Part shown: piece after piece, positions 1-64,000 of the stretch | Layout of the letters: each line of letters begins with the position of its first letter | How positions within the stretch are numbered: the stretch's first letter is position 1 | Assembly (NCBI GenBank): GCA_964574655.1 | Contig: CAZNOH010000001.1 | Coordinates: forward strand, 535,020-599,019 | DNA: 64,000 bases | Source of the DNA: an uncultured Candidatus Saccharibacteria bacterium | GTDB lineage: Bacteria; Patescibacteriota; JABMPQ01; JAQVVF01 | Direction: 5' to 3' | The notes under the pieces: model-generated | Databases searched by the model: none | Seen by the model: the letters and a program-made list of their open reading frames with translations, nothing else | Told to the model about the DNA's origin: nothing | Translations under genes and position numbers: made by a program

Positions 1-141
1 TTAAAAGCACAGAGCAATATTGATCCAATAGCTGAATATGAAAATTGCGCTACTCTATATGACAAGGATAATGAATATTTAAAAGAAAAAAATCCTAAAA
101 AGAATTGGGTTAATTATGAATATGAAGATGTTAATAGCTTT

Positions 142-1134
142 ATGAATGATATTCCTAAAACTATGCAGAATGAAAAAATTTGCTATTTTAATATTGACGG
201 ACTTTACGATTTAGCTAAAGTGTGGGATTACTCTGCTGCTTCCGAAACAAATAGTTTTGATTATTCATTTAAAGGCTTTGCAGCGATCAAAACATATTTG
301 GCAGAAGAAGATCTAAATTTTAGTTTTGATTATCAAGACTTAAACAGCTTGCAAGAAAAGAGTGATTTTAATGTTTTTGTTTTTAAGGGCGATGAAAAGA
401 TTTTAGAAAAAAATATTTCTGATGATGGTAATGAAAATGGCGATGAAGTTTTTTCTGATATTAAAAATTTAAGTATTATAATTCCTAATTTGCAAGCAGG
501 TCTTTATAATATCTATCTTGACGCAAATGATGATGTTGAATTTAATTCTTTTACAACAAAACAAAAATATTGGGTTTTTGTTAATACATTGAATCTTTCT
601 GATCCTGAAAAAAGTGTCGATTTGTATTCTAATAGTGGAAATATGGCATTTACTGCTTTACATGATTCATCTCTGCAAACTATTTTAATTAATAAAGAAA
701 AAGGAATGGTTACTGAATCTGGTCCTGAATTTCAAAAAAAGGAATTGGATATCATAAAAATTGATAAGCCTTATATTTTTAGCAGAAATATTTATTCTAA
801 AATATCTTTGCCAAAAGCAGATTTAAATATTAATTTCAACAATTTAGTTTCGACAAACATTGAATCTTTACAAGCATTAAGTACAAATAATTTAGTTAAT
901 TTTTCTGATTTTGCAAAATTCAATGAAGAAAGTTGTAATTATATAATTTCAGATTATTTTGAAAAGCCTGATGAAAAAAACGGCACAATAACAGCTTCAG
1001 TTGATTTCGATGTTAAAGACTTGTTTCTTGATGAAAATAATAATTTTAATTTGTTGCTGGTATTTCCTCAATACAATCGCAATGATGCTGGTGATGTTAA
1101 AATTAGTAGAATTGATTTAAAATATAGCCGTTAA
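142..1134 (+). CDS. hypothetical protein, N/D/K-rich, host-like AT-rich codon usage
   Basis: Long ORF from the track; no recognisable motif; composition matches the host genes. Confidence 0.4.
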   Translation: MNDIPKTMQNEKICYFNIDGLYDLAKVWDYSAASETNSFDYSFKGFAAIKTYLAEEDLNFSFDYQDLNSLQEKSDFNVFVFKGDEKILEKNISDDGNENGDEVFSDIKNLSIIIPNLQAGLYNIYLDANDDVEFNSFTTKQKYWVFVNTLNLSDPEKSVDLYSNSGNMAFTALHDSSLQTILINKEKGMVTESGPEFQKKELDIIKIDKPYIFSRNIYSKISLPKADLNINFNNLVSTNIESLQALSTNNLVNFSDFAKFNEESCNYIISDYFEKPDEKNGTITASVDFDVKDLFLDENNNFNLLLVFPQYNRNDAGDVKISRIDLKYSR

Positions 1135-1138
1135 AATT

Positions 1139-1567
1139 ATGGAAAAATCTGCATCAAAGTCAAATAATTATTTTGAAATATCAAAAAATATTTGCGAACA
1201 GATATTTGGAATTTTTTTGATTGGTTATTTATTTTTCTTTTTAATTGATCAAATATTTGATGATTTTGTTAGCAATTTTATCAATTTGAATTATATTCTA
1301 GCAACTGTATTAGTTTTTGGAATTCTAACTGTTTTGCTAAAAGAAAATAATGAAGTTAAAAAAGATGTTTCTGATAATCAACAAAATTCTTGGAAATATT
1401 CTATTCTTTCTTTTTTCTTGGGTTTTATTGCTGCGATTGTAATATTTATTCAAATTTTGAGCCTAGGAATTTTACTGAGCTTATTTATTTCTATAATTTC
1501 AGGATTACTGATTGCCCTAATTTCTTTTCTGCTTCTTGATTTCAAGGAATCAAAAAACGAGCTTTAA
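1139..1567 (+). CDS. hypothetical small membrane protein
   Basis: ORF 4 nt after the previous one; several hydrophobic helices. Confidence 0.4.
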   Translation: MEKSASKSNNYFEISKNICEQIFGIFLIGYLFFFLIDQIFDDFVSNFINLNYILATVLVFGILTVLLKENNEVKKDVSDNQQNSWKYSILSFFLGFIAAIVIFIQILSLGILLSLFISIISGLLIALISFLLLDFKESKNEL

Positions 1568-1582
1568 AAGCTCGTAGTTTGT
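1557..1582 (+). terminator. Rho-independent terminator (ACGAGC-TTTAAAA-GCTCGT hairpin) overlapping the stop codon
   Basis: Perfect inverted repeat ACGAGCTTT/AAAGCTCGT followed by a T-rich tract; similar CGAG/CTCG hairpins recur after other host genes (e.g. 19915-19945). Confidence 0.45.
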
Positions 1583-1622
1583 ATTTGTGAAATTGGTGTT
1601 AAATTTGTGTAAATTAGCGATT

Positions 1623-2912
1623 CTATGCTCGGCCGATTCCAAAATATTGAAAGCCGAGTTTTTTAATTATAACAGAATTCAATAAGTTTCGCCCGTCAAT
1701 TATGATTGGCTTTTTTAATAAACTTTTAATTTTGTGAAAATCTAGATTGGCAAATTCCGGCCACTCTGTTGCGATTACTAACGCGTCAGCATTTTTCATT
1801 GCTTCATATGGATCATTTGTTATCTTAACGCCTGAATTTAAAATTTCCTTTGCATTATTATTTGCTTTTGGATCATAGGCTTTTACTCTTGCGCCGACAC
1901 CTGTCAACATTCTAATGATATCAATTGAAGCTGATTCTCTGACATCGTCAGTATTATTTTTAAAAGCAAGACCAAGAACAGCAATTCTTTTGTTTTTTAG
2001 ATTGCCAAAAATTTGTTCAAGCTTGTCAATTACTGATTGTCTCTGCCTCGTATTTACCTCAATAACTGCTTTTAACAATCTAAAATCATAGCCTTTTGTG
2101 CCGGCAATTTGATTCAGGGCTGATGTGTCTTTAGGAAAACATGATCCGCCGTAACCAATTCCAGCGCATAAAAAACTCTTGCCTATTCTCTTATCAAGAC
2201 CCATTCCATGAGAAACTTCTTTGACATCAGCATTAACTTTTTCACATAAGTTAGCAATTTCATTAATGAATGATATCTTTGTTGCTAAAAAAGCATTAGA
2301 TGCATATTTGATCATTTCTGCGCTTTGCACTGTTGTAAAAACTTTTTTACCTAAAACTTTCTTATATATTTCTTGCATTACTTTCTTAGCTTGCTTGTCA
2401 TCGCAACCCATTACAATGCGATCTGGCCTCATAAAATCAGAAACAGCATAACCTTCTTTTAAAAATTCTGGATTTGAAACTACAGCAAATTTTCCTTTGT
2501 ATGTTTTTAAAATAATATTTCTAACTTCGTTTGCTGTGCCAACTGGCACTGTACTTTTATTAATAATGACTTTGAAATCTTTAATGTTTTCACCAATTTC
2601 TTTAGCAACTGCATGGACATATTGTAAATCTGCTTTGCCGTCTTTTTTAGCTGGCGTGCCAACAGCAATAAATATCGCTTGAACATCTGGTAAAACTTTT
2701 TTTAAAGATAATTCAAAAGCTAGTTTGCCTTTCTTGACTACATCTTTAACAACTTTGTCTAGGCCTGGTTCATAGATTGGAATAATTCCCTTTTTTAATT
2801 TTGTAATTTTTTCTTTATCAATATCTACACAAGAAACTATGTGACCAACCTTTGCTAAGCAAGCGCCAGTAACAAGTCCTACATATCCTGTGCCGACAAC
2901 TGCTATTCTCAT
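1623..2912 (-). CDS. ugd: UDP-glucose 6-dehydrogenase / nucleotide-sugar dehydrogenase
   Basis: N-terminal Rossmann motif GTGYVGLVTGACLA and a central catalytic Cys region typical of the UDP-glucose/GDP-mannose dehydrogenase family. Confidence 0.8.
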   Translation of the reverse strand: MRIAVVGTGYVGLVTGACLAKVGHIVSCVDIDKEKITKLKKGIIPIYEPGLDKVVKDVVKKGKLAFELSLKKVLPDVQAIFIAVGTPAKKDGKADLQYVHAVAKEIGENIKDFKVIINKSTVPVGTANEVRNIILKTYKGKFAVVSNPEFLKEGYAVSDFMRPDRIVMGCDDKQAKKVMQEIYKKVLGKKVFTTVQSAEMIKYASNAFLATKISFINEIANLCEKVNADVKEVSHGMGLDKRIGKSFLCAGIGYGGSCFPKDTSALNQIAGTKGYDFRLLKAVIEVNTRQRQSVIDKLEQIFGNLKNKRIAVLGLAFKNNTDDVRESASIDIIRMLTGVGARVKAYDPKANNNAKEILNSGVKITNDPYEAMKNADALVIATEWPEFANLDFHKIKSLLKKPIIIDGRNLLNSVIIKKLGFQYFGIGRA

Positions 2913-3000
2913 ACAAGCGCTGATTTAACGCTGATTTCTAACGCTGATACAACGCTGACATGCGTTTTTATAATCAACAAGAAACAACGTTAATCAATAA

Positions 3001-4155
3001 TTATATTTTTGCTAATTTCTTAATGTCCTTAATTTTGTCTGTTTTTTCCCAAGTAAAATCCTTATCATTTCGACCAAAGTGTCCGTAAGCTGCTGTTTTT
3101 TTATAAATTGGTCGTTTTAATTTCAAAGTTTCGATTATTCCTTCTGGAGTTAAATCAAAAACTTGTCTGATTATTTTTTCAATTTGTTCGCTACTTATTT
3201 TGGAGGTTCCGTGAGTATTGACTAAAATACTGATTGGATCAGCTACTCCGATGACATAAGCAATCTGGATTTCGCAACGATCTGCCAAGCCAGATGCAAC
3301 AATATTTTTGGCAATATATCTGGCCATATAAGAACCTGAACGATCAACCTTTGATGGATCCTTGCCAGAGAAACAACCACCGCCATGGCTTCCATGACCG
3401 CCATATGTATCGACGATAATTTTTCTACCTGTCAAACCACAGTCTGCAGGAGGACCGCCTTTGATAAATTTACCTGTAGCATTGACAAAAAATTTAGTTT
3501 TTCTTGTAAGCCATTTTTCGCAAACTGGTTTAATTACTTTTTCAATGATATCTTTTCTAATTTGAGCAAGCTTGACTTCAGGATTGTGCTGAGCAGCAAT
3601 TACAACAGTATTAATTCTTTTTGGTTTTCCGTCTTCATATTCAATAGCTACTTCGGATTTGCCATCTGGCCTTAGATAGCTAAGTGTTTTATTTTTTCTA
3701 ACTTCTGCTAATTTTTGACTAAGTTTATGAGCTAGAATAATTGGAAGAGGCATTAATTCTGGCGTTTCGTTTGTAGCGTAACCGAACATTAATCCTTGAT
3801 CGCCTGCTCCTTGTTTTTTCTTTTTAGTTTTGTTGACACCAATTGCGATGTCAGGACTTTGTTCATCTATGCTAACAATGATACCGCAGTCATCATGATG
3901 AAAACCGTAATCATGTTTCGTATATCCAATCTCTTTAATTGTTTTTCTAGCAATTTTTGCAATGTCAACATAGGCTTTTGTTGTAATCTCGCCAGCAACA
4001 ACAACTAATCCTGTTGTGACTAAAGTTTCACAACCAACTCTTGAATCTGGATCTTGTTTTAATAATTCATCTAGAATTGAATCTGAAATTTGATCTGCTA
4101 CTTTGTCAGGATGACCCTCTGTTACTGATTCGGATGTAAAGATGTACTTGTTCAT
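3001..4155 (-). CDS. metK: S-adenosylmethionine synthetase
   Basis: N-terminus [20 protein letters not shown] and the [16 protein letters not shown] motif are diagnostic of MetK. Confidence 0.9.
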
Positions 4156-4175
4156 TATTTTAAGTTAATTTATTT

Positions 4176-5099
4176 TTATTTACTTTTAAACCATTCATAA
4201 GTCATTTTAAGCCCGTCTTCTAATTTTACTTTTGGCTCCCAATTTAATTCTTGTTTAATCTTTGTGTTGTCTATGGCACTTGTTTTTTGATCACCTAGTC
4301 TTGCCTCTCCATGTTTTTCAGAAATACTTTGACCTGAAATTTTGGTTAGATTCTGAAAGATAGCATTAATATCTGTTTGAATTCCTGTGCCGACATTATA
4401 AATATTTTGTGATTTTTCGCTTTTTAAAGCTAGCAGATTTGCGTTTGCAACATCTTTGACAAAAACATAGTCTCTTGTACATTTGCCATCGCCGTTGATT
4501 ATTGGTTGTTCATTATTCACAATCTTTTGGCAAAAAATTGCAACAACTCCTGCTTCACCAAAAGGATCTTGCTTTGGACCATAAACATTGGCATAACGTA
4601 GAATAGTATAGTTTAACTTATTTAGAAAATTGAAGCAATATAAATATTTTTCAACGGCTAATTTTGTGACACCATAAGGAGAGACAGGTTTTGCTTCGTA
4701 ATTCTCTGGAGTTGGTAAAACATCAGCATCGCCATAAAGAGCGCCGCCTGTTGAAGCGAAAATTAGCTTTTTGATATTATGTTTTATTGCTAATTTAAAA
4801 ATATTTATTGATCCTAAAATATTATTTTCAGCATCACTGATTGGATCTTTGACAGATTCTGGGACTGAGGCATGAGCTGCCTGATGGCAAATGTATTCTG
4901 GCTTTTCTTGTTCGAAAATCTTTTCTATTTCATCAAAATTCTTAATATCTGCTTGATAAAATTTTGCTTTTTCATTTAAGTTTTCTTTTTTGCCAGTTGA
5001 TAAATTATCAATAATAACTACCTCATTGTTTTCTTCAATTAGTTTATCAGCAATGTGCGAGCCAATAAACCCCGCACCACCTGTAATTAATATTTTCAT
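4176..5099 (-). CDS. NAD-dependent epimerase/dehydratase (GalE-like UDP-sugar 4-epimerase family)
   Basis: GGAGFIGSH Rossmann motif plus a YxxxK catalytic region (YGVTK); sits inside the sugar-nucleotide cluster. Confidence 0.7.
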   Translation of the reverse strand: MKILITGGAGFIGSHIADKLIEENNEVVIIDNLSTGKKENLNEKAKFYQADIKNFDEIEKIFEQEKPEYICHQAAHASVPESVKDPISDAENNILGSINIFKLAIKHNIKKLIFASTGGALYGDADVLPTPENYEAKPVSPYGVTKLAVEKYLYCFNFLNKLNYTILRYANVYGPKQDPFGEAGVVAIFCQKIVNNEQPIINGDGKCTRDYVFVKDVANANLLALKSEKSQNIYNVGTGIQTDINAIFQNLTKISGQSISEKHGEARLGDQKTSAIDNTKIKQELNWEPKVKLEDGLKMTYEWFKSK

Positions 5100-5140
5100 A
5101 GTTTTATTTTTATGGTTAAAGATTAAAGATAATAGTAATT

Positions 5141-6502
5141 TTATATTTTGACCTTTTTTCCTGTTTCATGCATTTTTCTAATCTTATAGGGCGCACCGAT
5201 TACGTTCTCATATTTATATCCCATTTTTTCAAACATTTCTTTTGAGATTGGCCTTTTCTTGCCATATTCAACGACGTATAAATTTTCAGCGCCATCTTTA
5301 ATTAGTGTTCCGTCTCTAAATAAAACTGGACTGCCTGTTTTTAATTTGTTTAATGTCTGTTGAGATACTGCAACTAAATTATTTGGATCAAATTGATTAT
5401 TATAAATTATATTACTAATGATCGACCTTTTTTGGCTATTTTCTAATAAATATTTTATATTAGATTTTTTTTCATAGACAACAGTACCATCGATTGGAAA
5501 AACTGTGATTTTTGTAATACGTGAGCCTTTTTTGTAGAATTTTTTTCCGTTGGCATCAATTGGTTGAGCGTTTTTTTTATGATATCCGAGTATTTTAAAT
5601 ACTTTTTCTGATTGAAAGCGCCTAATAGTTTGATGACTAATAATAAAATAATTATTGTTTTGATCATACAATAATGTGCCATCTGGAAAAATTGTTGGTT
5701 TGCCGGTTAAATACTTGTCTTGACCTGTTGAAATTGTTATTGCTTGGGTCTCTTTATATTTTGATGCAAACGTAATTCTGTCAGAAAGAAAAGGCTTTTT
5801 CTTTTCATTTTGCAAAATGTAAAGAGTATTGTCGCCTTCTACTTTTAATAAGGTTCCATTTGGATAGTAATTTGCAAACCAATTTGTCCAAATCTGCCAG
5901 AACAGAAAATTGCCGTTGCCTGAGTCATCAATAGTTGCACCTTTGCCTGCTCCAGCATGTGGAGTGTAATTATATAATCCGGCTGTTGCATCATTCTTCG
6001 GAGTGATAGTGTAGCCGTCTGAAGTTGTTTTTGTGACTCCTTTTTGATAGCCATAGTATTCTGGATGATCAATGTACTGTCTGAATTGCCAAGTAGCACT
6101 GTCAATTTGCTTGAAAACGCCTTGATATTTGTATTGGATAGGATTAAATCGATCAAATACAGCATAGCCCATTAAATATTTCTTTTGATAATCTGTTAAA
6201 CTTGAATCAGTGATTGCACTTTGTTCTTTTTGAGCTGTAGCAATTATTAATTTCGGATTTATTTCATATTTTTGCGCTGAATCATAAATAATTTTTGCAA
6301 CGCTTTTGCCATTATATTTTAGCACTGCCAATTCACTTCCTTTTTTAATCAAGAATTTTTGGATTGCTGATTTTGTAAGTGATTTGGAATTTGTATATTC
6401 TTCATCTGTTAAAACATTGTCTGGATTAAAATATGCAGCCATTGAATTATGGGCTGAGATAAAAAAAAGGAATAGTGCGACAATTATTGTTTTTGTTTTC
6501 AT
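5141..6502 (-). CDS. secreted hypothetical protein with repeated (F)PDGTLL beta-strand motifs
   Basis: N-terminal signal peptide (MKTKTIIVALFLFFISAHNSMA); PDGTLLKV / PDGTLLYD / RDGTLIKD repeats; no known catalytic motif. Confidence 0.4.
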   Translation of the reverse strand: MKTKTIIVALFLFFISAHNSMAAYFNPDNVLTDEEYTNSKSLTKSAIQKFLIKKGSELAVLKYNGKSVAKIIYDSAQKYEINPKLIIATAQKEQSAITDSSLTDYQKKYLMGYAVFDRFNPIQYKYQGVFKQIDSATWQFRQYIDHPEYYGYQKGVTKTTSDGYTITPKNDATAGLYNYTPHAGAGKGATIDDSGNGNFLFWQIWTNWFANYYPNGTLLKVEGDNTLYILQNEKKKPFLSDRITFASKYKETQAITISTGQDKYLTGKPTIFPDGTLLYDQNNNYFIISHQTIRRFQSEKVFKILGYHKKNAQPIDANGKKFYKKGSRITKITVFPIDGTVVYEKKSNIKYLLENSQKRSIISNIIYNNQFDPNNLVAVSQQTLNKLKTGSPVLFRDGTLIKDGAENLYVVEYGKKRPISKEMFEKMGYKYENVIGAPYKIRKMHETGKKVKI

Positions 6503-6520
6503 TTTTTATTTAATATAATA

Positions 6521-6616
6521 CAAATAAACGTACGAATAATGCAAATGATACGAATTACGAATCGACGAATTTGCAATTCGCAACATTCGCATTATTCGTA
6601 TTTTCATTCGTATTTT
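6521..6616. repeat. ACGAAT-word palindromic intergenic element
   Basis: Inverted arms built from acgaat/attcgt words around a tcGACGaattt centre; related blocks at about 12160-12200, 24925-24990 and 27995-28065. Confidence 0.5.
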
Positions 6617-6617
6617 G

Positions 6618-7496
6618 TTAAAATAATGTTTTTTCGTTGGCAATTTTTATCAAATACTGGCCATACTGATTTTTGCTAAGAGGTTCAGCTAATTTTAGCA
6701 ATTGTTTTTTATTAATATAGCCATTGCTGAAAGCAATTTCTTCAAGACATGAAACTTTTAGTCCTTGTCTTTTTTCAATAGTTTGAATGAAATTTGATGC
6801 ATCTAAAAGACTTTCATGAGTGCCGGTATCTAACCAAGCGAATCCACGTCCTAGCATTTCTAGTTTTAATTTTTTTTCATTCAAATATAATCTGTTTAAA
6901 TCTGTTATTTCCAACTCACCTCTTGGCGATGGTTTTAATGATTTAGCTTTTTTAACTACGCTATTATCGTAAAAATAAAGTCCGGTAATTGCATAATTTG
7001 ATTTTGGATGTTCTGGTTTTTCTTCAATGCTCAAAACTTTGCCTTTTTTATCAAATTCAGCGATACCATATCTTTCTGGATCGTTAACATAATAGCCAAA
7101 AATTACTGCACCTTTTTTTATGCGAGCTGCTTTTCTCAGCATATCTTGAAAACCGTGACCATAAAATACATTATCGCCTAAAATTAGACTGACACTATCT
7201 TTGCCGATGAATTTTTCACCAATTATAAATGCTTGCGCCAATCCATCTGGAGATGGTTGAATTGCATAAGAAATTTTTAGGCCAAACTTTTTTCCATTGC
7301 CTAATAAATCTTTATAAGTACTGATGTCTCTTGGAGTTGAAATGATTAAAATTTCGCGTATCCCTGACAGCATTAAAATAGACAAAGGGTAATAAATCAT
7401 CGGCTTGTCGTAAATCGGCATGATCTGTTTTGAGATGCTCTGGGTGAGCGGATATAATCTTGTTCCTGATCCTCCTGCTAGAATAATGCCTTTCAT
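6618..7496 (-). CDS. rmlA: glucose-1-phosphate thymidylyltransferase
   Basis: [17 protein letters not shown]-terminus characteristic of RmlA/RfbA. Confidence 0.85.
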
Positions 7497-7518
7497 ATAT
7501 TTAGTGTTATCGCTAAAA

Positions 7519-7650
7519 ATTCAAAACTCTAAATCCTAAATTCTAAATAAACTCAAATTTCCAAAATCAAAATGCTAAACTTGACGATGGTTTTCTTTAT
7601 TTTGAATTTAGAATTTATAATTTATTTAGAGTTTAGGATTTAGGATTTTC
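7519..7650. repeat. long imperfect palindromic element (CTAAAT/ATTTAG-word family) overlapping the rmlD 3' end
   Basis: Left arm aaactctaaatcctaaattctaaataaactcaaatt pairs with right arm aatttagaatttataatttatttagagtttaggatttagg; homologous copies at about 22134-22280 and 42086-42199. Confidence 0.55.
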
Positions 7651-8472
7651 TAGGTAGTCTGCTAATGCTTCTTTCCAATTCCTCATTGCTGGTAATTTTG
7701 TATTAATAAGTGCCGAATATTCTGGTCTTTTAGCAGGTCTTGGAAATTCAGAAGTTTTGCATGGCGTAACTTTTATTTTTATGCCTTTAATTTTAAATAT
7801 TTCGTTAGCAAAATCAAACCATGTAGCCTCGCCTTCATTAGTGACATGATAGATGCCTGGCGCTAACTTTTTATCTAGAATTTCTTTTGTTCTTTTGGCT
7901 AAATCAACAGTATATGTTGGTTTGCCATGCTGATCGTTTACTACCTTCAAAGTATCATTTTCTTTGGCTAATTGCAACATTGTATCAACAAAGTTTTTGC
8001 CATTTTTGCCATAAAGCCAGGCTGTTCTTAAAATATAATATTTCTTACAATTATTTTTAATTAATTTTTCTCCCAATGCTTTTGTTTTGCCATAAGCATT
8101 GATTGGATCTACTTTATTATAGTTTTCACGATAGCCATCTTTTTTTAGGCCATTAAAGATATAGTCAGTACTATAATGAAAAAAAGGAATTTTTAATTTA
8201 TTGCAAGCCTTGGCTAAATTACCTGGACCAATACCATTTACTTTTTTAGCAATTGCTTTTTTGTCTTTGTCTTCACAGCCGTCAACATCTGTAAAAGCAG
8301 CACAATTGATTATTGCATCTGGATTTAATTTAGCAACAATTTTGTTGACCATTTTGGCATTGGTAATGTCTAGTTCCTCGCGATCATATTTAATTAACTC
8401 GTTATCTTTTTCTAGTAAGACGCATAAATCTTTACCTAGCATGCCTCGAGCACCGGTTATTAATATTTTCAT
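7633..8472 (-). CDS. rmlD: dTDP-4-dehydrorhamnose reductase
   Basis: MKILITGARGMLG N-terminus, length and position between rmlA and rmlB. Confidence 0.8.
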   Translation of the reverse strand: MKILITGARGMLGKDLCVLLEKDNELIKYDREELDITNAKMVNKIVAKLNPDAIINCAAFTDVDGCEDKDKKAIAKKVNGIGPGNLAKACNKLKIPFFHYSTDYIFNGLKKDGYRENYNKVDPINAYGKTKALGEKLIKNNCKKYYILRTAWLYGKNGKNFVDTMLQLAKENDTLKVVNDQHGKPTYTVDLAKRTKEILDKKLAPGIYHVTNEGEATWFDFANEIFKIKGIKIKVTPCKTSEFPRPAKRPEYSALINTKLPAMRNWKEALADYLENPKS

Positions 8473-8488
8473 AGTTTTTAATTAATCG

Positions 8489-8603
8489 TAAAAAACAAAT
8501 TCCAAATTCCAAACAAATTGCAAACCACAAATTACAAAAATTTTAGTAAATAGTTTTGTGTTTTGTAATTTAGAATTTGTTTGGTATTTGTGATTTGTGA
8601 TTT
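8489..8603. repeat. long imperfect palindromic element (CAAATT/ACAAA-word family)
   Basis: Arms aaacaaattccaaattccaaacaaattgcaaacc... and ...ggtatttgtgatttgtgattt; a related copy at about 28960-29088 shares ccaaattacaaaa. Confidence 0.5.
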
Positions 8604-8609
8604 CGAAAA

Positions 8610-9626
8610 TTATCTTTGGACATATTGCTTTTTGTAATAATTCAAGTACTCACCAGTCTTAATTTTTTTCCACCAATCTAAATTATTTTTGTACCAAGAA
8701 ATAGTTTGAGCAATACCTGAATCAAAAGAATACATAGGCTCCCAGCCTAATTCTGCTTTTATTTTTGCAACATCAACTGCGTAACGGCGATCATGACCAG
8801 CGCGATCTTTGACATATTCAATTGATTTTTCGTCTTTATTGCAAGCGCTAACGATTCTTTTTGTTAAATCTAAATTTGGAATTTCTGGATTTTGATTTGC
8901 ACCAATATTATAAATCTCTCCGTCCTTGCCCTTATGCAAAACTAAATCAATCGCAAAACAATGATCATCAACGTGCAACCAATCACGAATTTGCTGACCA
9001 TCGCCATAGACAGGGACAGTCTTGCCTTCTAAAAGATTTGTAATAAATAATGGAATAATTTTTTCTGGATATTGGTAAGGTCCATAATTATTAGTGCATC
9101 TTGTAATCATTACTGGCAAGTTGTAAGTTCTGCTGAATGCTAAAACTTGCAAGTCTCCGCCAGCTTTTGAGGCAGCATATGGTGATGACGGCCTTAGAAG
9201 ATCTGTTTCTTTGGCAAATCCACCATTATCAAAATCACCATAAACTTCATCTGTTGAAATTTGAATATAGCGCTTTATATTATGATCTTTGACAGCATTA
9301 AGTAAAATGTGAGTGCCAAAAACATCCGTATTAATAAAATCACCAGGATTCATAATTGACCGGTCAACATGCGTCTCTGCGGCAAAGTTAATGATGCTAT
9401 CTGGCTTTTGGACTGAAATTAAACTATTGACTAATTTGTCATCAGCAATATCACCTTTGAAAAATTGATAACGAGGATCTTTATCAATGCCTTTTAAATT
9501 TTCAAAATTACCAGCATAAGTAACTTTGTCAAAATTTACAATTTGATAACTTTCATATTTTGCAAGCATGTAGCGAATAAAATTGCTACCGATAAAACCT
9601 AGACCTCCTGTAATTAGGATTTTCAT
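8610..9626 (-). CDS. rmlB: dTDP-glucose 4,6-dehydratase
   Basis: GGLGFIGSNF Rossmann motif, YAASKAGGD catalytic region, length about 340 aa. Confidence 0.85.
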   Translation of the reverse strand: MKILITGGLGFIGSNFIRYMLAKYESYQIVNFDKVTYAGNFENLKGIDKDPRYQFFKGDIADDKLVNSLISVQKPDSIINFAAETHVDRSIMNPGDFINTDVFGTHILLNAVKDHNIKRYIQISTDEVYGDFDNGGFAKETDLLRPSSPYAASKAGGDLQVLAFSRTYNLPVMITRCTNNYGPYQYPEKIIPLFITNLLEGKTVPVYGDGQQIRDWLHVDDHCFAIDLVLHKGKDGEIYNIGANQNPEIPNLDLTKRIVSACNKDEKSIEYVKDRAGHDRRYAVDVAKIKAELGWEPMYSFDSGIAQTISWYKNNLDWWKKIKTGEYLNYYKKQYVQR

Positions 9627-9648
9627 AATATTAAATTAGTTTTTGTTT

Positions 9649-9777
9649 AATAAATAATTACCAAGAAACAAGATACAAACAAATTAGAATATTCAATAAT
9701 CAAACCTTTTCGACGGACGAGTTTGGTTATTTTAATTTGAAATTTGTTTGTTTCTTGTCTCTTGGTTATTTATTTTA
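9649..9777. repeat. long palindromic element, CCAAGAAACAAG family
   Basis: ccaagaaacaagatacaaacaaatt ... aatttgaaatttgtttgtttcttgtctcttgg with a central caaac-cttttcgacggacgag-gtttgg mini-hairpin; a half copy lies at 52382-52465. Confidence 0.6.
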
Positions 9778-10185
9778 TAATACTTTTTTAATTTTCTTAA
9801 TAATTTTTTCAGCTTCTGTTGCTCGGTATCCTTGTCTTTGTGGCCAAAGCTTTAAACCATCTTTCGCTAATCTTGGAATAACATGAAAATGGACATGATT
9901 AATTTTTTGGCCAGCAACTTTGCCATTATTTATGCTCAAGTTAAATCCTTTAACTTTCAGGCTTTTCATAATTGCCTTGCCGACTTTTTTAGAAACTAAA
10001 ATCATTTCTGACAATACTTTGTCTTGAACATCAACCATTGTATCAAAATGCTTTTTAGTGACAACTAAAATATGTCCAGGATTTACTGGCATAATATCTA
10101 AAATTGCCATCAAATTTTTATTCTCAAAAATGATGTCTGATGGAATTTCCTTTTTTGCTATTTTACAAAAAATACAATCTTTCAT
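9775..10185 (-). CDS. HIT-family (histidine triad) nucleotide hydrolase/transferase
   Basis: HVHFHVIPR histidine-triad motif near the C-terminus. Confidence 0.7.
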   Translation of the reverse strand: MKDCIFCKIAKKEIPSDIIFENKNLMAILDIMPVNPGHILVVTKKHFDTMVDVQDKVLSEMILVSKKVGKAIMKSLKVKGFNLSINNGKVAGQKINHVHFHVIPRLAKDGLKLWPQRQGYRATEAEKIIKKIKKVL

Positions 10186-10188
10186 AAA

Positions 10189-10668
10189 TTATAATTTTGC
10201 CCAATTAAAACCAATCTTTGGATCATTGTGCGGGATTCTTTGTTCGTCTGGCTTTTTAGGATTATACGGTCTCGTTGTATGATAAAAAAGCAAAACTGGT
10301 TTTCTTCCTTGCGCTTTATAGCCATGAGCAACGCCGATTGGAATTAAAACTAGCTTTGGATCTTTTTCTGCATTGCATTCGATGATTTGAGTATTACCAA
10401 AAGTTTTTGATTTTTTGCGAGTGTCATATAAAACAATAGTTGCCTTACCTGTTGCAAAAAACCAAAGATCGTCTTGTTTTTTGTGCCAGTGAAAAGCTTT
10501 GATTGTGCCTGGGTGCGCAACTGTAAAAGTTGTTTGACCAAACTTGGTTAATAACTTTTCATCTGCTCGTAGAATTTCCATTAAATGCCCTGCCTTTACT
10601 TTTTTCTGATCTAAGTCTGGCTGATCTTTCCAAATTTTTATTTGTTTGATTCTCACTCCGCTTATCAT
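10189..10668 (-). CDS. rmlC: cupin, dTDP-4-dehydrorhamnose 3,5-epimerase-like
   Basis: Cupin core with FHWHKKQ, IPIGVAHGY and DPKIGFNW resembling RmlC GLHFQ / IPPGFAHGF / DPELGIDW; follows rmlABD in the same orientation. Confidence 0.55.
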   Translation of the reverse strand: MISGVRIKQIKIWKDQPDLDQKKVKAGHLMEILRADEKLLTKFGQTTFTVAHPGTIKAFHWHKKQDDLWFFATGKATIVLYDTRKKSKTFGNTQIIECNAEKDPKLVLIPIGVAHGYKAQGRKPVLLFYHTTRPYNPKKPDEQRIPHNDPKIGFNWAKL

Positions 10669-10982
10669 AACATTTGACAGTTAATAGTTGACAATTAACA
10701 ATTAAATAAACTGCTAATGTTGCTGTTAACCAAATTTTATTTTCTTATAACTTATTCAGCCATGTTTTAGCTTATTTAAAGTATAAAACATATTTATCAA
10801 CAGGGCTAGATTATTTTTCATTATTCTTCTTTTTTAATTCTCGTGTAATATAAAAGCAGGGTGACATAGAAGCGCCACACCTGCTTTAAGGAGATGAACT
10901 CGATTTTGGAGTTTATCTCCTGAAATATAATTTTAATACTTTAAACTTAAAATTAGCTTAAAATTACATTTCAGGAAATAAT

Positions 10983-12161
10983 CTAAATTTCTATTTTACG
11001 TAAATTAAAAGATAACTCTTCTCTATTTTGAAGAGTTTTTTCATATATAATTTCTGTTTCTAAACTTAGGATATCCCAATTATAATTCTCTAGAGCATAA
11101 GCTTTAGCTTTTTCGCCTTTTTCAATTATCAAATCTGTTCTTTTATTTAAGATTTCTAATTTTGAAGCAAGGTCAGAAATATTTTTGTTCATAAATAAGT
11201 AACCTAATCCTGCGAATGCTTCAATGTTTTCTGGAATATTAGAAACTAGAACACATCTTCCATGGCTCATTGCTTCTAAGACAGTAGTTGGCAAACCTTC
11301 AGCTTCTGAAGGCTGTACGTAAAGATAGGCTTTTTTATAAAGCATATGTAAATCTTTGCCAAATACAGCACCGGTTAAAATAATGTTTGGATTGCTTCTA
11401 GCTTTTTCTTTAATGAATTTTACATAATCATCTGTGCATGCTGAATCACCGACAATAACTAATTTTTTGTCAGTTTTAATTTTGTTGAATGCATCAATAA
11501 GATAGTGAATGCCTTTGTGTTTAACTAAACGGCCAACAGTCAAAATGTATTTGTTCTGTTCTAAATTTAATTTTTCTAAAACATCACTTTCTTGATTTTT
11601 AAGATCTAAAAAGTTAATTCCGTTTGGAATATAAACTGTCTTGGTGTTGTATCTTTCTTTGGCAATTTGCCTTAGAATTTTTGAGACAACAATTGTCTGA
11701 TGAGCAAATTTGCATATTGCCCATTCACCAAATTTTAAATATTTGCGAGCTACGAAGCCCCATTTTTGATGATATTGATCTTGGCAGTGAAATGTTGAGA
11801 TAATTTTTGATTTTGTAAATAATCTAGCAATAAAAGCTAGCGTTGATGGTCCAACACCTTGATAATGAATAATATCGTATTTTTGAAATAAAGCGTGAAA
11901 TGTAGAAATTATGGTATGCGAAATCGCGTCAAAATTTTTTGAGTTGATTGAAGGCAAGGAAATTAATCTGACGTTTTTGTAGAATTTAATGTTTGGGTCA
12001 GAATAATTTGGTCTTGAGTAAGCAAAAACTTCATGGCCTTGCTTGGCCAATCTAGTTGCTAAATCTTCTACGTGTCTTTCAACACCGCCCGATTTAGCTG
12101 GAAGTCCTTTTTGTCCGATAAATGCGATTTTCATAAATATAATACGAATATACGAATGCAT
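10983..12161 (-). CDS. glycosyltransferase family 4
   Basis: N-terminal GT4 fold (KGLPAKSGGVERHV) and a C-terminal EAEGLP-type motif. Confidence 0.7.
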   Translation of the reverse strand: MHSYIRIIFMKIAFIGQKGLPAKSGGVERHVEDLATRLAKQGHEVFAYSRPNYSDPNIKFYKNVRLISLPSINSKNFDAISHTIISTFHALFQKYDIIHYQGVGPSTLAFIARLFTKSKIISTFHCQDQYHQKWGFVARKYLKFGEWAICKFAHQTIVVSKILRQIAKERYNTKTVYIPNGINFLDLKNQESDVLEKLNLEQNKYILTVGRLVKHKGIHYLIDAFNKIKTDKKLVIVGDSACTDDYVKFIKEKARSNPNIILTGAVFGKDLHMLYKKAYLYVQPSEAEGLPTTVLEAMSHGRCVLVSNIPENIEAFAGLGYLFMNKNISDLASKLEILNKRTDLIIEKGEKAKAYALENYNWDILSLETEIIYEKTLQNREELSFNLRKIEI

Positions 12162-12503
12162 GCTAATCTACGAATATGCAAATATTCTGATACAAATTTA
12201 GCCCTGCATAACATATATTGAATTTTTGGGTTATTTTGTAAGTCTTATTACAGACCTATAAATATAGCACTTTTTGTATGTTCCGTCAAGGCTTTTTTGT
12301 AAATCTTTGTTTTTTTGGCTTGTTTAAGACATTTCCATTTGGACTGAATATCTTAGCAAATTGTAGTTCTAGTGTCAAGGTTTACTGTGGATAAAACACT
12401 TTAACTAATAAAAAAAGCGTACAAAAGTTGTACGCGATGAACAAGATTGTTATTCAGCAACATTTTTATATAACATATTTATATCTTGCTAATTTCATTT
12501 TGT

Positions 12504-12512
12504 TGGTATAAT
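12504..12512 (+). promoter_or_regulatory. extended -10 promoter element (TGgTATAAT) for the 12551 ORFan
   Basis: tggtataat lies 39-47 nt upstream of the ATG; a TTGCTA-like -35 sits 15 nt upstream. Confidence 0.4.
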
Positions 12513-12550
12513 ATAACTTGAAGTTTGCACCTTAAAGAAGGAGGGACAGA

Positions 12551-13054
12551 ATGACATTAAAAGTCGGGCAAGCTGTTATAATTCGAATATTGGAAGAAGG
12601 TGTTTGTCAGCGCCTGCTTGATGCTTTTGTAGAACGACTTGAGCCACTGACGTTCAGAGTTGCAACTACAGGTAGCTATTGGCACAAAAAATTTCAATTA
12701 TCTCAATGCGAATTTATTGCTCTAGGCCGTATGGAACCGAAGATCTACTGGTTCTGCAGACATACTATTCCTGATCCTCAAGGATTAGGTCAAAAACTAG
12801 ATCTTCGTCTTGTTGCCATTTCAGCATTGTGCGAGGTAACTGCTTGGGAAATTCTTTTCAGATCCCAGGGTGCCAAAATCGGTGATGCTGACTGTGACTT
12901 GCCTACTTTTAAGCAACATTTTCATATTGAAGCTACGACCAGCAACATGGACACTGAAGGAGTGTTGATCATCCACGATTGCTCCTTAGTCGCACCTTTT
13001 TGGATTGCTGATTCTGAGCCTTGCTATACGATTGAGAATATGAAACTGCGTTGA
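12551..13054 (+). CDS. ORFan protein (167 aa) in an intermediate-GC, strong-RBS cassette
   Basis: AAGGAGGG 6 nt before the ATG; G+C and codon usage clearly richer than neighbours; no recognisable domain. Confidence 0.5.
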   Translation: MTLKVGQAVIIRILEEGVCQRLLDAFVERLEPLTFRVATTGSYWHKKFQLSQCEFIALGRMEPKIYWFCRHTIPDPQGLGQKLDLRLVAISALCEVTAWEILFRSQGAKIGDADCDLPTFKQHFHIEATTSNMDTEGVLIIHDCSLVAPFWIADSEPCYTIENMKLR

Positions 13055-13083
13055 TATATTGCACAAGTTTTTTTAAAAAAAAT

Positions 13084-13108
13084 AATCAGCTTTCTAGGCT
13101 GATTTTTC
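13084..13108. terminator. bidirectional intrinsic terminator (ATCAGC-tttctagg-GCTGAT flanked by an A-run and a T-run)
   Basis: Perfect 6 bp stem followed by TTTTT on the plus strand with an A-run before it; lies between convergent genes. Confidence 0.55.
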
Positions 13109-13128
13109 TTGCTTGTTTTATTATATAA

Positions 13129-14343
13129 TTATTTTAATCCCCTGTAAATTTTGATTATTTGTTGATAATGGTCTTCTGAACTATATTTTTGTTCAACAAG
13201 CTTTTTGGCATTATCGCCCATTTTTTTAGCTAGTTCTCGATTGCTGGCTAAGTCGTTTATTTTGCTTGCTAAATCCTGACTATCACCTGTTTTGAATAAT
13301 AAGCCAGTTTGTTTATCTTTGACTATCTCTGGCAAGGCGCCTAAGTTAGATGCAATTACAGGTTTTGCTAAAGCGTAATTTTCTAGAATTGATAAACCAA
13401 AAGTTTCATAAACTTCTGAGGGATGAATTATGAATTGAGAATTGTTAATTTCTTGCTGTATTTTTTCTTGATCCAAAAAACCTAAATACTTAATGTTATT
13501 TAGATTCTCTTTTTTAGCTAAATTCTTAAATTCTTGTTCATCTAGTCCTGATCCTGCGATATGTAATTCAATATTTTTAACATTTTTCATGGCTTTGATC
13601 AAAGTCTTGATTCCTTTTTCTTTAATTAAACGGCCGAAATATAAAATATAGTTTTGCTGATTTTGTGGTTGAATCTCATTATACTCTGTAAAAATAAATT
13701 CAGGCAAAATAGTAATTTGATCAGGCTTAATGATGCCAAATTCTAGAATTTTGTCATAAACAAATTTGCTTGGAGCTAAAAATAAATTAACATTATTTTC
13801 ATAAATTCTGATTAGCTTGTGAAAATACATTTCTTTAGACGCAAGCGCGCTTTGCCAAAATTTGTTTTTAATGCATTTTCTAAATGTGCATTTGTAATAG
13901 CGATATTTTTTGCATTGCTCGCAAAGTTCATTCTTTGAATATAGCGTGTAATTTGGACAAATTAATTTAAAATCATGCAGAGTTTCAACAACTGGAATTT
14001 TGTATTTTTTCGCGACTGTCAAAATTGATGGCGAAATTTGATGGTAAATATTATGAATATGAATTAGATCTGGCTTGGTATCAATAATTAATTGCTCAAA
14101 CTTTTTCTTAGCTTCAAATGAATACAATACTCTTCTGGCTTTTTTAAAATTATAGCCTGGCTTTTCAAAATTAATGTTGCTTACAAAATATTTAGAATAT
14201 TTGCTTGGATAATTTTTTTCATCTTGCATTGAAAAAGGAATGACTTCATGACCCTTTGATTCAAGCAATTTTGTTAAATTAAAATAGTAGCGTTCTGCAC
14301 CGCCTTTTACATAATGAAACTTATTGGCTTGGATTATCTTCAT
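13129..14343 (-). CDS. glycosyltransferase family 4
   Basis: GT4-like N-terminal domain and a conserved C-terminal E-x7-E region (EVYETFGLSILE). Confidence 0.7.
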   Translation of the reverse strand: MKIIQANKFHYVKGGAERYYFNLTKLLESKGHEVIPFSMQDEKNYPSKYSKYFVSNINFEKPGYNFKKARRVLYSFEAKKKFEQLIIDTKPDLIHIHNIYHQISPSILTVAKKYKIPVVETLHDFKLICPNYTLYSKNELCEQCKKYRYYKCTFRKCIKNKFWQSALASKEMYFHKLIRIYENNVNLFLAPSKFVYDKILEFGIIKPDQITILPEFIFTEYNEIQPQNQQNYILYFGRLIKEKGIKTLIKAMKNVKNIELHIAGSGLDEQEFKNLAKKENLNNIKYLGFLDQEKIQQEINNSQFIIHPSEVYETFGLSILENYALAKPVIASNLGALPEIVKDKQTGLLFKTGDSQDLASKINDLASNRELAKKMGDNAKKLVEQKYSSEDHYQQIIKIYRGLK

Positions 14344-14360
14344 ATGTTACTTTTTATATC

Positions 14361-14432
14361 GTCATCTCGAGCGAAGCGAGAGATCCCGTAATTCTATAAA
14401 TTCACGGAATTCCTCACTTCGTTCGGAATGAC
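14361..14432. repeat. palindromic repeat GTCATCTCGAGCGAAGCGAG...CGTTCGGAATGAC (REP/MITE-like)
   Basis: Roughly 30 bp imperfect inverted arms; second copy at 19831-19907; partial cgaagcgaag motif also at about 38215-38235. Confidence 0.55.
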
Positions 14433-14437
14433 ATGTG

Positions 14438-15886
14438 CTATTTTTGGTCTAGCTGATACATTTTATACAAGCTGACAATTAACCCCATAGCTATCCAATA
14501 AAATATATTAAGCATATTTGTAACTAAATACAAGGAGAAAAGCAGGCCAACACAGGTTGCAACGTAAAATGCAAATAAAGCAATTAATTCAGGCATTTCT
14601 TCAATTTTGGTTTTGTAGAGCTTAATAAAATATTTTATTAAATAATAATTGATAAATAAAAATGGAATAAGACCGATGATTCCAGCTTGAATTAAGACTC
14701 CCAATAGCTCATTATGCAAAGCACGCATTTCTACAGTTGAAACAAATCCTTTGAATTCGACATTAAGCATTTTTCCAAAACCAATACCTAGAATTGGATT
14801 TTTGGCATATTGCACTAATCCTTCTTGCCAGGCTTTCAAACGCCAGCCAGCTGCTTCCTCGATGTTGCCAGATTTTAGAGTAAATAAAGACTGAACTCTT
14901 TCTGTAAATCTTTGCGCATAAGTAGAGGCTTTAATATTTATATCTGCATTTAACATGGCTGTAATCCAGATGAACAATGAAAAAACAATTAGGACAACGA
15001 GCAAAATTCCAAAAATATTTTTCAAAGCAACTTTTCTTTTTTCTTTGTCTGATAAGAGAAAAATTGTGGCAAGGCCGGATAAAAATCCAAGCCAAAGATG
15101 TCGATGCATACCAGCAACAATGCCAACTGATTGGACTAAAATGACTGCTTGAGTTTTGATGTGGCCATAAATTTCTTTGCCATATATTAAAAAGACTATT
15201 GCAATAAAGACTGGCAGTAAAAGATAATAGGTATGCGTCTGAGCTAAGAATCTTGTTCCTGGAGTAAATTCACTCCACAAACCATTTCCAGTAGCTAAGC
15301 CATAAATAACAAAGCCAATTAAAATAATACCGCCTGCAAGAAAAACTTTGATAATTCTTTTGAACTGAACTTTTGTTCTAATTATAAATATTGTTAAAAA
15401 TAAAATTAATAAATAGCTGTAGTTCTTAAATGTTGCTAAAGCTAATTCTTTGTCAGGATTTTTGATAATGCTATAAACTAGAGCTGCTATCAAGGCTAGA
15501 AAAAAGATGAATGTTGCTTTTTCTAATCTGGTGTATCTTATTTCTTTACTATTGAGATTTCCAAAATGATGAATCAAAAAACTGATAAAAGTAATAATTA
15601 GCAAAACGTCAATTGGATAAATCTTGTAGATATTAATGTCTAGAATAATTGGCTGCAAGGTAAAGAATCTTTCATAAATCATTGTACAAAGGATAATTGT
15701 GTACAAGCCAACTTCTGGGACTTTTAGAATAAATAACGAGGCAAATCCAATTCCGAAAAGATATAAATAAATATTAAAAGGTATAAAAAGGGTTGGTAGG
15801 ATAAAAATGCTGACATAAATAAAACAAAGCACAGTATAGATTGTGGATTTTGATAAATTCTGAATTTTGTTTTTGATTGATGCCAT
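14438..15886 (-). CDS. O-antigen ligase/polymerase-like polytopic membrane protein (Wzy_C-like)
   Basis: About 10-12 predicted TM helices with a large loop; context among GT4 genes. Confidence 0.5.
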   Translation of the reverse strand: MASIKNKIQNLSKSTIYTVLCFIYVSIFILPTLFIPFNIYLYLFGIGFASLFILKVPEVGLYTIILCTMIYERFFTLQPIILDINIYKIYPIDVLLIITFISFLIHHFGNLNSKEIRYTRLEKATFIFFLALIAALVYSIIKNPDKELALATFKNYSYLLILFLTIFIIRTKVQFKRIIKVFLAGGIILIGFVIYGLATGNGLWSEFTPGTRFLAQTHTYYLLLPVFIAIVFLIYGKEIYGHIKTQAVILVQSVGIVAGMHRHLWLGFLSGLATIFLLSDKEKRKVALKNIFGILLVVLIVFSLFIWITAMLNADINIKASTYAQRFTERVQSLFTLKSGNIEEAAGWRLKAWQEGLVQYAKNPILGIGFGKMLNVEFKGFVSTVEMRALHNELLGVLIQAGIIGLIPFLFINYYLIKYFIKLYKTKIEEMPELIALFAFYVATCVGLLFSLYLVTNMLNIFYWIAMGLIVSLYKMYQLDQK

Positions 15887-15957
15887 ATCAGTATATGTTT
15901 TTAGATTAACATAATTTTTGAATAAAAAAAAGCAGTATTAAATTGGTAACTGCTTGA

Positions 15958-16024
15958 TGGTGCCCGGAGCGGGATTCGCCCTGCCATGAAGGCAGGGCGC
16001 CCCGCCCTTGTGGCGGGGCGAACC
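15958..16024 (-). pseudogene. partial duplicate of the tRNA-Leu 3' end interrupted by two GC-rich mini-hairpins
   Basis: tggtgcccggagcgggattcg (identical to the tRNA 3' terminus), then ccctgccatgaaggcagggcg and ccccgcccttgtggcggggcg, then aacc. Confidence 0.5.
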
Positions 16025-16066
16025 CAAATTATAAGCAAAAAAAACAGCACATTACTATGCTGTTGA

Positions 16067-16150
16067 TGGTGCCCGGAGCGGGATTCGAACCCGCATGTCT
16101 TGCGACGGAGGATTTTAAGTCCCCTGCGGCTACCTTTTCGCCATCCGGGC
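16067..16150 (-). tRNA. tRNA-Leu (anticodon TAA), long variable arm, CCA encoded
   Basis: Reverse complement folds as a cloverleaf: acceptor GCCCGGA/TCCGGGC, anticodon loop CTTAAAA, long variable arm, T-arm GGTTCGAATCC. Confidence 0.8.
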
Positions 16151-16272
16151 TGAAGGAACAGAAGGTACGCGTTTTTTGTAACATTGCATTATACTACAAT
16201 GGCCAAATTTGTCAATGTTTTGTGCTTACAAATCTCACGAATGCCTTAAGCTCGAATAACACTAATATACGA

Positions 16273-16554
16273 AACTCGGTTTTTTCTTGTTTAAGGCTCG
16301 GCTTTTTACTTAAAGATTTAATGTATTTTTATATTATTTTTGCTAGATAATTATAATTTTGAAACATGTGCAAAGCCGAGCCTTTTAAATCAATGCTCTT
16401 ACTATAAATTAAAAGGTTCGGCCTTATCAAAAATCCATATCTAAATTGCTTAACAAAATTATTCTAAGATATGTATTGTTTTCTTCAATCAAAAGACCGA
16501 ACCTTGTACTAAAAAATTCATTCTTTAACTCTCATTCTTTGAACTCGGTTTTCG
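16273..16554. repeat. nested inverted-repeat pairs bounded by a direct repeat, between tRNA-Leu and the high-GC block
   Basis: AACTCGGTTTT at 16273 and 16542; AAGGCTCGGCTTT (16293) vs AAAGCCGAGCCTT (16372); AAGGTTCGGCCTT (16411) vs AAGaCCGAACCTT (16491). Confidence 0.45.
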
Positions 16555-16691
16555 AAAAAGCATTGGAGTGAGCACAAAAAAAGAGCCCACTGAAAGTGAA
16601 CTCTTGAAGGAACGAACGCTGAAAGAACTGGAATTGTTGGAGAGAAGCCGCACCCGACGCACTTGCGTTTGTCGGATGGGAACTGAAGATT

Positions 16692-17276
16692 CTAGGGGAG
16701 CTTGAGGTAGTGGCCGCCGGAGGGATCCGACATGATCTTGAGACCATCGTAGACGTTGCATCCGACGACGGTCAGCCAGTCTTCGCCACTCCGAGGCCAC
16801 GCGGAATCGACACCAGCAGGAATCATCGCGCAAGCACCGTTGTTCGCCGTCTGCAGAGCGCAGACCGGCTCGACCCCAGGAGGCATGCACCCGAAGGTCC
16901 ACGCACCGAGGCCGACGATGTTGCCGCAGATCTGGCCGTTGTCGATCCACACCTCGCATATATCGGTGTCGGGCGGATTGTTGGGCACGCACTGGGTCTG
17001 GCCCGCCTGGCACTCGTTGCCACCTTCGCCTTCGCCCTCGCAGCCGCAGTCGCACCCCTCGCCCTCGCCTTCGCCACCGTCCACCACGCCACTGTCCGTC
17101 TCACCCTCGCCCTCGTTGCCCTCACCTTCTCCTTCTCCCTCACCTTCACCCTCGCCCTCGACGCCCTCACCCTCGCCCTCGTTGCCGTTGTCCTCCATGT
17201 CCTTCTCGCGCAGGGCGCAGTTCGTGTTGATGATCGTCAGGCCGAACAGGATCCACATCGTCGCGCGCTTCATCAC
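16692..17276 (-). CDS. secreted protein with (EG)n repeat and Cys-rich C-terminal domain, in the high-GC island
   Basis: GGAGGAGG RBS; N-terminal signal peptide; GEGEGEGEG tract; 14 cysteines; GC-rich codon usage unlike the host. Confidence 0.5.
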   Translation of the reverse strand: MMKRATMWILFGLTIINTNCALREKDMEDNGNEGEGEGVEGEGEGEGEGEGEGNEGEGETDSGVVDGGEGEGEGCDCGCEGEGEGGNECQAGQTQCVPNNPPDTDICEVWIDNGQICGNIVGLGAWTFGCMPPGVEPVCALQTANNGACAMIPAGVDSAWPRSGEDWLTVVGCNVYDGLKIMSDPSGGHYLKLP

Positions 17277-17351
17277 AGCACCTCCTCCTCTCTCGTTGAC
17301 TCACCCGAACCGGGCGCTCGACTCCTTGCGAAGCCGAGCGCCCGGACGACT

Positions 17352-18416
17352 CTAGAACCGCACGCCGAAGTTACCGGCGCCGGACTTGATCATCTGCCAC
17401 CCACGCCGGTCCTCCACGTCACCCTTGAGCTCGCCACGCATCTCGTAGATGAACGACCAGCCCTCGAGCTTCGCGAGTTCTCCGACGAATCCCACGCCAC
17501 CACCGACCTCACCGCGACCGAAGTACATGTGGGTGTCGAGGTCGAACGTCCTGCCGATCAGACAGAAGTGTGGCTTGATCCACTGCTTCCAGTCGTACTC
17601 GGCGTTCAGCTCGAACCCGGCAGCACCGACCTCGTTGGCCTTGCCGTACTGCGCGCCCACCCCGATGGTCCAGCTCTCGCTGACCGGGAAGTTGACACGG
17701 AGCATGGCTCCGACGAAGTTGTCGCGCTCGGGGCTCCAGAGGTACTGTCCGACCAGGTCGTAGGTGATGTTCACCTTGGCCTCGCCGTCGTCACCCCTGC
17801 AATCCATCACGTCGCACTTCGTGTCCTTGTTCACGTCCTCATCACCATCACACTTGTAGTTTTCATTGCTGTCCCAGCACTGGACCGACGGCTTGGGCAG
17901 GCAGTCTTCCACGAGCCGGATGATAGCACCGCGCTGCCCTTCCTGGGCTCGCGTGAACATCGTCCCCTCGCGGATTCTGTTGCCGTTGACACCGATCTCC
18001 ATCAGCTTGTTCATCATGTAGCTCGCCCGCGCCCGCGCCCGAACAGCCCTGAGCGGATCCTGACCCCCAGCAGCGCGCACCTCTGCGGTGCCGCCGAACG
18101 GGGTCACGTCCTCCACCCCGCTGACTTCCAGGCATCCGAACTGAGCGGTATCCAGAGTAGCCTTGGCGCCGTTGAGGGCGTCGGTCCACTCCGTCTTCCA
18201 GCTCACGTTCTGCCCGGTCAGGTCGGCGTTGAGGAACGTCCAGATCTTCTTCTGCGCGGTTGCCCGGTCTTCCTCGGCCACGGGGGCCTCGGGAGCCGGC
18301 TGCGCGTAGGCGATCTGTCCCTCCTCGTCGTCCATCCAGAAGTAGTTGTAGGGGTTGATGTTGAAGAAACCGCAGATGAAAACCACCACCATCAGCCAGT
18401 TGATCTTGCGCTTCAT
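17352..18416 (-). CDS. outer-membrane-protein-like protein (OmpA-like segment, Asp-rich Ca-binding-like motif, C-terminal Phe), in the high-GC island
   Basis: RBS GAGGAGG; signal peptide; segment RAVRARARASYMMNKLMEIGVNGNRIR resembles the OmpA C-terminal domain; CDGDEDVNKDTKCDVMDCRGDDGE; alternating beta-strand-like C-terminal half ending GVRF. Confidence 0.45.
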   Translation of the reverse strand: MKRKINWLMVVVFICGFFNINPYNYFWMDDEEGQIAYAQPAPEAPVAEEDRATAQKKIWTFLNADLTGQNVSWKTEWTDALNGAKATLDTAQFGCLEVSGVEDVTPFGGTAEVRAAGGQDPLRAVRARARASYMMNKLMEIGVNGNRIREGTMFTRAQEGQRGAIIRLVEDCLPKPSVQCWDSNENYKCDGDEDVNKDTKCDVMDCRGDDGEAKVNITYDLVGQYLWSPERDNFVGAMLRVNFPVSESWTIGVGAQYGKANEVGAAGFELNAEYDWKQWIKPHFCLIGRTFDLDTHMYFGRGEVGGGVGFVGELAKLEGWSFIYEMRGELKGDVEDRRGWQMIKSGAGNFGVRF

Positions 18417-18674
18417 CGTCTTGCCCTCCTCATCCTCGTTCTCTCGTGTTGTAGGGTCCTAACCCTGTTGTCGGAATCTGTAGAAAGTAACATTGAATAC
18501 TAGCACAATTGAAAAAATTTGTCAACAGGATTTGATGGTTTTACCTTATATAAGCCAAAATTTAACTCTAATTTGTTATAATTATGTTTATTTGGTAAAA
18601 TAGAAGCATTAAGTTATAAGCTATAAGCTATATTTTCTTATTGCTTACAGCTTTTAGCTATAGCTCAAAAAAAC

Positions 18675-19829
18675 ATGAAAAAATCATTATTTCTCACCTT
18701 CTTTTTTCCGCCAGAACGAGGTGGAATTCAAAATTATCTGTATAATATTTGCAAAAGATTGCCTAAAGAATCAGTCGTTGTTTGGGCACCAATTAATTCG
18801 AATTCTTTCGATTTTGACAAAAAACAAGGCTTCAAAATTGTCCGAAAAAGTTATAATAGCGCATTGCGAATGTTTGGTTTGAGCAGTCTGGAATATTTTT
18901 TTACAGTCCGAAAATTAGTTAAACAAAATAAGATAAATATTATTCATTGCGGGCATATTCATCCAATGGGCATGACTGCTTATTTGATTAAAAAGATTTT
19001 GCATATCCCCTACATTGTTTATACTTATGGAACTGAGATGAAAGAAATAGAAAGCAAGTCTGGATTCACAAAGAAGATGATGAAAAAGGTATTAGATTCC
19101 GCGCAAAATATTGTTGTGACAACTGATTATATGCAAGATTATATAGTGTCCAAATTCAATTTTTCTAGAGACGAAAAAATTCTAGATAAAAAATTTATTA
19201 AAATTTGTCCTGGCGTTAATTCTGATCTTTTTCATCCTTTAGATTCTTTCAAAATTAAACAAAGATTTGGACTAGAAGATCAAAAGATTATCTTGACTTG
19301 CGGAAGATTGGTGCCTCGCAAGAATCATGAAATGGTAATCAAGGCAATGCCAAATGTTTTGAAGCGCGTGCCAAATGCAAAGTATTATATTGTCGGCAAT
19401 GGTCCGACTTTAGAAAAATTAAGGCTGTTAATTAGAAATTTAAGGCTTGATGATAAAGTAAAAATTTTTACTAAAGTTTCTGATAAGGATTTGAATTTTT
19501 ATTATAATGTTGCAGATGTATTCATAATGGCATCTAAAGAAATTGACAATAAAAAGGATATTGAAGGATTTGGGCTTGTTTACTTGGAGGCCAATGCATG
19601 CAAAAAGCCAGTTATTGCTGGCAATACTGGAGGCGTAGCTGAAGCTGTACTTGATGGTCAAACTGGGATTTTAGTCAATCCAGAAAACATAAAAGAAATT
19701 ACTGATGCGTTAGTTAAGATATTGCGAAATGATGAGCTGGCAAGAGACTTGGGTGAATTTGGATATGAACGAGCTGTAAATGAATTTAGTTGGGACAAAT
19801 TGGTGCAAAAATTAATGAGAATATTATAA
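18675..19829 (+). CDS. glycosyltransferase family 4
   Basis: GT4 architecture with a C-terminal EGFGLVYLEANACKKPVIAG motif. Confidence 0.7.
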   Translation: MKKSLFLTFFFPPERGGIQNYLYNICKRLPKESVVVWAPINSNSFDFDKKQGFKIVRKSYNSALRMFGLSSLEYFFTVRKLVKQNKINIIHCGHIHPMGMTAYLIKKILHIPYIVYTYGTEMKEIESKSGFTKKMMKKVLDSAQNIVVTTDYMQDYIVSKFNFSRDEKILDKKFIKICPGVNSDLFHPLDSFKIKQRFGLEDQKIILTCGRLVPRKNHEMVIKAMPNVLKRVPNAKYYIVGNGPTLEKLRLLIRNLRLDDKVKIFTKVSDKDLNFYYNVADVFIMASKEIDNKKDIEGFGLVYLEANACKKPVIAGNTGGVAEAVLDGQTGILVNPENIKEITDALVKILRNDELARDLGEFGYERAVNEFSWDKLVQKLMRIL

Positions 19830-19830
19830 C

Positions 19831-19907
19831 TGTCATCCCGAACCGCTGTGAGGGATCCCGTGTTTTTAGAACAATCACGGGATTCCTCGTTGCGACTCGG
19901 AATGACA
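19831..19907. repeat. palindromic repeat TGTCATCCCGAACCGCTGTGAGGGATCCCGTG...CACGGGATTCCTCGTTGCGACTCGGAATGACA
   Basis: Second copy of the family seen at 14361-14432. Confidence 0.55.
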
Positions 19908-19958
19908 ACAAAAAAAACGAGTCTCTTTTGAAACTCGTTTTTATATCAAAATATTATT

Positions 19959-20783
19959 CTATTTATTAAAACGTCCTGTCTTCACCCATTCATCAACTTT
20001 GCTTTCTGAATATTCTTCGCCAGTATAGCCCTTTTTTTCTTCTGCTTTTTCTGACTTTTTGGCTATTGGCAAGTTATTAGGAACTGTTGAAGTAATTTTT
20101 TTATATTGATGGCTAGATTTATTTTCTTTAGGTTTTACTTTTTTCTGCTCCTTTTTTTCAGGCAGCAAGAATATAATTCCGATAGAAGCGAATAAACCAG
20201 CAATAAATCCAAGTATAGTATTTAGATAAATATTTGGGCTAACAGGCTTTGTTGAAGTAATTGGTTTTTCAACCATTTTGACATCAACTTGCTGTCCGCC
20301 ACCATGGTATTCGCTGCCATTCGTGACTGAGATATAAGCAATACCATAAGCGATTTTTTCAGCTTGATCTCTATTTTTGTCTCTAACAATAATTTGAAAG
20401 TTTCCAGCTTCTAAAAGCCTTGCATTAATCTCTTTTTTCCAAGCTTTTTTTCTTTCCTTAAGATCTTTTGGAAAATTGTCAGCAATATCAAGCGGAGCGC
20501 TCAAAACCTGTCTCATAAATGAGCTTGTGTAAACAACACTTGATAATGTTTCAGCGACTGTTTCAGCTGATCTTTTAGCTGTAAAAGCATCAAATTGATC
20601 ACCATATTTTTGAATAACCAAAAGTTGAACAGTTGATTCATATTTTGGTGTTTGAACAATAGATGCAACAAAACCAATCACACTAAAAATTAGAGTGAAT
20701 GAGATCAAAATCAGCCAATATTTTTTTAGATTAAGTAAGTTTTTCATACAGGTCAATATAACATAACGATAATAATTTGTCAA
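19959..20783 (-). CDS. Wzz-like polysaccharide chain-length determinant protein
   Basis: N-terminal TM helix, periplasmic-type domain starting TPKYESTVQLLVIQ, second TM near the C-terminus; polysaccharide context. Confidence 0.5.
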   Translation of the reverse strand: MTNYYRYVILTCMKNLLNLKKYWLILISFTLIFSVIGFVASIVQTPKYESTVQLLVIQKYGDQFDAFTAKRSAETVAETLSSVVYTSSFMRQVLSAPLDIADNFPKDLKERKKAWKKEINARLLEAGNFQIIVRDKNRDQAEKIAYGIAYISVTNGSEYHGGGQQVDVKMVEKPITSTKPVSPNIYLNTILGFIAGLFASIGIIFLLPEKKEQKKVKPKENKSSHQYKKITSTVPNNLPIAKKSEKAEEKKGYTGEEYSESKVDEWVKTGRFNK

Positions 20784-20913
20784 CGTTTTTTAGCAGATAT
20801 CTAGTTATTTTGTTTGAATTAAGCCCTAATTGCTCAATTGCTAAATGGCTGAATTGTTAGCTATAATTAACGTTAAACAATTTAACAATGGGGCAATTTA
20901 GCAATTACGTGAT

Positions 20914-21669
20914 TTAGAATTCCCACTGCGTTGTTAGTAATGCTAGCAAAAGGATTATAATACTGATTATTACTATATTCCTAACAACCTTCTTGTTCAG
21001 AGTCTTATTGAAATTATGCTTGGAAAGATTAGTAAATGCGTAAAAAACCGTGAATAGAACCATTGCTCTTGGCATAAAACCTGTTGGCCAAAGTGTTAGA
21101 GCCCAGCTAATTTCTGAAATTACTAATGTCAGAATAATAGAATAAACAATATGCTTTTGCAGTAGCATATTATGCCAAAAAAATTCGTAAGTCAGAATGA
21201 ATGTGACAAATGCTAGAAGGATCAGAAATATCCAAGACGGCCATAACAAGAGAAGATAAAGTCCAAATATACTTGCATATAGCAAAAAAGCAGAAATTGT
21301 TATTATAAAATCGCAAGCTTGGAATGATTTTCGGCTATTGATATCCTTGCATATTTTGTCAACTAAATTTATTGTTGCAAGGAAAAGAATAACTATTATA
21401 GCAAGATAAATCTGCTGAAGATAATATAATTCTGGAATAAATAATAAAAAGACTGTTGCACTCAGAATGTATGATAAGGGTAAAATCGAAATATTTACTT
21501 GTCCCCAAAAACCAATTTTGTGCAGAACCTTTAGACGGACTGACGACAACAAAGAAAGCAGAAATAACGTGATAGAAGCAATAATAATAACAACGCTTGA
21601 TTTCTGGAAATAAATAATTGATTCCAATGAACCTAAAAATATGATGCCTAAAACTAATTTCTTGATCAT
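20914..21669 (-). CDS. polytopic membrane protein, hypothetical
   Basis: Multiple hydrophobic helices; no motif recognised. Confidence 0.4.
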   Translation of the reverse strand: MIKKLVLGIIFLGSLESIIYFQKSSVVIIIASITLFLLSLLSSVRLKVLHKIGFWGQVNISILPLSYILSATVFLLFIPELYYLQQIYLAIIVILFLATINLVDKICKDINSRKSFQACDFIITISAFLLYASIFGLYLLLLWPSWIFLILLAFVTFILTYEFFWHNMLLQKHIVYSIILTLVISEISWALTLWPTGFMPRAMVLFTVFYAFTNLSKHNFNKTLNKKVVRNIVIISIIILLLALLTTQWEF

Positions 21670-21849
21670 AATGTTTTTCTAATTTGATTATATCAGTATT
21701 TATCTGCATCCGTCTATAAATTTTTTAACGACGCAGAAAAACGCAAAAGCTAACGCAGAAAGACGCAGAAACCTATTTATATTATTTTATTGCAAATTAA
21801 AAAAGAGCTTTACGCTCTTTTTTATGATTACACAGAAATGGTGTTGAAA

Positions 21850-21993
21850 TTATTTAGCTTTTCCAATTCTGAACATCTTTGTTCCGCATTTTGGGCATTT
21901 GCCAGTTGTTGCTGGTCTGCCATTCTTCATCTTGATTTCTTTTGCTTCTAACATTTCTTGTTTCGCTTTACATTTTACACAATATGCTTCCAT
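21850..21993 (-). CDS. 47-aa zinc-ribbon protein (MEAYCVKCKAK...KCPKCGTKMFRIGKAK)
   Basis: Absent from the ORF track (<60 aa); AGGAGA RBS 6 nt upstream; two CxxC pairs; looks like a small conserved zinc-ribbon protein. Confidence 0.5.
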   Translation of the reverse strand: MEAYCVKCKAKQEMLEAKEIKMKNGRPATTGKCPKCGTKMFRIGKAK

Positions 21994-22133
21994 TGTTTTC
22001 TCCTGGTCCCCTTTTCGGATCTTAATTGATTCAAAAATTAGGGATGATTAAATATTAATAAATTAAACTCAAATTCAATTTCATTAGAATATTAGCAAAA
22101 TTAGGCTCAAAAGTAAATTAAGTTATACACAGA

Positions 22134-22280
22134 CGAAAACTCTAAATCCTAAACTCTAAACTCTAAACAAACTCAAAATTCCAATATCCAAATTTCAGGA
22201 AACTCCGAAGCCATGCTTTTGAATTTTATATTTTAGTAATTTGTATTTATTTAGAGTTTAGTATTTAGAGTTTAGGATTT
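22134..22280. repeat. long palindromic element, CTAAAT family copy
   Basis: aaactctaaatcctaaactctaaactctaaacaaactcaaaattcc ... atttagagtttagtatttagagtttaggattt. Confidence 0.5.
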
Positions 22281-23667
22281 ATTCGTGGATCACAACTGGA
22301 TTTCCAATATCTGCCCAATTGTAAAGTTGCTCTGCAAAAGGCGTTGGTAAATTTACACAACCATGGCTCATACGGTTGCCAAAATTATTATGCCAATAAG
22401 TGCCATGAATTGTATATGGACCTAGAAATGATAAAACATAAGGAACTCCTGGAAGATAATAGCCTGGTCCTGCCATTAACACTGAAACTCTTTTTGAAAA
22501 AACATTAAAGATACCCAGTGGCGTGTCTGTGCCATAATTACCAGTCGATGTTAATGAATAACCAATCTTGCGCGTGTTCTCAAAATATTTTAACCATTGT
22601 TCACTAATATCTACTTCAATATATTTTTGATAAGGATAGCCGCCTCTTTCACCTTTGTAGTTGGCAATTGATACTTCAATTTTATTTTTTCCTGTCTTTG
22701 TCAATTTGCCACTGGCAACATTAATTCCACCTTTATAATTTTGATCAAAAGCAAAAAAATCTTTTCCCAATGAACGGCCTGAGGCAGTAAAAATTTTGAC
22801 TTGCGGACCACCGCCATATCCTGCGCCAGTAATTATTTCGGCTTTCTTATCATTATTAACATCTATTGCTGAAACAGTTGTTCCGCCTTTGAAATTCGAG
22901 CTGTAGGCTAAAAAATTACCTAAAACAGTAACGTCTTTATTTGCTTTAAAAACCTTAACCCAAGCTTGGCCTTCTGATGCTTGGCTGGCAATTATTTCAT
23001 CTTTCAAATCTTTATCAACGTCTCCGACGGCAACATTAACTCCGCCATTAAACTCAGAATCAAATGGATAGGAAGAAAATAAGACATCGCCCTTTTTATT
23101 GAAAACCCTGACTTGCGGACCGCCACCATATCCTGCGCCAACAATTATTTCGTCTTTTAAATCACCATTGATGTCGCCAGAAGCAATATTTGCTCCACCC
23201 TTAAAGCCAGATGGAAAAGCTAGGAAATTTGATAAAACTTTTTTTCCTGTTTTATCATAAATTTTAATCCAAGCCTGACCAGAGCTTGCTTGAGAGCAAA
23301 TTATTTCATCATAGCCATCCTTGTTTAGATCTCCGGCAGCAACATTGACTCCACCTTTAAAACTTTCGGAAAAAGCGAAAAAAGAAAATTTTTCGTTGCC
23401 TAGTTTATCAAAAATTTTTACTTGCGGGCCACCGCCATATCCTGCGCCGGTAATGATAAAATTATTGTTGCTATCATCGAGCTTGGCAAATGCAACACTT
23501 GCACCGCCTTTGAAATTCTTGTCATAAGCATAAAACGCCTTATTTAATCTTAATGTTTTGGCATTATAGATTTTTACTTCTGGAGAGGAGGCATCATAAG
23601 CTAATGCTTGATTAAAACAGATGCACAAACTAATAAGCGCTAGAGCGCCGACAAGAATTTTTTTCAT
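22279..23667 (-). CDS. secreted FG-GAP-repeat protein with C-terminal L,D-transpeptidase (YkuD) domain
   Basis: Signal peptide; repeated D-x-N/D-x-D-G-x-x-E-I-I motifs with GAGYGGGPQV; C-terminal HGT...SHGCVNL catalytic motif. Confidence 0.65.
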   Translation of the reverse strand: MKKILVGALALISLCICFNQALAYDASSPEVKIYNAKTLRLNKAFYAYDKNFKGGASVAFAKLDDSNNNFIITGAGYGGGPQVKIFDKLGNEKFSFFAFSESFKGGVNVAAGDLNKDGYDEIICSQASSGQAWIKIYDKTGKKVLSNFLAFPSGFKGGANIASGDINGDLKDEIIVGAGYGGGPQVRVFNKKGDVLFSSYPFDSEFNGGVNVAVGDVDKDLKDEIIASQASEGQAWVKVFKANKDVTVLGNFLAYSSNFKGGTTVSAIDVNNDKKAEIITGAGYGGGPQVKIFTASGRSLGKDFFAFDQNYKGGINVASGKLTKTGKNKIEVSIANYKGERGGYPYQKYIEVDISEQWLKYFENTRKIGYSLTSTGNYGTDTPLGIFNVFSKRVSVLMAGPGYYLPGVPYVLSFLGPYTIHGTYWHNNFGNRMSHGCVNLPTPFAEQLYNWADIGNPVVIHE

Positions 23668-23700
23668 TATTATTTAAGTTATAATTAAATACAAAATACT

Positions 23701-24372
23701 CTACACCTGTTTTTTAGCAACCTGCCTAAGAATCAAATTAAATACTATTATCAACACCAAATAAATAATCCAAAAGAAATTATCATCATTTGCCTGCCAG
23801 ATATAGATAGAAGAAATTATAAAAGCTAATGCAATATTAAGTCCGCCAAAAGAATTATAAAGAAATATTTTTCTATCTATTCCAGGATGGTGCATTTCTT
23901 TATGAAAATAGAGATAGAGCCAAATAATAAAAGACATTATTGACACAAAACTGATGCTTAAAGCAAAAATTATTGTGGTTGTGATTTTATCAAAATGAGT
24001 ACTGAATAGATCTGACGGAAAAGGCAAAAAAGTGATTGATAACAACATTACGCAGATGAGATACAAAAAGGTCCTGTTAACTAGCTTTATATAACTAAAT
24101 AAATGGAGATGGCTAATCCAATACTTGATAATTACATAAAAACAAATTAGATAGCCAAGTATTTGAGGCCAAATAATTTGAAATTCGTCAACTAATGAAT
24201 TTTCAGTCCAGTCTATAGGAACTTCAATTTGAATAATTAATAAAGTTAGAGAGAAAGCAAAAATAGCGCTCGAAAAATCCATGATACGCTCAGTATTTTT
24301 AACATTTTTTATCCACAAATCACTTTCTTCTAAAACGTCTTTAAGCTTGTGAGGCTTGATTATTCCTTGCAT
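23701..24372 (-). CDS. polytopic membrane protein, hypothetical
   Basis: Hydrophobic helices throughout. Confidence 0.4.
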   Translation of the reverse strand: MQGIIKPHKLKDVLEESDLWIKNVKNTERIMDFSSAIFAFSLTLLIIQIEVPIDWTENSLVDEFQIIWPQILGYLICFYVIIKYWISHLHLFSYIKLVNRTFLYLICVMLLSITFLPFPSDLFSTHFDKITTTIIFALSISFVSIMSFIIWLYLYFHKEMHHPGIDRKIFLYNSFGGLNIALAFIISSIYIWQANDDNFFWIIYLVLIIVFNLILRQVAKKQV

Positions 24373-24375
24373 ATT

Positions 24376-24915
24376 TTATGAATCAATTTTTTTTATTTGT
24401 ACACCAAACATCATCAATAGAATACCAAATATCAAAGCATAAATTCCTAATAACCAAGACAGAACTAACAGACTTCCTGATGGATATAAATATATGAATA
24501 CACCTAAAATAATTGAAGCAAGTCCTGCTAAGCCAATTAATAATTTTGTTGGCTCATCCCAACCTGATGAAAAAACTGCAATGATTTCCATTAAGCCTGT
24601 AATCACTGCCCATGCAGCAATGACATAAAGCAAAACAAATAATGTTACTTCTGGTAAAATTAAAGCAAAAATACCAGCAGCAATTCCTAAAATACCTTCA
24701 AGCAAAAATGCCCACCATTGTTTGTGATGCTTGATTGAGCTGATGGCAGCGATGATTGCAATAATGCCGTCAAACAAAACGTAAAAAGCAAAAAGAAAAA
24801 CCAAAAGCTCTAAAGTTATGTCTGGCCAAAACAATGCCAAGACGCCGAATAGAATTGCAATGATACCTCTAATAATCATTGCCCATGAATAACGAGACAA
24901 TGCACCTGTTTTCAT
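24376..24915 (-). CDS. HdeD/DUF308-family membrane protein
   Basis: Repeated GxxxxxxG-rich TM pairs; N-terminus RGIIAILFGVLALFWP typical of the family. Confidence 0.55.
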   Translation of the reverse strand: MKTGALSRYSWAMIIRGIIAILFGVLALFWPDITLELLVFLFAFYVLFDGIIAIIAAISSIKHHKQWWAFLLEGILGIAAGIFALILPEVTLFVLLYVIAAWAVITGLMEIIAVFSSGWDEPTKLLIGLAGLASIILGVFIYLYPSGSLLVLSWLLGIYALIFGILLMMFGVQIKKIDS

Positions 24916-25063
24916 AAATTTTATTTTTTATTTTTAAATATATAATACGAATGACGATACAAATAATGCGAATGTTACGAATTACGAATACGTCAAATAT
25001 TTTTTGTTTAGTTTAGTATAGCATAATTTTTTGTTTTTGGGCAAATAAAAAAGTGAGAGTAAC

Positions 25064-25423
25064 TCACTTAGGATGAACTTCAATGTCAAAATCTTTTTGA
25101 GACGCAGAGAGCTTGCTTTCGAGACGATGTACACAACTATCAAGAATCCTGTGAATCCAATCCTCATACTCTACTAAAAATAGGGGCGCTCTTTCAGAGA
25201 AGAAATTTGTTCTATCGAGATCGTGTACTACCTTTCTCGCATGTTCAGGCTTTAGCGATGCATTTTCCAACATAAAACAAATCCTACGGATGATCTCAAG
25301 GTACACTTCTCTTGCTTCATTAGGATAATCGTCATCTTCACTAAAGATTCCTTGTATGAGAATCAGATTTCGAAGCTCATCAATCAAAAGTTCGTGCAAC
25401 AATTTTTCTTTTGAATCTGCCAT
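25064..25423 (-). CDS. ORFan protein (119 aa from MADSKEK), second gene of a self-contained cassette
   Basis: GGAGGAAAAC RBS before ATGGCAGAT; intermediate G+C; a terminator hairpin AAGTGAG-agtaa-CTCACTT plus T-run overlaps the stop. Confidence 0.45.
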   Translation of the reverse strand: MADSKEKLLHELLIDELRNLILIQGIFSEDDDYPNEAREVYLEIIRRICFMLENASLKPEHARKVVHDLDRTNFFSERAPLFLVEYEDWIHRILDSCVHRLESKLSASQKDFDIEVHPK

Positions 25424-25458
25424 GTTTTCCTCCTGTCTCAAGGTACGGCCAACTCTTT

Positions 25459-25713
25459 TTAGAGTCGGCAGCTAGGACAAATTTTCATTGTAGCATCATT
25501 GACAGTTTTACCGGCTGGAATGTCATCTGAATGGCAGAGAGCAACATGACTGATTTTGCCTCTTTTCCCGCATTTATCACATTTTTCAATATATCTTTGC
25601 AAAATCATGTCCCAAAGTCCTATCAGAGGCACAAAAAGAATGAGAACGAGGAATATAAACAGCGTTGCTAATAACATACAAATTACTATTAAGAAGTCTT
25701 TTACTGTTTTCAT
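25459..25713 (-). CDS. small membrane-anchored zinc-ribbon protein (84 aa), first gene of the cassette
   Basis: GGGAGG RBS; N-terminal TM helix; C-terminal CDKCGK...C...CPSC. Confidence 0.5.
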   Translation of the reverse strand: MKTVKDFLIVICMLLATLFIFLVLILFVPLIGLWDMILQRYIEKCDKCGKRGKISHVALCHSDDIPAGKTVNDATMKICPSCRL

Positions 25714-25766
25714 TCTTTTTCCTCCCTTTGAGTTGGTTGGTTACTGAAAAGAGCTTAACTGGATTA

Positions 25767-25795
25767 AATATATTCTTTTTTGCCTTGAAAGTCAA
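25767..25795 (-). promoter_or_regulatory. near-consensus sigma70 promoter TTGACT-17-TATATT driving the 25713 to 25064 operon
   Basis: Read on the minus strand: ttgactttcaaggcaaaaaagaatatatt; the RBS and ATG lie about 50 nt downstream. Confidence 0.5.
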
Positions 25796-25826
25796 CAAAA
25801 AAACCGCGTAAGGCGGTTTTTATTTT
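25796..25826. terminator. bidirectional terminator AAACCGC-gtaag-GCGGTTT flanked by A and T runs
   Basis: Hairpin with an A-run on one side and a T-run on the other, between the kamA-like gene end and the cassette promoter. Confidence 0.5.
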
Positions 25827-25858
25827 ATTAGTGAAGTATTCGTGATATTAGCGTGTTA

Positions 25859-26974
25859 TTAGTGTATAGTGTGTTTTTTCTTTTTGAAATCTATGAATGA
25901 ATCATAGTTTACTTTCCAAGCATTGCCTTCTGGAATTGGAATTTTGCCATAACCATGAGGAGTGTCAATTACGAATCTAGCTGTTGCAGCGATGCCTGAT
26001 AGTCTTGAACGAAGTTTTGACCAAATCGCGAGTGCTTTTTTAAATGGCACTGTAAAATGTTGAGCCCAATAGACTGGATCATTTTGATACATGTAGTAAG
26101 GTCTGATTCCTTCTTTGACCATTTTTATAAATAGTTGGTATAAAGTTTCAACATTATCATTTACGCCTTTTAACAATACTGTCTGACTGTAAATTGTTGC
26201 TAAGCTTTTTTTTCTAAAATTATATAAAACATCTGATGACTGTTCTGTAATCTCAGCAGGATTATTGATGTGTACCATTAAATTTAAGTTTCTGATTTTG
26301 GCTAACAATTCATAATGCCATTCTTGGATAGCCATTGGATTAACTATTGGCAATCTTGTACCTAATCTTACAACATCAATATAGCCTTGCTCTTGTAATT
26401 TTGCCAGGCTCGTAATTATTTTTATTAAATAATCTTTTGGAGCAATTAAAGGATCACCACCTGATAAAATAATTTCGTTGATTTCTTTGTGATCTTTGAT
26501 GAATTTAAAAACTTCATTAATTTGTTTGTCAGTCAAAAAAGCGTTGTTAGCAATTGTACCTTTTGTCTTGCCACAAGATCCAGCTGGAATACCGATTTCT
26601 CGGCCACGCGTACAAAAACGGCAATAAGTAGCGCAAAATCTAGTTACAGTCCACAAAACTCGGCCATAAGTTACAACTTTACCTTTTTTTAATTTACCTT
26701 CATATTTGTAAATTAAGCCAGGAGCAACTTCATGTTCATCTTCGGATAATGGATCAAGATTATTTGTCTTTGAAAATCTTTTTTCCTTTTCAGGCTGAGC
26801 AACAAATTGCTTGCCTAACGGTCCATCAATTCCGCCATTTTTGGAAATTAAATCAGCCATGTAAGGAGAGATGATTTCTGGCAAACCTCCATGTGGCAAC
26901 ATGACTTTCATTCCACGAGAAATAAGTTTTTGTTTTGGGAACAAAAACTTTTGTTCCCTACTATTTTTTTGCAT
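25859..26974 (-). CDS. KamA-family radical SAM aminomutase (lysine 2,3-aminomutase-like)
   Basis: CATYCRFCTR CxxxCxxC radical-SAM motif in the KamA context; length about 370 aa. Confidence 0.75.
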   Translation of the reverse strand: MQKNSREQKFLFPKQKLISRGMKVMLPHGGLPEIISPYMADLISKNGGIDGPLGKQFVAQPEKEKRFSKTNNLDPLSEDEHEVAPGLIYKYEGKLKKGKVVTYGRVLWTVTRFCATYCRFCTRGREIGIPAGSCGKTKGTIANNAFLTDKQINEVFKFIKDHKEINEIILSGGDPLIAPKDYLIKIITSLAKLQEQGYIDVVRLGTRLPIVNPMAIQEWHYELLAKIRNLNLMVHINNPAEITEQSSDVLYNFRKKSLATIYSQTVLLKGVNDNVETLYQLFIKMVKEGIRPYYMYQNDPVYWAQHFTVPFKKALAIWSKLRSRLSGIAATARFVIDTPHGYGKIPIPEGNAWKVNYDSFIDFKKKKHTIH

Positions 26975-27995
26975 ATCTTTGTAAGGATGTATTAATAATT
27001 TGTGTTAATAATTTTTCGTAATCGATTCCGGCTGTTCTTGCGGCTAATGAAAAATAGGATGTTGTTGATACTTCTGGCGGAATCATGCCGGCTGGAGAAT
27101 TAACTTCCAAAACATATGGATTATTTTTTGAATCACACCTGATATCAATTCGGCACCAATCTCTAAGGTTTAAGGCATTCCAGGTTTTTAGACAAAGTGA
27201 TTCAATTTTATTTTCAAATGATTTTGAAATTTTTGCTGGGCAAATTAAGTGTTCTGATGCGCCTTTTTGATCTTCTTGTTCTTCAAAAAACCATTTAACT
27301 TCTAATGAATCAATTGGCAAATAATTTTTTGGCAATTTGCTATGATCAGCTTCAATTATTGGTAAAATTCTTGGTGGATTGCCTAACAATGCAACTGAAA
27401 ATTCTCGGCCTGTCAAAAAAGGCTCAATGATTGCTTCTTGATGGTATGTTTTTACAACTTGGGTAATTTGTTTTTTAAGTTGTGTCTGATTAAAAACAAC
27501 ACTTTTGTTAGTGATTCCTCCAGACGAACCTTGTCCAATTGGTTTGACAATTAAAGGGAATTTTAAATTTTTATCTAATTTTTCTTTACCAGTTTTGAAT
27601 AACTGATGGATTGTTGTTGGTACTTTATTGGCGACTAAAATTTCTTTAGCCTTGGCTTTGTTCAAAGCTAATGCTTGAGTCAGAGGAGTTGAACCAGTGT
27701 ATGGAATTTGAAGCATCTCTAACATTGATGGCAAATGAGTTTCGCGATCATGGCCATTCTTTCCTTCAGAATAATTAAAAACTAAATCAATATTTTCTTT
27801 ATTTTTATATAATTTTAAATATGCTTTTTCATCAGCTTCTATTGGTAAAACTTCAAAACCAGCATTTTTAAAATGCTTAATCATTGTCTTGATAGTAATT
27901 GGGTCGTCAAAATCAATTTCAGCGTGAGTGCTCAAATCTTTTTGATCAAGATATTTGTGTCTTACGTTGTATAAAAACGCGATTCGTTTCTTCAT
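26961..27995 (-). CDS. ATP-grasp ligase, D-Ala-D-Ala ligase-like
   Basis: FNYSEGKNGHDRETHLPSMLEMLQIPYTGS resembles Ddl HGxxGEDG...GIPYVGS; ATP-grasp C-terminal half; overlaps the kamA-like start by 14 nt. Confidence 0.55.
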   Translation of the reverse strand: MKKRIAFLYNVRHKYLDQKDLSTHAEIDFDDPITIKTMIKHFKNAGFEVLPIEADEKAYLKLYKNKENIDLVFNYSEGKNGHDRETHLPSMLEMLQIPYTGSTPLTQALALNKAKAKEILVANKVPTTIHQLFKTGKEKLDKNLKFPLIVKPIGQGSSGGITNKSVVFNQTQLKKQITQVVKTYHQEAIIEPFLTGREFSVALLGNPPRILPIIEADHSKLPKNYLPIDSLEVKWFFEEQEDQKGASEHLICPAKISKSFENKIESLCLKTWNALNLRDWCRIDIRCDSKNNPYVLEVNSPAGMIPPEVSTTSYFSLAARTAGIDYEKLLTQIINTSLQRYAKK

Positions 27996-28507
27996 ATTTT
28001 CTTTGCTTACGAATATCTCGAATGGCTTAGGCCCTCGAATAAGACGAATAATTCTATTCGCGTAATTTGTGGCCGTAAGGCATTAGTGAGATTCGCAAGC
28101 ATTAAAAAAGAAGCCCAAAAACTAGTGACTTCTGTTAGTAGCTATTAAATTTGTTGAAACTCTGCTTACTTGATTAGCATCCTCGGGTAGAGGAACATCG
28201 TCGTTTTGCATCATTATTTTATTGGGACTGCTTTGTTAAAAATTAATTATTTTAGTATAGCAGTTACCTTGTTTTCTGTCAATAGATTATAATATTTTAC
28301 AAAAACTTGATTCGTAAAAAATTGATACATAGCTAAGTATAACAACATTTTTTCTAGTGTAAAGAAGATTTTATTGTGGATAAATAAAAAGACAAAATAA
28401 TATAAAGTTTCATGATTTTTTTCAACAATAAAACCGCCTTTTACAGCGGCTTTATTATCTTCAACCTTCGTTGAGACTTCGGTTGATAAAAAAGACTGAA
28501 GACTTAA

Positions 28508-28825
28508 TTAGAATCTTGCAGGTCTTTTTGCTTTCCAGCAATCCTTGCAATGTACTGGTCTATCACCTGAAGGTTGAAATGGCAATTCTGTGATTTCTTT
28601 GCCACATTCTGAACATGTCCAATTTCCTGACACCATTTGTCTAGGAGCTCTTTCTTGGAAATTTGATCTACCTTCTGATCTTTTCTTTGACCAACAATCT
28701 TTGCAATGTACTGGTCTGTCTCCTGAAGGCTGAAATGGCAATTCTGTGATTTCTTTGCCACATTCCGAGCATGCCCAATTACCTTGGAACATTTGTCTTG
28801 GAGCACCACTATCGTTATTAAACAT
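28508..28825 (-). CDS. tandem-duplicated zinc-ribbon protein (two CSECGKEITELPFQPSGDRPVHCKDCW units)
   Basis: Near-identical internal repeat of about 45 aa, each with a CxxC...CxxC pair; intermediate G+C. Confidence 0.5.
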   Translation of the reverse strand: MFNNDSGAPRQMFQGNWACSECGKEITELPFQPSGDRPVHCKDCWSKKRSEGRSNFQERAPRQMVSGNWTCSECGKEITELPFQPSGDRPVHCKDCWKAKRPARF

Positions 28826-28959
28826 CGTGTTTTGTAGTTACAATTTAATATAAACGGCCTACTCGACCTCAAGCCGTTCTATATAAAATATATACGACTT
28901 GTAAGCTTAAATATAGTATACAGTATAATTAATTTTTGTAAATAGATTTTCTTTTAAAA

Positions 28960-29088
28960 GAACAAAAACACAAAAAGACAAAAAAACAAACAAAAACCAA
29001 ATTACAAAATACAAAATCGACAGTTTGTTTTCTTTGTAATTTGGTTTTTGTAATTTGTTTGTTTTTTGTTTTTTTAGGTTTTTATTTT
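28960..29088. repeat. long palindromic element (ACAAA/CAAATT family) overlapping the typA 3' end
   Basis: caaacaaaaaccaaattacaaaatacaaaatcgacagtttgttttctttgtaatttggtttttgtaatttgtttg. Confidence 0.5.
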
Positions 29089-30887
29089 CTGATTTTTCTT
29101 CTTCTATCATTTTCATCAAGAAATTCTTTTCTAATCCTGATATTTTGTGGAGTAACTTCTACTAATTCATCATCGCTAATATATTCCAATGCATCTTCTA
29201 AATCCATGGTCATTGGCGCATTAAAATGGACAGCAACGCCTTCACCCTTGGAACGCATATTTGATAATTTTTTTTCTTTGCAGACATTAACAACTAAATC
29301 ATTTGATCTAGAATTTTGACCAACAACTTGGCCGACATAAACTGTAATGCCAGGTCCTAAAAACAAAGCGCCTCGGTCTTGGACATTAGACAAACCGTAT
29401 AAACATGTTTTACCTTGTTCGTTAGAAATTAATGATCCCTGATCTCTTTCCTTCCAAACGAAATTATCTGGCTGGTATTTGTAAAAACAAGAGTTAATAA
29501 TACCTAATCCACGCGTATCAGTTTTGAATTTGCTTCTATATCCAAACAAGCCTTTTGTTGGAATGGTAAATTCAAGATAAACTATGCCATTATCAATTCT
29601 CATATCAACTAATTCAGCGTGGCGACTGCCAAGCTTTTGAATAATTGTACCTTGATATGTTTCTGGCGCTTCAATGAATATTCTTTCATATGGAGCCATT
29701 TTTTGACCGTCAATTTCTTTGTAAATTACTTGCGGACGAGAGACTTGGAATTCGTAACCTTCTCTCCTCATTCTTTCAATTAAAATGGCCAAGTGAAGTT
29801 CACCGCGTCCTGATACAACCCAATCCCCCTCTGCAGTATCCACAACTCTTAGAGCCATGTCAGTTTTTAATTCTTTGTGTAAACGTTCGGCTATTTGACG
29901 AGAAGTGGTGTATTTTCCTTCATCTCCCGCAAAAGGAGAATCGTTAATGCTAAAAGTCATTTTGATTGTTGGCTCTTCAATATTCAAAACTGGCAATGCT
30001 TTTGGATTAATTGGATCAGCAATAGTTTCGCCAATTTTCACATTTGGAATTCCGCCAACTGCAACGATATCACCAACCTGAGCCTCTTCTGCTTCAACTC
30101 TTTCTAGGCCATCAAAAGTTAATAAAGAAGTAAGCCACGCTTTTTCCTGCTTTCCGTCTCTAGCGATATGCATTACTTCTTGCTTGTTTTTTAATGAACC
30201 ATTGCTAATTCTACCAACAGCAATTCTGCCCTTGAAATTGTCTTCGCTAACTGTTGTTACTAACATTTGCAACGGCGCTTTTTCATCGCCTGAAGGCTCT
30301 TTGATATATTTCAAAATTGCATCAAACAATGGCGTGATATTTTCCATTTTTTCTAGCTCTGGAGTATTGCCTGCCTTACCTTGTTTTGCAGATGCATAGA
30401 TAACTGGAAAATCAGCTGATTCATCATCAGCTCCCAATTCTAAAAATAACTCAAAAGTCTTGTCCAAAACATATGCTGGTCTAGCAAAAGGTTTATCAAT
30501 CTTATTTATAACAACAATGATTTTGTGTTTCATCTCTAATGCCTTTTTTAGCACAAATCTTGTTTGTGGCATCGGACCTTCTTGAGCATCAACTAGCAAC
30601 AAACAGCCATCAGCCATTTTTAAAACTCTTTCTACTTCACCGCCAAAATCAGCGTGTCCAGGAGTGTCAATAATATTAATCTTTGTATCGTTGTAATGAA
30701 TTGAAGCGTTTTTGGAGAAAATAGTAATACCTCTTTCGCGCTCTAGTTCGTTACTATCCATAATACAAGTTTTTTCGGAAACTTCTTTTTTTAGATGCGT
30801 TTTTGATTGACGCAAAAGAGCATCAACTAAAGTTGTTTTACCGTGATCTACGTGAGCAATAATCGCGATATTCCTGATATTTATCAT
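29082..30887 (-). CDS. typA: translational GTPase TypA/BipA
   Basis: IRNIAIIAHVDHGKTTLVD G1 motif, about 600 aa, EF-G-like domain order. Confidence 0.85.
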   Translation of the reverse strand: MINIRNIAIIAHVDHGKTTLVDALLRQSKTHLKKEVSEKTCIMDSNELERERGITIFSKNASIHYNDTKINIIDTPGHADFGGEVERVLKMADGCLLLVDAQEGPMPQTRFVLKKALEMKHKIIVVINKIDKPFARPAYVLDKTFELFLELGADDESADFPVIYASAKQGKAGNTPELEKMENITPLFDAILKYIKEPSGDEKAPLQMLVTTVSEDNFKGRIAVGRISNGSLKNKQEVMHIARDGKQEKAWLTSLLTFDGLERVEAEEAQVGDIVAVGGIPNVKIGETIADPINPKALPVLNIEEPTIKMTFSINDSPFAGDEGKYTTSRQIAERLHKELKTDMALRVVDTAEGDWVVSGRGELHLAILIERMRREGYEFQVSRPQVIYKEIDGQKMAPYERIFIEAPETYQGTIIQKLGSRHAELVDMRIDNGIVYLEFTIPTKGLFGYRSKFKTDTRGLGIINSCFYKYQPDNFVWKERDQGSLISNEQGKTCLYGLSNVQDRGALFLGPGITVYVGQVVGQNSRSNDLVVNVCKEKKLSNMRSKGEGVAVHFNAPMTMDLEDALEYISDDELVEVTPQNIRIRKEFLDENDRRRKIRK

Positions 30888-30928
30888 AAATATTTATTTT
30901 TTGTGGTCAAGGTTTTAGCCCCGAACTT

Positions 30929-30946
30929 CCCGGCCTAAAGGCCGGG
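30929..30946. other. GC-rich mini-hairpin CCCGGCC-taaa-GGCCGGG in the typA leader
   Basis: Same CCCNGCC-N-GGCNGGG architecture as the two hairpins at 15979-16018. Confidence 0.45.
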
Positions 30947-30983
30947 CCACGATTTAACTAGAATTATATTTTATTCAAATAAA

Positions 30984-31009
30984 AATTCTACTGAAAATTC
31001 AGTAGAATT
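30984..31009. terminator. 12-bp perfect hairpin AATTCTACTGAA-aa-TTCAGTAGAATT with an upstream A-run (terminator/insulator before the 31132 cassette)
   Basis: Read directly; the T-run follows on the minus strand. Confidence 0.45.
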
Positions 31010-31057
31010 TCTTAGAATAAGTATAACAAATAATTATAATTGTGTCAAACTTTTATA

Positions 31058-31086
31058 TTGACAGTTAGATGATTACATATTATATT
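31058..31086 (+). promoter_or_regulatory. consensus sigma70 promoter TTGACA-17-TATATT
   Basis: ttgacagttagatgattacatattatatt about 45 nt upstream of ATG 31132; 5'UTR hairpin TGCCAC-aaaaa-GTGGCA then AAGGAGGA. Confidence 0.5.
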
Positions 31087-31131
31087 TATTTGATCTGAAA
31101 GGTGCCACAAAAAGTGGCAAGGAGGAAGATA

Positions 31132-31548
31132 ATGGGAATGGTACGCGCATGCACTGGACAGCAATCTGAAAAAACAATCGGAAGTGTTCTAAAAAGTGTA
31201 ACTCCTTTTGTTGGATCTGATCGCGAAGGTGAAATTTCGCAATTGGGCATTGGATTGATTGATGGTACTTCTGCGTCTTTTTGGGGTTTGCTAGTACCAC
31301 ATCTGGTTATCAGATCATGGCGTGCAATGAAGATTTTGGAGCAACTGCAAACTATTCAGGCAGACTCTCTATGCGCATGCTACTATGCAGCAAGGCGTGA
31401 AATTGATGATACAAATAAAAACTTGATTGAGAGTCTTGCTAATCTTTTCGGCGGTATCAATAAATTCGAGGCAGTTCGCAGAACAGTTCTGGCAAGCGCT
31501 CCTAGCGCTGATGAACTGAATGAAATGCTAGCAATTTTCCATGCATAA
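31132..31548 (+). CDS. ORFan protein (138 aa), first gene of a two-gene intermediate-GC cassette
   Basis: Strong RBS AAGGAGGA 6 nt upstream; the track ORF begins at a GTG at 31102 inside the UTR hairpin, but ATG 31132 is better supported. Confidence 0.45.
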   Translation: MGMVRACTGQQSEKTIGSVLKSVTPFVGSDREGEISQLGIGLIDGTSASFWGLLVPHLVIRSWRAMKILEQLQTIQADSLCACYYAARREIDDTNKNLIESLANLFGGINKFEAVRRTVLASAPSADELNEMLAIFHA

Positions 31549-31551
31549 GGC

Positions 31552-32181
31552 GTGGATGTTAGCTGTCATGAACTGAAGGAAGAGATCGAGTCTAAAAGAA
31601 TTTCTACTTCTCCTCTGATTGAGTCCTTGATTCGCGAAGCAGAAGAACGCAGTGTCGCCTATCAACGTCAGGAAGAGGAAATTAACAGACCATTGCCTCG
31701 CGAGGAAAGTCTTGGCGCTTTTTTTGAAGATCTTCAGATTGGCAATTTCATCATTGGCAGTGGAATTGGCGGATATGGCATGGACTGGGGACATATCGAA
31801 TTGTCAAATCTGGATAAGATAGCCAAACAAGCTAGTTTAAGCAAACACTGTCCCGATGGACACAGGCTGGAGCATACTACTAAAGGTCCATATACGCGTA
31901 TTGTAAAGGGGTCTGGCATTACTATGTACACGACTTCGTTTGGTGAAATCGAACAGCCTTGGTTTGTTGCCAAAGACGGCACTCATTATACTTTCCTGTT
32001 TGCCAAATTCCGTGAAGGATATTTTCATGTCAGAGTGGCAATCACAAGACCTGGAAACGAGGAAGTTCTCAAAGAAGAACATACTCTTGTTGAACTGCGA
32101 GCCATGATTGGAGAACTACCGCCAAGGCCCGTGATGAAATCTGGCTTGCTATCTAGGTTTGCATCTTTGATTGGCCTGTAA
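31552..32181 (+). CDS. ORFan protein (209 aa), second gene of the cassette
   Basis: Starts 4 nt after the upstream stop; no recognised domain. Confidence 0.45.
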   Translation: MDVSCHELKEEIESKRISTSPLIESLIREAEERSVAYQRQEEEINRPLPREESLGAFFEDLQIGNFIIGSGIGGYGMDWGHIELSNLDKIAKQASLSKHCPDGHRLEHTTKGPYTRIVKGSGITMYTTSFGEIEQPWFVAKDGTHYTFLFAKFREGYFHVRVAITRPGNEEVLKEEHTLVELRAMIGELPPRPVMKSGLLSRFASLIGL

Positions 32182-32200
32182 ATCATTTTGTACTTTTTCT

Positions 32201-32232
32201 AATTCCTACTGATGTGGGAATTTTTTTATTTT
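32201..32232 (+). terminator. intrinsic terminator ATTCCTAC-tgat-GTGGGAAT plus T8
   Basis: Hairpin followed by tttttttatttt. Confidence 0.5.
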
Positions 32233-32759
32233 ATTTCTAGTAATTCAATTTCAAAAATCAACACTGCATTCGGAGGAATAACGTTGCCTGCTCCTCGCTC
32301 ACCATATCCTAAAGATGATGGTATAGTAAGTTTTCTTTTTTCTCCTACCTTCATGCCAACTAAACCTAAATCCCAGCCCTTGATAACTTCACCTGCGCCA
32401 ACTGTAAATTCAAATGGTTGATTATATTTGTAGCTAGAATCAAATTCTGTGCCATTTTCTAATATGCCTTTGTAATGTACAGAAACTAAATCGCCATTTT
32501 TAACTTGTTTGTCACTTGTTCCTTGTTTTAGAATTTCAGTTTTTAAGCCATTAGCATTTTCTTTTTTTACATCGCTATTTTTGTTAGTTACGTTAACTTT
32601 TTGAGATCCATTTACTTCATTATTTTCGACAACTGTTTGATTAACATCTTCTTGATTTTGATTTTCATTTGTTGTTTTGTTGTTGTTCATTTTTGTTGAA
32701 ATAAAAAATAAAATAATTGAGATAATAACGACTGCGATTGCGATGTAAATTTTTTTCAT
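32226..32759 (-). CDS. FKBP-type peptidyl-prolyl cis-trans isomerase with N-terminal membrane anchor and low-complexity linker
   Basis: C-terminal FKBP domain motifs GDLVSVHYKGILENGTEFDSS and LIFEIELL. Confidence 0.8.
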   Translation of the reverse strand: MKKIYIAIAVVIISIILFFISTKMNNNKTTNENQNQEDVNQTVVENNEVNGSQKVNVTNKNSDVKKENANGLKTEILKQGTSDKQVKNGDLVSVHYKGILENGTEFDSSYKYNQPFEFTVGAGEVIKGWDLGLVGMKVGEKRKLTIPSSLGYGERGAGNVIPPNAVLIFEIELLEIK

Positions 32760-32787
32760 AAATTTAAATTAAATTATTTTTAATTTT

Positions 32788-32879
32788 TTCTACTTGGCTT
32801 TAGCCAAAGGGTCAAAAAGCTTTAGCTTTCGTCGCCGAGAACTAAAGTTCTTTAACCCCTCAGCTAAAGCTGGGTAGAA
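32788..32879. repeat. REP/MITE-like palindromic element (TTCTACTTGGCTTTAGCCAAAGGG ... CCCTCAGCTAAAGCTGGGTAGAA), copy 1
   Basis: Terminal inverted repeats with GCTTTAGC/GCTAAAGC sub-hairpins; the right end supplies the last 5 codons and the TAG stop of the 32864..34108 gene. Confidence 0.6.
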
Positions 32880-34108
32880 ACGACACTTTCTCCAGCTAAA
32901 TATCCAGTACTCCAGCAAACCTGTAAATTATAGCCACCAGTTGGGCCGTCCAGATCTAATATTTCGCCAGCGAAATAAAGGTTGTCAATTATTTTTGACT
33001 TCATTGTTTTTGGATCTATTTCTTTCAAATCAATTCCGCCAGAAGTTACAATTGCTTTTTTGAAACCAGCAAGTCCCTGAATTTCTAGTTTAAATTCTTT
33101 TAATAAATGAACTAAGCTTTTTCTTTCATCTTTAGAGATTACATTCACCTTTTTATATGGATCAATATTTGAGAGTTTAATAATAACAGGAATTAATTTT
33201 TGAGGCAACAAATCATCTAAGCTATTCTTAAAGTATTTGCCATTAAATTTTTGAAAATCTCTGATAATCCTTAAATCTAATTTTTTGAAATCTAGAGCTG
33301 GCTTAAAATCAATTTGCATAGTAACTTTTTCGATCTTTAACAGTTCGCCAATTTTTTTACTCATGTCTAAAATTATTGGACCACTCACGCCTTCATGAGT
33401 AAACAAAGCCTCGCCGAATCTTTCATCCTGTTTTTTGTTATTTTGGTAAATGCTGATATTAACATTTTCTAAATTAAGACCTTGCAGATCTTTAATCCAT
33501 GATTCTCTAATTAAAACTGGAGTCAAGGCTGGCATTGGAGAAATGACGTTATGTCCTAGATCTTTAGCGAATTCAAAGCCCTCGCCTGTTGCGCCTGTTT
33601 CTGGATAAGACAAACCTCCGGTTGTTAATATGTAATTTTTGGCGTAAAAATCACCTTGCGATGTTTTTATTTTTACGATTTTATTTCCTTCTTTAATAAT
33701 TTTAGAAGCTTTTGCGTTTCCTAGAAATTTTACTTTATTTTTCATTAAATATTTTTCTAAAGCTTTTACAACACTTAATGCTGAATCAGTTGTTGGAAAA
33801 ATTCGGTTGCCATGCTCTACTTTTGTTTCAATTCCTAATTTCTTAAAAAAATCTAATGTGTCTTGAATGTTAAATCTGTTTAGCGCTTTATATAAAAATT
33901 TACCATTTTTTCCAAATTGATTAATAAAATTTTTAATATCTTCTTCTTGATGAGTGATGTTGCATCTGCCCTTGCCAGTTAATAGTAATTTGGCGCCAAC
34001 TTTTGGATTTTTTTCAATCAAAAGGACCTTGACACCAAGCTCAGCTGCTCTTCCTGCAGCCATGATGCCAGCGGGACCTGCACCGATTACTATTAGATCG
34101 TATATCAT
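32864..34108 (-). CDS. HI0933/BaiN-like FAD-dependent oxidoreductase (flavoprotein)
   Basis: N-terminal GAGPAG dinucleotide-binding motif, about 410 aa. Confidence 0.7.
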   Translation of the reverse strand: MIYDLIVIGAGPAGIMAAGRAAELGVKVLLIEKNPKVGAKLLLTGKGRCNITHQEEDIKNFINQFGKNGKFLYKALNRFNIQDTLDFFKKLGIETKVEHGNRIFPTTDSALSVVKALEKYLMKNKVKFLGNAKASKIIKEGNKIVKIKTSQGDFYAKNYILTTGGLSYPETGATGEGFEFAKDLGHNVISPMPALTPVLIRESWIKDLQGLNLENVNISIYQNNKKQDERFGEALFTHEGVSGPIILDMSKKIGELLKIEKVTMQIDFKPALDFKKLDLRIIRDFQKFNGKYFKNSLDDLLPQKLIPVIIKLSNIDPYKKVNVISKDERKSLVHLLKEFKLEIQGLAGFKKAIVTSGGIDLKEIDPKTMKSKIIDNLYFAGEILDLDGPTGGYNLQVCWSTGYLAGESVVSTQL

Positions 34109-34111
34109 AAA

Positions 34112-35059
34112 TTATTCAATTGAATCTTGAAACTCAAAAATTTGCTTAGAAATTTTAGCAATTGCAATTTCGGCAATATCTTGTTTTAATGTTTTCTTAG
34201 AATAAACACTTATAACGTACGGCCTTTGTTTCAAAAACACTATGCCAACATCACTGATTTTGTCCTCATACATTCCAATCTTGTGAGCAATGATAACATT
34301 AGCAGGAATTCCAGGTACTAAACGATTATCGCCAATTGAATTAATCATTAAATAAATCAGTTTGTCTGCTGATTCTTTGGAGATTATTTCGTTATTATAT
34401 ATTTTCTGTAGTAATGCTGACATAGCTCTTGGAGTAGTAGTATTGTTTAGAATATTCATGCCCGTTATTCCAGAATTATTAACGAAATTTTGAATGTTTG
34501 CCGTTCCCAAATAATTTAATAATATATTTGTAGCAATATTATCGCTTTTCTGAATCATCAGTTCATTCAGATAACTAATCTTGTATGACTTTCCTGCTTC
34601 TTTATATTGTAAAATACCGGTTCCTTCTTCAAAGAATTTTTTTTGATTAACTAGTTTTTTGTCTGGATTGATTTTACCTGAATCAATTTGATTATACAAA
34701 TAAGCAGAGACAGCAACTTTGAAAGTGCTGGCCATAAGGTAGCTACTGTATTCTCTCGCACCATATGTCTTACCACTACTTATATCAACAACAGAGTAGC
34801 CATATTTGCCTGACAAATTTGTTATATAATTCTCAAGAGTTGCCACTGTCTGGCTTGGATCGAATTCTACTAATTTTGCTGCTGGTTCTATCACAACTGA
34901 TTCTGCCTCAACTTCTTTTGTTACGCTTAGATCTTTTTTATTAATATAATTATTTTTTATTGAAAATGAACTTATTGCCAATATAAAAAGCGCCAAGAAG
35001 CATTGGATTATTTTTCGTCTGACAAGACTTGATTTTTTATTAGATTTATTTGAATTCAT
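34112..35059 (-). CDS. class A beta-lactamase-like serine hydrolase
   Basis: S-T-F-K (SxxK) and S-D-N motifs at the right spacing; N-terminal anchor/signal. Confidence 0.55.
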   Translation of the reverse strand: MNSNKSNKKSSLVRRKIIQCFLALFILAISSFSIKNNYINKKDLSVTKEVEAESVVIEPAAKLVEFDPSQTVATLENYITNLSGKYGYSVVDISSGKTYGAREYSSYLMASTFKVAVSAYLYNQIDSGKINPDKKLVNQKKFFEEGTGILQYKEAGKSYKISYLNELMIQKSDNIATNILLNYLGTANIQNFVNNSGITGMNILNNTTTPRAMSALLQKIYNNEIISKESADKLIYLMINSIGDNRLVPGIPANVIIAHKIGMYEDKISDVGIVFLKQRPYVISVYSKKTLKQDIAEIAIAKISKQIFEFQDSIE

Positions 35060-35218
35060 GGTTTTTATAATATGGATTCTTTCTGATAATAAGCTTAAAA
35101 TTTTAATAAATTATTATACCATATTATCTTGATTTGACAATGCTTTTTGGTAAATTAGTTTTGGGATTTAAAAAAAGACTAATATCTGAATACTAGCCTT
35201 TTAAAATTTTTTGTTAAT

Positions 35219-35371
35219 TTATTGATTGAATAATTCGAGAAGTGCTCTGCCGAATGTTGCTTTTTTTACACCGACAATTTTACCTCCAATCCAAAAGAAT
35301 AATGCGCTAATAATCGCTGTAATAGCAGCAACTGCCAGCATTATTCCAAGAATTGATGCTAAGATTTCCAT
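35219..35371 (-). CDS. 50-aa small membrane protein (not in track)
   Basis: ATG start and TAA stop read directly; single hydrophobic helix; 8 nt downstream of the 35379 gene in the same orientation. Confidence 0.35.
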   Translation of the reverse strand: MEILASILGIMLAVAAITAIISALFFWIGGKIVGVKKATFGRALLELFNQ

Positions 35372-35378
35372 TTTGTTT

Positions 35379-35675
35379 TTAATTAATTGTTAACTTTTTT
35401 TGATTTTTAAATTTTTGAATTAGTATTGCAATTAGCCATATTAAAATTACAGGAACTATCATTATTATTCCAAGCAAGGTGCCATTTTCTATCAACCCAT
35501 CAGTTTTTGTTTCAAAAAATATGCCGCCTTCATATCCTAGAACATGGTCAACTAATATCATTATGGTTGCACCCCAAAGCATTAAGCTTAATAGTCCTAA
35601 TTTATATTTCTTTTTAAAGATAAACCATAATGAAGTTGCCACTACCGCAGTAATAAAAGTAGTTAATAACCACAT
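35379..35675 (-). CDS. small two-TM membrane protein, paralog of the upstream gene
   Basis: Shares the L(S/T)MLWGxxxMxLV(D/E)H motif with 35680..36027. Confidence 0.45.
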   Translation of the reverse strand: MWLLTTFITAVVATSLWFIFKKKYKLGLLSLMLWGATIMILVDHVLGYEGGIFFETKTDGLIENGTLLGIIMIVPVILIWLIAILIQKFKNQKKLTIN

Positions 35676-35679
35676 ATAC

Positions 35680-36027
35680 TTAGGTTGTTAAATTCTTAAT
35701 TTTGTCTTTACGCATCTTTAATATCTTAGGCATATTATTTACAACTAAAACCATTAATGCCCAAACAAAAAAAATTGCGATTGTCATTCCTACGCCAATT
35801 GTTGTAATTTCTTGCAACATAACAGGAATATCAGCAGGATCTTTCATTGCCGTTAAAAATGGCGGATAAAATACAACTTCTTGATGAGCAATATGCTCTA
35901 CTATTAACATTGCAACGCCACCCCAGAGCATTGTAATCAACCAATCAATATGATATCTTGCTGGAACTCTTTTTCTCACAGAAGAAACAACAATTACTGC
36001 TGCTGTTGGTGCTAAAAAACATGCCAT
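35680..36027 (-). CDS. small two-TM membrane protein (paralog pair member)
   Basis: WLITMLWGGVAMLIVEHIAHQE vs LLSLMLWGATIMILVDHVLGYE in the neighbour. Confidence 0.45.
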   Translation of the reverse strand: MACFLAPTAAVIVVSSVRKRVPARYHIDWLITMLWGGVAMLIVEHIAHQEVVFYPPFLTAMKDPADIPVMLQEITTIGVGMTIAIFFVWALMVLVVNNMPKILKMRKDKIKNLTT

Positions 36028-36144
36028 AATATTTTGATTAATTTATTATAAATTTATTTTAATACATTTCATGCTTCTTGACAAACAAGCTTTTGCATAA
36101 TTCGCAGCTTTAATTCAGATTTTAATTATGCTAAAATATATTTT

Positions 36145-36798
36145 ATGATACAAAAAATATTTTCTGCTGATGATTTCGGAAAATTTAAAGATGGAGATAA
36201 CTTAATATTAAAGTCAGGAATTAATCGAATTTCGGTAATGGTAAATCGAGGCACTGATTTTTCTGGATTAAACGGAAAAACGCTAGGACTTCATGCTGAT
36301 TTTGGCGGAGAGAATCTGTCTGATTTTTTTGTACTAATGTTTAAAAGAAAATATGTTAAACAACAACTTGAACAGCAGATTGAAAAATTTGTTAAAATTT
36401 TTGGCAAAAAACCAAATCATTTAGATACACATCGCTATTTGCATTTGCATCCTTTTTTGTTTTCTCTTTTTTTGAATGCTTGCGATAAATACAAAATTCC
36501 ATATTTGCGAATAACTCGAAAAGGCGTTGTTAAAATTAGCAACATGACTTCTTTTATTGTACATAGCATGGTAAAAATGGATAACCTTTTTTATGGCAAG
36601 AGAATTGATAAGTTTGTTGAAGCTGATTACTTTTTATCTCTAGATTGGTATAAAAATTTAGACTTCAAAATTCCTGATGCCATTATTAAAGTCATTTATC
36701 ATCCAGAAAATGATATCAATTTGTTGAAACAATTACAAGATAAATCGCAGAATGACGCAGAAGCTAACGCAGAAAACGCAGAAGACTTTAATAAATAA
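36145..36798 (+). CDS. YdjC/ChbG-family carbohydrate deacetylase-like protein
   Basis: N-terminal SADDFG and HLDTHRYLHLHP (HxDxHxxxHxHP) motifs; the C-terminal 15 aa are encoded by ACGCAGAA repeat DNA. Confidence 0.55.
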   Translation: MIQKIFSADDFGKFKDGDNLILKSGINRISVMVNRGTDFSGLNGKTLGLHADFGGENLSDFFVLMFKRKYVKQQLEQQIEKFVKIFGKKPNHLDTHRYLHLHPFLFSLFLNACDKYKIPYLRITRKGVVKISNMTSFIVHSMVKMDNLFYGKRIDKFVEADYFLSLDWYKNLDFKIPDAIIKVIYHPENDINLLKQLQDKSQNDAEANAENAEDFNK

Positions 36799-36801
36799 AT
36801 T

Positions 36802-38124
36802 ATGATGAAGAAAAAAATTGATTGGATTATCGCTTTAGGTTTAGTGGCAATAACATTGTTAACAAGAATTCCATATGCTACAAAATTTCTATTTGCTTGG
36901 GATTCAGGAACCGTAGCATTAGGAACTCAACATTATAATTTGGCTTTGCATGAACCACATCCGCCTGGCTATGTTTTATATGTCTTGTTAGCAAAAATTG
37001 TTAATTATTTTGCTAACGATATTAATGCTGTCTTGGTTTGGATCAGCATTATCTCTTCTATCTTAGCAGTCGTATTCTTGTATTTACTTGGAAAAGAAAT
37101 GTTTGGCAGATCAGTTGGTTTGATTGCTGCTTTAGTTTTGATTTTTAGTAAAATATTTTGGGCTTATTCTGAAGTTGCTTTTAGCTATACTTTGCAATGT
37201 TTTTTAGCAACTCTGATTGCCTATCTTGGATATAAATATATTAAGAATACTGATCAAAAAAAATATTTATATCTTGGCAGTATTGCGCTTGGAATTGCTG
37301 GCGGTTTTAGACAGGATTTAATTGTTTTTATGATTCCGCTCTGGTTATTTGTAACTTGGAAATTTGCGAAAAATGAATTTTGGAAAAACTGGTTGATAAT
37401 AGGTGGAATTTGTGTTGCTTGGATGTTAGGAATGATTTTTTGGGATGGCGGTTTTAAGGCTTATTTTAGTGCCTTATTTAATCAGTTTGAATATGTTTCA
37501 GGATTCTCTGCTGAAAAAAGGGGCATGTTGGGCTTGATTGATAATTACAAAACAATGCTTTTGTTTTTGAATGAAGCAATTCAGCCTTTTACAGCTGTTA
37601 TCTTTTTTAGCGCCTATATGTTTTTGCCAAAGAAGATTAGAGATGATAATCGTTCTCAAGTTTTGTTGCTCTGGCTTTTGCCTTCATTAATATTTTATAT
37701 CTTTGTTCACATTGGTGAGCGCGGATATTTACTAACTTTTATTCCGGTCTTGATGTTGATTTTGGATTATGGATTGGTTTGGTTTGTAACTGAAATTTGC
37801 TTGCTTTTCAAATTTAATAGATTTGTTAAACCGATCGTTTTAACTATTTTAACTTTATTGCTTATTGCATTTAACGGATATTATTTTGTTAAAACTAAAG
37901 ACTTTTTATCTTTGTATCATTTGCAAACACAAGATAAAGCGACTGAAGAAAAGATAAATTTCATTGAACAACACAAAACAGGCGATAAAAATTTTGTTGA
38001 TCGAGAAAATTACAAGCAATTACATTATTATTTACCTGAGCAAAATATTTTTCCTGAAGCTGACAAAGTTCCAGATAATAGAAAAGAGACAATTGATTTG
38101 ATGAAGAAATTTCCAGTATTATAA
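36802..38124 (+). CDS. GT-C-fold polytopic membrane glycosyltransferase-like protein (PMT/ArnT-like)
   Basis: About 11 TM helices with an early loop containing an acidic motif (FAWDSG); family assignment tentative. Confidence 0.4.
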   Translation: MMKKKIDWIIALGLVAITLLTRIPYATKFLFAWDSGTVALGTQHYNLALHEPHPPGYVLYVLLAKIVNYFANDINAVLVWISIISSILAVVFLYLLGKEMFGRSVGLIAALVLIFSKIFWAYSEVAFSYTLQCFLATLIAYLGYKYIKNTDQKKYLYLGSIALGIAGGFRQDLIVFMIPLWLFVTWKFAKNEFWKNWLIIGGICVAWMLGMIFWDGGFKAYFSALFNQFEYVSGFSAEKRGMLGLIDNYKTMLLFLNEAIQPFTAVIFFSAYMFLPKKIRDDNRSQVLLLWLLPSLIFYIFVHIGERGYLLTFIPVLMLILDYGLVWFVTEICLLFKFNRFVKPIVLTILTLLLIAFNGYYFVKTKDFLSLYHLQTQDKATEEKINFIEQHKTGDKNFVDRENYKQLHYYLPEQNIFPEADKVPDNRKETIDLMKKFPVL

Positions 38125-38302
38125 AATTATTAAAATAAAAACGGAATTGATATCCGTTTTTTATTTAGTAAATATTTAAATTCTAATTTTTGTGAACAAA
38201 AACTCCGGAACACACCTTCGCTTCGCTCCGGTGGGTAAACTTGGATTTTCTTTTTATATTTTGCAAATGAAGAGAGCGTTTCTAAAATTTTGCCAACAAA
38301 AA

Positions 38303-38373
38303 CTCCGGGGCTTGGATTCGAACCAAGATAAGCAGCTTCAAAGGCTACTGTCCTACCATTAGACGACCCCGGA
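38303..38373 (-). tRNA. tRNA-Gln (anticodon TTG), CCA not encoded
   Basis: Reverse complement TCCGGGGTCGTCTAATGGTAGGACAGTAGCCTTTGAAGCTGCTTATCTTGGTTCGAATCCAAGCCCCGGAg: 7-bp acceptor stem, anticodon loop CTTTGAA; an 12-nt direct repeat of the 3' flank (caaaaactccgg) lies about 100 bp away at 38196. Confidence 0.7.
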
Positions 38374-38523
38374 ACATTGCGAATTATAAATTATAAATGA
38401 AAAATTCAAAATTTACTAGAAATTTAACATTACAAATATTTTATCCTTGCTTTAAAATATTGTCAAATATGCTATAATAAATATATTGATTTTTTTAAAA
38501 ATTTAAAAATTAAAAACAAAAAT

Positions 38524-39153
38524 ATGGCAATTGGAAAATATGAACTAAAAAAGGCAATGAAAGGCACAAAAACATCATGGTCGCAACGCGGAGGACAAAC
38601 TGCAAAAAATATTATGAAGCAAGCTCCGGGCCACAAAATGTCAACTTATGAAACCAAGCAATTTTTGAATGAATCAGGAATGAGTAAATCCGGTGTAAAA
38701 GAAGTAATGGGAACGTTGAATCAGCCTACTCAGCCAAAACAAGAATCTTTCCAGAAACCAGATGCGCCAAAAACAAGAGAAATAAAAGGACAGGAACCGC
38801 AAAAAGGCGGCGTGAAAACGCCAGGATGGGTGGAAAAAGTGGAAAAACAAGGCGAAATAGCACCGCAAAAAACTTTTGGCAAGCAAATACAAGAAGATGT
38901 TAGATTACAAAAAGCGGGACAGCCGCAGCAAGGCGGACAAAGACAACCAAGCTCTGATGTTGATCGCAGTCGATATACACAAGAAGAAGTTGATAGATTA
39001 GAGCAAAAAGGGCAAACAGAATATTATGATAAAGCTTCGCAATCAAGCAAATTTGATAAATTAGACGAAGCAGAAGATGCCAATGCTGCAAAGATTGATG
39101 CGATGCTAGGCGGAGGAGGCGGGGGCGAAAATTCTGGGAGTAGAGAAAAATAA
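38524..39153 (+). CDS. low-complexity Q/K/G-rich, probably disordered protein
   Basis: Long ORF without hydrophobic core; TTTAAA-16-TATAAT promoter-like sequence upstream; intermediate G+C. Confidence 0.4.
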   Translation: MAIGKYELKKAMKGTKTSWSQRGGQTAKNIMKQAPGHKMSTYETKQFLNESGMSKSGVKEVMGTLNQPTQPKQESFQKPDAPKTREIKGQEPQKGGVKTPGWVEKVEKQGEIAPQKTFGKQIQEDVRLQKAGQPQQGGQRQPSSDVDRSRYTQEEVDRLEQKGQTEYYDKASQSSKFDKLDEAEDANAAKIDAMLGGGGGGENSGSREK

Positions 39154-40749
39154 TTAGACATTTTCACCAAAAGCCGAAACAGCAGCATTATAAAGTTCTG
39201 CTGTTTTTTGTTTTTCTTTTTGTTTTTTTTCTTTATCAATATTTTCTTGTATTTCTTTGGGTAAGTCTTTTGTTAAAATAAGTTTTGTGGAAATTTTTGC
39301 TTGGCAAATTTTAGAAATTGCTTCTTCTAATAAAATTTTATTTTTCATTTCATGGATAATTTCTTGATGAAAAGGATATTGACAAGCAATAGTTAAGCAA
39401 TTATTTTCTAAGCTAATTAATTTCAGAGAATTTAGCATTCCGGCTAAAGAAAAATTTGCTTTTTTAATTTCTGAAAGTATAGTTTGCCATTGTAATTTGA
39501 TTTTAGAAATATTTAAATCAGCTGATATTTGATTTTGATTAGACAAATTTTCTTGAATAACTGGCTGTGCGATTTCTACTTTAGGTTGTGCGTTGATTAT
39601 TGGCTTTTGCATTGGCTGTTCTGCTGGATTCTGTAAACTAGGCTGAATATTATTTTGAACTGGTAAATTTTCAATAATAGCTAATTCTAAAGATAATTGT
39701 ATAAAAGGCGTGTCATTAATTTCCTTACTTCTTTTAATAACTGAATCAATAAACTTTAATAAGAAAATCTGGTCAATCTTTAAAGCTTGCTCTTGCATCT
39801 TTTTTGTTTGTTCATCTGAAAAACTGAAATTGTAGAGTTTTGATAATTCGTTGCTAACTTTTAGAAGCATTATCTTTCTTAAATAATCAATTAGATCTAA
39901 ACAGAATTGATTCATATTGACGCCATTTTCAACTAATTCGTTGACTTGCCTTATCGCTTGAGTCTGGTCCTTATTGATGATGTAATCGACGAACTTTGTT
40001 AAAGTAATTTGATCAGTAATTCCTAAAATTTCTTTTACTTTTTCATATGTGATATCAGAATCAGCAAAAGACGATAAACTGCCCAGCAAGCTTAAAGCAT
40101 CTCTAGATGAACCGCTGGAGTTAGCAGAAATTAGTTTTAGAGAATTGTCATCAATTTTAATATTTTCTTTTTGAGAAATAATTTTTAAATGCGGGATTAG
40201 GTCATTGATTGAAATTTTCTTTAAGTCAAAACGTTGGCAACGAGATTTTATTGTATCCGGCACTTTGTGATGTTCTGTTGTGGCTAAGATAAAAAGAATA
40301 TGGGCTGGTGGCTCTTCTAAAGTTTTAAGAAGCGCATTAAAGGCTTCTTTAGTCAGCATATGAACTTCGTCAATAATAAAGACTTTAAATTTTAATTTAG
40401 TTGGCGTGTATCTGGAGGAATCTCGAAGCTCTCTGATTTCATCAATGCCTCTATTTGATGCTGCATCAACTTCGATAATATCTAAACTATTTCTTTGAAT
40501 CTCCTTGCAATTTTCACATTCCAAACATGGCTCGCCTGTTTTTTTTAGGTTTTCTAAATCTAAGCAGTTGACTGCCTTGGCAATAATTCTAGCTAAGCTT
40601 GTTTTTCCAGTTCCTTTTGGACCACAAAAAAGATAGGCATGTTGCATTTTGCCCATCTTCAAAGAATTGATTAAAGTTTGAGTAATATGATCCTGACCAA
40701 TTACCTCCTTGAACTGATTAGGTCTGTATTTTCGGTAAAGCGCCAACAT
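39154..40749 (-). CDS. dnaX: DNA polymerase III subunit gamma/tau
   Basis: YRPNQFKEVIGQ, Walker A GPKGTGKTS and the zinc module CLECENCKE. Confidence 0.85.
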   Translation of the reverse strand: MLALYRKYRPNQFKEVIGQDHITQTLINSLKMGKMQHAYLFCGPKGTGKTSLARIIAKAVNCLDLENLKKTGEPCLECENCKEIQRNSLDIIEVDAASNRGIDEIRELRDSSRYTPTKLKFKVFIIDEVHMLTKEAFNALLKTLEEPPAHILFILATTEHHKVPDTIKSRCQRFDLKKISINDLIPHLKIISQKENIKIDDNSLKLISANSSGSSRDALSLLGSLSSFADSDITYEKVKEILGITDQITLTKFVDYIINKDQTQAIRQVNELVENGVNMNQFCLDLIDYLRKIMLLKVSNELSKLYNFSFSDEQTKKMQEQALKIDQIFLLKFIDSVIKRSKEINDTPFIQLSLELAIIENLPVQNNIQPSLQNPAEQPMQKPIINAQPKVEIAQPVIQENLSNQNQISADLNISKIKLQWQTILSEIKKANFSLAGMLNSLKLISLENNCLTIACQYPFHQEIIHEMKNKILLEEAISKICQAKISTKLILTKDLPKEIQENIDKEKKQKEKQKTAELYNAAVSAFGENV

Positions 40750-40813
40750 AATTAACAGTTAATGGCTAACAGCTAACAGAAATCTGCTAATTGCTAACTG
40801 CCAAGTGTTAATC
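40748..40813. repeat. TAACAG/GCTAAC-word palindromic intergenic element
   Basis: cataattaacagttaatggctaacagctaacagaaatctgctaattgctaactgccaagtgttaatcg; related copy at 10667-10732. Confidence 0.45.
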
Positions 40814-41263
40814 GTCTTTCTTGAATGCCCACAATTTGTAGCCCGTAAAATTCCAGATCCATGAAACCGCAGTTGCGGAAATTGCGCCAATATTTGCCCA
40901 TAAATGCTCACTGATACCAAATTGCGCGCCAATTATGTTTACAATCAATGAAGCGACTCCGACATTGACTCCAAAACCAACTAAACTGATTAGAATGAAT
41001 TTACCAAATTGAGCAGCTGGATTTTTTTCTTGTCTGTCTTTGAATGTCCAAAATCTATTGAAGAAATAGCTATTAATGACTGCTACAGTAAAGGACATTC
41101 CCTTGAAGATTGAAAAATATATTCCTGATGATTTATCAGTAGCAAAAATTAATAAATTCAGAACACCAAAATCTAATATTGTATTAATGAACCCGGTAAC
41201 AGCAAATTTGAAAAACTGATAAGCTGTTGGATATTTTTCGGTAATTTTATTTATGAAAGACAT
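40808..41263 (-). CDS. GtrA-family polysaccharide-synthesis membrane protein
   Basis: Four-TM, about 150 aa, N-terminus FKFAVTGFINTILDFGVLNLL. Confidence 0.7.
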   Translation of the reverse strand: MSFINKITEKYPTAYQFFKFAVTGFINTILDFGVLNLLIFATDKSSGIYFSIFKGMSFTVAVINSYFFNRFWTFKDRQEKNPAAQFGKFILISLVGFGVNVGVASLIVNIIGAQFGISEHLWANIGAISATAVSWIWNFTGYKLWAFKKDD

Positions 41264-41307
41264 AATTATTTTTATTTTTTGCGAAATACAGTATTCTATA
41301 GTTTTTT

Positions 41308-41410
41308 ATTTCTACTTGGCTTCAACGCAGAATTACGCGGAATTGAACGCGGAATGTGCGGAAAATGCTTCTGCGTTTTTCTGCGTTAGCTTCTGCGTTT
41401 TTTTGCGTAA
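41308..41410. repeat. ACGCAGAA/TTCTGCGTT tandem-word repeat block fused to a partial REP end (ttctacttggctt)
   Basis: ttctacttggcttcaacgcagaattacgcggaattgaacgcggaatgtgcgg...ttctgcgtttttctgcgttagcttctgcgtttttttgcg; related blocks at 21728-21772, 36747-36790 and 44796-44812. Confidence 0.5.
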
Positions 41411-41413
41411 GAG

Positions 41414-42004
41414 TTAGATATCTAAATCATCTCCCAATTTCGCAACATCGCCGTTTGATTTCTTAATAACGTTTTCAACTGCAGCCCATGTACTTTCTTT
41501 GTCTTTTGGAACGATGATTGTTACTTGATCGCTCTCTTCAGCCTTGAAATATGTCAAAGATGCAGTTAGGACTTTGTATTTTTTTCCTTCTGCTGAGACT
41601 TTTACTTCGCCATCTTCTTTTATAAGAGAACCAATAATTTTTTTGCGTTCAATCGGACCAATTTGCTTGTACATAAAAGTACCGTCAGCTGCAATTGTTA
41701 ATTTCAGAACATCGCCTTCAACAAGCTTTGATTTTGAGGCATAATTTGCTGGAATTGGATATTGTTTTTCGTCTGGACCAATCATATTCTGGCCATCAAA
41801 AATTCCTTCAATTATTTTATCTTTTTCCAATATTGAAAGTTTTTTAGCTTTTTTCTTAAAATCGCTGTCTCTTCTTTCCAATTGCTTCATTTCAGAAGAC
41901 GTCAGCTCTGTTTTATCCTCTAACAAACGCATTGCGCTCTGAATATTGCGTTCTGCGCTTGATAACATTTGTTTTAAAAAATCAATGTCTATTTGTTTTG
42001 GCAT
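41414..42004 (-). CDS. hypothetical protein
   Basis: Host-like composition; no motif recognised. Confidence 0.4.
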   Translation of the reverse strand: MPKQIDIDFLKQMLSSAERNIQSAMRLLEDKTELTSSEMKQLERRDSDFKKKAKKLSILEKDKIIEGIFDGQNMIGPDEKQYPIPANYASKSKLVEGDVLKLTIAADGTFMYKQIGPIERKKIIGSLIKEDGEVKVSAEGKKYKVLTASLTYFKAEESDQVTIIVPKDKESTWAAVENVIKKSNGDVAKLGDDLDI

Positions 42005-42085
42005 ATATTTGTTTTTGTTTTAATTAGTTAGATTAGTAAATATAATTTAACATTATTTATTAGAATAAGCAAGATTTTTTGTTAT

Positions 42086-42199
42086 AAAATCCTAAATCCA
42101 AAATTCTAAAACCAAATTTTAAGACAATGACGTCTGCTTTAGATTTTTTATTTTGAAATTTGAATTTATTTAGAATTTATAATTTGGGATTTAGAATTT
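42086..42199. repeat. long palindromic element, CTAAAT family copy with an aatGACGtctg centre
   Basis: aaaatcctaaatccaaaattctaaaaccaaatttt ... gaaatttgaatttatttagaatttataatttgggatttagaattt. Confidence 0.5.
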
Positions 42200-44721
42200 C
42201 ACAACGTCTTTACTCCTGCTACTTCTAATGCTTTTTTTTCAGATTCAGCAATTTGAGCTCTCTCCATTATCTCGCCTGCAACGATTGACTTACTGCGTCC
42301 ATATTGTAAGCGTGATAATTCTCTAACTGCATTCGCGATCTTCATGTTTGCACCTTCGGCTGGCGGATATGTTGCCATTGTAAATGCTTTTGATTTTGCG
42401 CTATCAATCATTAATCTAAGATAAGCGTGATATTTCTCAATATTAATAACATCATTTTCAGTGAAAACTGGCTCAAGCTCCTTGGCTACGATTTCTGCAT
42501 CTTCAACACCAACACGAAATGAGGTAAACGTACCGACGTTTCCAAAAACTGCATCTCTTATTTTTTCTTCAAGCTGTTTTATGTACTGGTGAGCGACGAT
42601 CAAATTGAGTTTGTATTTTCTAGCTTCAGACAAAATTGAAGCAAAGCTATCTGTAGCAAAATTTTGGAACTCATCAACGTATAAATAAAAATCCTTTCTT
42701 TCAGATTCTGGAATATCAGCGCGTGAATACGCTGCCATCTGAATCTTAGAAACAATAATCAAACCTAACAAAGACGAATTCGTCTCACCGATCTTGCCTT
42801 TAGAAAGATTTACAAGCAGAACTTTGCCTTCATCCATTATTTTTCTTAAATCAAACGACGAATGGCTCTGACCAATTATATTTCTCATCATTTCATTTTC
42901 CACAAAACGACCAACTTTAGAGATTATGTAACCCAACATTTCTGATTTATGAAAGTCTGAAGTTTTTGCCATTTCTTTTTCCCAGAAAGCTCGAACAACT
43001 GGATCTTTTAATTTTGCAATCCATTCTTTTGCATATTCAGTGTCTGTGAACATTCTCGGAATTTCTGCTAAAGTGCCTGGATTTTCTTTATCAGACATCA
43101 AAGTCAGCATAACATTTCTCATTTGGTGTTCGAACATCGGACCGATCATCTCTGGCGGAAATAATTTGAAGAAAATTTGCATCATCTCCTGTACAGCAAA
43201 ATCTTTTTGATCTTCTGTTTTAAATTCAAGCATATTTAAACCCATCGGACGATCAATATCAAAAGGTTCAAACAAAATAACATCGTCAACTCTTTCTTTT
43301 GGAATGAAAGGCAAAATACTTTCAACTAAATCACCATGCGGATCAACAACGCAGATGCCTTTGCCAGCTTTGATATCCTGGATAATCATATTTTGCAAAA
43401 GATTGGATTTACCAACACCGGTTTGACCAATAACATACATATGCCTTCTTCGATCATCATCTTTGATGTGAATAGGAGTTTCGATTCCACGATAGACATT
43501 TTTTCCTAATAGCAAGCCTTGTTTTGGAGTATTGTGCGGAGCTGGAGCATCACGAGCCAATAGCCAATGGACATTTGGAGTTTCGGTGAATTTTGTTGGA
43601 AGATGGAATATTGATGCTAACTCTTCAGTATTAAGAATACACTTTTTTTTATTGTCAAAACTGCGGAATATAAAATCCTGAATTAATTTTGATAAGCGAA
43701 CTTTGCGCTTAAAGAATTTGTTTGATGATGGGTCTGCATATTGCGAAAAAGCGCCAATAATGCTTTCTAAAGTTTCTTCTGCTTTAGTCTCTTGATCTGA
43801 GCAAGCGATGATTCTAATATTTGTGAAAAAGCCGAGCTTGTTTGATTTTATTTCTAAAGCTTTGATTCTTTCTTGGACCAAAGGTGACAAATTTGGCAGT
43901 CCTCCTGATTGTGATTGTTCTGGTCCAGACATAGGGTTGACTGCTTGTTCTAGAACACTTCTTTCTTCTTCTTTTTTTCGACGGAAAAGTTTGCCAATAA
44001 GATTTGCAGAGGCATGCTCATATGTTTCGCCACGTTGCATTTTTCTAGCAATGTGCGGTCCTTCTTTCATCCAAGACTTGCCTGCAGGACGAATTAGATA
44101 TTGAATTGCTGCACCTTCTGTTTTTTCATTTAATTTACTCAAAGCATTTGTAATGCCGTTCAATGGATCTGATTCAATGGTCTGATAGGTCTTGATTGGC
44201 AGAAAATCTTGGTTTTCAGTTGTTAACATGGCGCCTCTAATCTTGCACTTTGGAGTAAAAATATTATACTCACCCTCTTCAGAAATGAAAGCTTTAGGAA
44301 ATTGAGAGTGGATAACTTTTTCAACATATTGTTGCAATCTCCTTGGCACTGCAACATAAAAACGAATTTCTCCTTTTAACGAGACTATTTCAAAAGATAT
44401 ATATTCTTTTCCATAAAAACTTGCCAACAAACCCTTAGTAACTGATTCAATAGAATGAAGATTGGCAAACATAGTTTCAGCAACAGAAATCATTTCTTTT
44501 TCTTCTTTCTTGGCTTCTTCAGCAACTGGCTTGGTTTCTTTTGGAACAGAAATGAGCAAGGTAACCATATCAAGAGAATGCGGTATTATGTTTCTTTTTT
44601 TGAGAGCAGAAATTACTAAAAGATATAATAATATAGCCAAAGCTAAAAGAGTTATTACAAAAATAATGCTAACAAACGGTTCAGAACTAGAACTGAATAA
44701 ATTAATATAATTACTTATCAT
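42199..44721 (-). CDS. membrane-anchored VirD4/TraG/TrwB-like (type IV coupling protein / DUF87-type) P-loop ATPase
   Basis: N-terminal TM helix; Walker A VIGQTGVGKSN; Walker B region DEFQNF ... LIVAHQ. Confidence 0.55.
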   Translation of the reverse strand: MISNYINLFSSSSEPFVSIIFVITLLALAILLYLLVISALKKRNIIPHSLDMVTLLISVPKETKPVAEEAKKEEKEMISVAETMFANLHSIESVTKGLLASFYGKEYISFEIVSLKGEIRFYVAVPRRLQQYVEKVIHSQFPKAFISEEGEYNIFTPKCKIRGAMLTTENQDFLPIKTYQTIESDPLNGITNALSKLNEKTEGAAIQYLIRPAGKSWMKEGPHIARKMQRGETYEHASANLIGKLFRRKKEEERSVLEQAVNPMSGPEQSQSGGLPNLSPLVQERIKALEIKSNKLGFFTNIRIIACSDQETKAEETLESIIGAFSQYADPSSNKFFKRKVRLSKLIQDFIFRSFDNKKKCILNTEELASIFHLPTKFTETPNVHWLLARDAPAPHNTPKQGLLLGKNVYRGIETPIHIKDDDRRRHMYVIGQTGVGKSNLLQNMIIQDIKAGKGICVVDPHGDLVESILPFIPKERVDDVILFEPFDIDRPMGLNMLEFKTEDQKDFAVQEMMQIFFKLFPPEMIGPMFEHQMRNVMLTLMSDKENPGTLAEIPRMFTDTEYAKEWIAKLKDPVVRAFWEKEMAKTSDFHKSEMLGYIISKVGRFVENEMMRNIIGQSHSSFDLRKIMDEGKVLLVNLSKGKIGETNSSLLGLIIVSKIQMAAYSRADIPESERKDFYLYVDEFQNFATDSFASILSEARKYKLNLIVAHQYIKQLEEKIRDAVFGNVGTFTSFRVGVEDAEIVAKELEPVFTENDVINIEKYHAYLRLMIDSAKSKAFTMATYPPAEGANMKIANAVRELSRLQYGRSKSIVAGEIMERAQIAESEKKALEVAGVKTL

Positions 44722-44767
44722 ATGAATGTTGTCTTAAAAATTTACCTTGTTTTTTACGTTAAACTAT

Positions 44768-44790
44768 GCGAAACCTTACCTGCCTGCCGG
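44768..44790. promoter_or_regulatory. 22-bp perfect GC-rich palindrome ACCTGCCTGCCGGCAGGCAGGT about 50-70 nt upstream of the ATPase gene
   Basis: Read directly; same CCTGCC/GGCAGG arm type as the hairpins at 15979 and 53592. Confidence 0.45.
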
Positions 44791-44885
44791 CAGGCAGGTG
44801 CAAAAAAACGCAGAAAGTCGTATTTCTTTACTATGTCTGTGAATTATTGCAAGTTTTAAGGTTTGTTTTTTTAATCTCTGAAAAA

Positions 44886-45338
44886 TTAGAGTTTCTTTTT
44901 TTCTTTTAACTTTTCGTGAAGTTCACCTACCAGTATACCACGAAATTCTGCTAATGCAGACGGGTCGTTCATTTTTCTGGCAATTTCCATAGCATAAGGC
45001 ACTCCTTTTTCAAAAGCGCGATAAGCCAATTGAACGACTTGTGGTGATGCGCCTGATTCTATAACTCCTTTTAATTCTTTAAGAATTTCTGGATCGTTCA
45101 TGCTTTCAGACAATGCTGTTGGAACTTTTTCTTCTTTTTGTGTTTCAGCTTTAATTTCTTTTTTAGCTTCAGCAATTTCTTCTGGTTTTGATTTTTCTTC
45201 TTTTTTAGTAATTTCTGTTTTAGGCTTAACTTCTTTTTGCTCGCCAAGCATTTTTTCTTTTTCTGCTAGTTGAGCTTTTAATCTCTCGATTTCTGATTCA
45301 ACATTGGCTGGAGCCTTTTCTTGTGGGTTTTTTACCAT
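44886..45338 (-). CDS. hypothetical K/E-rich protein with structured C-terminal region
   Basis: ORF track only. Confidence 0.4.
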   Translation of the reverse strand: MVKNPQEKAPANVESEIERLKAQLAEKEKMLGEQKEVKPKTEITKKEEKSKPEEIAEAKKEIKAETQKEEKVPTALSESMNDPEILKELKGVIESGASPQVVQLAYRAFEKGVPYAMEIARKMNDPSALAEFRGILVGELHEKLKEKKKL

Positions 45339-45497
45339 AATATAAAATATTAACTTATAATTATATTAACATATTTTTATTATGCAACAAATATTTTATT
45401 TTTTTAATGTTTTGTTATATAATGTTTCTATGAATTAGTTTTCTAATAATTTTATAATTAAAAGATTTAAAAATCAAATTTAAAATCAAAAAATAAT

Positions 45498-46604
45498 ATG
45501 ACAACAAGTATTTGGGCTATCATTTTTTTAGTTGCAGTTGCTATTGCTTATTTGATTTGGCTGAATCGCGATCGCTTCAAAGGAGTTGGCAGAAAAACTT
45601 CTGGAGGCGGAAAAACTCCGATTCTTGATTCTTATTCTAGAGATGTAACTACAGATGCAAGAGAAAAAAGATTAGATCCTGTTATTGATCGCGAATCTGA
45701 AATTGAAAGAATTACGCAAATATTATCAAGAAGAACTAAAAATAATCCAATTCTATTAGGAAAGGCTGGCGTTGGCAAAACAGCAATTGTGGAAGGATTG
45801 GCGCAAAGAATTGTAGAAAAAAAAGTACCAGAAAGTTTGCAAAACAAAAGAGTGTTGGCATTGAATGTCAGCAGTTTAATTGCTGGCACAAAATACAGAG
45901 GCGAATTTGAACAGAGATTAAGAAAAGTAATGGATGAACTTAAAGCTTCAAATAGAACTATTATATTATTTATTGATGAAGTGCATTTGATCGTCCAATC
46001 AAAGGGCGCTGAAGGCGCTTTAGATCCATCTGATATTCTTAAACCGGCATTATCAAGAGGAGATTTGCAAGCTGTTGGCGCAACAACTTTAGATGAATAT
46101 AATCAATATATCAAGCCAGAAGCAAGTTTGGAAAGGCGTTTTCAACCTGTTATGGTTGAACCGCCAGACTTGGAAATGACAGTAAAAATTTTAGAGGGCT
46201 TAAAAAAAGTTTATGAAGACCATCATAAAGTAACTATTACTCCTGAAGCAATCTCTGCAGCAGTAAAATTATCTGACAAATATATTAAGAATAGATATTT
46301 GCCGGACAAAGCAATTGATTTGATTGATGAAGCTTCAGCAATGGTTAGATTGCAAATTATTGATGCGCCTGGAAAAATAAAGCAATTAGAAGCAAAGCTT
46401 TTAGAAGTTCAACAAAAAAGAGAAAAAACGACTAATGAAATAGAAATTAAAAATTTGTCACAGAAGGAATTAGAAATTAACGAAAAAATTGAGCGATTAC
46501 AATTATCCGCACAAGAAGAAAAATCTGGGACAAAAGTTCCTGAAGTTAAGGCAATTGATATTAAAGAAGTGCTGGAAGAATGGATTGGCAAAGATGTCGA
46601 ATAA
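45498..46604 (+). CDS. membrane-anchored Clp/Hsp100-like AAA+ ATPase consisting of a D1 module only
   Basis: N-terminal TM helix; ILLGKAGVGKTAIVEGLAQRIV Walker A, FIDEVH Walker B, and the sensor of ClpB/ClpC D1 plus the start of the coiled-coil M-domain; no D2. Confidence 0.6.
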   Translation: MTTSIWAIIFLVAVAIAYLIWLNRDRFKGVGRKTSGGGKTPILDSYSRDVTTDAREKRLDPVIDRESEIERITQILSRRTKNNPILLGKAGVGKTAIVEGLAQRIVEKKVPESLQNKRVLALNVSSLIAGTKYRGEFEQRLRKVMDELKASNRTIILFIDEVHLIVQSKGAEGALDPSDILKPALSRGDLQAVGATTLDEYNQYIKPEASLERRFQPVMVEPPDLEMTVKILEGLKKVYEDHHKVTITPEAISAAVKLSDKYIKNRYLPDKAIDLIDEASAMVRLQIIDAPGKIKQLEAKLLEVQQKREKTTNEIEIKNLSQKELEINEKIERLQLSAQEEKSGTKVPEVKAIDIKEVLEEWIGKDVE

Positions 46605-46636
46605 CTAAATTATAAATAACAAAATAACAAAATTAT

Positions 46637-48043
46637 ATGGCGGAAACACTAATAAAAACAACAACTAAAGTCCGCGTTGGCACATTGATTGGCGTCTTAT
46701 TTGCTGGCGCTGCAATGATGGCAGCAATGGGCTACACGGTTTATAAAGGCGCCTACAAAAATGAGTCAATTATTCCCCAATCAATTGTAGAGAAAAAAAG
46801 TACGGGTCCAAATATTCAGGATTTGTTCCCAGTTCTAGCTTATAAAGCTGGCTGGCCGAGAAGCATTAGCGGTGTTCCTTCAAGAACAACTGTTGGTGAT
46901 ATTGACAATGATAAAAAGCCAGAAATTATTTTTGGTACAAGCGAACATTTGATTTATGCTTTGAATGATGATGGATCTGAAGTTCCGAATTGGCCGATTA
47001 AAATTGATGAATATTTGGGAAAATCTGTTCCTTCTATTGCAGATCTGAATCTTGATGGCAAGCTTGAAGTTATTATTGGAACAAGCAATTCTGTTTATGC
47101 ATTTTCAGGCAATGCTGGAATTATGAATGGCTGGCCGAAAGCTTTGGAAAATTTAGGTAACGAAAATACGCCTGTGATAGCTGATATTACTTCTGATAAT
47201 AAAATGGAAATTATTGTTTATGGCGACAGAATTATTTATGCTTTATCTGATAATGGATCAATTATTTCTGGCTGGCCGAAAGAAACAAGCGAAAAAATCA
47301 CTTCTGCCGTAGCTTCAGGAGATTTAAATGGAGATTTTAAGTCTGAAATTGCTTATACTGTTTTAGAATCTGGCAAGACTAAATTATATGCTTTGAAAAA
47401 TGATGGTCAAGTTTTGGCTGGCTTTCCAAAAGAAATTGATTCTACTTCTCCTGAAATGGAAATTGTATTAGGAAATGTGATGAATGCAACTGACACAAAT
47501 ATTATTGTTAGCACAAAAGAAAAAGATATTTTAGTTTATGCTACAGACGGAAGACAGCTTTTATCTGTAAATTTTGAAGATGGCGTTTCTGATCTTGCAT
47601 TAGGCGATGTTGATAATGATGGAAAAGCAAATATTGCTTTTGCAAATAAATCTGGCGTTCATGTCTTAGGTAACTTGGGAGTTGATATTAGCGGCTGGCC
47701 AAAAAATTCTGAAAAAGGCATTAGGTTTGTTAATTTAGCTGATCTTGATAATGATGGCAATTGCGAGATTTTAGGAACTGCTGATGACAGAATTTACGCT
47801 TGGAAAAATAATGGCGAGATACTAAAAAATAACTGGCCTCTTGCTGTTGAATCTTCTGGCGGAAATTTTTTAACCTATCCAACATTATCTGATGTTGATA
47901 ATAATAAAGTTTTGGAAGTTATTTCAAGCCTAACTGATAATTCTGTTTACATTTGGAATCTCTCTGATTTTTATGATAAATCTGGAAAATCTTGGTGGCC
48001 GATGGAAAGAGCTGATGTGAGAAATTCTGGGAGCTTGAGATGA
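46637..48043 (+). CDS. FG-GAP/beta-propeller repeat protein with N-terminal anchor
   Basis: Seven repeats of the D-x-D/N-x-D-G-x-x-E-I-I type with adjacent NGWP motifs. Confidence 0.55.
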   Translation: MAETLIKTTTKVRVGTLIGVLFAGAAMMAAMGYTVYKGAYKNESIIPQSIVEKKSTGPNIQDLFPVLAYKAGWPRSISGVPSRTTVGDIDNDKKPEIIFGTSEHLIYALNDDGSEVPNWPIKIDEYLGKSVPSIADLNLDGKLEVIIGTSNSVYAFSGNAGIMNGWPKALENLGNENTPVIADITSDNKMEIIVYGDRIIYALSDNGSIISGWPKETSEKITSAVASGDLNGDFKSEIAYTVLESGKTKLYALKNDGQVLAGFPKEIDSTSPEMEIVLGNVMNATDTNIIVSTKEKDILVYATDGRQLLSVNFEDGVSDLALGDVDNDGKANIAFANKSGVHVLGNLGVDISGWPKNSEKGIRFVNLADLDNDGNCEILGTADDRIYAWKNNGEILKNNWPLAVESSGGNFLTYPTLSDVDNNKVLEVISSLTDNSVYIWNLSDFYDKSGKSWWPMERADVRNSGSLR

Positions 48044-48084
48044 TGGGAAATGTGATGCTAGAAATTGAATATTAAATATTAAAA

Positions 48085-48116
48085 TAAAAAAACCGGTAGA
48101 TTAAATGCCGGTTTTT
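48085..48116. terminator. bidirectional terminator AAAAAAACCGG-tagattaaatg-CCGGTTTTT
   Basis: Hairpin flanked by an A-run and a T-run between convergent genes. Confidence 0.5.
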
Positions 48117-48145
48117 GATTGAGCGAAATTTTTTAAGGTTCTTTT

Positions 48146-48496
48146 TTATGGACATTTTCCGTCTGATCTCCAAACTACTTCTCCGTCACAAACCATCGAT
48201 TTCGCAGGAAAAGGACTAATGGAATCTAAAACGCCATATGGAACATTATTGCATGCAACATATACATGATTGCAGGCTCCGGTTGAAAAGAAAAGGATAG
48301 TCAAAACCAGAGCAAAAATGCCAACGGTTGCGCGAATACTGCCCTCTTCAGCATTCGCAATAATAAATCCAGCGACTATCCAGATAAAAGCGACAACGCT
48401 GAGAACTCCTAGGATTCCGCCGATTGCAGCGCCAAGAACAAAAAGGACTCCAAAAAAAAGAATGATGACAACAATAATTCCAACTATCAGTCCCAT
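48146..48496 (-). CDS. small membrane protein (116 aa) with Cys-containing C-terminal tail, intermediate-GC
   Basis: GGAGGGAAAGAAG RBS before the ATG; three hydrophobic helices; divergent from the LOG-like gene. Confidence 0.45.
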   Translation of the reverse strand: MGLIVGIIVVIILFFGVLFVLGAAIGGILGVLSVVAFIWIVAGFIIANAEEGSIRATVGIFALVLTILFFSTGACNHVYVACNNVPYGVLDSISPFPAKSMVCDGEVVWRSDGKCP

Positions 48497-48584
48497 CTTC
48501 TTTCCCTCCTGCTTGGGTTTAAAAGAGCTATGAAATAGTTTAATCTTTTATCTAAAAAAACACAAGAGTATACGCTTTTTTTCT

Positions 48585-48613
48585 TTGACAAAAATTATTT
48601 ATTATGCTATGTT
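48585..48613 (+). promoter_or_regulatory. sigma70-like promoter TTGACA-17-TATGTT for the LOG-like gene
   Basis: ttgacaaaaattatttattatgctatgtt about 40 nt upstream of RBS AAGGAGGAGG. Confidence 0.5.
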
Positions 48614-48653
48614 TAAAAATTGAATTTGCACCTGAGAGAAGGAGGAGGAAAAG

Positions 48654-49184
48654 ATGGCGAGGATCGCAATCATCGGTGGCTCAGCAGATGAAAAGATTCG
48701 CGATGAATTGGTAGAAAAAATCACTCGCGAACTGGTTGCAAGAAAACATCAAGTATTCCATGGCGGATTGGATTTTGGAGTCATGCTTGCCTGTCATAAA
48801 GGTGGCGGTATTGGCATTACTCACCAAGATCAAATTGACGGTGGCTTTGCTTTAGCTGATGCCATGAACGTTAGCGTGTTGAAACATCAATTTCCTGGAT
48901 TCAATGAAATTGATTTTGGACGCGCAATTCGTCATCAGCTGTTGACACAAGAGTGCGATTTGGTAATTGCTTTCGGAGGTGGAATCAGAACTTTTGACGA
49001 GCTGATTGGAGCAATCATGACAAAGAGAAAGATTGTTCTTGTAGGACACGATTGGTCGCCTTTGCTATATGTTTTGTTTGGAAAAATCGAGATCGAGCAT
49101 GAAAAAACCTTGCTATGCAAAGTTTTACCTCACCATCCAATTGAAACCATTGTGTCTGCAATCGAAGCTCATTTGAAGAAATAG
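48654..49184 (+). CDS. LOG/TIGR00725-like (SLOG Rossmann) nucleotide-binding protein
   Basis: IAIIGGS ... GGLDFGVMLACHKGGGIGIT ... VIAFGGGIRTFDELIGA matches the GGGxGxM ... PGGxGTxxEL pattern of LOG-family proteins; strong RBS. Confidence 0.55.
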   Translation: MARIAIIGGSADEKIRDELVEKITRELVARKHQVFHGGLDFGVMLACHKGGGIGITHQDQIDGGFALADAMNVSVLKHQFPGFNEIDFGRAIRHQLLTQECDLVIAFGGGIRTFDELIGAIMTKRKIVLVGHDWSPLLYVLFGKIEIEHEKTLLCKVLPHHPIETIVSAIEAHLKK

Positions 49185-49206
49185 AGACTGTTAGTCTCTT
49201 TTTTAT
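49183..49206 (+). terminator. intrinsic terminator AGAGACT-gtt-AGTCTCT plus T7
   Basis: Perfect 7-bp stem then ttttttatt, overlapping the stop codon. Confidence 0.55.
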
Positions 49207-49300
49207 TGACTCACACTAATACCACACGAATTACACTAATGCTTTTTTCGAATAAGCTATTTGTAAATTTGGTTAAAAAATGATAATTTATAAATATAGT

Positions 49301-49412
49301 TTCTACTTGGCTTTAGCCAAAGGGTCGAAGAGCTTTAGCTCTTTTTATGGCTAAAGTTCATTAAAAATTTTGCAATCCAAAATTTTTAATCCCCAGCTAA
49401 AGCTGGGTAGAA
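49301..49412. repeat. REP/MITE-like element copy 2 (full length), immediately upstream of cysS
   Basis: ttctacttggctttagccaaagggtc ... ccccagctaaagctgggtagaa. Confidence 0.6.
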
Positions 49413-49425
49413 ATCTAAAAAGACT

Positions 49426-50850
49426 ATGCTAAAAATATACAATACATTATCAAGAAAAACTGAAGAATTTAAATCGTTGAAAGATAATCAAGTTGGGCTA
49501 TATACATGTGGTCCGACTGTTTATAATTATGCTCATATTGGAAATTTAAGAACTTATGTTTTTGAGGACGTTTTAAAACGTGTTTTAATTTATAATAATT
49601 TTGAAGTAAGGCATGTTATGAATATTACTGATGTTGATGACAAGACAATAAAAGCTGCTAACGGAAATAAAAATGAATTGGCTAAATTGACAAAAGATTA
49701 TGAAAATAAATTTTTTGAAGATTTGGATAAACTAAATATTATCAAGCCTGATGTTGTTACAAATGCCGTAAAATATATTGAAAAAATGGTTTTATTTATT
49801 CAGGAATTAATTGATAAAGACTTTGCCTATAAAACAGAAGATGGATCAGTTTATTTTAAAATTGAGAAATTTAAAGATTATGGAAAATTAGCCAAGCTAG
49901 ATAAATCAGGATTGAAAGTTGGAGCTCGAGTAAATAATGATGATTATGAAAAAGAGAATTTGTCTGATTTTGTTTTGTGGAAAAGTTATGACAGCGATGA
50001 TGGCGAAATTTATTGGGAAACAAAATTAGGAAAAGGCAGACCAGGCTGGCATATTGAATGTTCAACAATGGCGCAAGATATTCTTGGCGATACTTTAGAT
50101 ATTCATGCTGGTGCTGTTGATTTGATTTTTCCTCATCATGAGAATGAAATTGCTCAAGCTGAAAGCAAAACAGGAAAGCCATTTGCAAATTATTTTATTC
50201 ATGGTGAACATCTTTTGGTAGAAGGCAAGAAAATGTCAAAAAGCTTGAATAATTTTTACACGCTAAAAGATATTGTTGGCAAAGGCTTCTCCCCTCTTGA
50301 TTTTCGTTATTTGGTTTTAGGCTGTCATTATCGAACAAAATTGGATTTTAGTTTTGATAATTTGAAATCAGCTCAGAATGCTTTGAATAAACTTTATGAG
50401 AGAATTAGAGATTTTAAAGATTCAGGCGAAATTTCTGAAGAATTTAAGGTTAAATTTTTAGAAGCAATTAATAATGATTTAGACATGCCAAAAGCATTGG
50501 CTGTTGTTTGGGAAATGCTGAAGTCTGATTTAGATGATGGAATTAAAAAAGCAACACTAGAGGATTTCGATAAAGTACTTGGACTTGGATTATCTTACGT
50601 AGAAGTTGAAGGACCTGAAGGGTCTGAACAGCTTTTGACAAAGATTGATGAATTACGATCAGACAAAAAATTTAAGGAATCGGATAACTTAGCTAGGAAA
50701 ATTGAAGAACATGGTATTGAGCTTGAGGATTCTCGTACTGGAACGAAAATAAAGATTGCTGGAGGCAATAAAGTAAAATTTGGTGACGGAGTAAAAATAG
50801 TAATTGGAAAAAATGTTAAGATAAATTTTCCTGACAAAAAAGATAATTAG
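49426..50850 (+). CDS. cysS: cysteinyl-tRNA synthetase
   Basis: HIGN and KMSKS motifs plus the CysRS N-terminus YTCGPTVYNYAHIGN. Confidence 0.9.
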   Translation: MLKIYNTLSRKTEEFKSLKDNQVGLYTCGPTVYNYAHIGNLRTYVFEDVLKRVLIYNNFEVRHVMNITDVDDKTIKAANGNKNELAKLTKDYENKFFEDLDKLNIIKPDVVTNAVKYIEKMVLFIQELIDKDFAYKTEDGSVYFKIEKFKDYGKLAKLDKSGLKVGARVNNDDYEKENLSDFVLWKSYDSDDGEIYWETKLGKGRPGWHIECSTMAQDILGDTLDIHAGAVDLIFPHHENEIAQAESKTGKPFANYFIHGEHLLVEGKKMSKSLNNFYTLKDIVGKGFSPLDFRYLVLGCHYRTKLDFSFDNLKSAQNALNKLYERIRDFKDSGEISEEFKVKFLEAINNDLDMPKALAVVWEMLKSDLDDGIKKATLEDFDKVLGLGLSYVEVEGPEGSEQLLTKIDELRSDKKFKESDNLARKIEEHGIELEDSRTGTKIKIAGGNKVKFGDGVKIVIGKNVKINFPDKKDN

Positions 50851-51014
50851 TGTTTTTTAACTATTTGTTCTTGTCTAGCGTACAAATTATCATTAATATC
50901 TTGAAAGTTAATTTTAAAAGAGCTCGCATACACAGCTCTTTTATATTATCCTCAGCCTTGAGGATTGTTTTTTTATGTTAAAATGATATATTGATATGAC
51001 TACTAAAATTTGTC

Positions 51015-52367
51015 ATGGAAAACCAAAGCGAAAATTTTGAAAAATTACCGCCGAGAAATAAGGAAGCTGAACAATCAGTGTTGGGCTCTCTTTTGATTGA
51101 TAAAGATGCAATTATTAAAGTATCTGATTTTTTGCGATCAGAAGATTTTTATGAAGAAAAAAATAGCATTATCTTTTCTTCAATGCTGGAATTATACGAA
51201 AAGCGCGAGCCAATTGATGTCGTAAGCTTGGCTAATTCTTTGACTGACAAAGACCATTTGGATTTAATCGGCGGACGAAGTTATTTAGTTTCATTGGCTA
51301 ATATAGTACCAACTGCTGGAAATATTATTCATTATGCTAAGATTGTTCAGAAAAAATCGACTTTAAGAAAACTAATTTCTACGGCTGGCGATATATCAAG
51401 ATTAGGATATCAAGAAGGAAAAGATATTGAAAAATTGTTAGATGAAGCTGAGCAAAAATTGTTTGGCATTTCACAAAAATATTTAAAGCAAAATTTTATT
51501 GTTATTAAAGATGTTCTAACTGATGCTTTTGAAAGAATTGATGAATTGCACAGAGATGGCAGTAAACTTCGAGGAATTCCAACTGGCTTTCCTGCTTTAG
51601 ATAATGTTTTGGCTGGTTTCCAAAAATCTGATTTGATAATTTTAGCAGCTAGGCCATCTATGGGTAAAACATCTTTAGCGCTAGACTTTGCAAAAAATAT
51701 CGCAAAGCAAAAAATACCTGTTGGCATATTCAGCCTGGAAATGTCTAAAGAACAGCTAGTTGACAGAATCCTTTGCTCAGAAGCAAATGTTGACTTGTGG
51801 CGAATGAGAACAGGAAAATTGTCGGACCGCGAAGAGGATGATGACTTTCCGAGAATCGGTCATGCCATGGGCGTTCTTTCAGAGGCTCCAATATATATTG
51901 ATGACTCCCCTTCTTCAAACATCATGGAGATGAGAACAAAAGCGCGAAGATTACATTCTGAACATGGCTTAGGTTTTTTGGTTGTTGACTATTTGCAATT
52001 GATGGAAGGCCGTTCAACAGAAAATAGAGTGCAGGAAGTTTCAGAAATATCACGCGCATTAAAAGGAATTGCTCGCGAGCTTAATATTCCTGTTTTAGCT
52101 TTATCTCAGTTGTCACGTGCAGTAGAAAATAGATCTCCCCAGATTCCTCAATTGTCGGATTTAAGAGAAAGTGGTAGCATAGAACAGGATGCGGACGTGG
52201 TAATGTTTATCTATCGCGAAGAGGTTTATAAAAAAGATACGGAGAAAAAGAATATAGCAGAAATTCATATTAAAAAGCAACGAAATGGACCGACTGGTGT
52301 TATTGAATTGTTTTTTGAACAAAATGTTGCAAGCTTCCGTAATTTGGAAAAAAGAAGAGAAATTTAA
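51015..52367 (+). CDS. dnaB: replicative DNA helicase
   Basis: DnaB N-terminal domain (EQSVLGSLLID), Walker A AARPSMGKTS, RecA-fold C-terminal motifs. Confidence 0.9.
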   Translation: MENQSENFEKLPPRNKEAEQSVLGSLLIDKDAIIKVSDFLRSEDFYEEKNSIIFSSMLELYEKREPIDVVSLANSLTDKDHLDLIGGRSYLVSLANIVPTAGNIIHYAKIVQKKSTLRKLISTAGDISRLGYQEGKDIEKLLDEAEQKLFGISQKYLKQNFIVIKDVLTDAFERIDELHRDGSKLRGIPTGFPALDNVLAGFQKSDLIILAARPSMGKTSLALDFAKNIAKQKIPVGIFSLEMSKEQLVDRILCSEANVDLWRMRTGKLSDREEDDDFPRIGHAMGVLSEAPIYIDDSPSSNIMEMRTKARRLHSEHGLGFLVVDYLQLMEGRSTENRVQEVSEISRALKGIARELNIPVLALSQLSRAVENRSPQIPQLSDLRESGSIEQDADVVMFIYREEVYKKDTEKKNIAEIHIKKQRNGPTGVIELFFEQNVASFRNLEKRREI

Positions 52368-52381
52368 AAAATTGCTAATTA

Positions 52382-52465
52382 CCAAGAAACAAGAAACAAA
52401 CAAATTAAAAATTAAAATATTCAATAACCAAACTTGACGAGTTTGAATATTATAATTTGGTTATT
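52382..52465. repeat. half copy (left arm plus centre) of the CCAAGAAACAAG palindromic element
   Basis: ccaagaaacaagaaacaaacaaatt ... caaacttgacgagtttg; the matching right arm is absent. Confidence 0.5.
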
Positions 52466-52499
52466 AAATATTGTTTTAATCAATTATTAAACTAAAAAC

Positions 52500-52793
52500 A
52501 TGTTCGAACAATTAAAAAATTTGGCAAGTTTAAGAAAGCAAGCTAGTGAAATGAAAAAACAATTAGAATCTGAATTAATCACTGGCGAGGCATTAAATGG
52601 TCAAGTAAAAATTTCGATGGATGGCAGTCAGCAAATTAAGGAAGTTTTTATTGATGAATCATTATTGGTGTCTGGAAATCAAGACAAATTACAGAATGCA
52701 ATTAAAGATGCTTTTTCAAAAGCTAATAAAGAGTTGCAGATGATGATGGTTAGAAAAATGCAAGCTGGTGAAATCCAAATGCCGCAATTATAA
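52500..52793 (+). CDS. ybaB: YbaB/EbfC-family nucleoid-associated protein
   Basis: About 97 aa; MFEQLKNLASLRKQASEMKKQLE start typical of YbaB; lies upstream of recR as in the conserved dnaX-ybaB-recR arrangement. Confidence 0.8.
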   Translation: MFEQLKNLASLRKQASEMKKQLESELITGEALNGQVKISMDGSQQIKEVFIDESLLVSGNQDKLQNAIKDAFSKANKELQMMMVRKMQAGEIQMPQL

Positions 52794-52899
52794 ATATGAT
52801 GCCAATATGCGAATCTTATGCCAATTATGCTAATTGCTAATGCTATTATTCGCAATTTGTAGATTGGCATAAAATTAGTAGATTTGCATCATTTTTTTT

Positions 52900-53502
52900 A
52901 TGAATATTTTACCAATTCCCCTACAAAATTTAATTATAGAATTCTCAAAACTTCCTGGAATAGGTCCAAAAACTGCTTCTAGGTTGTCTTTTTATTTGTT
53001 AAAATCAAAATCTGTTGATGTTGAGGCTTTTGCCAGAGCTTTGTTTGAACTTAAAAAAACAGTAACTTTTTGTTTAAATTGCTATAATCTGACTGAAAAA
53101 AATCCTTGTCCAGTATGTTCTGATATGAGGCGAGATAAATCATTGATTTGCATTGTTGAAGAACCAATGGATATTGTTGCTATAAATTCTTCTGGTGAGT
53201 TTAATGGACTTTATCATGTTTTGCATGGTTCGATTTCTCCGATAAATAATGTTGGACCAGAAGATCTTAAAATAAATGAATTATTAGGACGCTTAAAACA
53301 AGATTCTGGAATTAAAGAAATTATATTGGCAACTAATCCAAACTTAGAAGGCGAGGCTACAGCAATGTATATTGCAAAATTAATTAAGCCTCTGGGCATA
53401 AAAACAACAAGAATTGCTCGCGGTCTTCCTTCTGGCGGAGATTTGGAATATGCTGATGAAGTAACATTAAGCAATGCAATGAAAGGCCGGAAAGAATACT
53501 AA
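52900..53502 (+). CDS. recR: recombination protein RecR
   Basis: C4 zinc finger CLNCYNLT..CPVC, Toprim domain, 200 aa. Confidence 0.9.
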   Translation: MNILPIPLQNLIIEFSKLPGIGPKTASRLSFYLLKSKSVDVEAFARALFELKKTVTFCLNCYNLTEKNPCPVCSDMRRDKSLICIVEEPMDIVAINSSGEFNGLYHVLHGSISPINNVGPEDLKINELLGRLKQDSGIKEIILATNPNLEGEATAMYIAKLIKPLGIKTTRIARGLPSGGDLEYADEVTLSNAMKGRKEY

Positions 53503-53539
53503 AGATATATATAAAGCCGAAAGGCTTTTTTTGTCAGGT

Positions 53540-53568
53540 TTGACTTTAAATTATAAATTTGCTAAATT
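53540..53568 (+). promoter_or_regulatory. sigma70-like promoter TTGACT-17-TAAATT for the 53623 ORFan
   Basis: Preceded by the recR terminator (aaagccgaaaggcttttttt); followed by 5'UTR hairpin CCTGCCG-agaa-CGGCAGG (53592-53609) and a GGAGG RBS. Confidence 0.45.
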
Positions 53569-53622
53569 AGATAATTGCACATTATATTTCACCTGCCGAG
53601 AACGGCAGGATTGGAGGTTAAA

Positions 53623-54189
53623 GTGAAACAGCCACTGATATTGAGAGTAGCGAAACAGCCATTGGAATGGGAGACAGGAGCTGTTTTTGAAGAATATCCG
53701 ATTGGCACAATGATCAGATTGCCGATAACAAAGCGATTTGGTCCTTTTTGGCTATTCAAGTATCATACTGATGTTACTGCAAAAGTTGTTGCTCAAGATG
53801 CTGAAATCGTGAAGAGAAAAAGCAATGGAAAAACAATTCCCTTTTTTCATAGTGTTGCGGAATTGTATATTGCACCATATGGCAAACGATGCTTGTTGGG
53901 AGTATTGGATAAGTTTATGATGGACGGATTTGCTGAAGTTCTTTCTGTACCAGATTGCGAGATGCATGATGAAGATGGGAAAAAAGTCTTCACGGAGCTT
54001 GCAGTTGGAGATTCTGTCAGAGCATACAGAGAAGACACTCGCATAGAAGGAAAGATTATTGCTATAACTGGATTGAATGTATATACAATTTCTGATCTTC
54101 GCGATCCAGACTGGACTCATTACCTTAATGTTTCGCTGAGAGATTTGCTTTGGTACAAGAGAGAGCCGAATAAGGGGCAACTGGTTTGA
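53623..54189 (+). CDS. ORFan protein (188 aa from GTG 53623; the track ORF starts at a TTG at 53575 inside the 5'UTR)
   Basis: GGAGG 5 nt before GTG; intermediate G+C; no recognised domain. Confidence 0.45.
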   Translation: MKQPLILRVAKQPLEWETGAVFEEYPIGTMIRLPITKRFGPFWLFKYHTDVTAKVVAQDAEIVKRKSNGKTIPFFHSVAELYIAPYGKRCLLGVLDKFMMDGFAEVLSVPDCEMHDEDGKKVFTELAVGDSVRAYREDTRIEGKIIAITGLNVYTISDLRDPDWTHYLNVSLRDLLWYKREPNKGQLV

Positions 54190-54203
54190 TTATCGTTCTT
54201 TTT

Positions 54204-54264
54204 TAGACATGAATTCATGTCTTTTTTTAATACAAAAAAAGACTGCATATCTTTGCAGTCTTTT
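54204..54264. terminator. two tandem bidirectional terminators (GACATGAATTCATGTC plus T-run; AAAAAAAGACTGC-atatcttt-GCAGTCTTTT)
   Basis: Perfect palindromes flanked by A and T runs between convergent genes. Confidence 0.55.
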
Positions 54265-54274
54265 AAAATATTAT

Positions 54275-54589
54275 TTAGGAAATTTTTGTGATTTTTACTT
54301 CAGTATATACTGGTCTGAAACCAACTGTTCTTTTGTATCTTTTTTTAGCCTTATATTTGACTGTTAGAACCTTGTCGCCTTTTACTTCTCCTCTTAGAAC
54401 TTCAGCTTCTACTTTTGTTCCAGAAATTCTTGGCGCGCCAATCTTAGTTGCTTTTTCATCTATGAACAAAAGCACTTCTTTAAACTCTATTGTCTTCTTT
54501 GGATCCATAATTTTGTCAATCAAAATAATGTCACCTTCAGAGACCTTGTATTGCTTACCGCCTGTTTTTATAATTGCAAATTTTGTCAT
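54275..54589 (-). CDS. rplU: 50S ribosomal protein L21
   Basis: MTKFAIIKTGGKQYKVSEGD N-terminus. Confidence 0.85.
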   Translation of the reverse strand: MTKFAIIKTGGKQYKVSEGDIILIDKIMDPKKTIEFKEVLLFIDEKATKIGAPRISGTKVEAEVLRGEVKGDKVLTVKYKAKKRYKRTVGFRPVYTEVKITKIS

Positions 54590-54596
54590 ATAAGTA

Positions 54597-54625
54597 AGTA
54601 TATGCTTGTTTTATGTTTTGGTCAA
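54597..54625 (-). promoter_or_regulatory. sigma70-like promoter TTGACC-17-TATACT for rplU (minus strand)
   Basis: Reverse complement reads ttgaccaaaacataaaacaagcatatact about 10 nt upstream of the start. Confidence 0.4.
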
Positions 54626-54743
54626 GTCTTTTCGTATTGACTTAATTTTATGTTTGTTGTTTGATTGTTAGAATATTTTTCGCTAGTAATTTGATAATAA
54701 AATAATTGAGTAACTACTTTTTGTTATCCCCAAAAAAATTATT

Positions 54744-54772
54744 TTGTGAAGTTATAAAAAATCTGGTAGACT
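54744..54772 (+). promoter_or_regulatory. promoter-like TTGTGA-17-TAGACT upstream of the 54807 gene
   Basis: Correct spacing to RBS GGAGGG at 54795-54800. Confidence 0.35.
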
Positions 54773-54806
54773 GAAATTGGGTAGCTAAGTGTCGGAGGGA
54801 AACAAC

Positions 54807-55208
54807 ATGCCAGCCAGAAAAGTCACCGAGAAGTCTGCTAGTAGCCAGGATCCTGGCAGTAAAAACGCAGGCTGCACTGACAAAAAAACGATGGTGCTGT
54901 TGATGGAGTGTGACGCGCAGAAATGTAGAGCCCTTTGTAAAGCATTGGAAGATGCGGGATTCGGTATTTTTGTTTGTAACGATTTGAGTTCCTGCATTCA
55001 CACAATTAGAGTTGGTTACGAAATTGGATTTGCTCTGATTGCTCCAACTATTGAAGGTCGCAATGGATACATGTTAACAGTTAGGAAGTTTTGCGCAGAA
55101 CAGAAAATCCCTCTTGAAGAAATTGATGACTATACTGTTGGCAAAATCAAAAGACACGGCATTCATTTCCAACAGCAAATTGCTCCACCGCAAATTATCA
55201 CACAATAG
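54807..55208 (+). CDS. small receiver(REC)-like protein lacking the canonical acid pocket (133 aa from ATG 54807)
   Basis: Alternating beta/alpha pattern MVLLMECD...GFGIFVCND...GFALIAPTIEGRNGYML resembling CheY-like receivers; GGAGGG RBS; intermediate G+C. Confidence 0.4.
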   Translation: MPARKVTEKSASSQDPGSKNAGCTDKKTMVLLMECDAQKCRALCKALEDAGFGIFVCNDLSSCIHTIRVGYEIGFALIAPTIEGRNGYMLTVRKFCAEQKIPLEEIDDYTVGKIKRHGIHFQQQIAPPQIITQ

Positions 55209-55218
55209 ATTGCTCATT

Positions 55219-55245
55219 AACAGACTATCCAGTCTGTTTTTTTTT
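55219..55245 (+). terminator. intrinsic terminator AACAGACT-atcc-AGTCTGTT plus T9, overlapping the convergent gene's stop
   Basis: Read directly. Confidence 0.55.
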
Positions 55246-56328
55246 GTAAAAAATTACTAGTAATATCGCAAGAATAGCCATCAATCCGATAAGGATAATG
55301 AAAGCTAGTATCTTTTCCTTTCCCTGAATAAATAGCGCAAAAAGCCCAAATAATGCCGAAATTGACCATAAGAAGATAACAGCACTCCGTTGCGAGAATC
55401 CTAAATCATAAAGACGAAAATGGAGATGCTGGCGATCAGCTTGAAAAGGAGATTTATGTTTAAATATTCTTCTCAAAATTACCCAGATTACATCAAGAAT
55501 TGGAATACCCATAATTAATAATGCTGTTGCTATTTTTCCGCCAGAAATTATGGCTAAAGCTCCTAGCATAAAACCGATAAAAGTACTGCCACCTTCTCCT
55601 AAAAATATTTTGGCAGGATGAAAATTAAAAATTAAAAATCCTAAAGATGCACCAGCTAAAATTATGCAAAGCAAGGCAGTTTCTGGTTGCATAACTTTTG
55701 TGCTTAAGCTTAAGAAAAATAAAATTATAGATGCAATTACTGATATTCCAGGAACAAGTCCGTCCATGCCATCTAAAAACTTTGTGGTATAGATCATGCC
55801 TAACAGCCAAATCATGGTGAAGATATCGGCAAAAACTGTAAAAAAGTAAGGAATATTATTAATCGTAAAAAGTCTGATTCTTATTTCATCTAAATTGATT
55901 GTATTACCAATTGGATTGCTGATAAAAGTAATACCAATGCCGGAAATTATAACAACAAGACAAGAAATAATTGGAAAAATAAATTGTTGTTTTGGACTTA
56001 AATTGTATTTGTCATCTATGATACCGCCAATAATTAAAATAAGTCCGCCAAGCGCTAAACCTAAAATATATTTTGGAAGCATATAACCGCTAAAGAAATC
56101 GCGATCAATTAAAATAAAATATCCTAGAGTAATAAAAAAGCCGATAAAAACGGCTAAACCTCCCATGAGCGGGATATTACTTTTGTGAATTTTTCTTTCC
56201 TTATTCGGGCGATCTACTATCTGGTATTGTAATGCTAATTTCCTGATTAAATATGTGAATAATAAAGTTATCAAAAAAGCCAAAGCAAAGGCTAAAATAA
56301 AATTAAATTTGGTGAATAAAATCTCCAT
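55225..56328 (-). CDS. MraY/WecA-family polyprenol-phosphate HexNAc-1-phosphate (or MurNAc-pentapeptide) transferase
   Basis: 10-11 TM helices; HKSNIPLMGG and DGMDGL motifs shared by the MraY/WecA family; adjacent to murI and alr. Confidence 0.65.
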   Translation of the reverse strand: MEILFTKFNFILAFALAFLITLLFTYLIRKLALQYQIVDRPNKERKIHKSNIPLMGGLAVFIGFFITLGYFILIDRDFFSGYMLPKYILGLALGGLILIIGGIIDDKYNLSPKQQFIFPIISCLVVIISGIGITFISNPIGNTINLDEIRIRLFTINNIPYFFTVFADIFTMIWLLGMIYTTKFLDGMDGLVPGISVIASIILFFLSLSTKVMQPETALLCIILAGASLGFLIFNFHPAKIFLGEGGSTFIGFMLGALAIISGGKIATALLIMGIPILDVIWVILRRIFKHKSPFQADRQHLHFRLYDLGFSQRSAVIFLWSISALFGLFALFIQGKEKILAFIILIGLMAILAILLVIFYKKKQTG

Positions 56329-57119
56329 TAATCAAGACTTACTTGTTTGACTTTTATTTTTTGATCTAATATCTTTTCCGAGAATTCTTGAAATTTGAAT
56401 GGAATGTCACTGACAAAAAATTTGTGCTTTTTACTTTTTACTAATCTTTTTTCAATTACTGGATGATTTTTTAAGAATAAATCAACTTCTTTTGCCACTT
56501 CTTCTCCTGGATCAATGATATTAATTTTTCTTTTGATCGCCTTTTTAATTGCTTCTTTTGCTAAAGGATAATGAGTGCAAGCTAAAACTAGAGTATCAAT
56601 TTTTTCTTTTCTAAAAGGCTTTAGATAAAACTTCACAATCTTTTTAGTTTCTGAACGATTGATCCAGTCCTCCTCAACTAAAGGCACAATCAATGGACAA
56701 GCCTCGGTATAAACTTTGATATCTTTGTTTAATTTCTTTAAATAGTTTTCATGGACCTGGCTTGCAATTGTCGCCCTTGTTCCGATAATGCCGACTTTCT
56801 TGTTTTTTGTTATTCTCTCTGCTTTGATTAAACCTGCTTTAACAACATCAAAAATTGGAGTTCCTGGAAACTTTTCACGCAATTCTTTTGAAGCAACTGC
56901 TGAAGCAGTATGGCAGGCAATAACAATTATCTTCGCGCCATTTCGCAATAAAAATTTTGTATCCTGGATAGCATACTTAATAATCGTTTCTTTGCTTTTG
57001 TTGCCATAAGGAGTCCTGGCAGTATCACCAAAATAAATAATTTGATATTCTGGTAGCTTTTTTATAATTTGGCGAGCAACTGTCAGTCCGCCGATGCCGG
57101 AATCGAAAATACCTATCAT
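56328..57119 (-). CDS. murI: glutamate racemase
   Basis: IGIFDSGIGGLTV N-terminus and the two catalytic Cys regions (ACHTAS, ACTHYP). Confidence 0.8.
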   Translation of the reverse strand: MIGIFDSGIGGLTVARQIIKKLPEYQIIYFGDTARTPYGNKSKETIIKYAIQDTKFLLRNGAKIIVIACHTASAVASKELREKFPGTPIFDVVKAGLIKAERITKNKKVGIIGTRATIASQVHENYLKKLNKDIKVYTEACPLIVPLVEEDWINRSETKKIVKFYLKPFRKEKIDTLVLACTHYPLAKEAIKKAIKRKINIIDPGEEVAKEVDLFLKNHPVIEKRLVKSKKHKFFVSDIPFKFQEFSEKILDQKIKVKQVSLD

Positions 57120-57120
57120 A

Positions 57121-57212
57121 GTTTAATTTTAAATTTTGAATTTAAAATTTTAAATTAATTTCGAAATTAGAATTTTAAAATTTATTTGAAATTTATAATT
57201 TAAAATTAGAGA
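57121..57212. repeat. AATTTTAAA-word palindromic intergenic element
   Basis: aattttgaatttaaaattttaaattaatttcgaaattagaattttaaaatttatttgaaatttataatttaaaatt. Confidence 0.45.
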
Positions 57213-58364
57213 TTATTCAACGACTACTCTTTTAATCAGCGGATTAATGCGTGTCACAATTTCATAATTAATTGTATTGATCTTTTTGGCAATTTCATCA
57301 GCTGTAATATATTCTTTGCCTTGCGTTCCTAATAAAACAACTTCATCTTCAGGCTTAATATTTTTAATGTGACTAACATCTACCACAATCATATTCATAC
57401 AAATACGGCCTAATATTTTGCATCTTCTGCCTTTTATTAAAACATTTCCAATACTTGATAATTTGCGATCAAAGCCATCATTATAACCAATTGGCAAAAT
57501 GGCGATTGTCGAATCTTTATGCAAAGTTTCTGTTAGTCCATAGCTAATTGGTGTTCCTGATTTAAGATTTTTAACTTGAGCGACAATTGTCTTCCAAGAT
57601 AATACAGGCTTGAGATCTAAATTAATCTTTTTGTGAGAAGCTGAAACTTTTGTTTCGCTAGATGACCAGAGACCATACATACTAATCCCAAGTCTTACTA
57701 AATCAAAATGTGTTTCTTGAAATAGTATGGTGGCAGCAGAACAAGCCGTGTGTTTTATTTCAATTTTTTGGCCATATTCTTTTTCTGCGATATTTATTAA
57801 TTGCTTAAAATTATTTAATTGTTTTTCAGCATAAGAATGATCAGTCGTATCTTCGATATTCGCAAAATGAGTAGATGCACCTTCTAAAACTAAATAAGGA
57901 TATTTCTTTATTAACTTTATAATTTTTGATAAATCTTTTTCTAGAACTCCTTGCCTTGATGTACCAGTTTCAAGTTTTATATGCAGATATGCTTTCTTTT
58001 TTAGCTTTGAAGAAAGCTCGCCAAGTTTTTTTATTGTCTCTAAATTATAAACTATTTGTCTAAATTCGTTCTTAACTACTTCAGCTAAACGGCTATAAAC
58101 AGTATATCCTAATATAATAATTTGTTTCTTTGTTTTTTTGCTTTCTTGCTTTATTGCGATTGCTTCATCAATTGAATCAACGCCAAACCAGTCAGCTTCA
58201 GAATTTTCTAAAATTTGGGCAGTTTCTAAAAGACCATGGCCATAGGCATTTGATTTAATTATGGCCGCTAGCTTTTTTTCTTGGCCAATTATTTTTCTGA
58301 ATTGCTTTAGATTAAAAATTAAAGCGCTCTGGCTTATTTCAACCCAGGTTTTGTGATTGATCAT
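57213..58364 (-). CDS. alr: alanine racemase
   Basis: PLP-lysine motif AIIKSNAYGHG; length about 380 aa. Confidence 0.8.
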   Translation of the reverse strand: MINHKTWVEISQSALIFNLKQFRKIIGQEKKLAAIIKSNAYGHGLLETAQILENSEADWFGVDSIDEAIAIKQESKKTKKQIIILGYTVYSRLAEVVKNEFRQIVYNLETIKKLGELSSKLKKKAYLHIKLETGTSRQGVLEKDLSKIIKLIKKYPYLVLEGASTHFANIEDTTDHSYAEKQLNNFKQLINIAEKEYGQKIEIKHTACSAATILFQETHFDLVRLGISMYGLWSSSETKVSASHKKINLDLKPVLSWKTIVAQVKNLKSGTPISYGLTETLHKDSTIAILPIGYNDGFDRKLSSIGNVLIKGRRCKILGRICMNMIVVDVSHIKNIKPEDEVVLLGTQGKEYITADEIAKKINTINYEIVTRINPLIKRVVVE

Positions 58365-59668
58365 CTTTTGATTTCTTTAATTCCGCAATATCCCCACAAA
58401 ACTTCTGGAATTTTTATAGAGCCGTCTTTTTGCTGATTATTTTCCATAATTGCAATCAGGATTCTGCCAATTGCAAAAGCAGTTGCGTCGTTTGTGTGAA
58501 CATATTTATACTCGCCTTTTTCATTTTGATATCTGGTGTTCAGACGGCGAGCTTGATAATCCGTCATTAAGTCTGACGTATGAGTTTCTCGGTATTTATT
58601 TTCACTCGGCAACCAACATTCGATATCAATTTGTCGAGCATCTGGATCTCCCATATCACCTGTGCAAATTTGGACAACCTGATAAGGAAGTTTTAATGAT
58701 TTTACTAAATATTCTTGGATTGCAACAAAAAAGTCTTGTTCTATTTTAGAATTCTCAGAAATCGAAAAACTTTCCATCTCGAGCTTGTCAAACTGGTGAA
58801 CTCTTAGGATGCCTTTTGTATCTTTGCCGTAGCTTCCGGCTTCTCGACGAAAGCTTGTTGAAAAGCCTAAATAACGAAGTGGCAAATTTTTCGCCTGCAA
58901 AACTTTATCTATGTGCATTGGACCAAGAGTATGTTCCGCACTGCCAATTAGGAAAACTTTATCTGAAGGAATATAATAGCGCTCTTCCTGTGGCTCAAGC
59001 CTGGCCATTTTTTCAAATATCTCAGGCCTAATCATGACTGGGGGGATAATCGGAATAAATGGCGTTGCACTATACCCTGGTTTTATACTATCAGCAATTT
59101 CTTTAAGTATTTTGGGGTCTGTAAGTGTTTTTATGGTATGTTGTATGATGGCAAATTCTAGAAGCACAGCTTCACTTTTTAGATAATTAAAACGCGTTCC
59201 AGAAATTTTTCCAGCTGTTTTGACATCAATAATGTCTAGTTTTTCACCAAGGTCAAGATGGTCTTTTGGTTTGAAATCAAATTTTGTCGGCTTGCCTATT
59301 TGGCGAATTGGTTTGTTTTCAGATTCATCTTTGCCAACAGGAACATCTGATAAAGGAATATTTGGAAACTTTAGTAGCATTGTTTTCCATTCTTTTTCCA
59401 TAATAGCAAGCTTGCTCTCGAGATCTTTTAGTCGTTCCGAAGTTCCTTTTATATCAAGAATTGCCTGCTGTTTTTCTAAATCAGATAATTTTGCGATTTT
59501 GTCAGAAGCTTGATTTTTTTTGGCTCTAAGCTCGTCAACTTTTAGTTGAAGACGCCTTTTTTTATTATCGAGATCAATAAAATAGTCCATGTCAAATTTT
59601 TTATTGCGATCTTTGATCGCTTTCATGACTATTTTTTTGTCTTTTCGAATTAAATTAATATCAAGCAT
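58361..59668 (-). CDS. serS: seryl-tRNA synthetase
   Basis: N-terminal coiled-coil (MLDINLIRKD...), class II motifs; overlaps alr by 4 nt. Confidence 0.9.
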   Translation of the reverse strand: MLDINLIRKDKKIVMKAIKDRNKKFDMDYFIDLDNKKRRLQLKVDELRAKKNQASDKIAKLSDLEKQQAILDIKGTSERLKDLESKLAIMEKEWKTMLLKFPNIPLSDVPVGKDESENKPIRQIGKPTKFDFKPKDHLDLGEKLDIIDVKTAGKISGTRFNYLKSEAVLLEFAIIQHTIKTLTDPKILKEIADSIKPGYSATPFIPIIPPVMIRPEIFEKMARLEPQEERYYIPSDKVFLIGSAEHTLGPMHIDKVLQAKNLPLRYLGFSTSFRREAGSYGKDTKGILRVHQFDKLEMESFSISENSKIEQDFFVAIQEYLVKSLKLPYQVVQICTGDMGDPDARQIDIECWLPSENKYRETHTSDLMTDYQARRLNTRYQNEKGEYKYVHTNDATAFAIGRILIAIMENNQQKDGSIKIPEVLWGYCGIKEIKR

Positions 59669-59769
59669 GTTTAAAAATTAAAAATTAAAAAGGAAAAAAC
59701 CTTTGTATCAGTTATAAGGTATAAGAAATTGCCGATTATGTCAAATATTAATTATCTCGCTAACAATCT

Positions 59770-60165
59770 TTATTCTTTTACTTCTTCCATTGCGGTATCT
59801 AATTTTAAGTCCGTAATCAGTCCTGGAAGTTCTTCTAAGAATTCTTTGTCCTCGCTATGAAAGACAATTCCGCCGGCTTTTTCTAATCTTTCTGTATTTG
59901 GATGTTTATAGTCCCATTCGATTCCCTCTAATTCAATATCTTTTGGAACCCAAAGTCGTCCTCTCCTTTCTCTGCCTTCAATCGATTTTAGTTCATCTTT
60001 TATATAGATAGGAACGCGTAACCATTCCTTTTTTGTTACTTGTGCCTGCTCATCTCCTGTAAGCCACCAAATCAGTAAGTTTTTTGGTAATTCTTTATCT
60101 TCTATGGAAAATCCTTCTTCTTCATCTAAGTTAGCTGGATTTTCTCCTTCTTGTTCTATATTCAT
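59770..60165 (-). CDS. hypothetical acidic protein
   Basis: ORF track only. Confidence 0.4.
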   Translation of the reverse strand: MNIEQEGENPANLDEEEGFSIEDKELPKNLLIWWLTGDEQAQVTKKEWLRVPIYIKDELKSIEGRERRGRLWVPKDIELEGIEWDYKHPNTERLEKAGGIVFHSEDKEFLEELPGLITDLKLDTAMEEVKE

Positions 60166-60175
60166 ACTGTGACTA

Positions 60176-60424
60176 TTAATTTAAAAGATTAATTATGCTT
60201 AATTCTTTGGAAATTAATTTAATTGCCTGATTAACTTTTTCTTTTTTTGTTTTTAATAATAACAAGGATTCTTTTTCATCAACAATCTTTCCATCCCACC
60301 AATAGATTGAATTGACCTTTTCTATTATATTAACACAAATTGCTAATTTTTGCTCGATCAATTTCCTGCCAATTTTTCTGGCTTCTTCTAAATTCTTGCA
60401 GGTTGTGTGGATATCGTAGAACAT
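60176..60424 (-). CDS. CutA1-like divalent-cation-tolerance protein, short (N-terminus possibly truncated by the adjacent repeat element)
   Basis: LAICVNIIEKVNSIYWWDGKIVDEKESLLLLKT matches the CutA core (ACvN...S.Y.W.G.i..e.E..L.lKT); the REP-like element abuts the start codon. Confidence 0.45.
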   Translation of the reverse strand: MFYDIHTTCKNLEEARKIGRKLIEQKLAICVNIIEKVNSIYWWDGKIVDEKESLLLLKTKKEKVNQAIKLISKELSIINLLN

Positions 60425-60434
60425 AGATTAGAGA

Positions 60435-60533
60435 TTCTACCTGGCTTTAGCCAGGGGGTTGGTGTGCTTTAGCTCTGGCCGTCGTCGACTTAGGACTAAA
60501 GTCCTTCGACCCTTTGGCTAAAGCCAAGTAGAA
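60435..60533. repeat. REP/MITE-like element copy 3 with left-type terminus at both ends
   Basis: ttctacctggctttagccaggggg ... gaccctttggctaaagccaagtagaa. Confidence 0.6.
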
Positions 60534-60536
60534 GTT

Positions 60537-61136
60537 CTACACGCCTTTAGGCAATGAGTTCGAAAATTTAGTGTTTGGTTTGATATTTGCAAGATCCTTA
60601 ATATTAATAAATCCTTTATTATCTTCTGATAAATCGATTACTGATCTAACTAATTCATGCATTTCTTTATCACTATATTTTTTTGCATAATAACCATAAC
60701 TTGAAAATTTGTTATTTTTTAATTCTTCAAAAGTGCTGACTTCTTTATGCTTTAATAAATTGCCAATAATATAACCAGTAACTCGCCAATCCATGATCTC
60801 GGATGCAATTTGTAAAAGTTTAGTACTCTGCCAAAGCTGTGTTTCTTTTATTACGTGCCAATATTTTTTCTTATACAAGAAAGATGTACCACCATGAAGA
60901 ATCTGTTTGATTTTTGGAATTAATAATCCATTCTTGAGATAAAATTTAATGTGAAAATGATTAATTGCGATGCTATAAGCGCTTATTTTAACATTATATT
61001 TAACTCTTAGTTTTTTGAATTGGTCATAAATGATTTGCTTTTGTTCTGGTTCGCTAAAATATGGAGTGTGTAAAAATGTGGAGGTTGTTAAAAAGTATAT
61101 GCAATCATTTGGCCAATATTGTTTTTGTTTGAACAT
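60537..61136 (-). CDS. putative HuH (Y1) transposase, RAYT-like, flanked by REP-like elements
   Basis: HuH-like motif AINHFHIKF, conserved downstream Tyr candidates, about 200 aa; flanked within 20 bp on both sides by the GCTTTAGC palindromic elements. Confidence 0.45.
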   Translation of the reverse strand: MFKQKQYWPNDCIYFLTTSTFLHTPYFSEPEQKQIIYDQFKKLRVKYNVKISAYSIAINHFHIKFYLKNGLLIPKIKQILHGGTSFLYKKKYWHVIKETQLWQSTKLLQIASEIMDWRVTGYIIGNLLKHKEVSTFEELKNNKFSSYGYYAKKYSDKEMHELVRSVIDLSEDNKGFINIKDLANIKPNTKFSNSLPKGV

Positions 61137-61151
61137 CTTTATAGAGAACTA

Positions 61152-61263
61152 GTGCTAAAGCCCATTAAAAATTTTGTAATCCAAAATTTTTAATCCCCTC
61201 AGCTAAAGCTGGGTAGAATATTTCTACCTGGCTTTAGCCAAGGGGTGTTGGAGCTTTAGCTCC
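61152..61263. repeat. REP/MITE-like element copy 4, circularly permuted (right half - tat - left half)
   Basis: gtgctaaagccc...cagctaaagctgggtagaa + tat + ttctacctggctttagccaaggggtgttggagctttagctcc. Confidence 0.55.
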
Positions 61264-61269
61264 ACGTTG

Positions 61270-61677
61270 TTAAAGCCGAAGTTTCAATTTTGATGATTTA
61301 TATTTTTCTGGTTTAAATGATTTTAATCTAACGGTTTTAGTTTTAAAGCCAAATTCTTTAATCTTGTCCTCTAATTCTTCTGTGTATGAATTTTGATCAT
61401 AGCCTAAAGCGATAATATCTGGTTTTTCCTGCTTAACTATCTTGTACGGATCATCTAAATTGCCTAGCTTTGCTTCATCAACAATTTTCTGATTTTTAAC
61501 ATTTGCTAATCTTTCTTTTTCATTAAATAATGTGCGATGTTTTTTGATCGCGCTAACTGTTTGATCTCGAGCAACGATTACTGTTAGATTATCGCCTAAT
61601 TTCTTTGCTTGCTTGAAAAAATCCAGATGGCCTGGATGCAAAAGATCAAATGTGCCGAAAATTAAAACTTTTTTCAT
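61270..61677 (-). CDS. cytidylyltransferase-like nucleotidyltransferase (HIGH-type; FAD synthetase RibL / GCT-like)
   Basis: IFGTFDLLHPGHLDFF (HxGH nucleotidyltransferase motif), about 135 aa. Confidence 0.6.
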   Translation of the reverse strand: MKKVLIFGTFDLLHPGHLDFFKQAKKLGDNLTVIVARDQTVSAIKKHRTLFNEKERLANVKNQKIVDEAKLGNLDDPYKIVKQEKPDIIALGYDQNSYTEELEDKIKEFGFKTKTVRLKSFKPEKYKSSKLKLRL

Positions 61678-61687
61678 AAATTTATTA

Positions 61688-62872
61688 TTAAGGCTTCATC
61701 CACATTACTAATCTTCTTTTTGTTTTTTCAGCGAAAATTTCTTCAACTTCTTTTGGAGTACCAGGAAGCTTCGGCAACCATAAAACATCTTCGTCTGTAT
61801 GTGTTGCAAGTGCTGTTGCTACTTCTGGAGTCAATTCTTTTAAGCCCTGTAAATTTAGAGCGCCTTTAACTTTTGCCAATTTTTTCGCCATATCAACCGA
61901 TATCGAAGTAAGTCCTGATAAAACTAAAGTACCTTCAATATGAGATAGCCCCTCAGCAACTTCTAATGAAATTTCAGTCAAAGATTCAAGATGCAAATCA
62001 CCTTTTAATTTGCCTAGATGTTCAGCAACTTCATCAGAAATATTTTTTAGCCCTAAACTAAGTTTTTTGTAGGGATTATAAACTAATTTTTTTGCGCTTT
62101 CAGCCGAAAGATCTTCTACTCCCGACAGATATAAAATATGAGTGTTATATTTATAACCGCCAAAACGACCTAATCCTTCAGCAACATCTTCGGGAAGAGT
62201 AGCTAATTTTTCTAAATAAAGATCAGACTCATGTGCTGATAATCTTGCGGCTGCTACTCCAGAAAGAGTGGTTACCCCGTTAAAAAATAGCCTGCTATTT
62301 CTGTTCATTCCAAACCATCTTGCAGCTTCATCAGAAATTTCGGTTAAGCCAGATAACCCTAAGGCACTCATATTACCCTTGTGTCTGGCAAGTCCTCTAG
62401 CAGCGCTGTCAGATAACGAGGTCAAACCCATGAGATTTAAATCTCGATCATGACGACCTAATATGCTCGCTGTCTCATCTGAAATTTCTGTAACTTTTGG
62501 AAATGCAAACCAACGATGGCTGTCAGCAATTATTTGCGCCATTTCTGGCGTAAGAATTGTTAATTCTTCATGATGTTCAAAATTTCTTTGTAGAAATTCA
62601 ATATATAATTTTCCTTTTGCTTTTGCTTCTTCAAGTGTCATTTCAATTCCAACGACATTAATTTTTATTTTGCCTAAAGCTTCATCTAAATTTAAGACAT
62701 CTTGTCCTGTAACTTTTTCATCTCGTTCAATTTTTCCAGTTAAATTGTTTGCAGACTCAATAACTCTTTCTGATTCAGGATTTTTTACAATTTCAAGACC
62801 TTCAACTTTATCTTGTTGAGGTTCTTTGACGTCGGCTAGTTTTTCATCAATTGGTTGTTCTGAATTTGGCAT
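61688..62872 (-). CDS. repeat-containing hypothetical protein (about 24-aa L-x-G-L-x-x-I-S-x-E-x-A repeats)
   Basis: Repeated LSGLTSIS../LQGLKELTPEVA.. units visible in the translation. Confidence 0.4.
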   Translation of the reverse strand: MPNSEQPIDEKLADVKEPQQDKVEGLEIVKNPESERVIESANNLTGKIERDEKVTGQDVLNLDEALGKIKINVVGIEMTLEEAKAKGKLYIEFLQRNFEHHEELTILTPEMAQIIADSHRWFAFPKVTEISDETASILGRHDRDLNLMGLTSLSDSAARGLARHKGNMSALGLSGLTEISDEAARWFGMNRNSRLFFNGVTTLSGVAAARLSAHESDLYLEKLATLPEDVAEGLGRFGGYKYNTHILYLSGVEDLSAESAKKLVYNPYKKLSLGLKNISDEVAEHLGKLKGDLHLESLTEISLEVAEGLSHIEGTLVLSGLTSISVDMAKKLAKVKGALNLQGLKELTPEVATALATHTDEDVLWLPKLPGTPKEVEEIFAEKTKRRLVMWMKP

Positions 62873-62986
62873 CTTTTTAAATTATTATATTTATATTCGC
62901 GTAGGTGACAAATCTTGTTTGTCACCTACCGCCCGCAAACAAGATTTGCGGGGCTACGCGAAAATTGATTACACAAAAATATTATA

Positions 62987-64000
62987 TTATAATACTAAAT
63001 CATCATTAATTTCTTGCATTGCTTTGATAGCTAAAGCAACAAAATCATTTAAACTAATTCCTAATTTCTCTACATCCTGAATATCTTGTCTGCTGATATT
63101 TCTGGCAAAAGATTTTTCTTTCATTTTTTTAATAACTGATTCTGGTTTTAATGATGATAATTTTTTGTCTGGCAAAACTAAAGTTGCAGAGACGATAAGA
63201 CCGCTAAGCTGTTCTGATGCTGACAAAGCAAAATCTAAATCTGTTTTTTTAGTTATTCCTGTATTTTCATAATTATGAGATTTAATAGCATCAATCATAT
63301 CTTCCGGTACATCATATTCGTCTAAAATATCTGCAGTCATCAAAGCATGCTTTTCTGGAATATTTTTTGTTTGATCAAAATCTAAATCATGAACTAGTCC
63401 AGTAATTCCCCAAGCTTCTTCTGGTTTATTTAATTTCTTGGCTAGTCCTTTCATGATTGCCTCTGATGCCAAACAATGTTTTATTAAATTTTCTGTTTTG
63501 ATATTTTGCTTTAACAACTCCCAAGCTGTTTTTCGGTCAATGACTGAATCTAAATTTTTGACTTCTTCAACATCAGAAGATTTTTTTGATTCTGCTTTAA
63601 CCTCTTGTCCTTTTTTTTCAGGACGCATTAATGGGAAGAAAATTACATCCCTAATATTTTCTGAATTTGTTAAAATTGCAAATAAACGATCAATACCAAC
63701 TCCAAATCCAGCTGTTGGAGGCATGCCATATTCCAAAGATTCTACAAAATCCTCATCCATCATTTGTGCTTCTGTATCGCCTTCTCTGCGTAATTTTGCT
63801 TGCTCTTCGAATCGCTGTCGTTGATCTAATGGATCATTTAATTCTGAAAAACCATTGCCTAATTCTGATCCGGCGATTAAAACTTGGAGACGTTGAGTTG
63901 TATTTTGATTTTCTTCATTCTTTTTGGCAAGTGGTGAAATCGCAACTGGCTGGTTGATTAAAAAGCATGGCTGTATTAATGATGGCCTGACTGTTTTTTT
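62987..64000 (-). CDS. lysS: lysyl-tRNA synthetase (5' end outside the window) with a C-terminal HD-domain extension
   Basis: Frame stays open to the window edge and reads ...GSELGNGFSELNDP...EYGMPPTAGFGVGIDRLFAILT (class II motif 2/3 region of LysRS), followed by about 170 aa containing H...HD-type motifs (LIKHCLASEAIMKGLA...GLVHDLDF). Confidence 0.75.
   Translation of the reverse strand, partial: KKTVRPSLIQPCFLINQPVAISPLAKKNEENQNTTQRLQVLIAGSELGNGFSELNDPLDQRQRFEEQAKLRREGDTEAQMMDEDFVESLEYGMPPTAGFGVGIDRLFAILTNSENIRDVIFFPLMRPEKKGQEVKAESKKSSDVEEVKNLDSVIDRKTAWELLKQNIKTENLIKHCLASEAIMKGLAKKLNKPEEAWGITGLVHDLDFDQTKNIPEKHALMTADILDEYDVPEDMIDAIKSHNYENTGITKKTDLDFALSASEQLSGLIVSATLVLPDKKLSSLKPESVIKKMKEKSFARNISRQDIQDVEKLGISLNDFVALAIKAMQEINDDLVL

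Follow-up and report, generated by a model that had tools for sequence, protein, structure and literature searches.

The divergent gene pair between an FG-GAP repeat surface protein gene and cysS in the window (the whole 64,000-nucleotide stretch of Candidatus Saccharibacteria DNA analysed here) raises the question of whether its two products, a SLOG-superfamily protein and a small membrane protein, form a minimal sensor-effector module, as an earlier note on this DNA had suggested, or whether they are neighbours with separate histories. The evidence taken jointly makes the second answer probable: two independent, separately transcribed genes, one encoding a divergent and dispensable SLOG protein with a presumed nucleotide-monophosphate ligand that it may cleave, the other a younger membrane protein gene.

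Organization and expression signals of the gene pair

The divergent arrangement described earlier was confirmed. The 116-aa membrane protein gene (48146..48496, minus strand) and the 176-aa SLOG protein gene (48654..49184, plus strand) both start with ATG and are separated by a spacer of 157 bp. Each is preceded by a Shine-Dalgarno sequence, AAGGAGGAGG at 48639-48648 on the plus strand, 5 nt upstream of the SLOG start codon, and GGAGGG at 48504-48509 on the minus strand (CCCTCC on the plus strand), 7 nt upstream of the start codon of the membrane gene and kept in the related lineages L003, L005 and L006. The promoter proposed for the 176-aa gene, TTGACA-17-TATGTT, was likewise found at 48585-48613 (plus strand), with a TG extension and 10/12 matching positions. 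Promoter-type matches of this kind are frequent in the AT-rich DNA of the window (7 observed, compared to 5.0 +/- 2.2 in shuffled sequences), and the element therefore carries weight because it is conserved in relatives and not because of the match alone. A similar TTGACA-17-TACAAT sequence is present upstream of the SLOG gene of L013.

The SLOG gene is followed by an intrinsic terminator-like hairpin, AGAGACT-GTT-AGTCTCT and a T-run (49183-49199, plus strand), with a homologous hairpin in L007. The inverted repeat AAAAACCGG(11 nt)CCGGTTTTT at 48088..48116, between the convergent ends of the FG-GAP gene (48043) and the membrane gene (48146), is likely to be a bidirectional terminator from its sequence, and the same hairpin is present in L006. 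No shared operator was seen in the 157-bp spacer beyond the two ribosome-binding regions. A 21-nt inverted repeat (48493-48513 / 48637-48657) was considered as an operator and rejected, as its arms are simply the RBS and ATG of the two divergent genes. Scanning of the intergenic regions against Rfam gave no match.

The pair lies downstream of the FG-GAP gene (46637..48043, plus strand), the conserved upstream boundary of the SLOG slot, and upstream of cysS, encoding cysteinyl-tRNA synthetase (49426..50850, plus strand), its conserved downstream neighbour; the neighbourhood also includes an AAA+ ATPase gene, dnaB, ybaB and recR. The spacer between the SLOG gene and cysS contains a REP-like palindromic repeat with xGCTTTAGCx mini-hairpins (49297..49416), at least 4 copies of which are found in the window. 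The view of the pair as an intermediate-GC cassette was borne out in part: GC content is mildly raised, at 42% in each gene compared to a window mean of 33.7% (94th-96th percentile), but other housekeeping stretches equal this value and synteny contradicts recent acquisition. Products with TM-like segments are encoded by 22 of the 67 genes of the window (approx. 33%), with small membrane proteins at about 13%, so that the adjacency of a SLOG gene and a membrane protein gene is unremarkable.

Family and fold of the 176-aa protein

The LOG-type motifs noted earlier in the 176-aa protein (IIGGS, HGGLDFGVM and FGGGIRTFDEL) are all present, and its assignment to the nucleotide-binding SLOG superfamily was upheld by both profile and structure comparisons. 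Residues 3-131 match Pfam family PF18306 (LDcluster4, SLOG cluster4) with 40.6 bits (E 2.5e-10) against a gathering cut-off of 26.3, and the four homologues P0005-P0008 also pass (33.8-43.4 bits). The narrower assignment to TIGR00725 did not hold, with a score of 34.4 bits against a curated cut-off of 106.9, and nothing on this family was found in a literature search. Scores to PF03641 (15.9 bits vs 27) and TIGR00730 (15 bits vs 96.35) were also below cut-off. Thus, of the models proposed for checking, the SLOG model was passed, but PF03641 and TIGR00725 were not. As for the opposite scenario of a canonical, cytokinin-type LOG found as a singleton, the protein does not group with such LOGs as judged by PF03641 and TIGR00730, but it does occur in relatives without the membrane partner.

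The AF2 model (pLDDT 86.8, pTM 0.85) has the LOG/Moco-carrier-like Rossmann fold. Foldseek gave a probability of 1.00 to Moco carrier (MCP), LOG and TM1055 structures, indicating an SLOG-type Rossmannoid fold, with Moco-binding or carrier proteins (6Y01, 2IZ5), LOGs (5ITS, 5ZBJ, 7W2I) and TM1055 (1RCU) matched at TM scores of ~0.6-0.7. In a profile search of PDB sequences, the best match was 1RCU (7e-8), followed by 6Y01 (9e-6), 2IZ5 (8e-5) and LOGs (1e-4). Close homologues are rare. An exhaustive HMMER search of 1.84 billion proteins yielded only 4 non-self representatives (34-46% identity), beyond which profile searching retrieved only distant LOG-like proteins (E ~1e-4), and among 5.8 billion proteins searched by word index, the SLOG protein matched only itself. 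Alignment scans of genome and metagenome contigs recovered only lineages already found (L013, equivalent to L009, and L014, equivalent to L007). The protein is a very divergent, clade-restricted SLOG protein of LDcluster4, lying between the TM1055/Moco-carrier group and LOG phosphoribohydrolases.

Conserved residues and putative activity

In the LOG protein CgLOG, Arg99 and Glu122 are the proposed catalytic residues, and Thr119 and Ser19 bind phosphate (PMC4979012). R93, T113 and E116 of the 176-aa protein align with Arg99, Thr119 and Glu122 and do not vary among the five members of the subfamily, and S10 aligns with Ser19; the Arg/Glu pair typical of LOG catalysis (R93 and E116) is thus retained, as is the loop with which LOGs bind the nucleotide phosphate. 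The exact PGGxGTxxE motif is not: the window copy reads GGGIRTFDE, with P changed to G and G to R, and the four homologues read xG[GA]xGTxxE, without Pro. The G112R replacement in the G-T phosphate loop is found in the window copy alone among the subfamily, and together with Gly for Pro it could alter or weaken activity in this copy. As this Arg and the GxGTxxE residues also occur in Moco carrier proteins, which are not catalysts, their conservation is compatible with an enzyme as well as with a carrier or sensor.

Judging from the residues retained, binding or hydrolysis of a nucleotide 5'-monophosphate is the most likely function of the SLOG protein. It would bind a ligand of the ribonucleoside 5'-monophosphate type and probably cleave its N-glycosidic bond, in a LOG/PpnN-like nucleotide salvage or turnover reaction. 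We do not think that it serves as a sensor of a conflict system.

The 116-aa membrane protein

The earlier picture of a three-helix membrane protein with a Cys-containing C-terminal tail agrees with what was found: three hydrophobic segments (approx. residues 2-22, 24-47 and 56-72) are followed by a 44-aa tail with four cysteines (C75, C82, C103 and C115), all of which are kept in homologues. The protein matches no family, and its AF2 model is of low confidence (pLDDT 61, tail <50), too low for a fold search. The dN/dS ratio of 0.12-0.21 relative to L003 and L006 indicates a real gene. The topology predicted from the hydrophobic segments would probably place the four-Cys tail outside the cytoplasm. 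The gene is the younger of the two and occurs only in the closest relatives of the window, and it is under purifying selection with or without the SLOG gene.

Separate distribution of the two genes and loss of the SLOG stretch

Conservation of the pair as a neighbourhood failed, each gene occurring without the other in related lineages. These relatives are represented by MAGs or short contigs, and it is from database searches that SLOG genes are taken to be absent from the rest of their genomes. The membrane gene is found without the SLOG gene in two close lineages (L003/L004/L005, and L006), where it directly adjoins cysS. Conversely, the SLOG gene is present and the 116-aa protein absent in four lineages (L007/L008/L014, L009/L013, L010/L011 and L012). 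Three of the four have the SLOG gene at the same site, between FG-GAP and cysS, and in two of these three a different, unrelated envelope protein gene lies in front of it. The order is AAA - FG-GAP - 155-aa TM protein - SLOG - REP-like - cysS in L007, AAA - FG-GAP - lipoprotein - SLOG - Y1 transposase - cysS in L013/L009, and FG-GAP - SLOG - Y1 transposase in L010; in L012, SLOG is preceded by an rve integrase gene.

Blastn breakpoints and alignments place the difference from L003/L004, L005 and L006 in a stretch of approx. 805 bp (48618..49422) that comprises the SLOG RBS, coding sequence and terminator, a promoter-like stretch of cysS and the REP-like element. The amino acid identity of the FG-GAP protein to that of the window (82% in L003, 75% in L007, 49% in L009 and 38% in L010) indicates that the lineages without SLOG are nested among those that carry it, and presence of SLOG in the FG-GAP-cysS slot is, from these sequence comparisons, ancestral. 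That the 805-bp difference arose by a cassette of higher GC content entering the window was considered and rejected, since the outgroups L007, L013 and L010 carry SLOG in the same slot. In the relatives without SLOG, a homologue of the SLOG promoter element is found 9 nt before the start codon of cysS. A TAAAAA 6-mer is present at both deletion breakpoints, which is without weight in AT-rich DNA.

The SLOG gene has also diverged rapidly. Between the window and L007, dN is 0.52 for SLOG and 0.17-0.20 for the flanking genes; the SLOG dN/dS ratio is estimated at 0.25, i.e. below 1, with dS saturated. The window copy departs uniquely from otherwise invariant columns at eight positions, compared to 3-7 in other members. 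The SLOG gene has thus been inherited vertically in a fixed FG-GAP-cysS slot while evolving approx. three times faster than its neighbours, and sister lineages, for which it was dispensable, removed it cleanly and left cysS under the promoter that SLOG had used. We regard it as an old gene of one small clade of Patescibacteria, in which it evolves fast and is dispensable.

Alternative explanations

A minimal signalling or conflict module, with the SLOG protein sensing or processing a signal derived from nucleotides and the divergently encoded 116-aa membrane protein acting as the effector under its control, had its attractions in the short control region shared by the divergent genes, the mildly raised GC content, and the sensor role of SLOG domains in conflict systems such as ThsA known from the literature. 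The phyletic patterns largely refute it, with purifying selection maintaining the membrane gene without SLOG in L003/L004/L005 and L006 and SLOG persisting without the membrane gene in four lineages. Neither protein matches PADLOC defence models or PHROGs models, a tblastn search of plasmids gave no match, no signal-generating enzyme is encoded nearby (the neighbours being the FG-GAP, AAA ATPase, cysS and dnaB genes), and each gene has its own terminator with no common operator; we consider such a module highly improbable. There might be a looser functional tie of the SLOG gene to envelope proteins, as a small envelope protein gene lies directly before SLOG in three of the four SLOG-bearing lineages with resolved upstream context. 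One CPR-specific module, in which a conserved SLOG sensor works with interchangeable envelope proteins as effectors or receptors (116-aa 3-TM, 155-aa multi-TM and 184-aa lipoprotein), would account for the 155-aa TM gene of L007 that ends 22 bp before SLOG on the same strand, for the lipoprotein gene divergent from SLOG in L013/L009 and the 116-aa gene divergent from it in the window, and for the rapid evolution of SLOG, which is frequent in conflict genes. Yet L010/L011 have no such gene between FG-GAP and SLOG, L012 has the integrase gene instead, three cases out of five are weak evidence given the abundance of small (~13%) and all (~33%) membrane proteins, the 116-aa gene was retained after SLOG loss, and the three partners are unrelated to one another and have no feature in common. 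Swappable partners are thus very unlikely, and there is an even slimmer chance that SLOG is the constant part and the envelope protein in the slot the variable partner of a device coupling a nucleotide-derived signal (e.g. one arising in the host or upon phage infection) to the episymbiont envelope.

Other readings concern the SLOG protein by itself. It may be a non-catalytic ligand carrier that, like Moco carrier or binding proteins, stores a pterin or some other phosphorylated cofactor or passes it on, and the top Foldseek matches to 6Y01 and 2IZ5, as well as profile matches to both that are stronger than those to LOGs, point in this direction. Sequence identity to these carriers is only 14-18%, however, the best sequence match is TM1055, a protein of unknown function, and the Arg and Glu of LOG catalysis are kept. 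Moreover, molybdoenzymes and cofactor pathways are usually missing from Patescibacteria whose genomes measure ~0.65 Mb, and we find a carrier role unlikely. Equally, the gene might be decaying under constraint relaxed throughout the clade, already deleted in sister lineages and perhaps functionless here through G112R. Its loss in L003 and L006, its threefold higher dN, and the unique G112R with the eight unique departures in the window copy are as expected from decay. Against this, the reading frame is intact and of full length, and is served by a promoter, a strong RBS and a terminator, the ligand-binding residues do not vary within the subfamily, the dN/dS estimate is below 1 despite saturated dS, and the count of unique departures is much the same in other members, which makes decay quite improbable. 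The preferred reading thus remains that of independent neighbours, with a SLOG protein that probably acts on a nucleotide monophosphate.

Significance and comparison with known systems

A rare, fast-evolving SLOG subfamily from five Patescibacteria lineages is hereby placed in Pfam LDcluster4. The natural deletion in sister lineages shows that the SLOG gene is dispensable and has no functional tie to the membrane protein encoded next to it. It also provides an example of promoter capture, in which cysS is now preceded, with hardly any leader, by what was the SLOG promoter. If the protein is a nucleotide 5'-monophosphate nucleosidase, it would provide a minor accessory salvage step in organisms unable to make nucleotides. 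Beyond annotation, the significance of the locus is small.

Among known systems, the 176-aa protein resembles PF18306 LDcluster4, including Thermotoga maritima TM1055 (PDB 1RCU), in that it passes the family threshold and has 1RCU as its best sequence match of solved structure (residues 22-171), with a common Rossmann-like fold and R...GxGTxxE layout. Within this family, the subfamily of the window is extremely divergent, given its 4 other representatives, next matches at E ~1e-4 only, and a score far below the TIGR00725 equivalog cut-off. Moco carrier and binding proteins (Chlamydomonas MCP 2IZ5-7, Rippkaea orientalis 6Y01) are the top structural matches (TM ~0.65-0.72), and are of similar size (~165-180 aa) with the same conserved Arg and G-x-G-T-x-x-E, a likeness in fold and sequence at 14-18% identity. 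LOG phosphoribohydrolases and PpnN nucleosidases (CgLOG 5ITS, Rv1205 7W2I, YgdH 9US2, PpnN 6GFL) have the same fold, and differ in their PGGxGTxxE motif, in which the window copy has Gly instead of Pro and Arg instead of the Gly before Thr. SLOG sensors of conflict systems, e.g. ThsA of Thoeris, belong to the same superfamily, and small-molecule binding in the same pocket is plausible. Unlike these sensors, the 176-aa protein is a stand-alone protein in a housekeeping neighbourhood, without a PADLOC match, a fused or conserved adjacent effector, or a signal-producing enzyme.

Locus organization and relatives of the SLOG gene

The window (GC content 33.7%) has the gene content of a typical Patescibacteria (CPR) genome, and the nearest database relatives of the proteins of this locus carry the NCBI name 'Patescibacteria group bacterium'. 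The SLOG gene (176 aa ORF, 48654..49184, +) and the membrane gene (116 aa ORF, 48146..48496, -) are divergent and separated by 157 bp, with Shine-Dalgarno sequences AAGGAGGAGG, 5 nt 5' of the ATG, and GGAGGG, 7 nt 5' of the ATG, respectively. A promoter-like site with TG extension (TTGACA-17-TATGTT, 48585-48613, +) precedes the SLOG gene, and a terminator consisting of a hairpin plus T-run (49183-49199, +) follows it. With these features found, the sequence description in the earlier note proves accurate for both ORFs, both Shine-Dalgarno sites and the SLOG promoter-like site. Between the membrane gene and the FG-GAP gene, which is convergent with it, stands an inverted repeat (48088-48116).

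The SLOG gene lies between the FG-GAP gene and cysS, and this slot could be compared in related lineages. The gene order is AAA ATPase, FG-GAP, a 155-aa multi-TM protein (same strand as SLOG, 22 bp 5' of it), SLOG and cysS in L007/L008/L014; AAA, FG-GAP, a divergent 184-aa lipoprotein-like protein, SLOG, Y1 transposase and cysS in L009/L013; FG-GAP, SLOG and Y1 transposase in L010/L011; and a divergent rve integrase followed by SLOG in L012. In all L003/L004/L005 and L006 contigs the membrane gene adjoins cysS directly, with no SLOG gene between. Identity of the FG-GAP protein to that of the window is 82% in L003, 75% in L007, 49% in L009 and 38% in L010, and CysS identities are consistent with this order, so that lineages with SLOG in the slot bracket those lacking it. 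Moreover, homology between the window and L007 can be recognised in the SLOG terminator and in the SLOG-cysS spacer, and L013 shares a homologous SLOG promoter and 5' leader with the window. Bracketing and homologous flanks together indicate that the slot ancestrally held the SLOG gene, which the L003/L006 branch then lost by deletion. The same bracketing led to rejection of the alternative, that a cassette of slightly higher GC content had been inserted in the window. The membrane gene, restricted to the window/L003/L006 clade, has the opposite history.

SLOG identity comes to about 44-45% whichever two of the window, L007 and L013 are compared, although in their flanking genes the window and L007 resemble each other far more closely. 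Between these two, dN is 0.52 for SLOG, whereas the FG-GAP gene and cysS give 0.17-0.20; dS is saturated. The SLOG gene is thus fast-evolving and losable, and looks accessory rather than core.

Deletion of SLOG and promoter capture by cysS

L003 aligns to window positions 47000-48567 and 49423-50498, with about 60 bp separating these blocks, while in L006 the blocks abut and window 48618-49422 (about 805 bp) has no counterpart. What the relatives lack here comprises the SLOG coding sequence with its RBS and terminator, together with a repeat element and a promoter-like stretch. In L003 (9865-10000), L005 and L006, counterparts of window 48568-48617 are joined to 49423. SLOG-less relatives keep the SLOG promoter as TTGAAA-17-TATTTT, with its -10 box 9 nt 5' of the cysS ATG, a position indicating that cysS has captured it; a Shine-Dalgarno sequence is absent. 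The cysS mRNA of these relatives is probably almost devoid of leader, and cysS would then be translated from a leaderless or near-leaderless mRNA that arose through the deletion.

The membrane gene and the module question

The 116-aa protein matched no Pfam, NCBIfam, PADLOC or PHROGs family. Its description as a three-helix membrane protein with a Cys tail holds: three hydrophobic segments (about 2-22, 24-47 and 56-72) precede a 44-residue tail with four cysteines (C75, C82, C103 and C115), all kept in both known homologous lineages, L003/L004/L005 (85% identity) and L006 (74-76% identity). The gene is real and under purifying selection (dN/dS 0.19 for window vs L003, 0.21 for window vs L006, 0.12 for L003 vs L006). 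The structure model has low confidence; a possible topology is N-in/C-out, which would place the tail outside with disulfide bonds. In L006 (637-1053), the public gene call of the homologue (P0004, 138 aa) runs past a TGA stop, probably owing to the genetic-code setting in the ENA annotation; read with table 11, the ORF stops where it does in the window, giving 116 aa.

The proposal of the earlier note, that the two proteins could form a minimal sensor/effector module, is not supported. A two-gene module of an obligate kind is untenable, because the phyletic patterns differ and the membrane gene survives SLOG loss in L003/L004/L005 and L006; neighbourhood conservation likewise fails, the 116-aa protein being absent from the contigs of all four SLOG homologues (tblastn cross-check). 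A looser arrangement, in which a conserved SLOG sensor is served by swappable envelope partners, could draw on the small envelope gene preceding SLOG in three of the four SLOG-bearing lineages with resolved upstream context (window, L007, L013). The 116-, 155- and 184-aa proteins are mutually unrelated. TM-like segments occur in the products of 22 of the 67 window genes (small ones, 9/67), so that a membrane-protein neighbour is often to be expected. This base rate, the gene contexts in L010 and L012, and the persistence of the 116-aa gene without SLOG make swappable partners very improbable. Nor does anything in the neighbourhood point to a conflict system: searches for its signs gave no PADLOC or PHROGs matches and no plasmid homologues, no TIR, cyclase or SIR2 partner was found near the SLOG gene, and the flanking genes are cysS, dnaB, ybaB, recR, an AAA+ ATPase gene and the FG-GAP surface protein gene.

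The AAA+ gene (45498..46604) encodes a 368-aa membrane-anchored single-domain ClpA/B-type protein (AAA plus AAA_lid_9), whose weak PADLOC matches to TRIP13 and IetA (about 1e-5) look like generic AAA similarity. Its synteny and that of a DUF87/TrwB-like ATPase gene (42199..44721, 840 aa) are kept in all relatives examined.

Repeats and other features of the window and of L007

A family of REP-like palindromic repeats, built of xGCTTTAGCx mini-hairpin units, is present at 32787-32880, 49297-49416, 60440-60533 and 61154-61260; GCTTTAGC occurs 20 times compared to 2.9 expected. Two copies flank an IS200-like, RAYT-like Y1_Tnp gene (60537..61136, -), and another lies between SLOG and cysS. A related repeat occupies this spacer in L007, and in L009/L013 and L010 a homologous Y1 transposase gene itself fills it. 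Together these elements look like a REP/RAYT system, here of a Patescibacteria genome. At its right end, the SLOG deletion of the relatives stops about 6 bp or less from where the repeat ends.

Near tRNA-Leu(taa) (16067-16150), an island of ~1.8 kb (16600-18450) has a GC content of 58-70%, versus 33.7% for the window. Its two ORFs (17352..18416, -, 354 aa; 16692..17276, -, 194 aa, with long Gly-Glu repeats and many Cys) have signal-peptide-like N-termini. Neither Pfam nor Rfam gave a match, and the island could have been acquired horizontally or be a chimera of the assembly. The dnaB gene of L007 (13420-16260) encodes a 946-aa product that contains an intein (Intein_splicing and LAGLIDADG), compared to the intein-free 450-aa DnaB of the window (51015..52367); two additional small ORFs lie between cysS and dnaB in L007.

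Affiliation and likely function of the SLOG protein

The LOG/TIGR00725 assignment of the earlier note stands at the superfamily and Pfam level, with 40.6 bits against PF18306 (LDcluster4, 'SLOG cluster4 family'; gathering score 26.3), and does not extend to TIGR00725 (34.4 bits, cut-off 106.9). Scores also fall below the cut-offs of TIGR00730 (15 bits vs 96) and PF03641 (15.9 bits vs 27). By these profile scores the protein belongs to the SLOG superfamily but not to the TIGR00725 equivalogs or the canonical LOGs. Among 1.84 billion representative proteins searched exhaustively with HMMER, only four relatives emerged (34-46% identity); beyond these, a profile search brought in nothing but distant LOG-like proteins (E about 1e-4). 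The protein is a rare and divergent member of a known family.

The AlphaFold model, computed from a five-sequence alignment, is confident (pLDDT 86.8, pTM 0.85), and matches Moco-binding/carrier proteins (6Y01, 2IZ5), LOG enzymes (5ITS, 5ZBJ, 7W2I, 5WQ3), YgdH/PpnN and TM1055 (1RCU), with TM-scores of about 0.6-0.7. Sequence profiles rank 1RCU (7e-8) ahead of 6Y01 (9e-6), 2IZ5 (8e-5) and LOGs (about 1e-4).

In HMMER alignments, R93 pairs with the Arg of the LOG 'ERK' segment, and 'FGGGIRTFDEL' with LOG 'PGGxGTxDEL'. In Corynebacterium LOG, Arg99 and Glu122 are the proposed catalytic pair, and Thr119 and Ser19 bind phosphate (PMC4979012); the apparent counterparts are R93, E116, T113 and S10, respectively. 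R93, G109, T113, E116, G37, G38, G42 and M44 are invariant across the five-member subfamily. Such conservation of pocket residues makes a phosphoribosyl compound the most likely ligand. Moco carrier proteins retain the same Arg and GxGTxxE, so that these residues indicate an intact ligand pocket rather than catalysis as such, and the protein may be a non-catalytic carrier of that kind, or a sensor. The invariance of the counterparts of the LOG catalytic Arg and Glu favours a LOG/PpnN-like nucleoside 5'-monophosphate N-glycosidase. CPR bacteria depend on scavenged nucleotides; in an organism presumably living on these, such an enzyme would play an accessory part in salvaging nucleotides or turning them over. 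Compared with LOG, the motif Pro is absent from all five subfamily members, whereas replacement of the Gly before Thr by Arg (G112R) is confined to the window's copy.

Follow-up and report, generated by a model that had tools for sequence, protein, structure and literature searches.

The gene between recR and rplU

What occupies the interval between recR (52900-53502, identified by its Pfam RecR domains) and rplU, the gene of ribosomal protein L21, in this small AT-rich Patescibacteria genome, and what does the GC-rich hairpin in the leader of the gene found there do? In the 64,000-nt stretch of DNA that was analysed, hereafter the window, the local gene order is dnaB-ybaB-recR, followed by the cassette under study and then by rplU, which is convergent with it. 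The following features were delimited in this interval:

53513..53535, + strand, recR intrinsic terminator, AAAGCC-GAAA-GGCTTT followed by a T run (terminator scan)
53540..53568, + strand, sigma-70-type promoter, with -35 TTGACT (53540-45), a 17-nt spacer and extended -10 TGcTAAATT (53560-68)
53575..53591, + strand, 5' part of the leader, TTGCACATTATATTTCA, in which TTGCACATT is invariant between lineages; an in-frame TTG lies at 53575
53592..53609, + strand, core leader hairpin CCTGCCG-AGAA-CGGCAGG, with seven GC-rich pairs and a 4-nt loop
53613..53617, + strand, Shine-Dalgarno sequence GGAGG, 5 nt before the start codon
53622..53675, + strand, in-frame tandem duplication of the start region, AGTGAAACAGCCACTG... 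/ AGCGAAACAGCCATTG..., with a repeat spacing of 27 nt
53623..54189, + strand, protein-coding gene of 188 aa, with GTG start and TGA stop and without known family
54205..54229, + strand, cassette terminator, a perfect 18-nt palindrome (9+9), AGACATGAATTCATGTCT, at 54205-54222 followed by a T run (scan)
54237..54264, - strand, rplU terminator, AAAAGACTGCA...TGCAGTCTTTT, called on the - strand and conserved in L088

The original prediction had described the cassette as an independent unit with its own promoter, a GTG start led by a Shine-Dalgarno sequence (SD) and a terminator, and the promoter and terminator scans bore this out. The recR terminator was found at 53513-53535 and would insulate the cassette from recR; its stem differs by a compensatory change between the window (GCC/GGC) and the L088 clade (GCT/AGC). 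The promoter scan likewise recovered the proposed TTGACT-17-TAAATT, to which a TG ahead of the second hexamer adds an extended -10, and L087, L088, L089 and L214 all keep the -35 and TGnTAAATT unchanged. From this promoter, transcription is predicted to start at about 53574-53577, giving a leader of about 48 nt. At the other end of the unit, the palindrome containing GAATTC is indeed perfect but comprises 18 nt and not the 16 first given; its stem AGACAT/ATGTCT is kept in L088 with a different loop. Two terminators are present there, as had been stated, but the idea that both are bidirectional did not hold, and they are the face-to-face terminators of convergent genes. Because the first hairpin has T runs on both of its sides on the + strand, it stops only the + strand ORF, and the second is the rplU terminator since the scan calls it on the - strand, with an A run ahead of it and no more than TTTT behind. 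Twelve nucleotides of the -35 region are complementary to the start region (53538-49 / 53618-29), but L088 does not conserve this match, which was taken as chance.

The 188-aa protein matched no family in Pfam, NCBIfam, PHROG or PADLOC, in agreement with the earlier statement that it has no recognisable domain, and HMM and PDB profile searches found no Pfam or PDB entry that matches at the sequence level. When 1.84 billion representative proteins were searched exhaustively, a single other homologous cluster came up, P0122/P0123, with 43% identity, and no further homologue was found among these proteins and 5.8 billion clusters. The homology search thus leaves the label of ORFan nearly right and strictly wrong, as the P0122/P0123 cluster exists; its members occupy the same recR-ORF-rplU slot in a sister Patescibacteria lineage. 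Three sequences of the family are known among about 15 billion proteins, yet it is under purifying selection. No relative was detected when viral contigs were searched with the protein, nor in PHROG or IMG/VR, and a search of metagenome contigs with the two-sequence protein alignment returned nothing. Homology was also absent between the 188-aa ORF and the other ORFs that follow recR in relatives, or the GGAGG-led orphan ORFs of the window. A RecR search of genome contigs gave matches in many phyla at no more than 61% identity, the window's own lineage not among them, RecR being too conserved to serve as a query for finding relatives of the locus. Relative to P0122, the window protein has nine extra N-terminal residues (KQPL...KQPL), which can be ascribed to the 27-nt in-frame tandem duplication; by our reading of the alignments, GCG at 53650 would be the counterpart of the P0122 ATG.

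The single-sequence AlphaFold model was unusable (pLDDT 36), and the two-sequence model had a mean pLDDT of 44, reaching 56-71 for residues 125-181 only. In this model the C-terminal stretch of about 60 residues (about 125-181) is drawn, at low confidence, as a five-stranded SH3/Tudor-like beta-barrel. Its best Foldseek matches, all non-significant, were tandem Agenet, Tudor and PWWP domains, R67-DHFR barrels and small phage barrels; against PDB and BFVD nothing fell below E = 0.017 (best about 0.02), and none had E<0.001.

Evolutionary rate and a variable slot

The gene is real: it is coding, fast-evolving and under purifying selection. Its dN/dS is 0.27-0.40, as against 0.02-0.07 in the neighbouring genes. 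Between the window and L088 the dS of the ORF (1.17) is like that of the flanking genes (0.95-1.19), whereas its dN is about tenfold above theirs (omega 0.40 versus 0.03-0.07), and in the closer pair L088/L214 its pN/pS is 0.27, compared with 0.02-0.05 in the flanks. The antisense ORF of the cassette gene was not conserved.

The distribution of the gene is narrow, and the recR-rplU slot varies between strains. In L082/L083, L084 and L085, rplU directly follows recR and the slot is empty, and in L090 it holds an unrelated ORF that has the same type of promoter and a GC hairpin adjoining AGGAGG. By the flanking genes, L082 and L088 are sisters and the window genome falls outside the two; the cassette is nonetheless shared by the window and L088. 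Its GC content (0.40) and GC3 (0.34) differ from those of its neighbours (0.32-0.36 and 0.18-0.27, respectively). The cassette is not flanked by direct repeats, and the spacers at the empty sites of L082 and L084 gave no convincing alignment with its flanks. What could be taken for terminal inverted repeats of a mobile cassette (53522-53534 / 54232-54244) are merely the T and A runs of two terminators.

The start codon

The original prediction had a GGAGG followed by a GTG start, and both were found: GGAGG lies at 53613-53617, and the GTG, at 53623, opens a 188-codon ORF that runs to 54189. Among the 44 copies of GGAGG in the window, 13 are followed at a distance of 3-11 nt by the start of an ORF of 60 aa or longer, and such an SD serves about 11 ORFs. 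In both lineages GGAGG stands 3-4 nt after the hairpin stem and 4-5 nt before GTG or ATG, and the L088 homologue has an ATG exactly at the position of the window GTG.

The deposited annotation, a protein of 204 aa, begins instead at TTG 53575, and a true start at this codon had been named by the original prediction itself as the outcome that would overturn it. On this reading the mRNA would be leaderless or nearly so, and both hairpin and GGAGG would lie inside the coding sequence. The TTG follows the -10 box at a distance of 6 nt, a spacing that suits a leaderless transcript, and the 16-codon extension that it opens is open and in frame in both lineages, with 9 of the 16 residues identical and conservative changes at the others (MHIIFHLPRTAGLEVK in the window and, in our translation, MHILFCLPKSAGYGGK in L088). 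What speaks for the downstream start is that GGAGG is conserved in L088 as nucleotides but shifted by 1 nt, so that its reading in the TTG frame differs by lineage (L-E-V or Y-G-G), while a start codon, GTG or ATG, is kept past it in both and aligned between them; the gene callers, too, picked the ATG for P0122/P0123. Moreover, substitutions in the extension do not favour the third position of codons (by our count 3, 5 and 5 at positions 1, 2 and 3), and UUG is a rare and poor start on leaderless mRNAs (PMC8459731). The prediction was thus not overturned on this point; we place the start codon at 53623, as the alignment indicates, and regard initiation at the annotated TTG as highly improbable.

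The leader hairpin is conserved and static

The 7-bp GC stem is perfect, as had been described, although it ends 3 nt, and not 4, before GGAGG. Within the window CCTGCCG-AGAA-CGGCAGG is unique, both as an exact and as a 2-mismatch pattern (0.02 expected), and perfect GC-rich hairpins with a stem of at least 7 bp occur at six loci, where local shuffling of the sequence leads one to expect 0.76 register-level matches. In the L088 clade every base of the stem is kept despite saturated synonymous sites, with three of the four loop bases changed (AAGT). From the -35 to the hairpin the identity is about 83% by our count on the alignment, again despite saturated dS, and between L088 and L214 131 of the 133 upstream bases are identical, while the synonymous sites of the flanking genes differ by 15-36%. 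By these comparisons, purifying selection acts on the hairpin and on the leader as a whole; the module of promoter, hairpin and SD is better conserved than the protein it drives. As no stem position varies between the two independent lineages available, and hence no compensatory change is seen, an RNA structure and a DNA palindrome are not told apart.

Folding of the leader gave z-scores of -3.5 to -3.7. It takes 10-14 kcal/mol to open the hairpin (rise of the MFE with either arm blocked), and no conserved competing helix was found; the leader hairpin has no alternative fold and is a static structure. The hairpin was also considered as an intrinsic terminator or attenuator and rejected: the stem is followed by AUUGGAGGUUAAAG, without a U tract, and the terminator scan does not call it.

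Two further observations concern other leaders of the window. Two more GGAGG-led ORFs (12525 and 48626) have TTGCAC in their leaders, and a second ORF, starting at 31132, has a GC hairpin, UGCCAC-AAAAA-GUGGCA, 1 nt before its GGAGG.

Possible roles of the hairpin

The reading that we favour, giving roughly even chances to the whole of it, is that the recR-rplU slot holds a moron-like, autonomous accessory unit (positions 53536-54229) with a strong promoter, whose narrowly distributed gene has a constitutive leader stem-loop, kept by selection and with no competing fold, and encodes a cytoplasmic 188-aa product of a very narrow, fast-evolving family. The 7-bp GC hairpin, 3 nt upstream of GGAGG, would then most likely set expression post-transcriptionally: it could shield the short 5' leader from 5'-end-dependent decay, jointly with a ribosome at the strong SD, or it could instead define a single-stranded landing site for the 30S subunit. 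The hairpin thus probably affects mRNA stability or the tuning of translation.

The original prediction had proposed a translational switch, in which the hairpin occludes or exposes the ribosome binding site depending on its pairing partner. The analysis did not support this: the SD lies outside the hairpin and the arms have no alternative partner. A related possibility is an SD-occluding riboregulator, such as a fourU-like thermometer, in which the GC hairpin nucleates a longer helix, where U-rich 5' bases pair with GGAG and CAC or CAU with the start codon, and this helix melts with temperature or through a trans factor. The MFE folds of both lineages do extend the hairpin in this manner (UUUCA-UGGAG and CAC-GUG in the window, UCUAU-AUGGA and CAU-AUG in L088), and the SD and start codon of the window are predicted to be at least 95% paired at 37 C, with an opening energy falling from 11.7 kcal/mol at 15 C to 3.4 kcal/mol at 55 C. 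However, folding lent the switch no support: when the 18-19-nt 5' flank was shuffled 1000 times, occlusion was equal or stronger in 23% (window) and 35% (L088) of the shuffles, so that pairing between the SD and the 5' flank is no stronger than with shuffled flanks. The pairing bases also differ by lineage, UUUCA adjoining the stem in the window and UCUAU lying three bases further out in L088, where the SD is 24-40% unpaired. The energy for opening the region from SD to start, 6.7 kcal/mol in the window and 4.6 in L088, gives no positive sign of special tuning because the former is mid-range among the candidate initiation regions of the window. Rfam 15 gave no match, to a thermometer, leader or other family, over 53570-53625 at gathering thresholds or over 53400-54400 at E<=10. 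We therefore judge such a riboregulator very unlikely.

Other alternatives arise from the recurrence of the hairpin arms, as CCTGCC-N(0-12)-GGCAGG is present at three loci of the 64 kb, the target and two others, with 0.01 expected; this opens the possibility of a shared binding site or of a REP-like origin, and recurring arms hint at sequence-specific recognition over generic structure. If the inverted repeat were a site for a factor shared with the other palindromes, as a DNA operator at about +18 to +35 or as a protein-bound RNA hairpin, repression or activation of the cassette in trans would follow. One copy, at 44778-44799, precedes the start of an 840-aa ORF by 57 nt and has the longer string CACCTGCC in common with the target, L085 carries two such palindromes between dnaB and ybaB, and a constant stem around a changing centre is as compatible with an operator as with a hairpin. 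We consider this explanation unlikely, though, since the spacing of the arms varies among copies (4, 5 or 8 nt, or none), which would be atypical of a dimeric DNA-binding site, no candidate regulator emerged, and the copy at 15980 borders a GC-rich island, where chance is likelier. In addition, the leaders of L090 and of the ORF at 31132 carry hairpins of different sequence in the same position, which argues for structure rather than sequence. Quite unlikely, in our view, is an origin of the hairpin as a palindromic insertion of the REP-like or 'GC-cluster' kind in a permissive leader, harmless or self-maintaining and with no dedicated role in expression. Consistent with it are the over-representation of GC-rich perfect hairpins in the window, one pair of which interrupts a duplicated tRNA-Leu 3' end, the palindrome-bearing 164-nt spacer at about 44722-44885 that is a 3-nt gap in L087/L088, and the 20-nt palindrome CCTGCCTGCCGGCAGGCAGG, which 35 IMG/VR stretches contain, some of them more than once, and which also lies inside a tRNA-Met; we found no literature on this palindrome or on GC-rich palindromes in Patescibacteria. 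Against it, the target hairpin is fixed at one place with its stem intact across saturated synonymous divergence, the surrounding leader is equally conserved, and the exact hairpin is not dispersed: the 18-nt hairpins of the window and L088 gave only single chance matches in IMG/VR, in GC-rich contigs. The pattern CCTGCCG-N4-CGGCAGG-N3-4-GGAGG had at least 120 matches in metagenome contigs of 39-76% GC, all due to chance and unrelated to the locus.

A broader and very improbable extension is that the CCTGCC...GGCAGG hairpin and the TTGCAC(C/A)T motif mark a small regulon of GC-richer, GGAGG-led, fast-evolving orphan genes under one RNA- or DNA-binding factor, in an otherwise SD-poor genome, with the recR-rplU slot as a hotspot where strains swap such cassettes by homologous recombination; the genes could be, for example, host-interaction genes of an episymbiont. 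If so, CCTGCC-N(0-12)-GGCAGG, TTGCACNT and GGAGG should be enriched in the leaders of GC-richer orphan genes.

At present the case is tidy rather than surprising. Patescibacteria (CPR) have tiny genomes, and little is known of their gene regulation or of the roles of their numerous orphan genes, with almost no regulatory elements characterised. In this setting the locus is a compact example that combines a strain-variable slot, a narrow family under purifying selection and a conserved module of promoter, hairpin and SD, and if the hairpin governs how stable the mRNA is, or serves as a recognition site in common with other loci, it would offer a practical handle for controlling expression in Patescibacteria.

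Comparison with known systems

The modelled C-terminal barrel of the cassette protein resembles small beta-barrel proteins of the Tudor/Agenet/SH3-like type, from which the protein differs in having no significant sequence or structure match, the model having a mean pLDDT of only 44. Like REP/BIME elements and GC clusters, the hairpin is a GC-rich intergenic palindrome in an AT-rich genome, with related CCTGCC/GGCAGG arms at several loci; unlike them, it recurs at three loci in 64 kb with only the arms in common, no GTAG-type flank or RAYT gene was seen, and the target copy stays in one place and is kept across lineages. The likeness to fourU and ROSE thermometers lies in the U-rich bases 5' of the hairpin that can pair with GGAG and in a predicted accessibility that rises with temperature, whereas occlusion here does not exceed that of shuffled flanks, the anti-SD is not conserved and the stable GC part does not contain the SD.

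As to the unit itself, it differs from an integron gene cassette in having its own promoter, in that its downstream hairpins are terminators with T runs, and in the lack of an integrase among its neighbours. In the lambdoid phage literature, morons are autonomous promoter-ORF-terminator units that lie between conserved genes. The cassette is like them in carrying a promoter and a terminator of its own and separating two genes that are neighbours in relatives, in a base composition that differs from its neighbours, and in being present in some close relatives and missing from others; it differs in that its flanks are the chromosomal housekeeping genes recR and rplU rather than a prophage, and no viral relative was found.

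For the leader, the closest comparison is with the ompA mRNA of E. coli and the aprE mRNA of B. subtilis, which, going by the reference list of PMC3997798, are stabilised by 5' stem-loops together with ribosome binding. Their hairpins lie at or within a few nucleotides of a mapped 5' end, whereas here the end is predicted and the core stem begins about 17 nt in, at 53592, only weak outer helices, from 53578, reaching towards the predicted 5' end (about 53574-53577). The cassette shares with these leaders a stable stem-loop in a short leader, a strong SD alongside, a monocistronic unit, and a fold that is static, without an alternative conformer.

Organization of the cassette locus

Between recR and rplU, in a window of AT-rich base composition (about 31-34% GC), lies a gene of 188 codons with its own promoter, leader and terminator. 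The features of the locus are as follows.

Features of the dnaB-rplU region (window positions, strand, feature, source)
51015-52367, +, dnaB (ORF listing and Pfam)
52500-52793, +, ybaB (ORF listing and Pfam)
52900-53502, +, recR (ORF listing and Pfam)
53513-53535, +, terminator-like hairpin with T run, 3' of recR (terminator scan)
53540-53568, +, promoter-like TTGACT-17-TAAATT with TG before the -10 (promoter scan)
53592-53609, +, perfect hairpin CCTGCCG-AGAA-CGGCAGG (sequence)
53613-53617, +, GGAGG, Shine-Dalgarno (SD) sequence (sequence)
53623-54189, +, cassette ORF, GTG at 53623, 188 codons (ORF listing)
54205-54229, +, cassette terminator, 18-nt perfect palindrome and T run (terminator scan, repeat analysis)
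54237-54264, -, rplU terminator hairpin (terminator scan)
54275-54589, -, rplU, L21 (ORF listing)

The original prediction described this locus correctly in outline, and its reading as an independent cassette is supported; small corrections concern the hairpin, which precedes GGAGG by 3 nt rather than 4, the GAATTC-containing terminator palindrome, which is perfect but 18 nt long rather than 16, and the two tandem terminators, which face each other instead of both being bidirectional. The hairpin at 54237-54264 is assigned to rplU because the scan places this call on the - strand, the other being on the + strand. The target hairpin pattern occurs once in the window against 0.02 matches expected, and perfect GC-rich hairpins with a stem of at least 7 bp are rare, occupying six loci against 0.76 expected.

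Neither recR nor rplU has an SD, and the GGAGG-led ORFs of the window, at about 0.42, exceed the housekeeping genes in GC content. One such ORF follows rplU (54789-55208); its likeliest start is ATG 54807 (133 aa, as in its orthologues), with GGAGG 8 nt upstream, and not GTG 54789. It evolves fairly fast (omega 0.185), has no significant match in Pfam, and in two related loci (L084 and L214) its orthologue adjoins a canonical Response_reg gene.

A narrow and fast-evolving protein family

Searches of Pfam, NCBIfam, PHROGs and PADLOC with the cassette protein returned zero matches, bearing out the earlier statement that it has no recognisable domain. A word-indexed search of 5.8 billion clusters retrieved only the protein itself, deposited as a 204-aa entry from an upstream TTG on a 654-kb NCBI contig, and exhaustive phmmer against 1.84 billion representatives added only P0122 (178 aa, E = 2e-35; 43% identity across 174 residues by BLASTP), whose cluster contains one additional protein, MDD3887227.1, annotated as hypothetical in a Patescibacteria MAG. 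A two-sequence profile of the cassette protein and P0122 found nothing beyond those two. The P0122 and P0123 genes occupy the identical slot, recR - ORF - rplU(-), on syntenic contigs, and the RecR of this clade is 90% identical to that of the window. The cassette encodes a new, very narrow protein family.

Compared with L088, a sister-lineage locus carrying the cassette, the ORF has a dS (Nei-Gojobori) of 1.17, against 0.95-1.19 for dnaB, ybaB, recR, rplU and murI, an equality that fits a shared vertical history. Its dN is 0.47 and its omega 0.40, against 0.035-0.066 and 0.03-0.07 in the flanking genes, and the closer pair L088/L214 shows 17 synonymous and 17 non-synonymous differences (pN/pS 0.27 versus 0.02-0.05 in neighbours). 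These dN, omega and pN/pS values show a coding ORF subject to purifying selection, its protein evolving about ten times faster than the neighbours. Conservation of the window's 142-aa antisense ORF was looked for and not found. GC and GC3 are 0.40 and 0.34 in the cassette ORF and 0.32-0.36 and 0.18-0.27 in its neighbours.

The protein (pI 6.9, 21.6 kDa) showed neither signal peptide nor membrane segment on inspection. AlphaFold with the two-sequence alignment gave a mean pLDDT of 44, only residues 125-181 reaching 56-71, modelled as a five-stranded barrel. With this model Foldseek gave zero matches at E<0.001; its top, non-significant matches were Agenet, Tudor, PWWP and R67-type SH3-like barrels, a resemblance that is a hint only.

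Translation start

Translation very probably begins at GTG 53623. The competing reading, leaderless translation from TTG 53575 as in the deposited annotation, is plausible on geometry alone, because this codon sits 6 nt past the -10 box and the 16-codon extension that it opens is free of stops in both lineages. Several observations argue against it: GGAGG is kept as nucleotides but moved by one base, so that its translation in the TTG frame would be L-E-V in one lineage but Y-G-G in the other; both lineages keep a start codon (GTG or ATG), 5 or 4 nt past GGAGG; and the 13 substitutions in the extension, counted on the five-sequence alignment, number 3, 5 and 5 at first, second and third codon positions. 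Moreover, SD-led initiation is in use in the window, since 13 of 44 GGAGG copies correctly precede ORF starts, and UUG is a rare and weak start on leaderless mRNAs (PMC8459731). The GTG start of the original prediction is therefore supported by the shifted GGAGG and the kept start codon over the upstream TTG that it had named as its refuting case. The start region contains a 27-nt in-frame tandem duplication (53622-53648 and 53649-53675), which accounts for nine additional N-terminal residues in the window protein compared with P0122 and puts GCG (53650) opposite the P0122 ATG.

Conservation and folding of the leader

Between the window and L088 identity is 80-90% in flanking genes, 50-68% in the ORF, 78% in the promoter-leader and 76% in the terminators; judged by these values, the protein has diverged more than the regulatory region. 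The -35, TGnTAAATT, AGATA, TTGCACATT, the two arms of the hairpin and GGAGG are retained across the five aligned sequences, while three of the four loop bases differ (AGAA versus AAGT), and the recR terminator carries a compensatory change (GCC/GGC versus GCT/AGC). Terminator, promoter and leader together are under strong constraint, because L088 and L214 differ at 2 of the 133 nt that separate the recR stop from the ATG, whereas their flanking genes show 15-36% difference at synonymous sites.

The core hairpin is stable, with leader MFEs of -19.7 kcal/mol (z = -3.7) in the window and -24.1 kcal/mol (z = -3.5) in L088. In the MFE folds it is lengthened by weak helices in which the A/U-rich 5' flank pairs with the start codon and some of the SD. 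A control does not bear out this extension: when only this flank (18-19 nt) was shuffled in 1000 trials, the opening energy was equal or greater in 23% (window) and 35% (L088). The pairing bases, moreover, are not the same in the two lineages. The proposal that the hairpin occludes or exposes the RBS is accordingly unsupported. A switch is also disfavoured by the opening energy of the target, 12th among 31 candidate initiation regions in the window, by the 10-14 kcal/mol that it costs to block either arm, and by the arm-blocked folds, which revealed no alternative partner common to both lineages. The absence of a U tract 3' of the stem rejects a terminator, and no Rfam family matches the leader. 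For all these reasons the hairpin acts like a fixed stem-loop that precedes a strong SD by 3-4 nt.

Related palindromes and the role of the hairpin

A pattern scan of the window located CCTGCC-N(0-12)-GGCAGG at three loci, where 0.01 occurrences would be expected:

53592-53609, target hairpin
15980-15996, second locus
44778-44799, perfect 22-nt palindrome ACCTGCCTGCCGGCAGGCAGGT

The third reads TTGCACCTGCCTGCCGGCAGGCAGGT on the - strand, 57 nt upstream of an 840-aa ORF, and L085, a related locus without the cassette, has two palindromes of this type between dnaB and ybaB. These occurrences leave room for two rival readings, in which the hairpin is a recognition site shared by such palindromes or has a REP-like origin; the exact 18-nt target hairpins, searched in IMG/VR, are not dispersed. 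Since the stem does not vary in any compared sequence, an RNA hairpin and a DNA operator are indistinguishable here. GC hairpins of different sequence hold the same position before two unrelated ORFs, the 31132 ORF of the window and the ORF of locus L090, and this correspondence favours a structural role.

The 31132 ORF (138 aa, orphan) has in its leader (31085-31134) the hairpin UGCCAC-AAAAA-GUGGCA, which stops 1 nt short of GGAGG, a layout like that of the target with a different sequence. Two other GGAGG-led ORFs, of 167 aa (orphan) and 176 aa, have in common the leader string TTTGCACCT-N7-GGAGG (12525-12553 and 48626-48656), and the target leader also opens with TTGCAC; that shared leader motifs mark a small regulon of SD-led orphan genes is quite unlikely.

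The 44778 palindrome sits in a 164-nt spacer (44722-44885) between a 150-aa ORF and the 840-aa ORF, which is VirB4/TrwB-like; in L087/L088 the bordering genes are only 3 nt apart. Its 20-nt core is exact in 35 IMG/VR stretches of 38-68% GC (L215-L249), in several copies in some contigs, some copies being flanked by short direct repeats, and in L239 it forms the variable arm of tRNA-Met. Possible identities are a REP-like or mobile palindrome of wide occurrence and a recurrent (CCTG)n/(CAGG)n structure. Around the second locus, the 3' end of tRNA-Leu(taa) (GATGGTGCCCGGAGCGGGATTCG) is duplicated about 90 bp away (15957-16019, 16067-16150), the T-loop of the duplicate being split by two adjacent GC hairpins, CCCTGCC-ATGAA-GGCAGGG and GCCCCGCC-CTTGT-GGCGGGGC; the arrangement resembles an att-type repeat bordering an island. 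The island (~16000-19000; 45-63% GC within a 31-34% GC genome) encodes GGAGG-led ORFs whose N-termini resemble signal peptides and which contain EGEGEG repeats; either horizontal acquisition or a chimeric assembly is its probable origin.

A variable slot between recR and rplU

In related loci rplU directly follows recR (L082/L083, RecR 90%; L084, 84%; L085, 75%), the intervening spacers measuring about 90 to 190 bp; the L082 and L084 spacers are homologues of one another and do not resemble the cassette flanks. L090 (RecR 88%) has an unrelated + strand ORF after recR, and L091 and L092 have other orphan ORFs. By identities of dnaB, recR, rplU and a glycosyltransferase gene, L088 and L082 are sisters (0.88-0.92), with the window genome outside (0.83-0.87) and L084 more distant still (0.74-0.79). 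Of these, the window and L088 carry the cassette, while L082 has the 'empty' spacer that it shares with L084, a distribution that contradicts simple gain or loss on the flanking-gene tree. We infer from these comparisons either that alleles were exchanged by homologous recombination across the conserved flanks or that presence and absence have long coexisted as a polymorphism.

The L090 ORF (720-1155) has the same TTGACA-17-TGnTAAATT promoter and, directly against AGGAGG, the GC hairpin GGUGCUC...GGGCACC; CACCTGCC is common to its leader and the target leader. The neighbouring ybaB-recR spacer (52794-52899) is filled by an imperfect palindrome of 106 bp, whose 39-nt arms are 79% complementary and which has ATGCCAAT/TGCTAAT repeats inside it; the spacer measures only about 9 bp in L082 and L088, and a different palindromic insert, AT-rich and 107 bp long, occupies the same place in L214.

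Comparison with known leaders

The locus combines two kinds already known, an accessory gene that is autonomous and varies between strains, and a conserved stem-loop in its leader. In the best-supported reading, the stem-loop and ribosome binding would together protect the mRNA and set the translation rate. The ompA and aprE leaders, as presented through the references in PMC3997798, are precedents for stem-loops acting with ribosome binding, and by analogy with them the target stem-loop may work alongside the ribosome bound at its SD.

Follow-up and report, generated by a model that had tools for sequence, protein, structure and literature searches.

The region analyzed is a 64-kb stretch of DNA (64,000 nucleotides, hereafter the window) from an uncultured Candidatus Saccharibacteria bacterium, with a G+C content of about 32%. 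It contains one copy of a gene for a 199-aa protein of the RAYT-like HuH/Y1 type, located among hairpin-forming arms that recur elsewhere in the window, where two inverted arms form a palindromic doublet of 92-112 bp. An earlier note on this DNA had reported the open reading frame and its NHFHIKF motif, palindromic elements within 20 bp on both of its sides, and further copies at 32788-32879 and 49301-49412 with a fragment at 41310-41322. All of these were recovered at the same coordinates, with 3 nt between the stop codon of the gene and the end of the nearest doublet and 14 nt between the ATG and the arm on its 5' side. In total, the window holds three complete doublets, two arms and one fragment. 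The features are as follows:

32788-32879: element A, a complete 92-bp doublet in the spacer between a flavoprotein gene and an FKBP gene
41310-41322, forward strand: a 13-nt arm fragment, TTCTACTTGGCTT, which runs into a palindromic repeat of the CGCAGAA type
49301-49412: element B, a complete 112-bp doublet in the spacer between a SLOG-family gene and cysS
60435-60533: element C, a complete 99-bp REPIN-like doublet between the stop of the 199-aa gene and the start of cutA
60535-60554, reverse strand: a degenerate 3' arm inside the gene end, TTGCCTAAAGGCGTGTAGAA in gene orientation, encoding ...LPKGV
60537-61136, reverse strand: the RAYT-like HuH/Y1 gene, 199 aa, an open reading frame with NHFHIKF
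61150-61218, reverse strand: the 5' arm of the gene, TTCTACCCAGCTTTAGCTGAGGGG, with a nested AT-rich hairpin at 61164-61194 and a degenerate second hairpin, GGGCTTTAGCAC
61222-61269: a separate half-element, made of the arm TTCTACCTGGCTTTAGCCAAGGGG and the second hairpin GGAGCTTTAGCTCC

The arm, probably the cognate DNA of the encoded enzyme, is approximately 24 nt long and follows the pattern 5'-TTCTA-[C N4 C-TTTA-G N4 (bulged A) G]-GG(T), in which TTCTAC leads into a stem of 5-6 bp with a TTTA loop (hairpin 1) and then GGG(T). As a rule, a second small hairpin comes next, again with a TTTA loop but with a stem of free sequence; element C, for example, is composed of two inverted arms with a second hairpin on each. 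A search of the window for the 18-nt arm TTCTACYYRGCTTTAGCY with up to 2 mismatches allowed gave 8 matches, every one of them exact, where 0.01 would be expected. For the octamer GCTTTAGC the count is 20, compared with an expectation of 2.9, and none of 100 shuffles reached 20. Outside elements A, B and C, arms are found at 61201-61218 and 61222-61239, and TAT (61219-61221) joins the half-element tail-to-head to the 5' arm of the gene; on its other side, the half-element abuts the stop codon of a cytidylyltransferase-like gene. At the opposite end of the 199-aa gene, the degenerate 3' arm reads TTG CCT AAA GGC GTG TAG, the TAG being the stop codon of the gene. The nested AT-rich hairpin of the 5' arm is also present in element B (49360-49390), and this element and the 5' flank of the gene have about 70 nt in common, matching at 93% over 45 nt (repeat family D17). 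Element B is a member of repeat families D17 and D7, and the CGCAGAA-type palindromic repeat next to the fragment at 41310-41322 is unrelated to the arm.

Single-strand folding of the elements exceeds that of shuffled controls, with z values of -3.2 to -6.6. The sub-hairpins that the earlier note had described, TTGGC-TTTA-GCCAA and CCAGC-TTTA-GCTGG, are real: a single element of the window can combine arms with unlike stems (TTGGC/GCCAA versus CCAGC/GCTGG), each of them complementary in itself. Stems that differ in this way, yet are individually complementary, indicate that the local hairpin is conserved and not only the pairing of one arm with the other. This point was extended to 148 distinct arms, taken from the arm-pattern matches listed in many MAGs. 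In the second hairpin, which the search pattern for the arm did not constrain, a TT[TC]A loop is enclosed by 4 or more perfectly matched base pairs in 82 of the 148 arms compared with 1 of 2960 shuffles, and these stems comprise 49 different sequences. The pattern leaves two stem positions of hairpin 1 unconstrained, and both show covariation with the bases opposite them (Fisher p = 2.6e-10 and 4.6e-5); the 3' strand of this stem repeatedly has an unpaired A. The compensatory changes from which a conserved hairpin had been argued appear in the stems of both arm hairpins, around a constant TTTA loop, and, judged from this sequence variation, the arm hairpins are selected as structures.

The 199-aa protein contains the HuH motif as N59-H60-F-H62, followed by W102-Q103 and by the catalytic Y122 within GYIIGNLLKH, after which it extends for about 75 aa at the C-terminus. 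In an alignment of 34 homologues, H60, W102, Y122, N126 and E171 are invariant; Q103 is nearly invariant, as is H62 (at least 90%). The HuH consensus of these homologues is NH[YF]H, and their Y motif, Y-I-I-G-N-L-L-K-H, has an invariant L, not P, after N126. Structurally, the AlphaFold2 (AF2) model has a mean pLDDT of 89.6 and places Y122 in a predicted helix (113-124) that follows a strand (102-110). A Foldseek search of this model against the PDB returned 4ER8, a structure of E. coli TnpA_REP in complex with a REP hairpin, as the top match (E = 1.3e-7), with ISDra2, IS608 and IS200 TnpA structures as runners-up. PDB sequence searches with the protein and with the 34-sequence profile yielded no Y1 relative, so the relationship had to be found by fold; the sole matches of these sequence searches were designed helical repeats, which were judged spurious. 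Comparison with TnpA and RAYT profiles, which the earlier note had proposed as a check, placed the protein nearer to the latter: the best NCBIfam model, REP_Tyr_transpos, scores 36.4 bits (E = 4e-9), below its own cut-off of 80 bits, and the NCBIfam IS200 model scores 17.5 bits; Pfam Y1_Tnp is passed marginally, with 24.1 bits where 23 are required. These data identify the protein as an HuH/Y1 enzyme, predicted to act as a single-strand DNA endonuclease and ligase.

A sequence search identified 184 homologous proteins at E <= 1e-3, the named sources of which are nearly all MAGs of the Patescibacteria/Parcubacteria type. In an exhaustive profile search that covered 1.84 billion cluster representatives, 312 relatives were found at E <= 1e-3 and just 29 at E <= 1e-30; at the sequence level, the family is compact and lies far from the bulk of Y1 proteins. 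Some of the homologues already carry the pipeline labels 'transposase' or 'RayT'. That the arms are random or low-complexity matches of the kind an AT-rich genome produces, and that the open reading frame is not a real gene, is supported only by the generally repeat-rich and AT-rich intergenic DNA of the window, and this explanation is refuted by the 8 arms against 0.01 expected, by the 184 homologues and by the confident fold, which leave it with virtually no probability.

The association between gene and repeat was followed in the flanks of homologues at 12 loci of other genomes, with 42-82% protein identity (L017, L033, L040, L060, L061, L071, L092, L122, L123/L124, L127, L128 and L129). 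A TTCTAC arm with its second hairpin is found 30-50 nt 5' of the ATG in 12/12 of these loci, and an inverted arm (...GTAGAA) lies at the gene stop or overlaps it in all 12 as well. In many homologues, the 3' arm CCC TCG GCT AAA GCC GGG TAG is read as the C-terminal residues PSAKAG and the stop codon. In the case of L122, which comes from the same sample, the paralogue P0098 is 51% identical to the 199-aa protein and lies between hairpins that also carry the TTCTAC tag but differ in sequence and have CATG loops. This hairpin has no copy in the 64-kb window, and a paralogue with its own hairpin fits the association of one enzyme with one repeat family. Among the matches listed, each of the related MAGs shows the arm pattern at several distinct loci. 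The arm core TTCTACCCGGCTTTAGCCGAGGGT hardly varies among many Patescibacteria MAGs, and it recurs in MAGs labelled Gemmatimonadota, Zixibacteria and Gammaproteobacteria. In 8-kb pieces of the MAGs from these three groups, a profile search of all open reading frames detected no member of the protein family.

Comparison with the closest relatives separates the history of the gene from that of the repeats. L123, L124 and L127 share with the window the order Ham1, cytidylyltransferase-like (CTP_transf), Y1 gene, CutA; their Y1 proteins are 82% (L123/L124) and 77% (L127) identical to the 199-aa protein. In L123/L124, only 16 nt separate the gene stop from the cutA ATG and element C is absent, and in L127 a different element fills the spacer between the gene and cutA. 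Similarly, in L131 and L132, where the flavoprotein is 83% identical, the spacer between the flavoprotein and FKBP genes holds no element at all, A included, and carries a small open reading frame on the opposite strand. Since elements A and C are absent at matching sites and the gene is syntenic, the repeats appear to move and the gene to stay, and a syntenic, diverging gene accompanied by changing repeats is the behavior of a REPIN/RAYT pair, not of an insertion sequence; this signature of a fixed gene and changing repeats is a criterion of Bertels et al. and Quentin et al. At both matching sites where elements A or C are absent, the flanks are also rearranged, and the absence in relatives could in principle reflect loss instead of gain.

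These observations bear on the improbable alternative of an autonomous IS200/IS605-like insertion sequence with the organization arm-gene-arm, of which elements A, B and C would be gene-less miniature derivatives resembling MITEs or PATEs. The Y1 gene does lie between inverted arms, and the approximately 70 nt common to element B and the 5' flank of the gene are the remnant to be expected if a gene-bearing element underwent an internal deletion. IS200/IS605 transposases such as those of IS608 and ISDra2 have the same HuH/Y1 core, and they act on small imperfect hairpins in single-stranded DNA, of a kind that the enzyme described here is likewise predicted to recognize. However, the neighbors CTP_transf and CutA are the same at just 77-82% protein identity, and IS200/IS605 elements are multi-copy, with non-inverted ends, Y-x3-Q and often tnpB, whereas the window has one syntenic copy of the gene, inverted-repeat ends, N at the position where IS200 has Q (Table 1, PMC6006769) and no tnpB among its open reading frames. 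In addition, the only other copy from the same sample is the 51% identical paralogue with its different hairpin, and the 3' arm of the gene itself is degenerate.

A further reading, to which we assign a very low probability, takes the palindromes as selected host RNA or DNA signals (mRNA-stabilizing hairpins, terminators or protein sites) and the adjacency of the Y1 gene as incidental. All complete elements sit between co-directional genes, with which they would be co-transcribed, and their hairpins are strongly conserved as structures, both of which such signals would share; secondary roles of this type are known for E. coli REPs (PMC3733652). They would not account for the arm at the Y1 gene in 12/12 homologue loci of different genomes, nor for the elements missing at matching sites of close relatives. 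Rfam matched two tRNAs in the whole window at the gathering cut-off, neither of them in an element, and at E <= 1 its only match in 60400-61300 was Xist, a chance hit. A terminator and promoter scan gave no signal in the elements and revealed no T-tract terminator signature, and a terminator role was dropped. A secondary host role of the palindromes is possible, but it cannot be the whole explanation.

The locus is therefore best compared with the known systems in which a Y1 enzyme is paired with a repeat. In the E. coli REPtron (TnpA_REP, subclass 2.2, 4ER8), as in the window, an enzyme of the HuH/Y1 fold, here the best structural match, is encoded by a gene of low copy number that is flanked by inverted hairpin repeats also found between other genes (REP/BIME); for our locus, gene and repeats were both counted in the 64-kb window. 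The two systems also have in common an unpaired base in the hairpin, a conserved unpaired tag at its foot, and a C-terminal extension past the catalytic tyrosine. The differences are considerable. The sequence identity to E. coli TnpA_REP is 16%, undetectable by sequence search; the extension measures about 75 aa here and about 25 aa there; and the protein has Y-x3-N-L in place of Y-x3-N-P, the motif of class 2 RAYT/TnpA_REP proteins (Quentin et al. 2018, PMC6006769). On the DNA side, the 5' foot tag is TTCTA(C) instead of GTAG, each arm has two TTTA-loop hairpins, and the 3' arm is located inside the coding sequence. In the arms of the window, GTAG is confined to the complementary strand, where it lies 3' of the hairpin, and the canonical 5' GT[AG]G foot is absent; REPs that lack GTAG, considered atypical, have been described for subclasses 2.6 and 3. 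The 'classic' REP-RAYT layout that the earlier note had recognized is not fully matched: the gene does lie between inverted arms, but three points depart from it, namely the missing 5' GTAG, the Y-x3-N-L motif and the 36 bits reached against a cut-off of 80.

The Pseudomonas REPIN-RAYT system (Bertels and Rainey; subclass 2.5) resembles the locus in that the mobile unit is an inverted REP doublet forming a long hairpin, the RAYT is single-copy (one in the window) and vertically inherited while the REPIN population changes, and each paralogue has its own repeat family. It differs in phylum and in genome size, the present genome being very small, with a handful of copies in 64 kb; moreover, Pseudomonas REPINs are lineage-specific, whereas the arm core described here is common to many genomes, including MAGs labelled as other phyla. 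In the case of the TnpA_Y1 proteins of subclass 2.4 (Table 1, PMC6006769), found in Cyanobacteria, Bacteroidetes and others (Quentin et al. 2018, PMC6006769), the likeness extends to the NH[IFV]H and WQ motifs, a median length of 194 aa, and REPs that overlap the coding sequence of their own gene (PMC6006769). Their 'double foot' 5'-GT[AG]G...C[TC]AC-3' is, however, opposite in polarity to the 5'-TTCTAC...GTAGAA-3' of the window, and, in this comparison by motifs, their Y motif is YIxNNP. TIRYT/TIRtron systems (Di Nocera et al. 2013) likewise combine a RAYT-like gene with non-GTAG terminal inverted repeats, in families that are moderately abundant in the genome; however, TIRYTs mostly belong to subclass 2.1, with a C-terminal helix-turn-helix and the repeat consensus GGGG[AT][CG]A[CG], neither of which was seen here.

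Considered together, the 4ER8 match, the catalytic motifs, the arms at 12/12 loci, the covariation of the stems and the mobility of the elements uphold the earlier proposal of a RAYT-like HuH/Y1 gene bracketed by dispersed palindromes. The locus very probably belongs to the REPIN-RAYT type of system, of which it represents a divergent subclass common among Patescibacteria. More tentatively, it may define an undescribed RAYT subclass with its own REP type, characteristic of Patescibacteria, with the arm core also occurring in MAGs labelled as other phyla. The features of such a subclass would be a 5'-TTCTAC foot tag opposite in polarity to the 5'-GTAG of every canonical REP, two TTTA-loop hairpins per arm, a 3' REP inside the transposase frame that writes the ...PSAKAG tail and the stop codon, and an arm core that is near-constant across very distant genomes instead of lineage-specific.

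By analogy with the E. coli enzyme (PMC3479197), the protein would bind an arm folded within single-stranded DNA and recognize both the unpaired foot tag of the hairpin and the irregularity in its stem. It would then cut at or beside the TTCTAC/GTAGAA boundary, forming a 5'-phosphotyrosine on Y122 with a metal held by H60 and H62, and rejoin the strands such that whole doublets are moved, often beside an existing GTAGAA end. Insertion at such an end would explain the GTAGAA(0-16 nt)TTCTAC junctions described below. The cleavage dinucleotide of E. coli TnpA_REP is CT (PMC3479197); that the CT within the TTCTAC tag is used for cleavage here is speculation drawn from that precedent. The C-terminal extension with E171 may restrain activity in the same manner as the E161 tail of E. 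coli TnpA_REP.

To our knowledge, work on REP/REPIN-RAYT systems is almost confined to Proteobacteria, with some in Cyanobacteria and Bacteroidetes, and a literature search found no paper on REP or RAYT in Patescibacteria. The locus apparently adds an undescribed and divergent member to a bacterial repeat system that is already known, and does so in a Patescibacteria genome of very small size. If this is correct, even highly reduced genomes of about 0.65 Mb retain a resident pair of repeat and enzyme, and a REP whose tag polarity and loop are unlike those of E. coli would make it possible to ask, in a natural case, how Y1 enzymes recognize the hairpin foot and select the position of the cut. 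A near-constant arm core, unusual for REPs, would make the system easy to trace, and the arm could possibly serve as a marker of strain-level rearrangements in metagenomes, where arms may also contribute to breaks in short-read contigs.

The junctions between elements, and those between elements and genes, add detail to this picture. The sequence at 61150-61263, a fourth copy in the earlier note, does read right half, TAT, left half; it consists, however, of two abutting elements, and its interpretation as a circular permutation or excision intermediate was rejected, the junction being conserved in two related lineages. In L123, L124 and L127, GTAGAA and TTCTAC meet without a spacer, and a junction common to these loci must be of long standing and stable. 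Other homologue loci have comparable tail-to-head junctions in which 1 to 16 nt separate the ends. The shortening of cutA, which the earlier note had associated with the adjoining element C, is real (82 aa in the window versus 103 aa in relatives) but affects the end away from the element: the first 73 residues align to their counterparts in the 103-aa protein and to positions 3-72 of the 99 in the Pfam model, and the C-terminal part was lost with the neighboring 411-aa gene. The shortening is part of a separate rearrangement, and truncation by the element was rejected because the loss is distal to element C. For the flavoprotein, the effect of the repeats on neighbor genes is real but small, as an arm has rewritten its last codons and stop. 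The arm of element A supplies the TAG, the last four full codons (S-T-Q-L) and, of a fifth codon that had been counted as entirely its own, 2 nt, such that the protein ends in ...GESVVSTQL in the window and in ...GESVSK in L131/L132.

An AT-rich hairpin module of 31 nt (ATTAAAAATTTTGYAATCCAAAATTTTTAAT) lies inside element B, a complete doublet of two inverted arms (49360-49390), and again in the 5′ arm of the RAYT-like gene (61164-61194). The same module is found in the homologue locus L127, at about 3720-3770, within a different element, and it is missing from the 5′ arm of the gene in the homologue locus L123; it behaves like a separate small insert.

Homologues of the gene also occur in other settings. 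In two different Patescibacteria MAGs (L040 and L071), the homologue immediately follows a gene that has a conserved 3′ end in the two MAGs, and the C-terminus encoded by that gene resembles that of GlmS; this constitutes a second conserved neighbourhood, unlike that in the window. At L128 (4677-5233), downstream of a homologue with 62% identity, approximately 550 nt of unrelated sequence are bounded by a TTCTAC arm on one side and an inverted GTAGAA arm on the other, with three tandem partial arms immediately before this stretch. It may represent a doublet with an insert.

Among the matches listed, MAGs assigned to other, G+C-richer phyla contain many occurrences of the arm core with a second CTTTAG hairpin, at the following loci:

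Occurrences of the arm core in MAGs assigned to other phyla
One MAG labelled Gemmatimonadota: L004, L019, L022, L025, L028, L031, L041, L043, L049, L053, L056, L070, L072, L078, L098, L110, L111, L118
Zixibacteria MAGs: L008, L024, L065, L076, L080, L104, L107
Gammaproteobacteria MAGs: L013, L099

No member of the RAYT-like gene family was found in the 8-kb pieces fetched from these Gemmatimonadota, Zixibacteria and Gammaproteobacteria MAGs. Horizontal spread or an ancient system could account for this distribution, as could mis-binning of contigs.

At least three further families of long AT-rich intergenic palindromes, with arms of 50-60 nt, recur across the window; they lack the TTCTAC tag, and no gene was seen to accompany them. 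A CGCAGAA-rich family is also present, one copy of which forms a palindrome:

Other repeats of the window
Long AT-rich palindromes: 6509-6622, 7517-7650, 8490-8603, 9656-9770, 22137-22280, 24919-24994, 28958-29097, 42086-42199, 52369-52434, 57127-57225
CGCAGAA-rich repeats: 21731-21777, 36746-36775, 41326-41408

The 13-nt fragment of a REP arm (41310-41322) passes straight into a CGCAGAA-rich copy. A perfect 22-nt palindrome at 30986-31007 (TTCTACTGAAAATTCAGTAGAA) has TTCTAC/GTAGAA ends as in the REP arms and lacks the CTTTAG hairpins.

The cutA gene has lost its last ~30 codons (region 59770-60424). In relatives it is followed by a 411-aa bactofilin/DUF8173 gene, the place of which is taken in the window by an unrelated 131-aa ORF without a Pfam match. 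The rearrangement is local and independent of the repeats. At 15954-18500, a ~2-kb island of 55% G+C, against 32% for the genome, adjoins a tRNA gene (16070-16150, minus), the low-coordinate end of which is overlapped by an exact 25-nt direct repeat (15954-15978 and 16063-16087). Two proteins are encoded in the island, which has the look of a small piece of foreign DNA inserted at the tRNA:

16692-17276, minus: 194-aa protein with (EG)n repeats
17352-18416, minus: 354-aa protein
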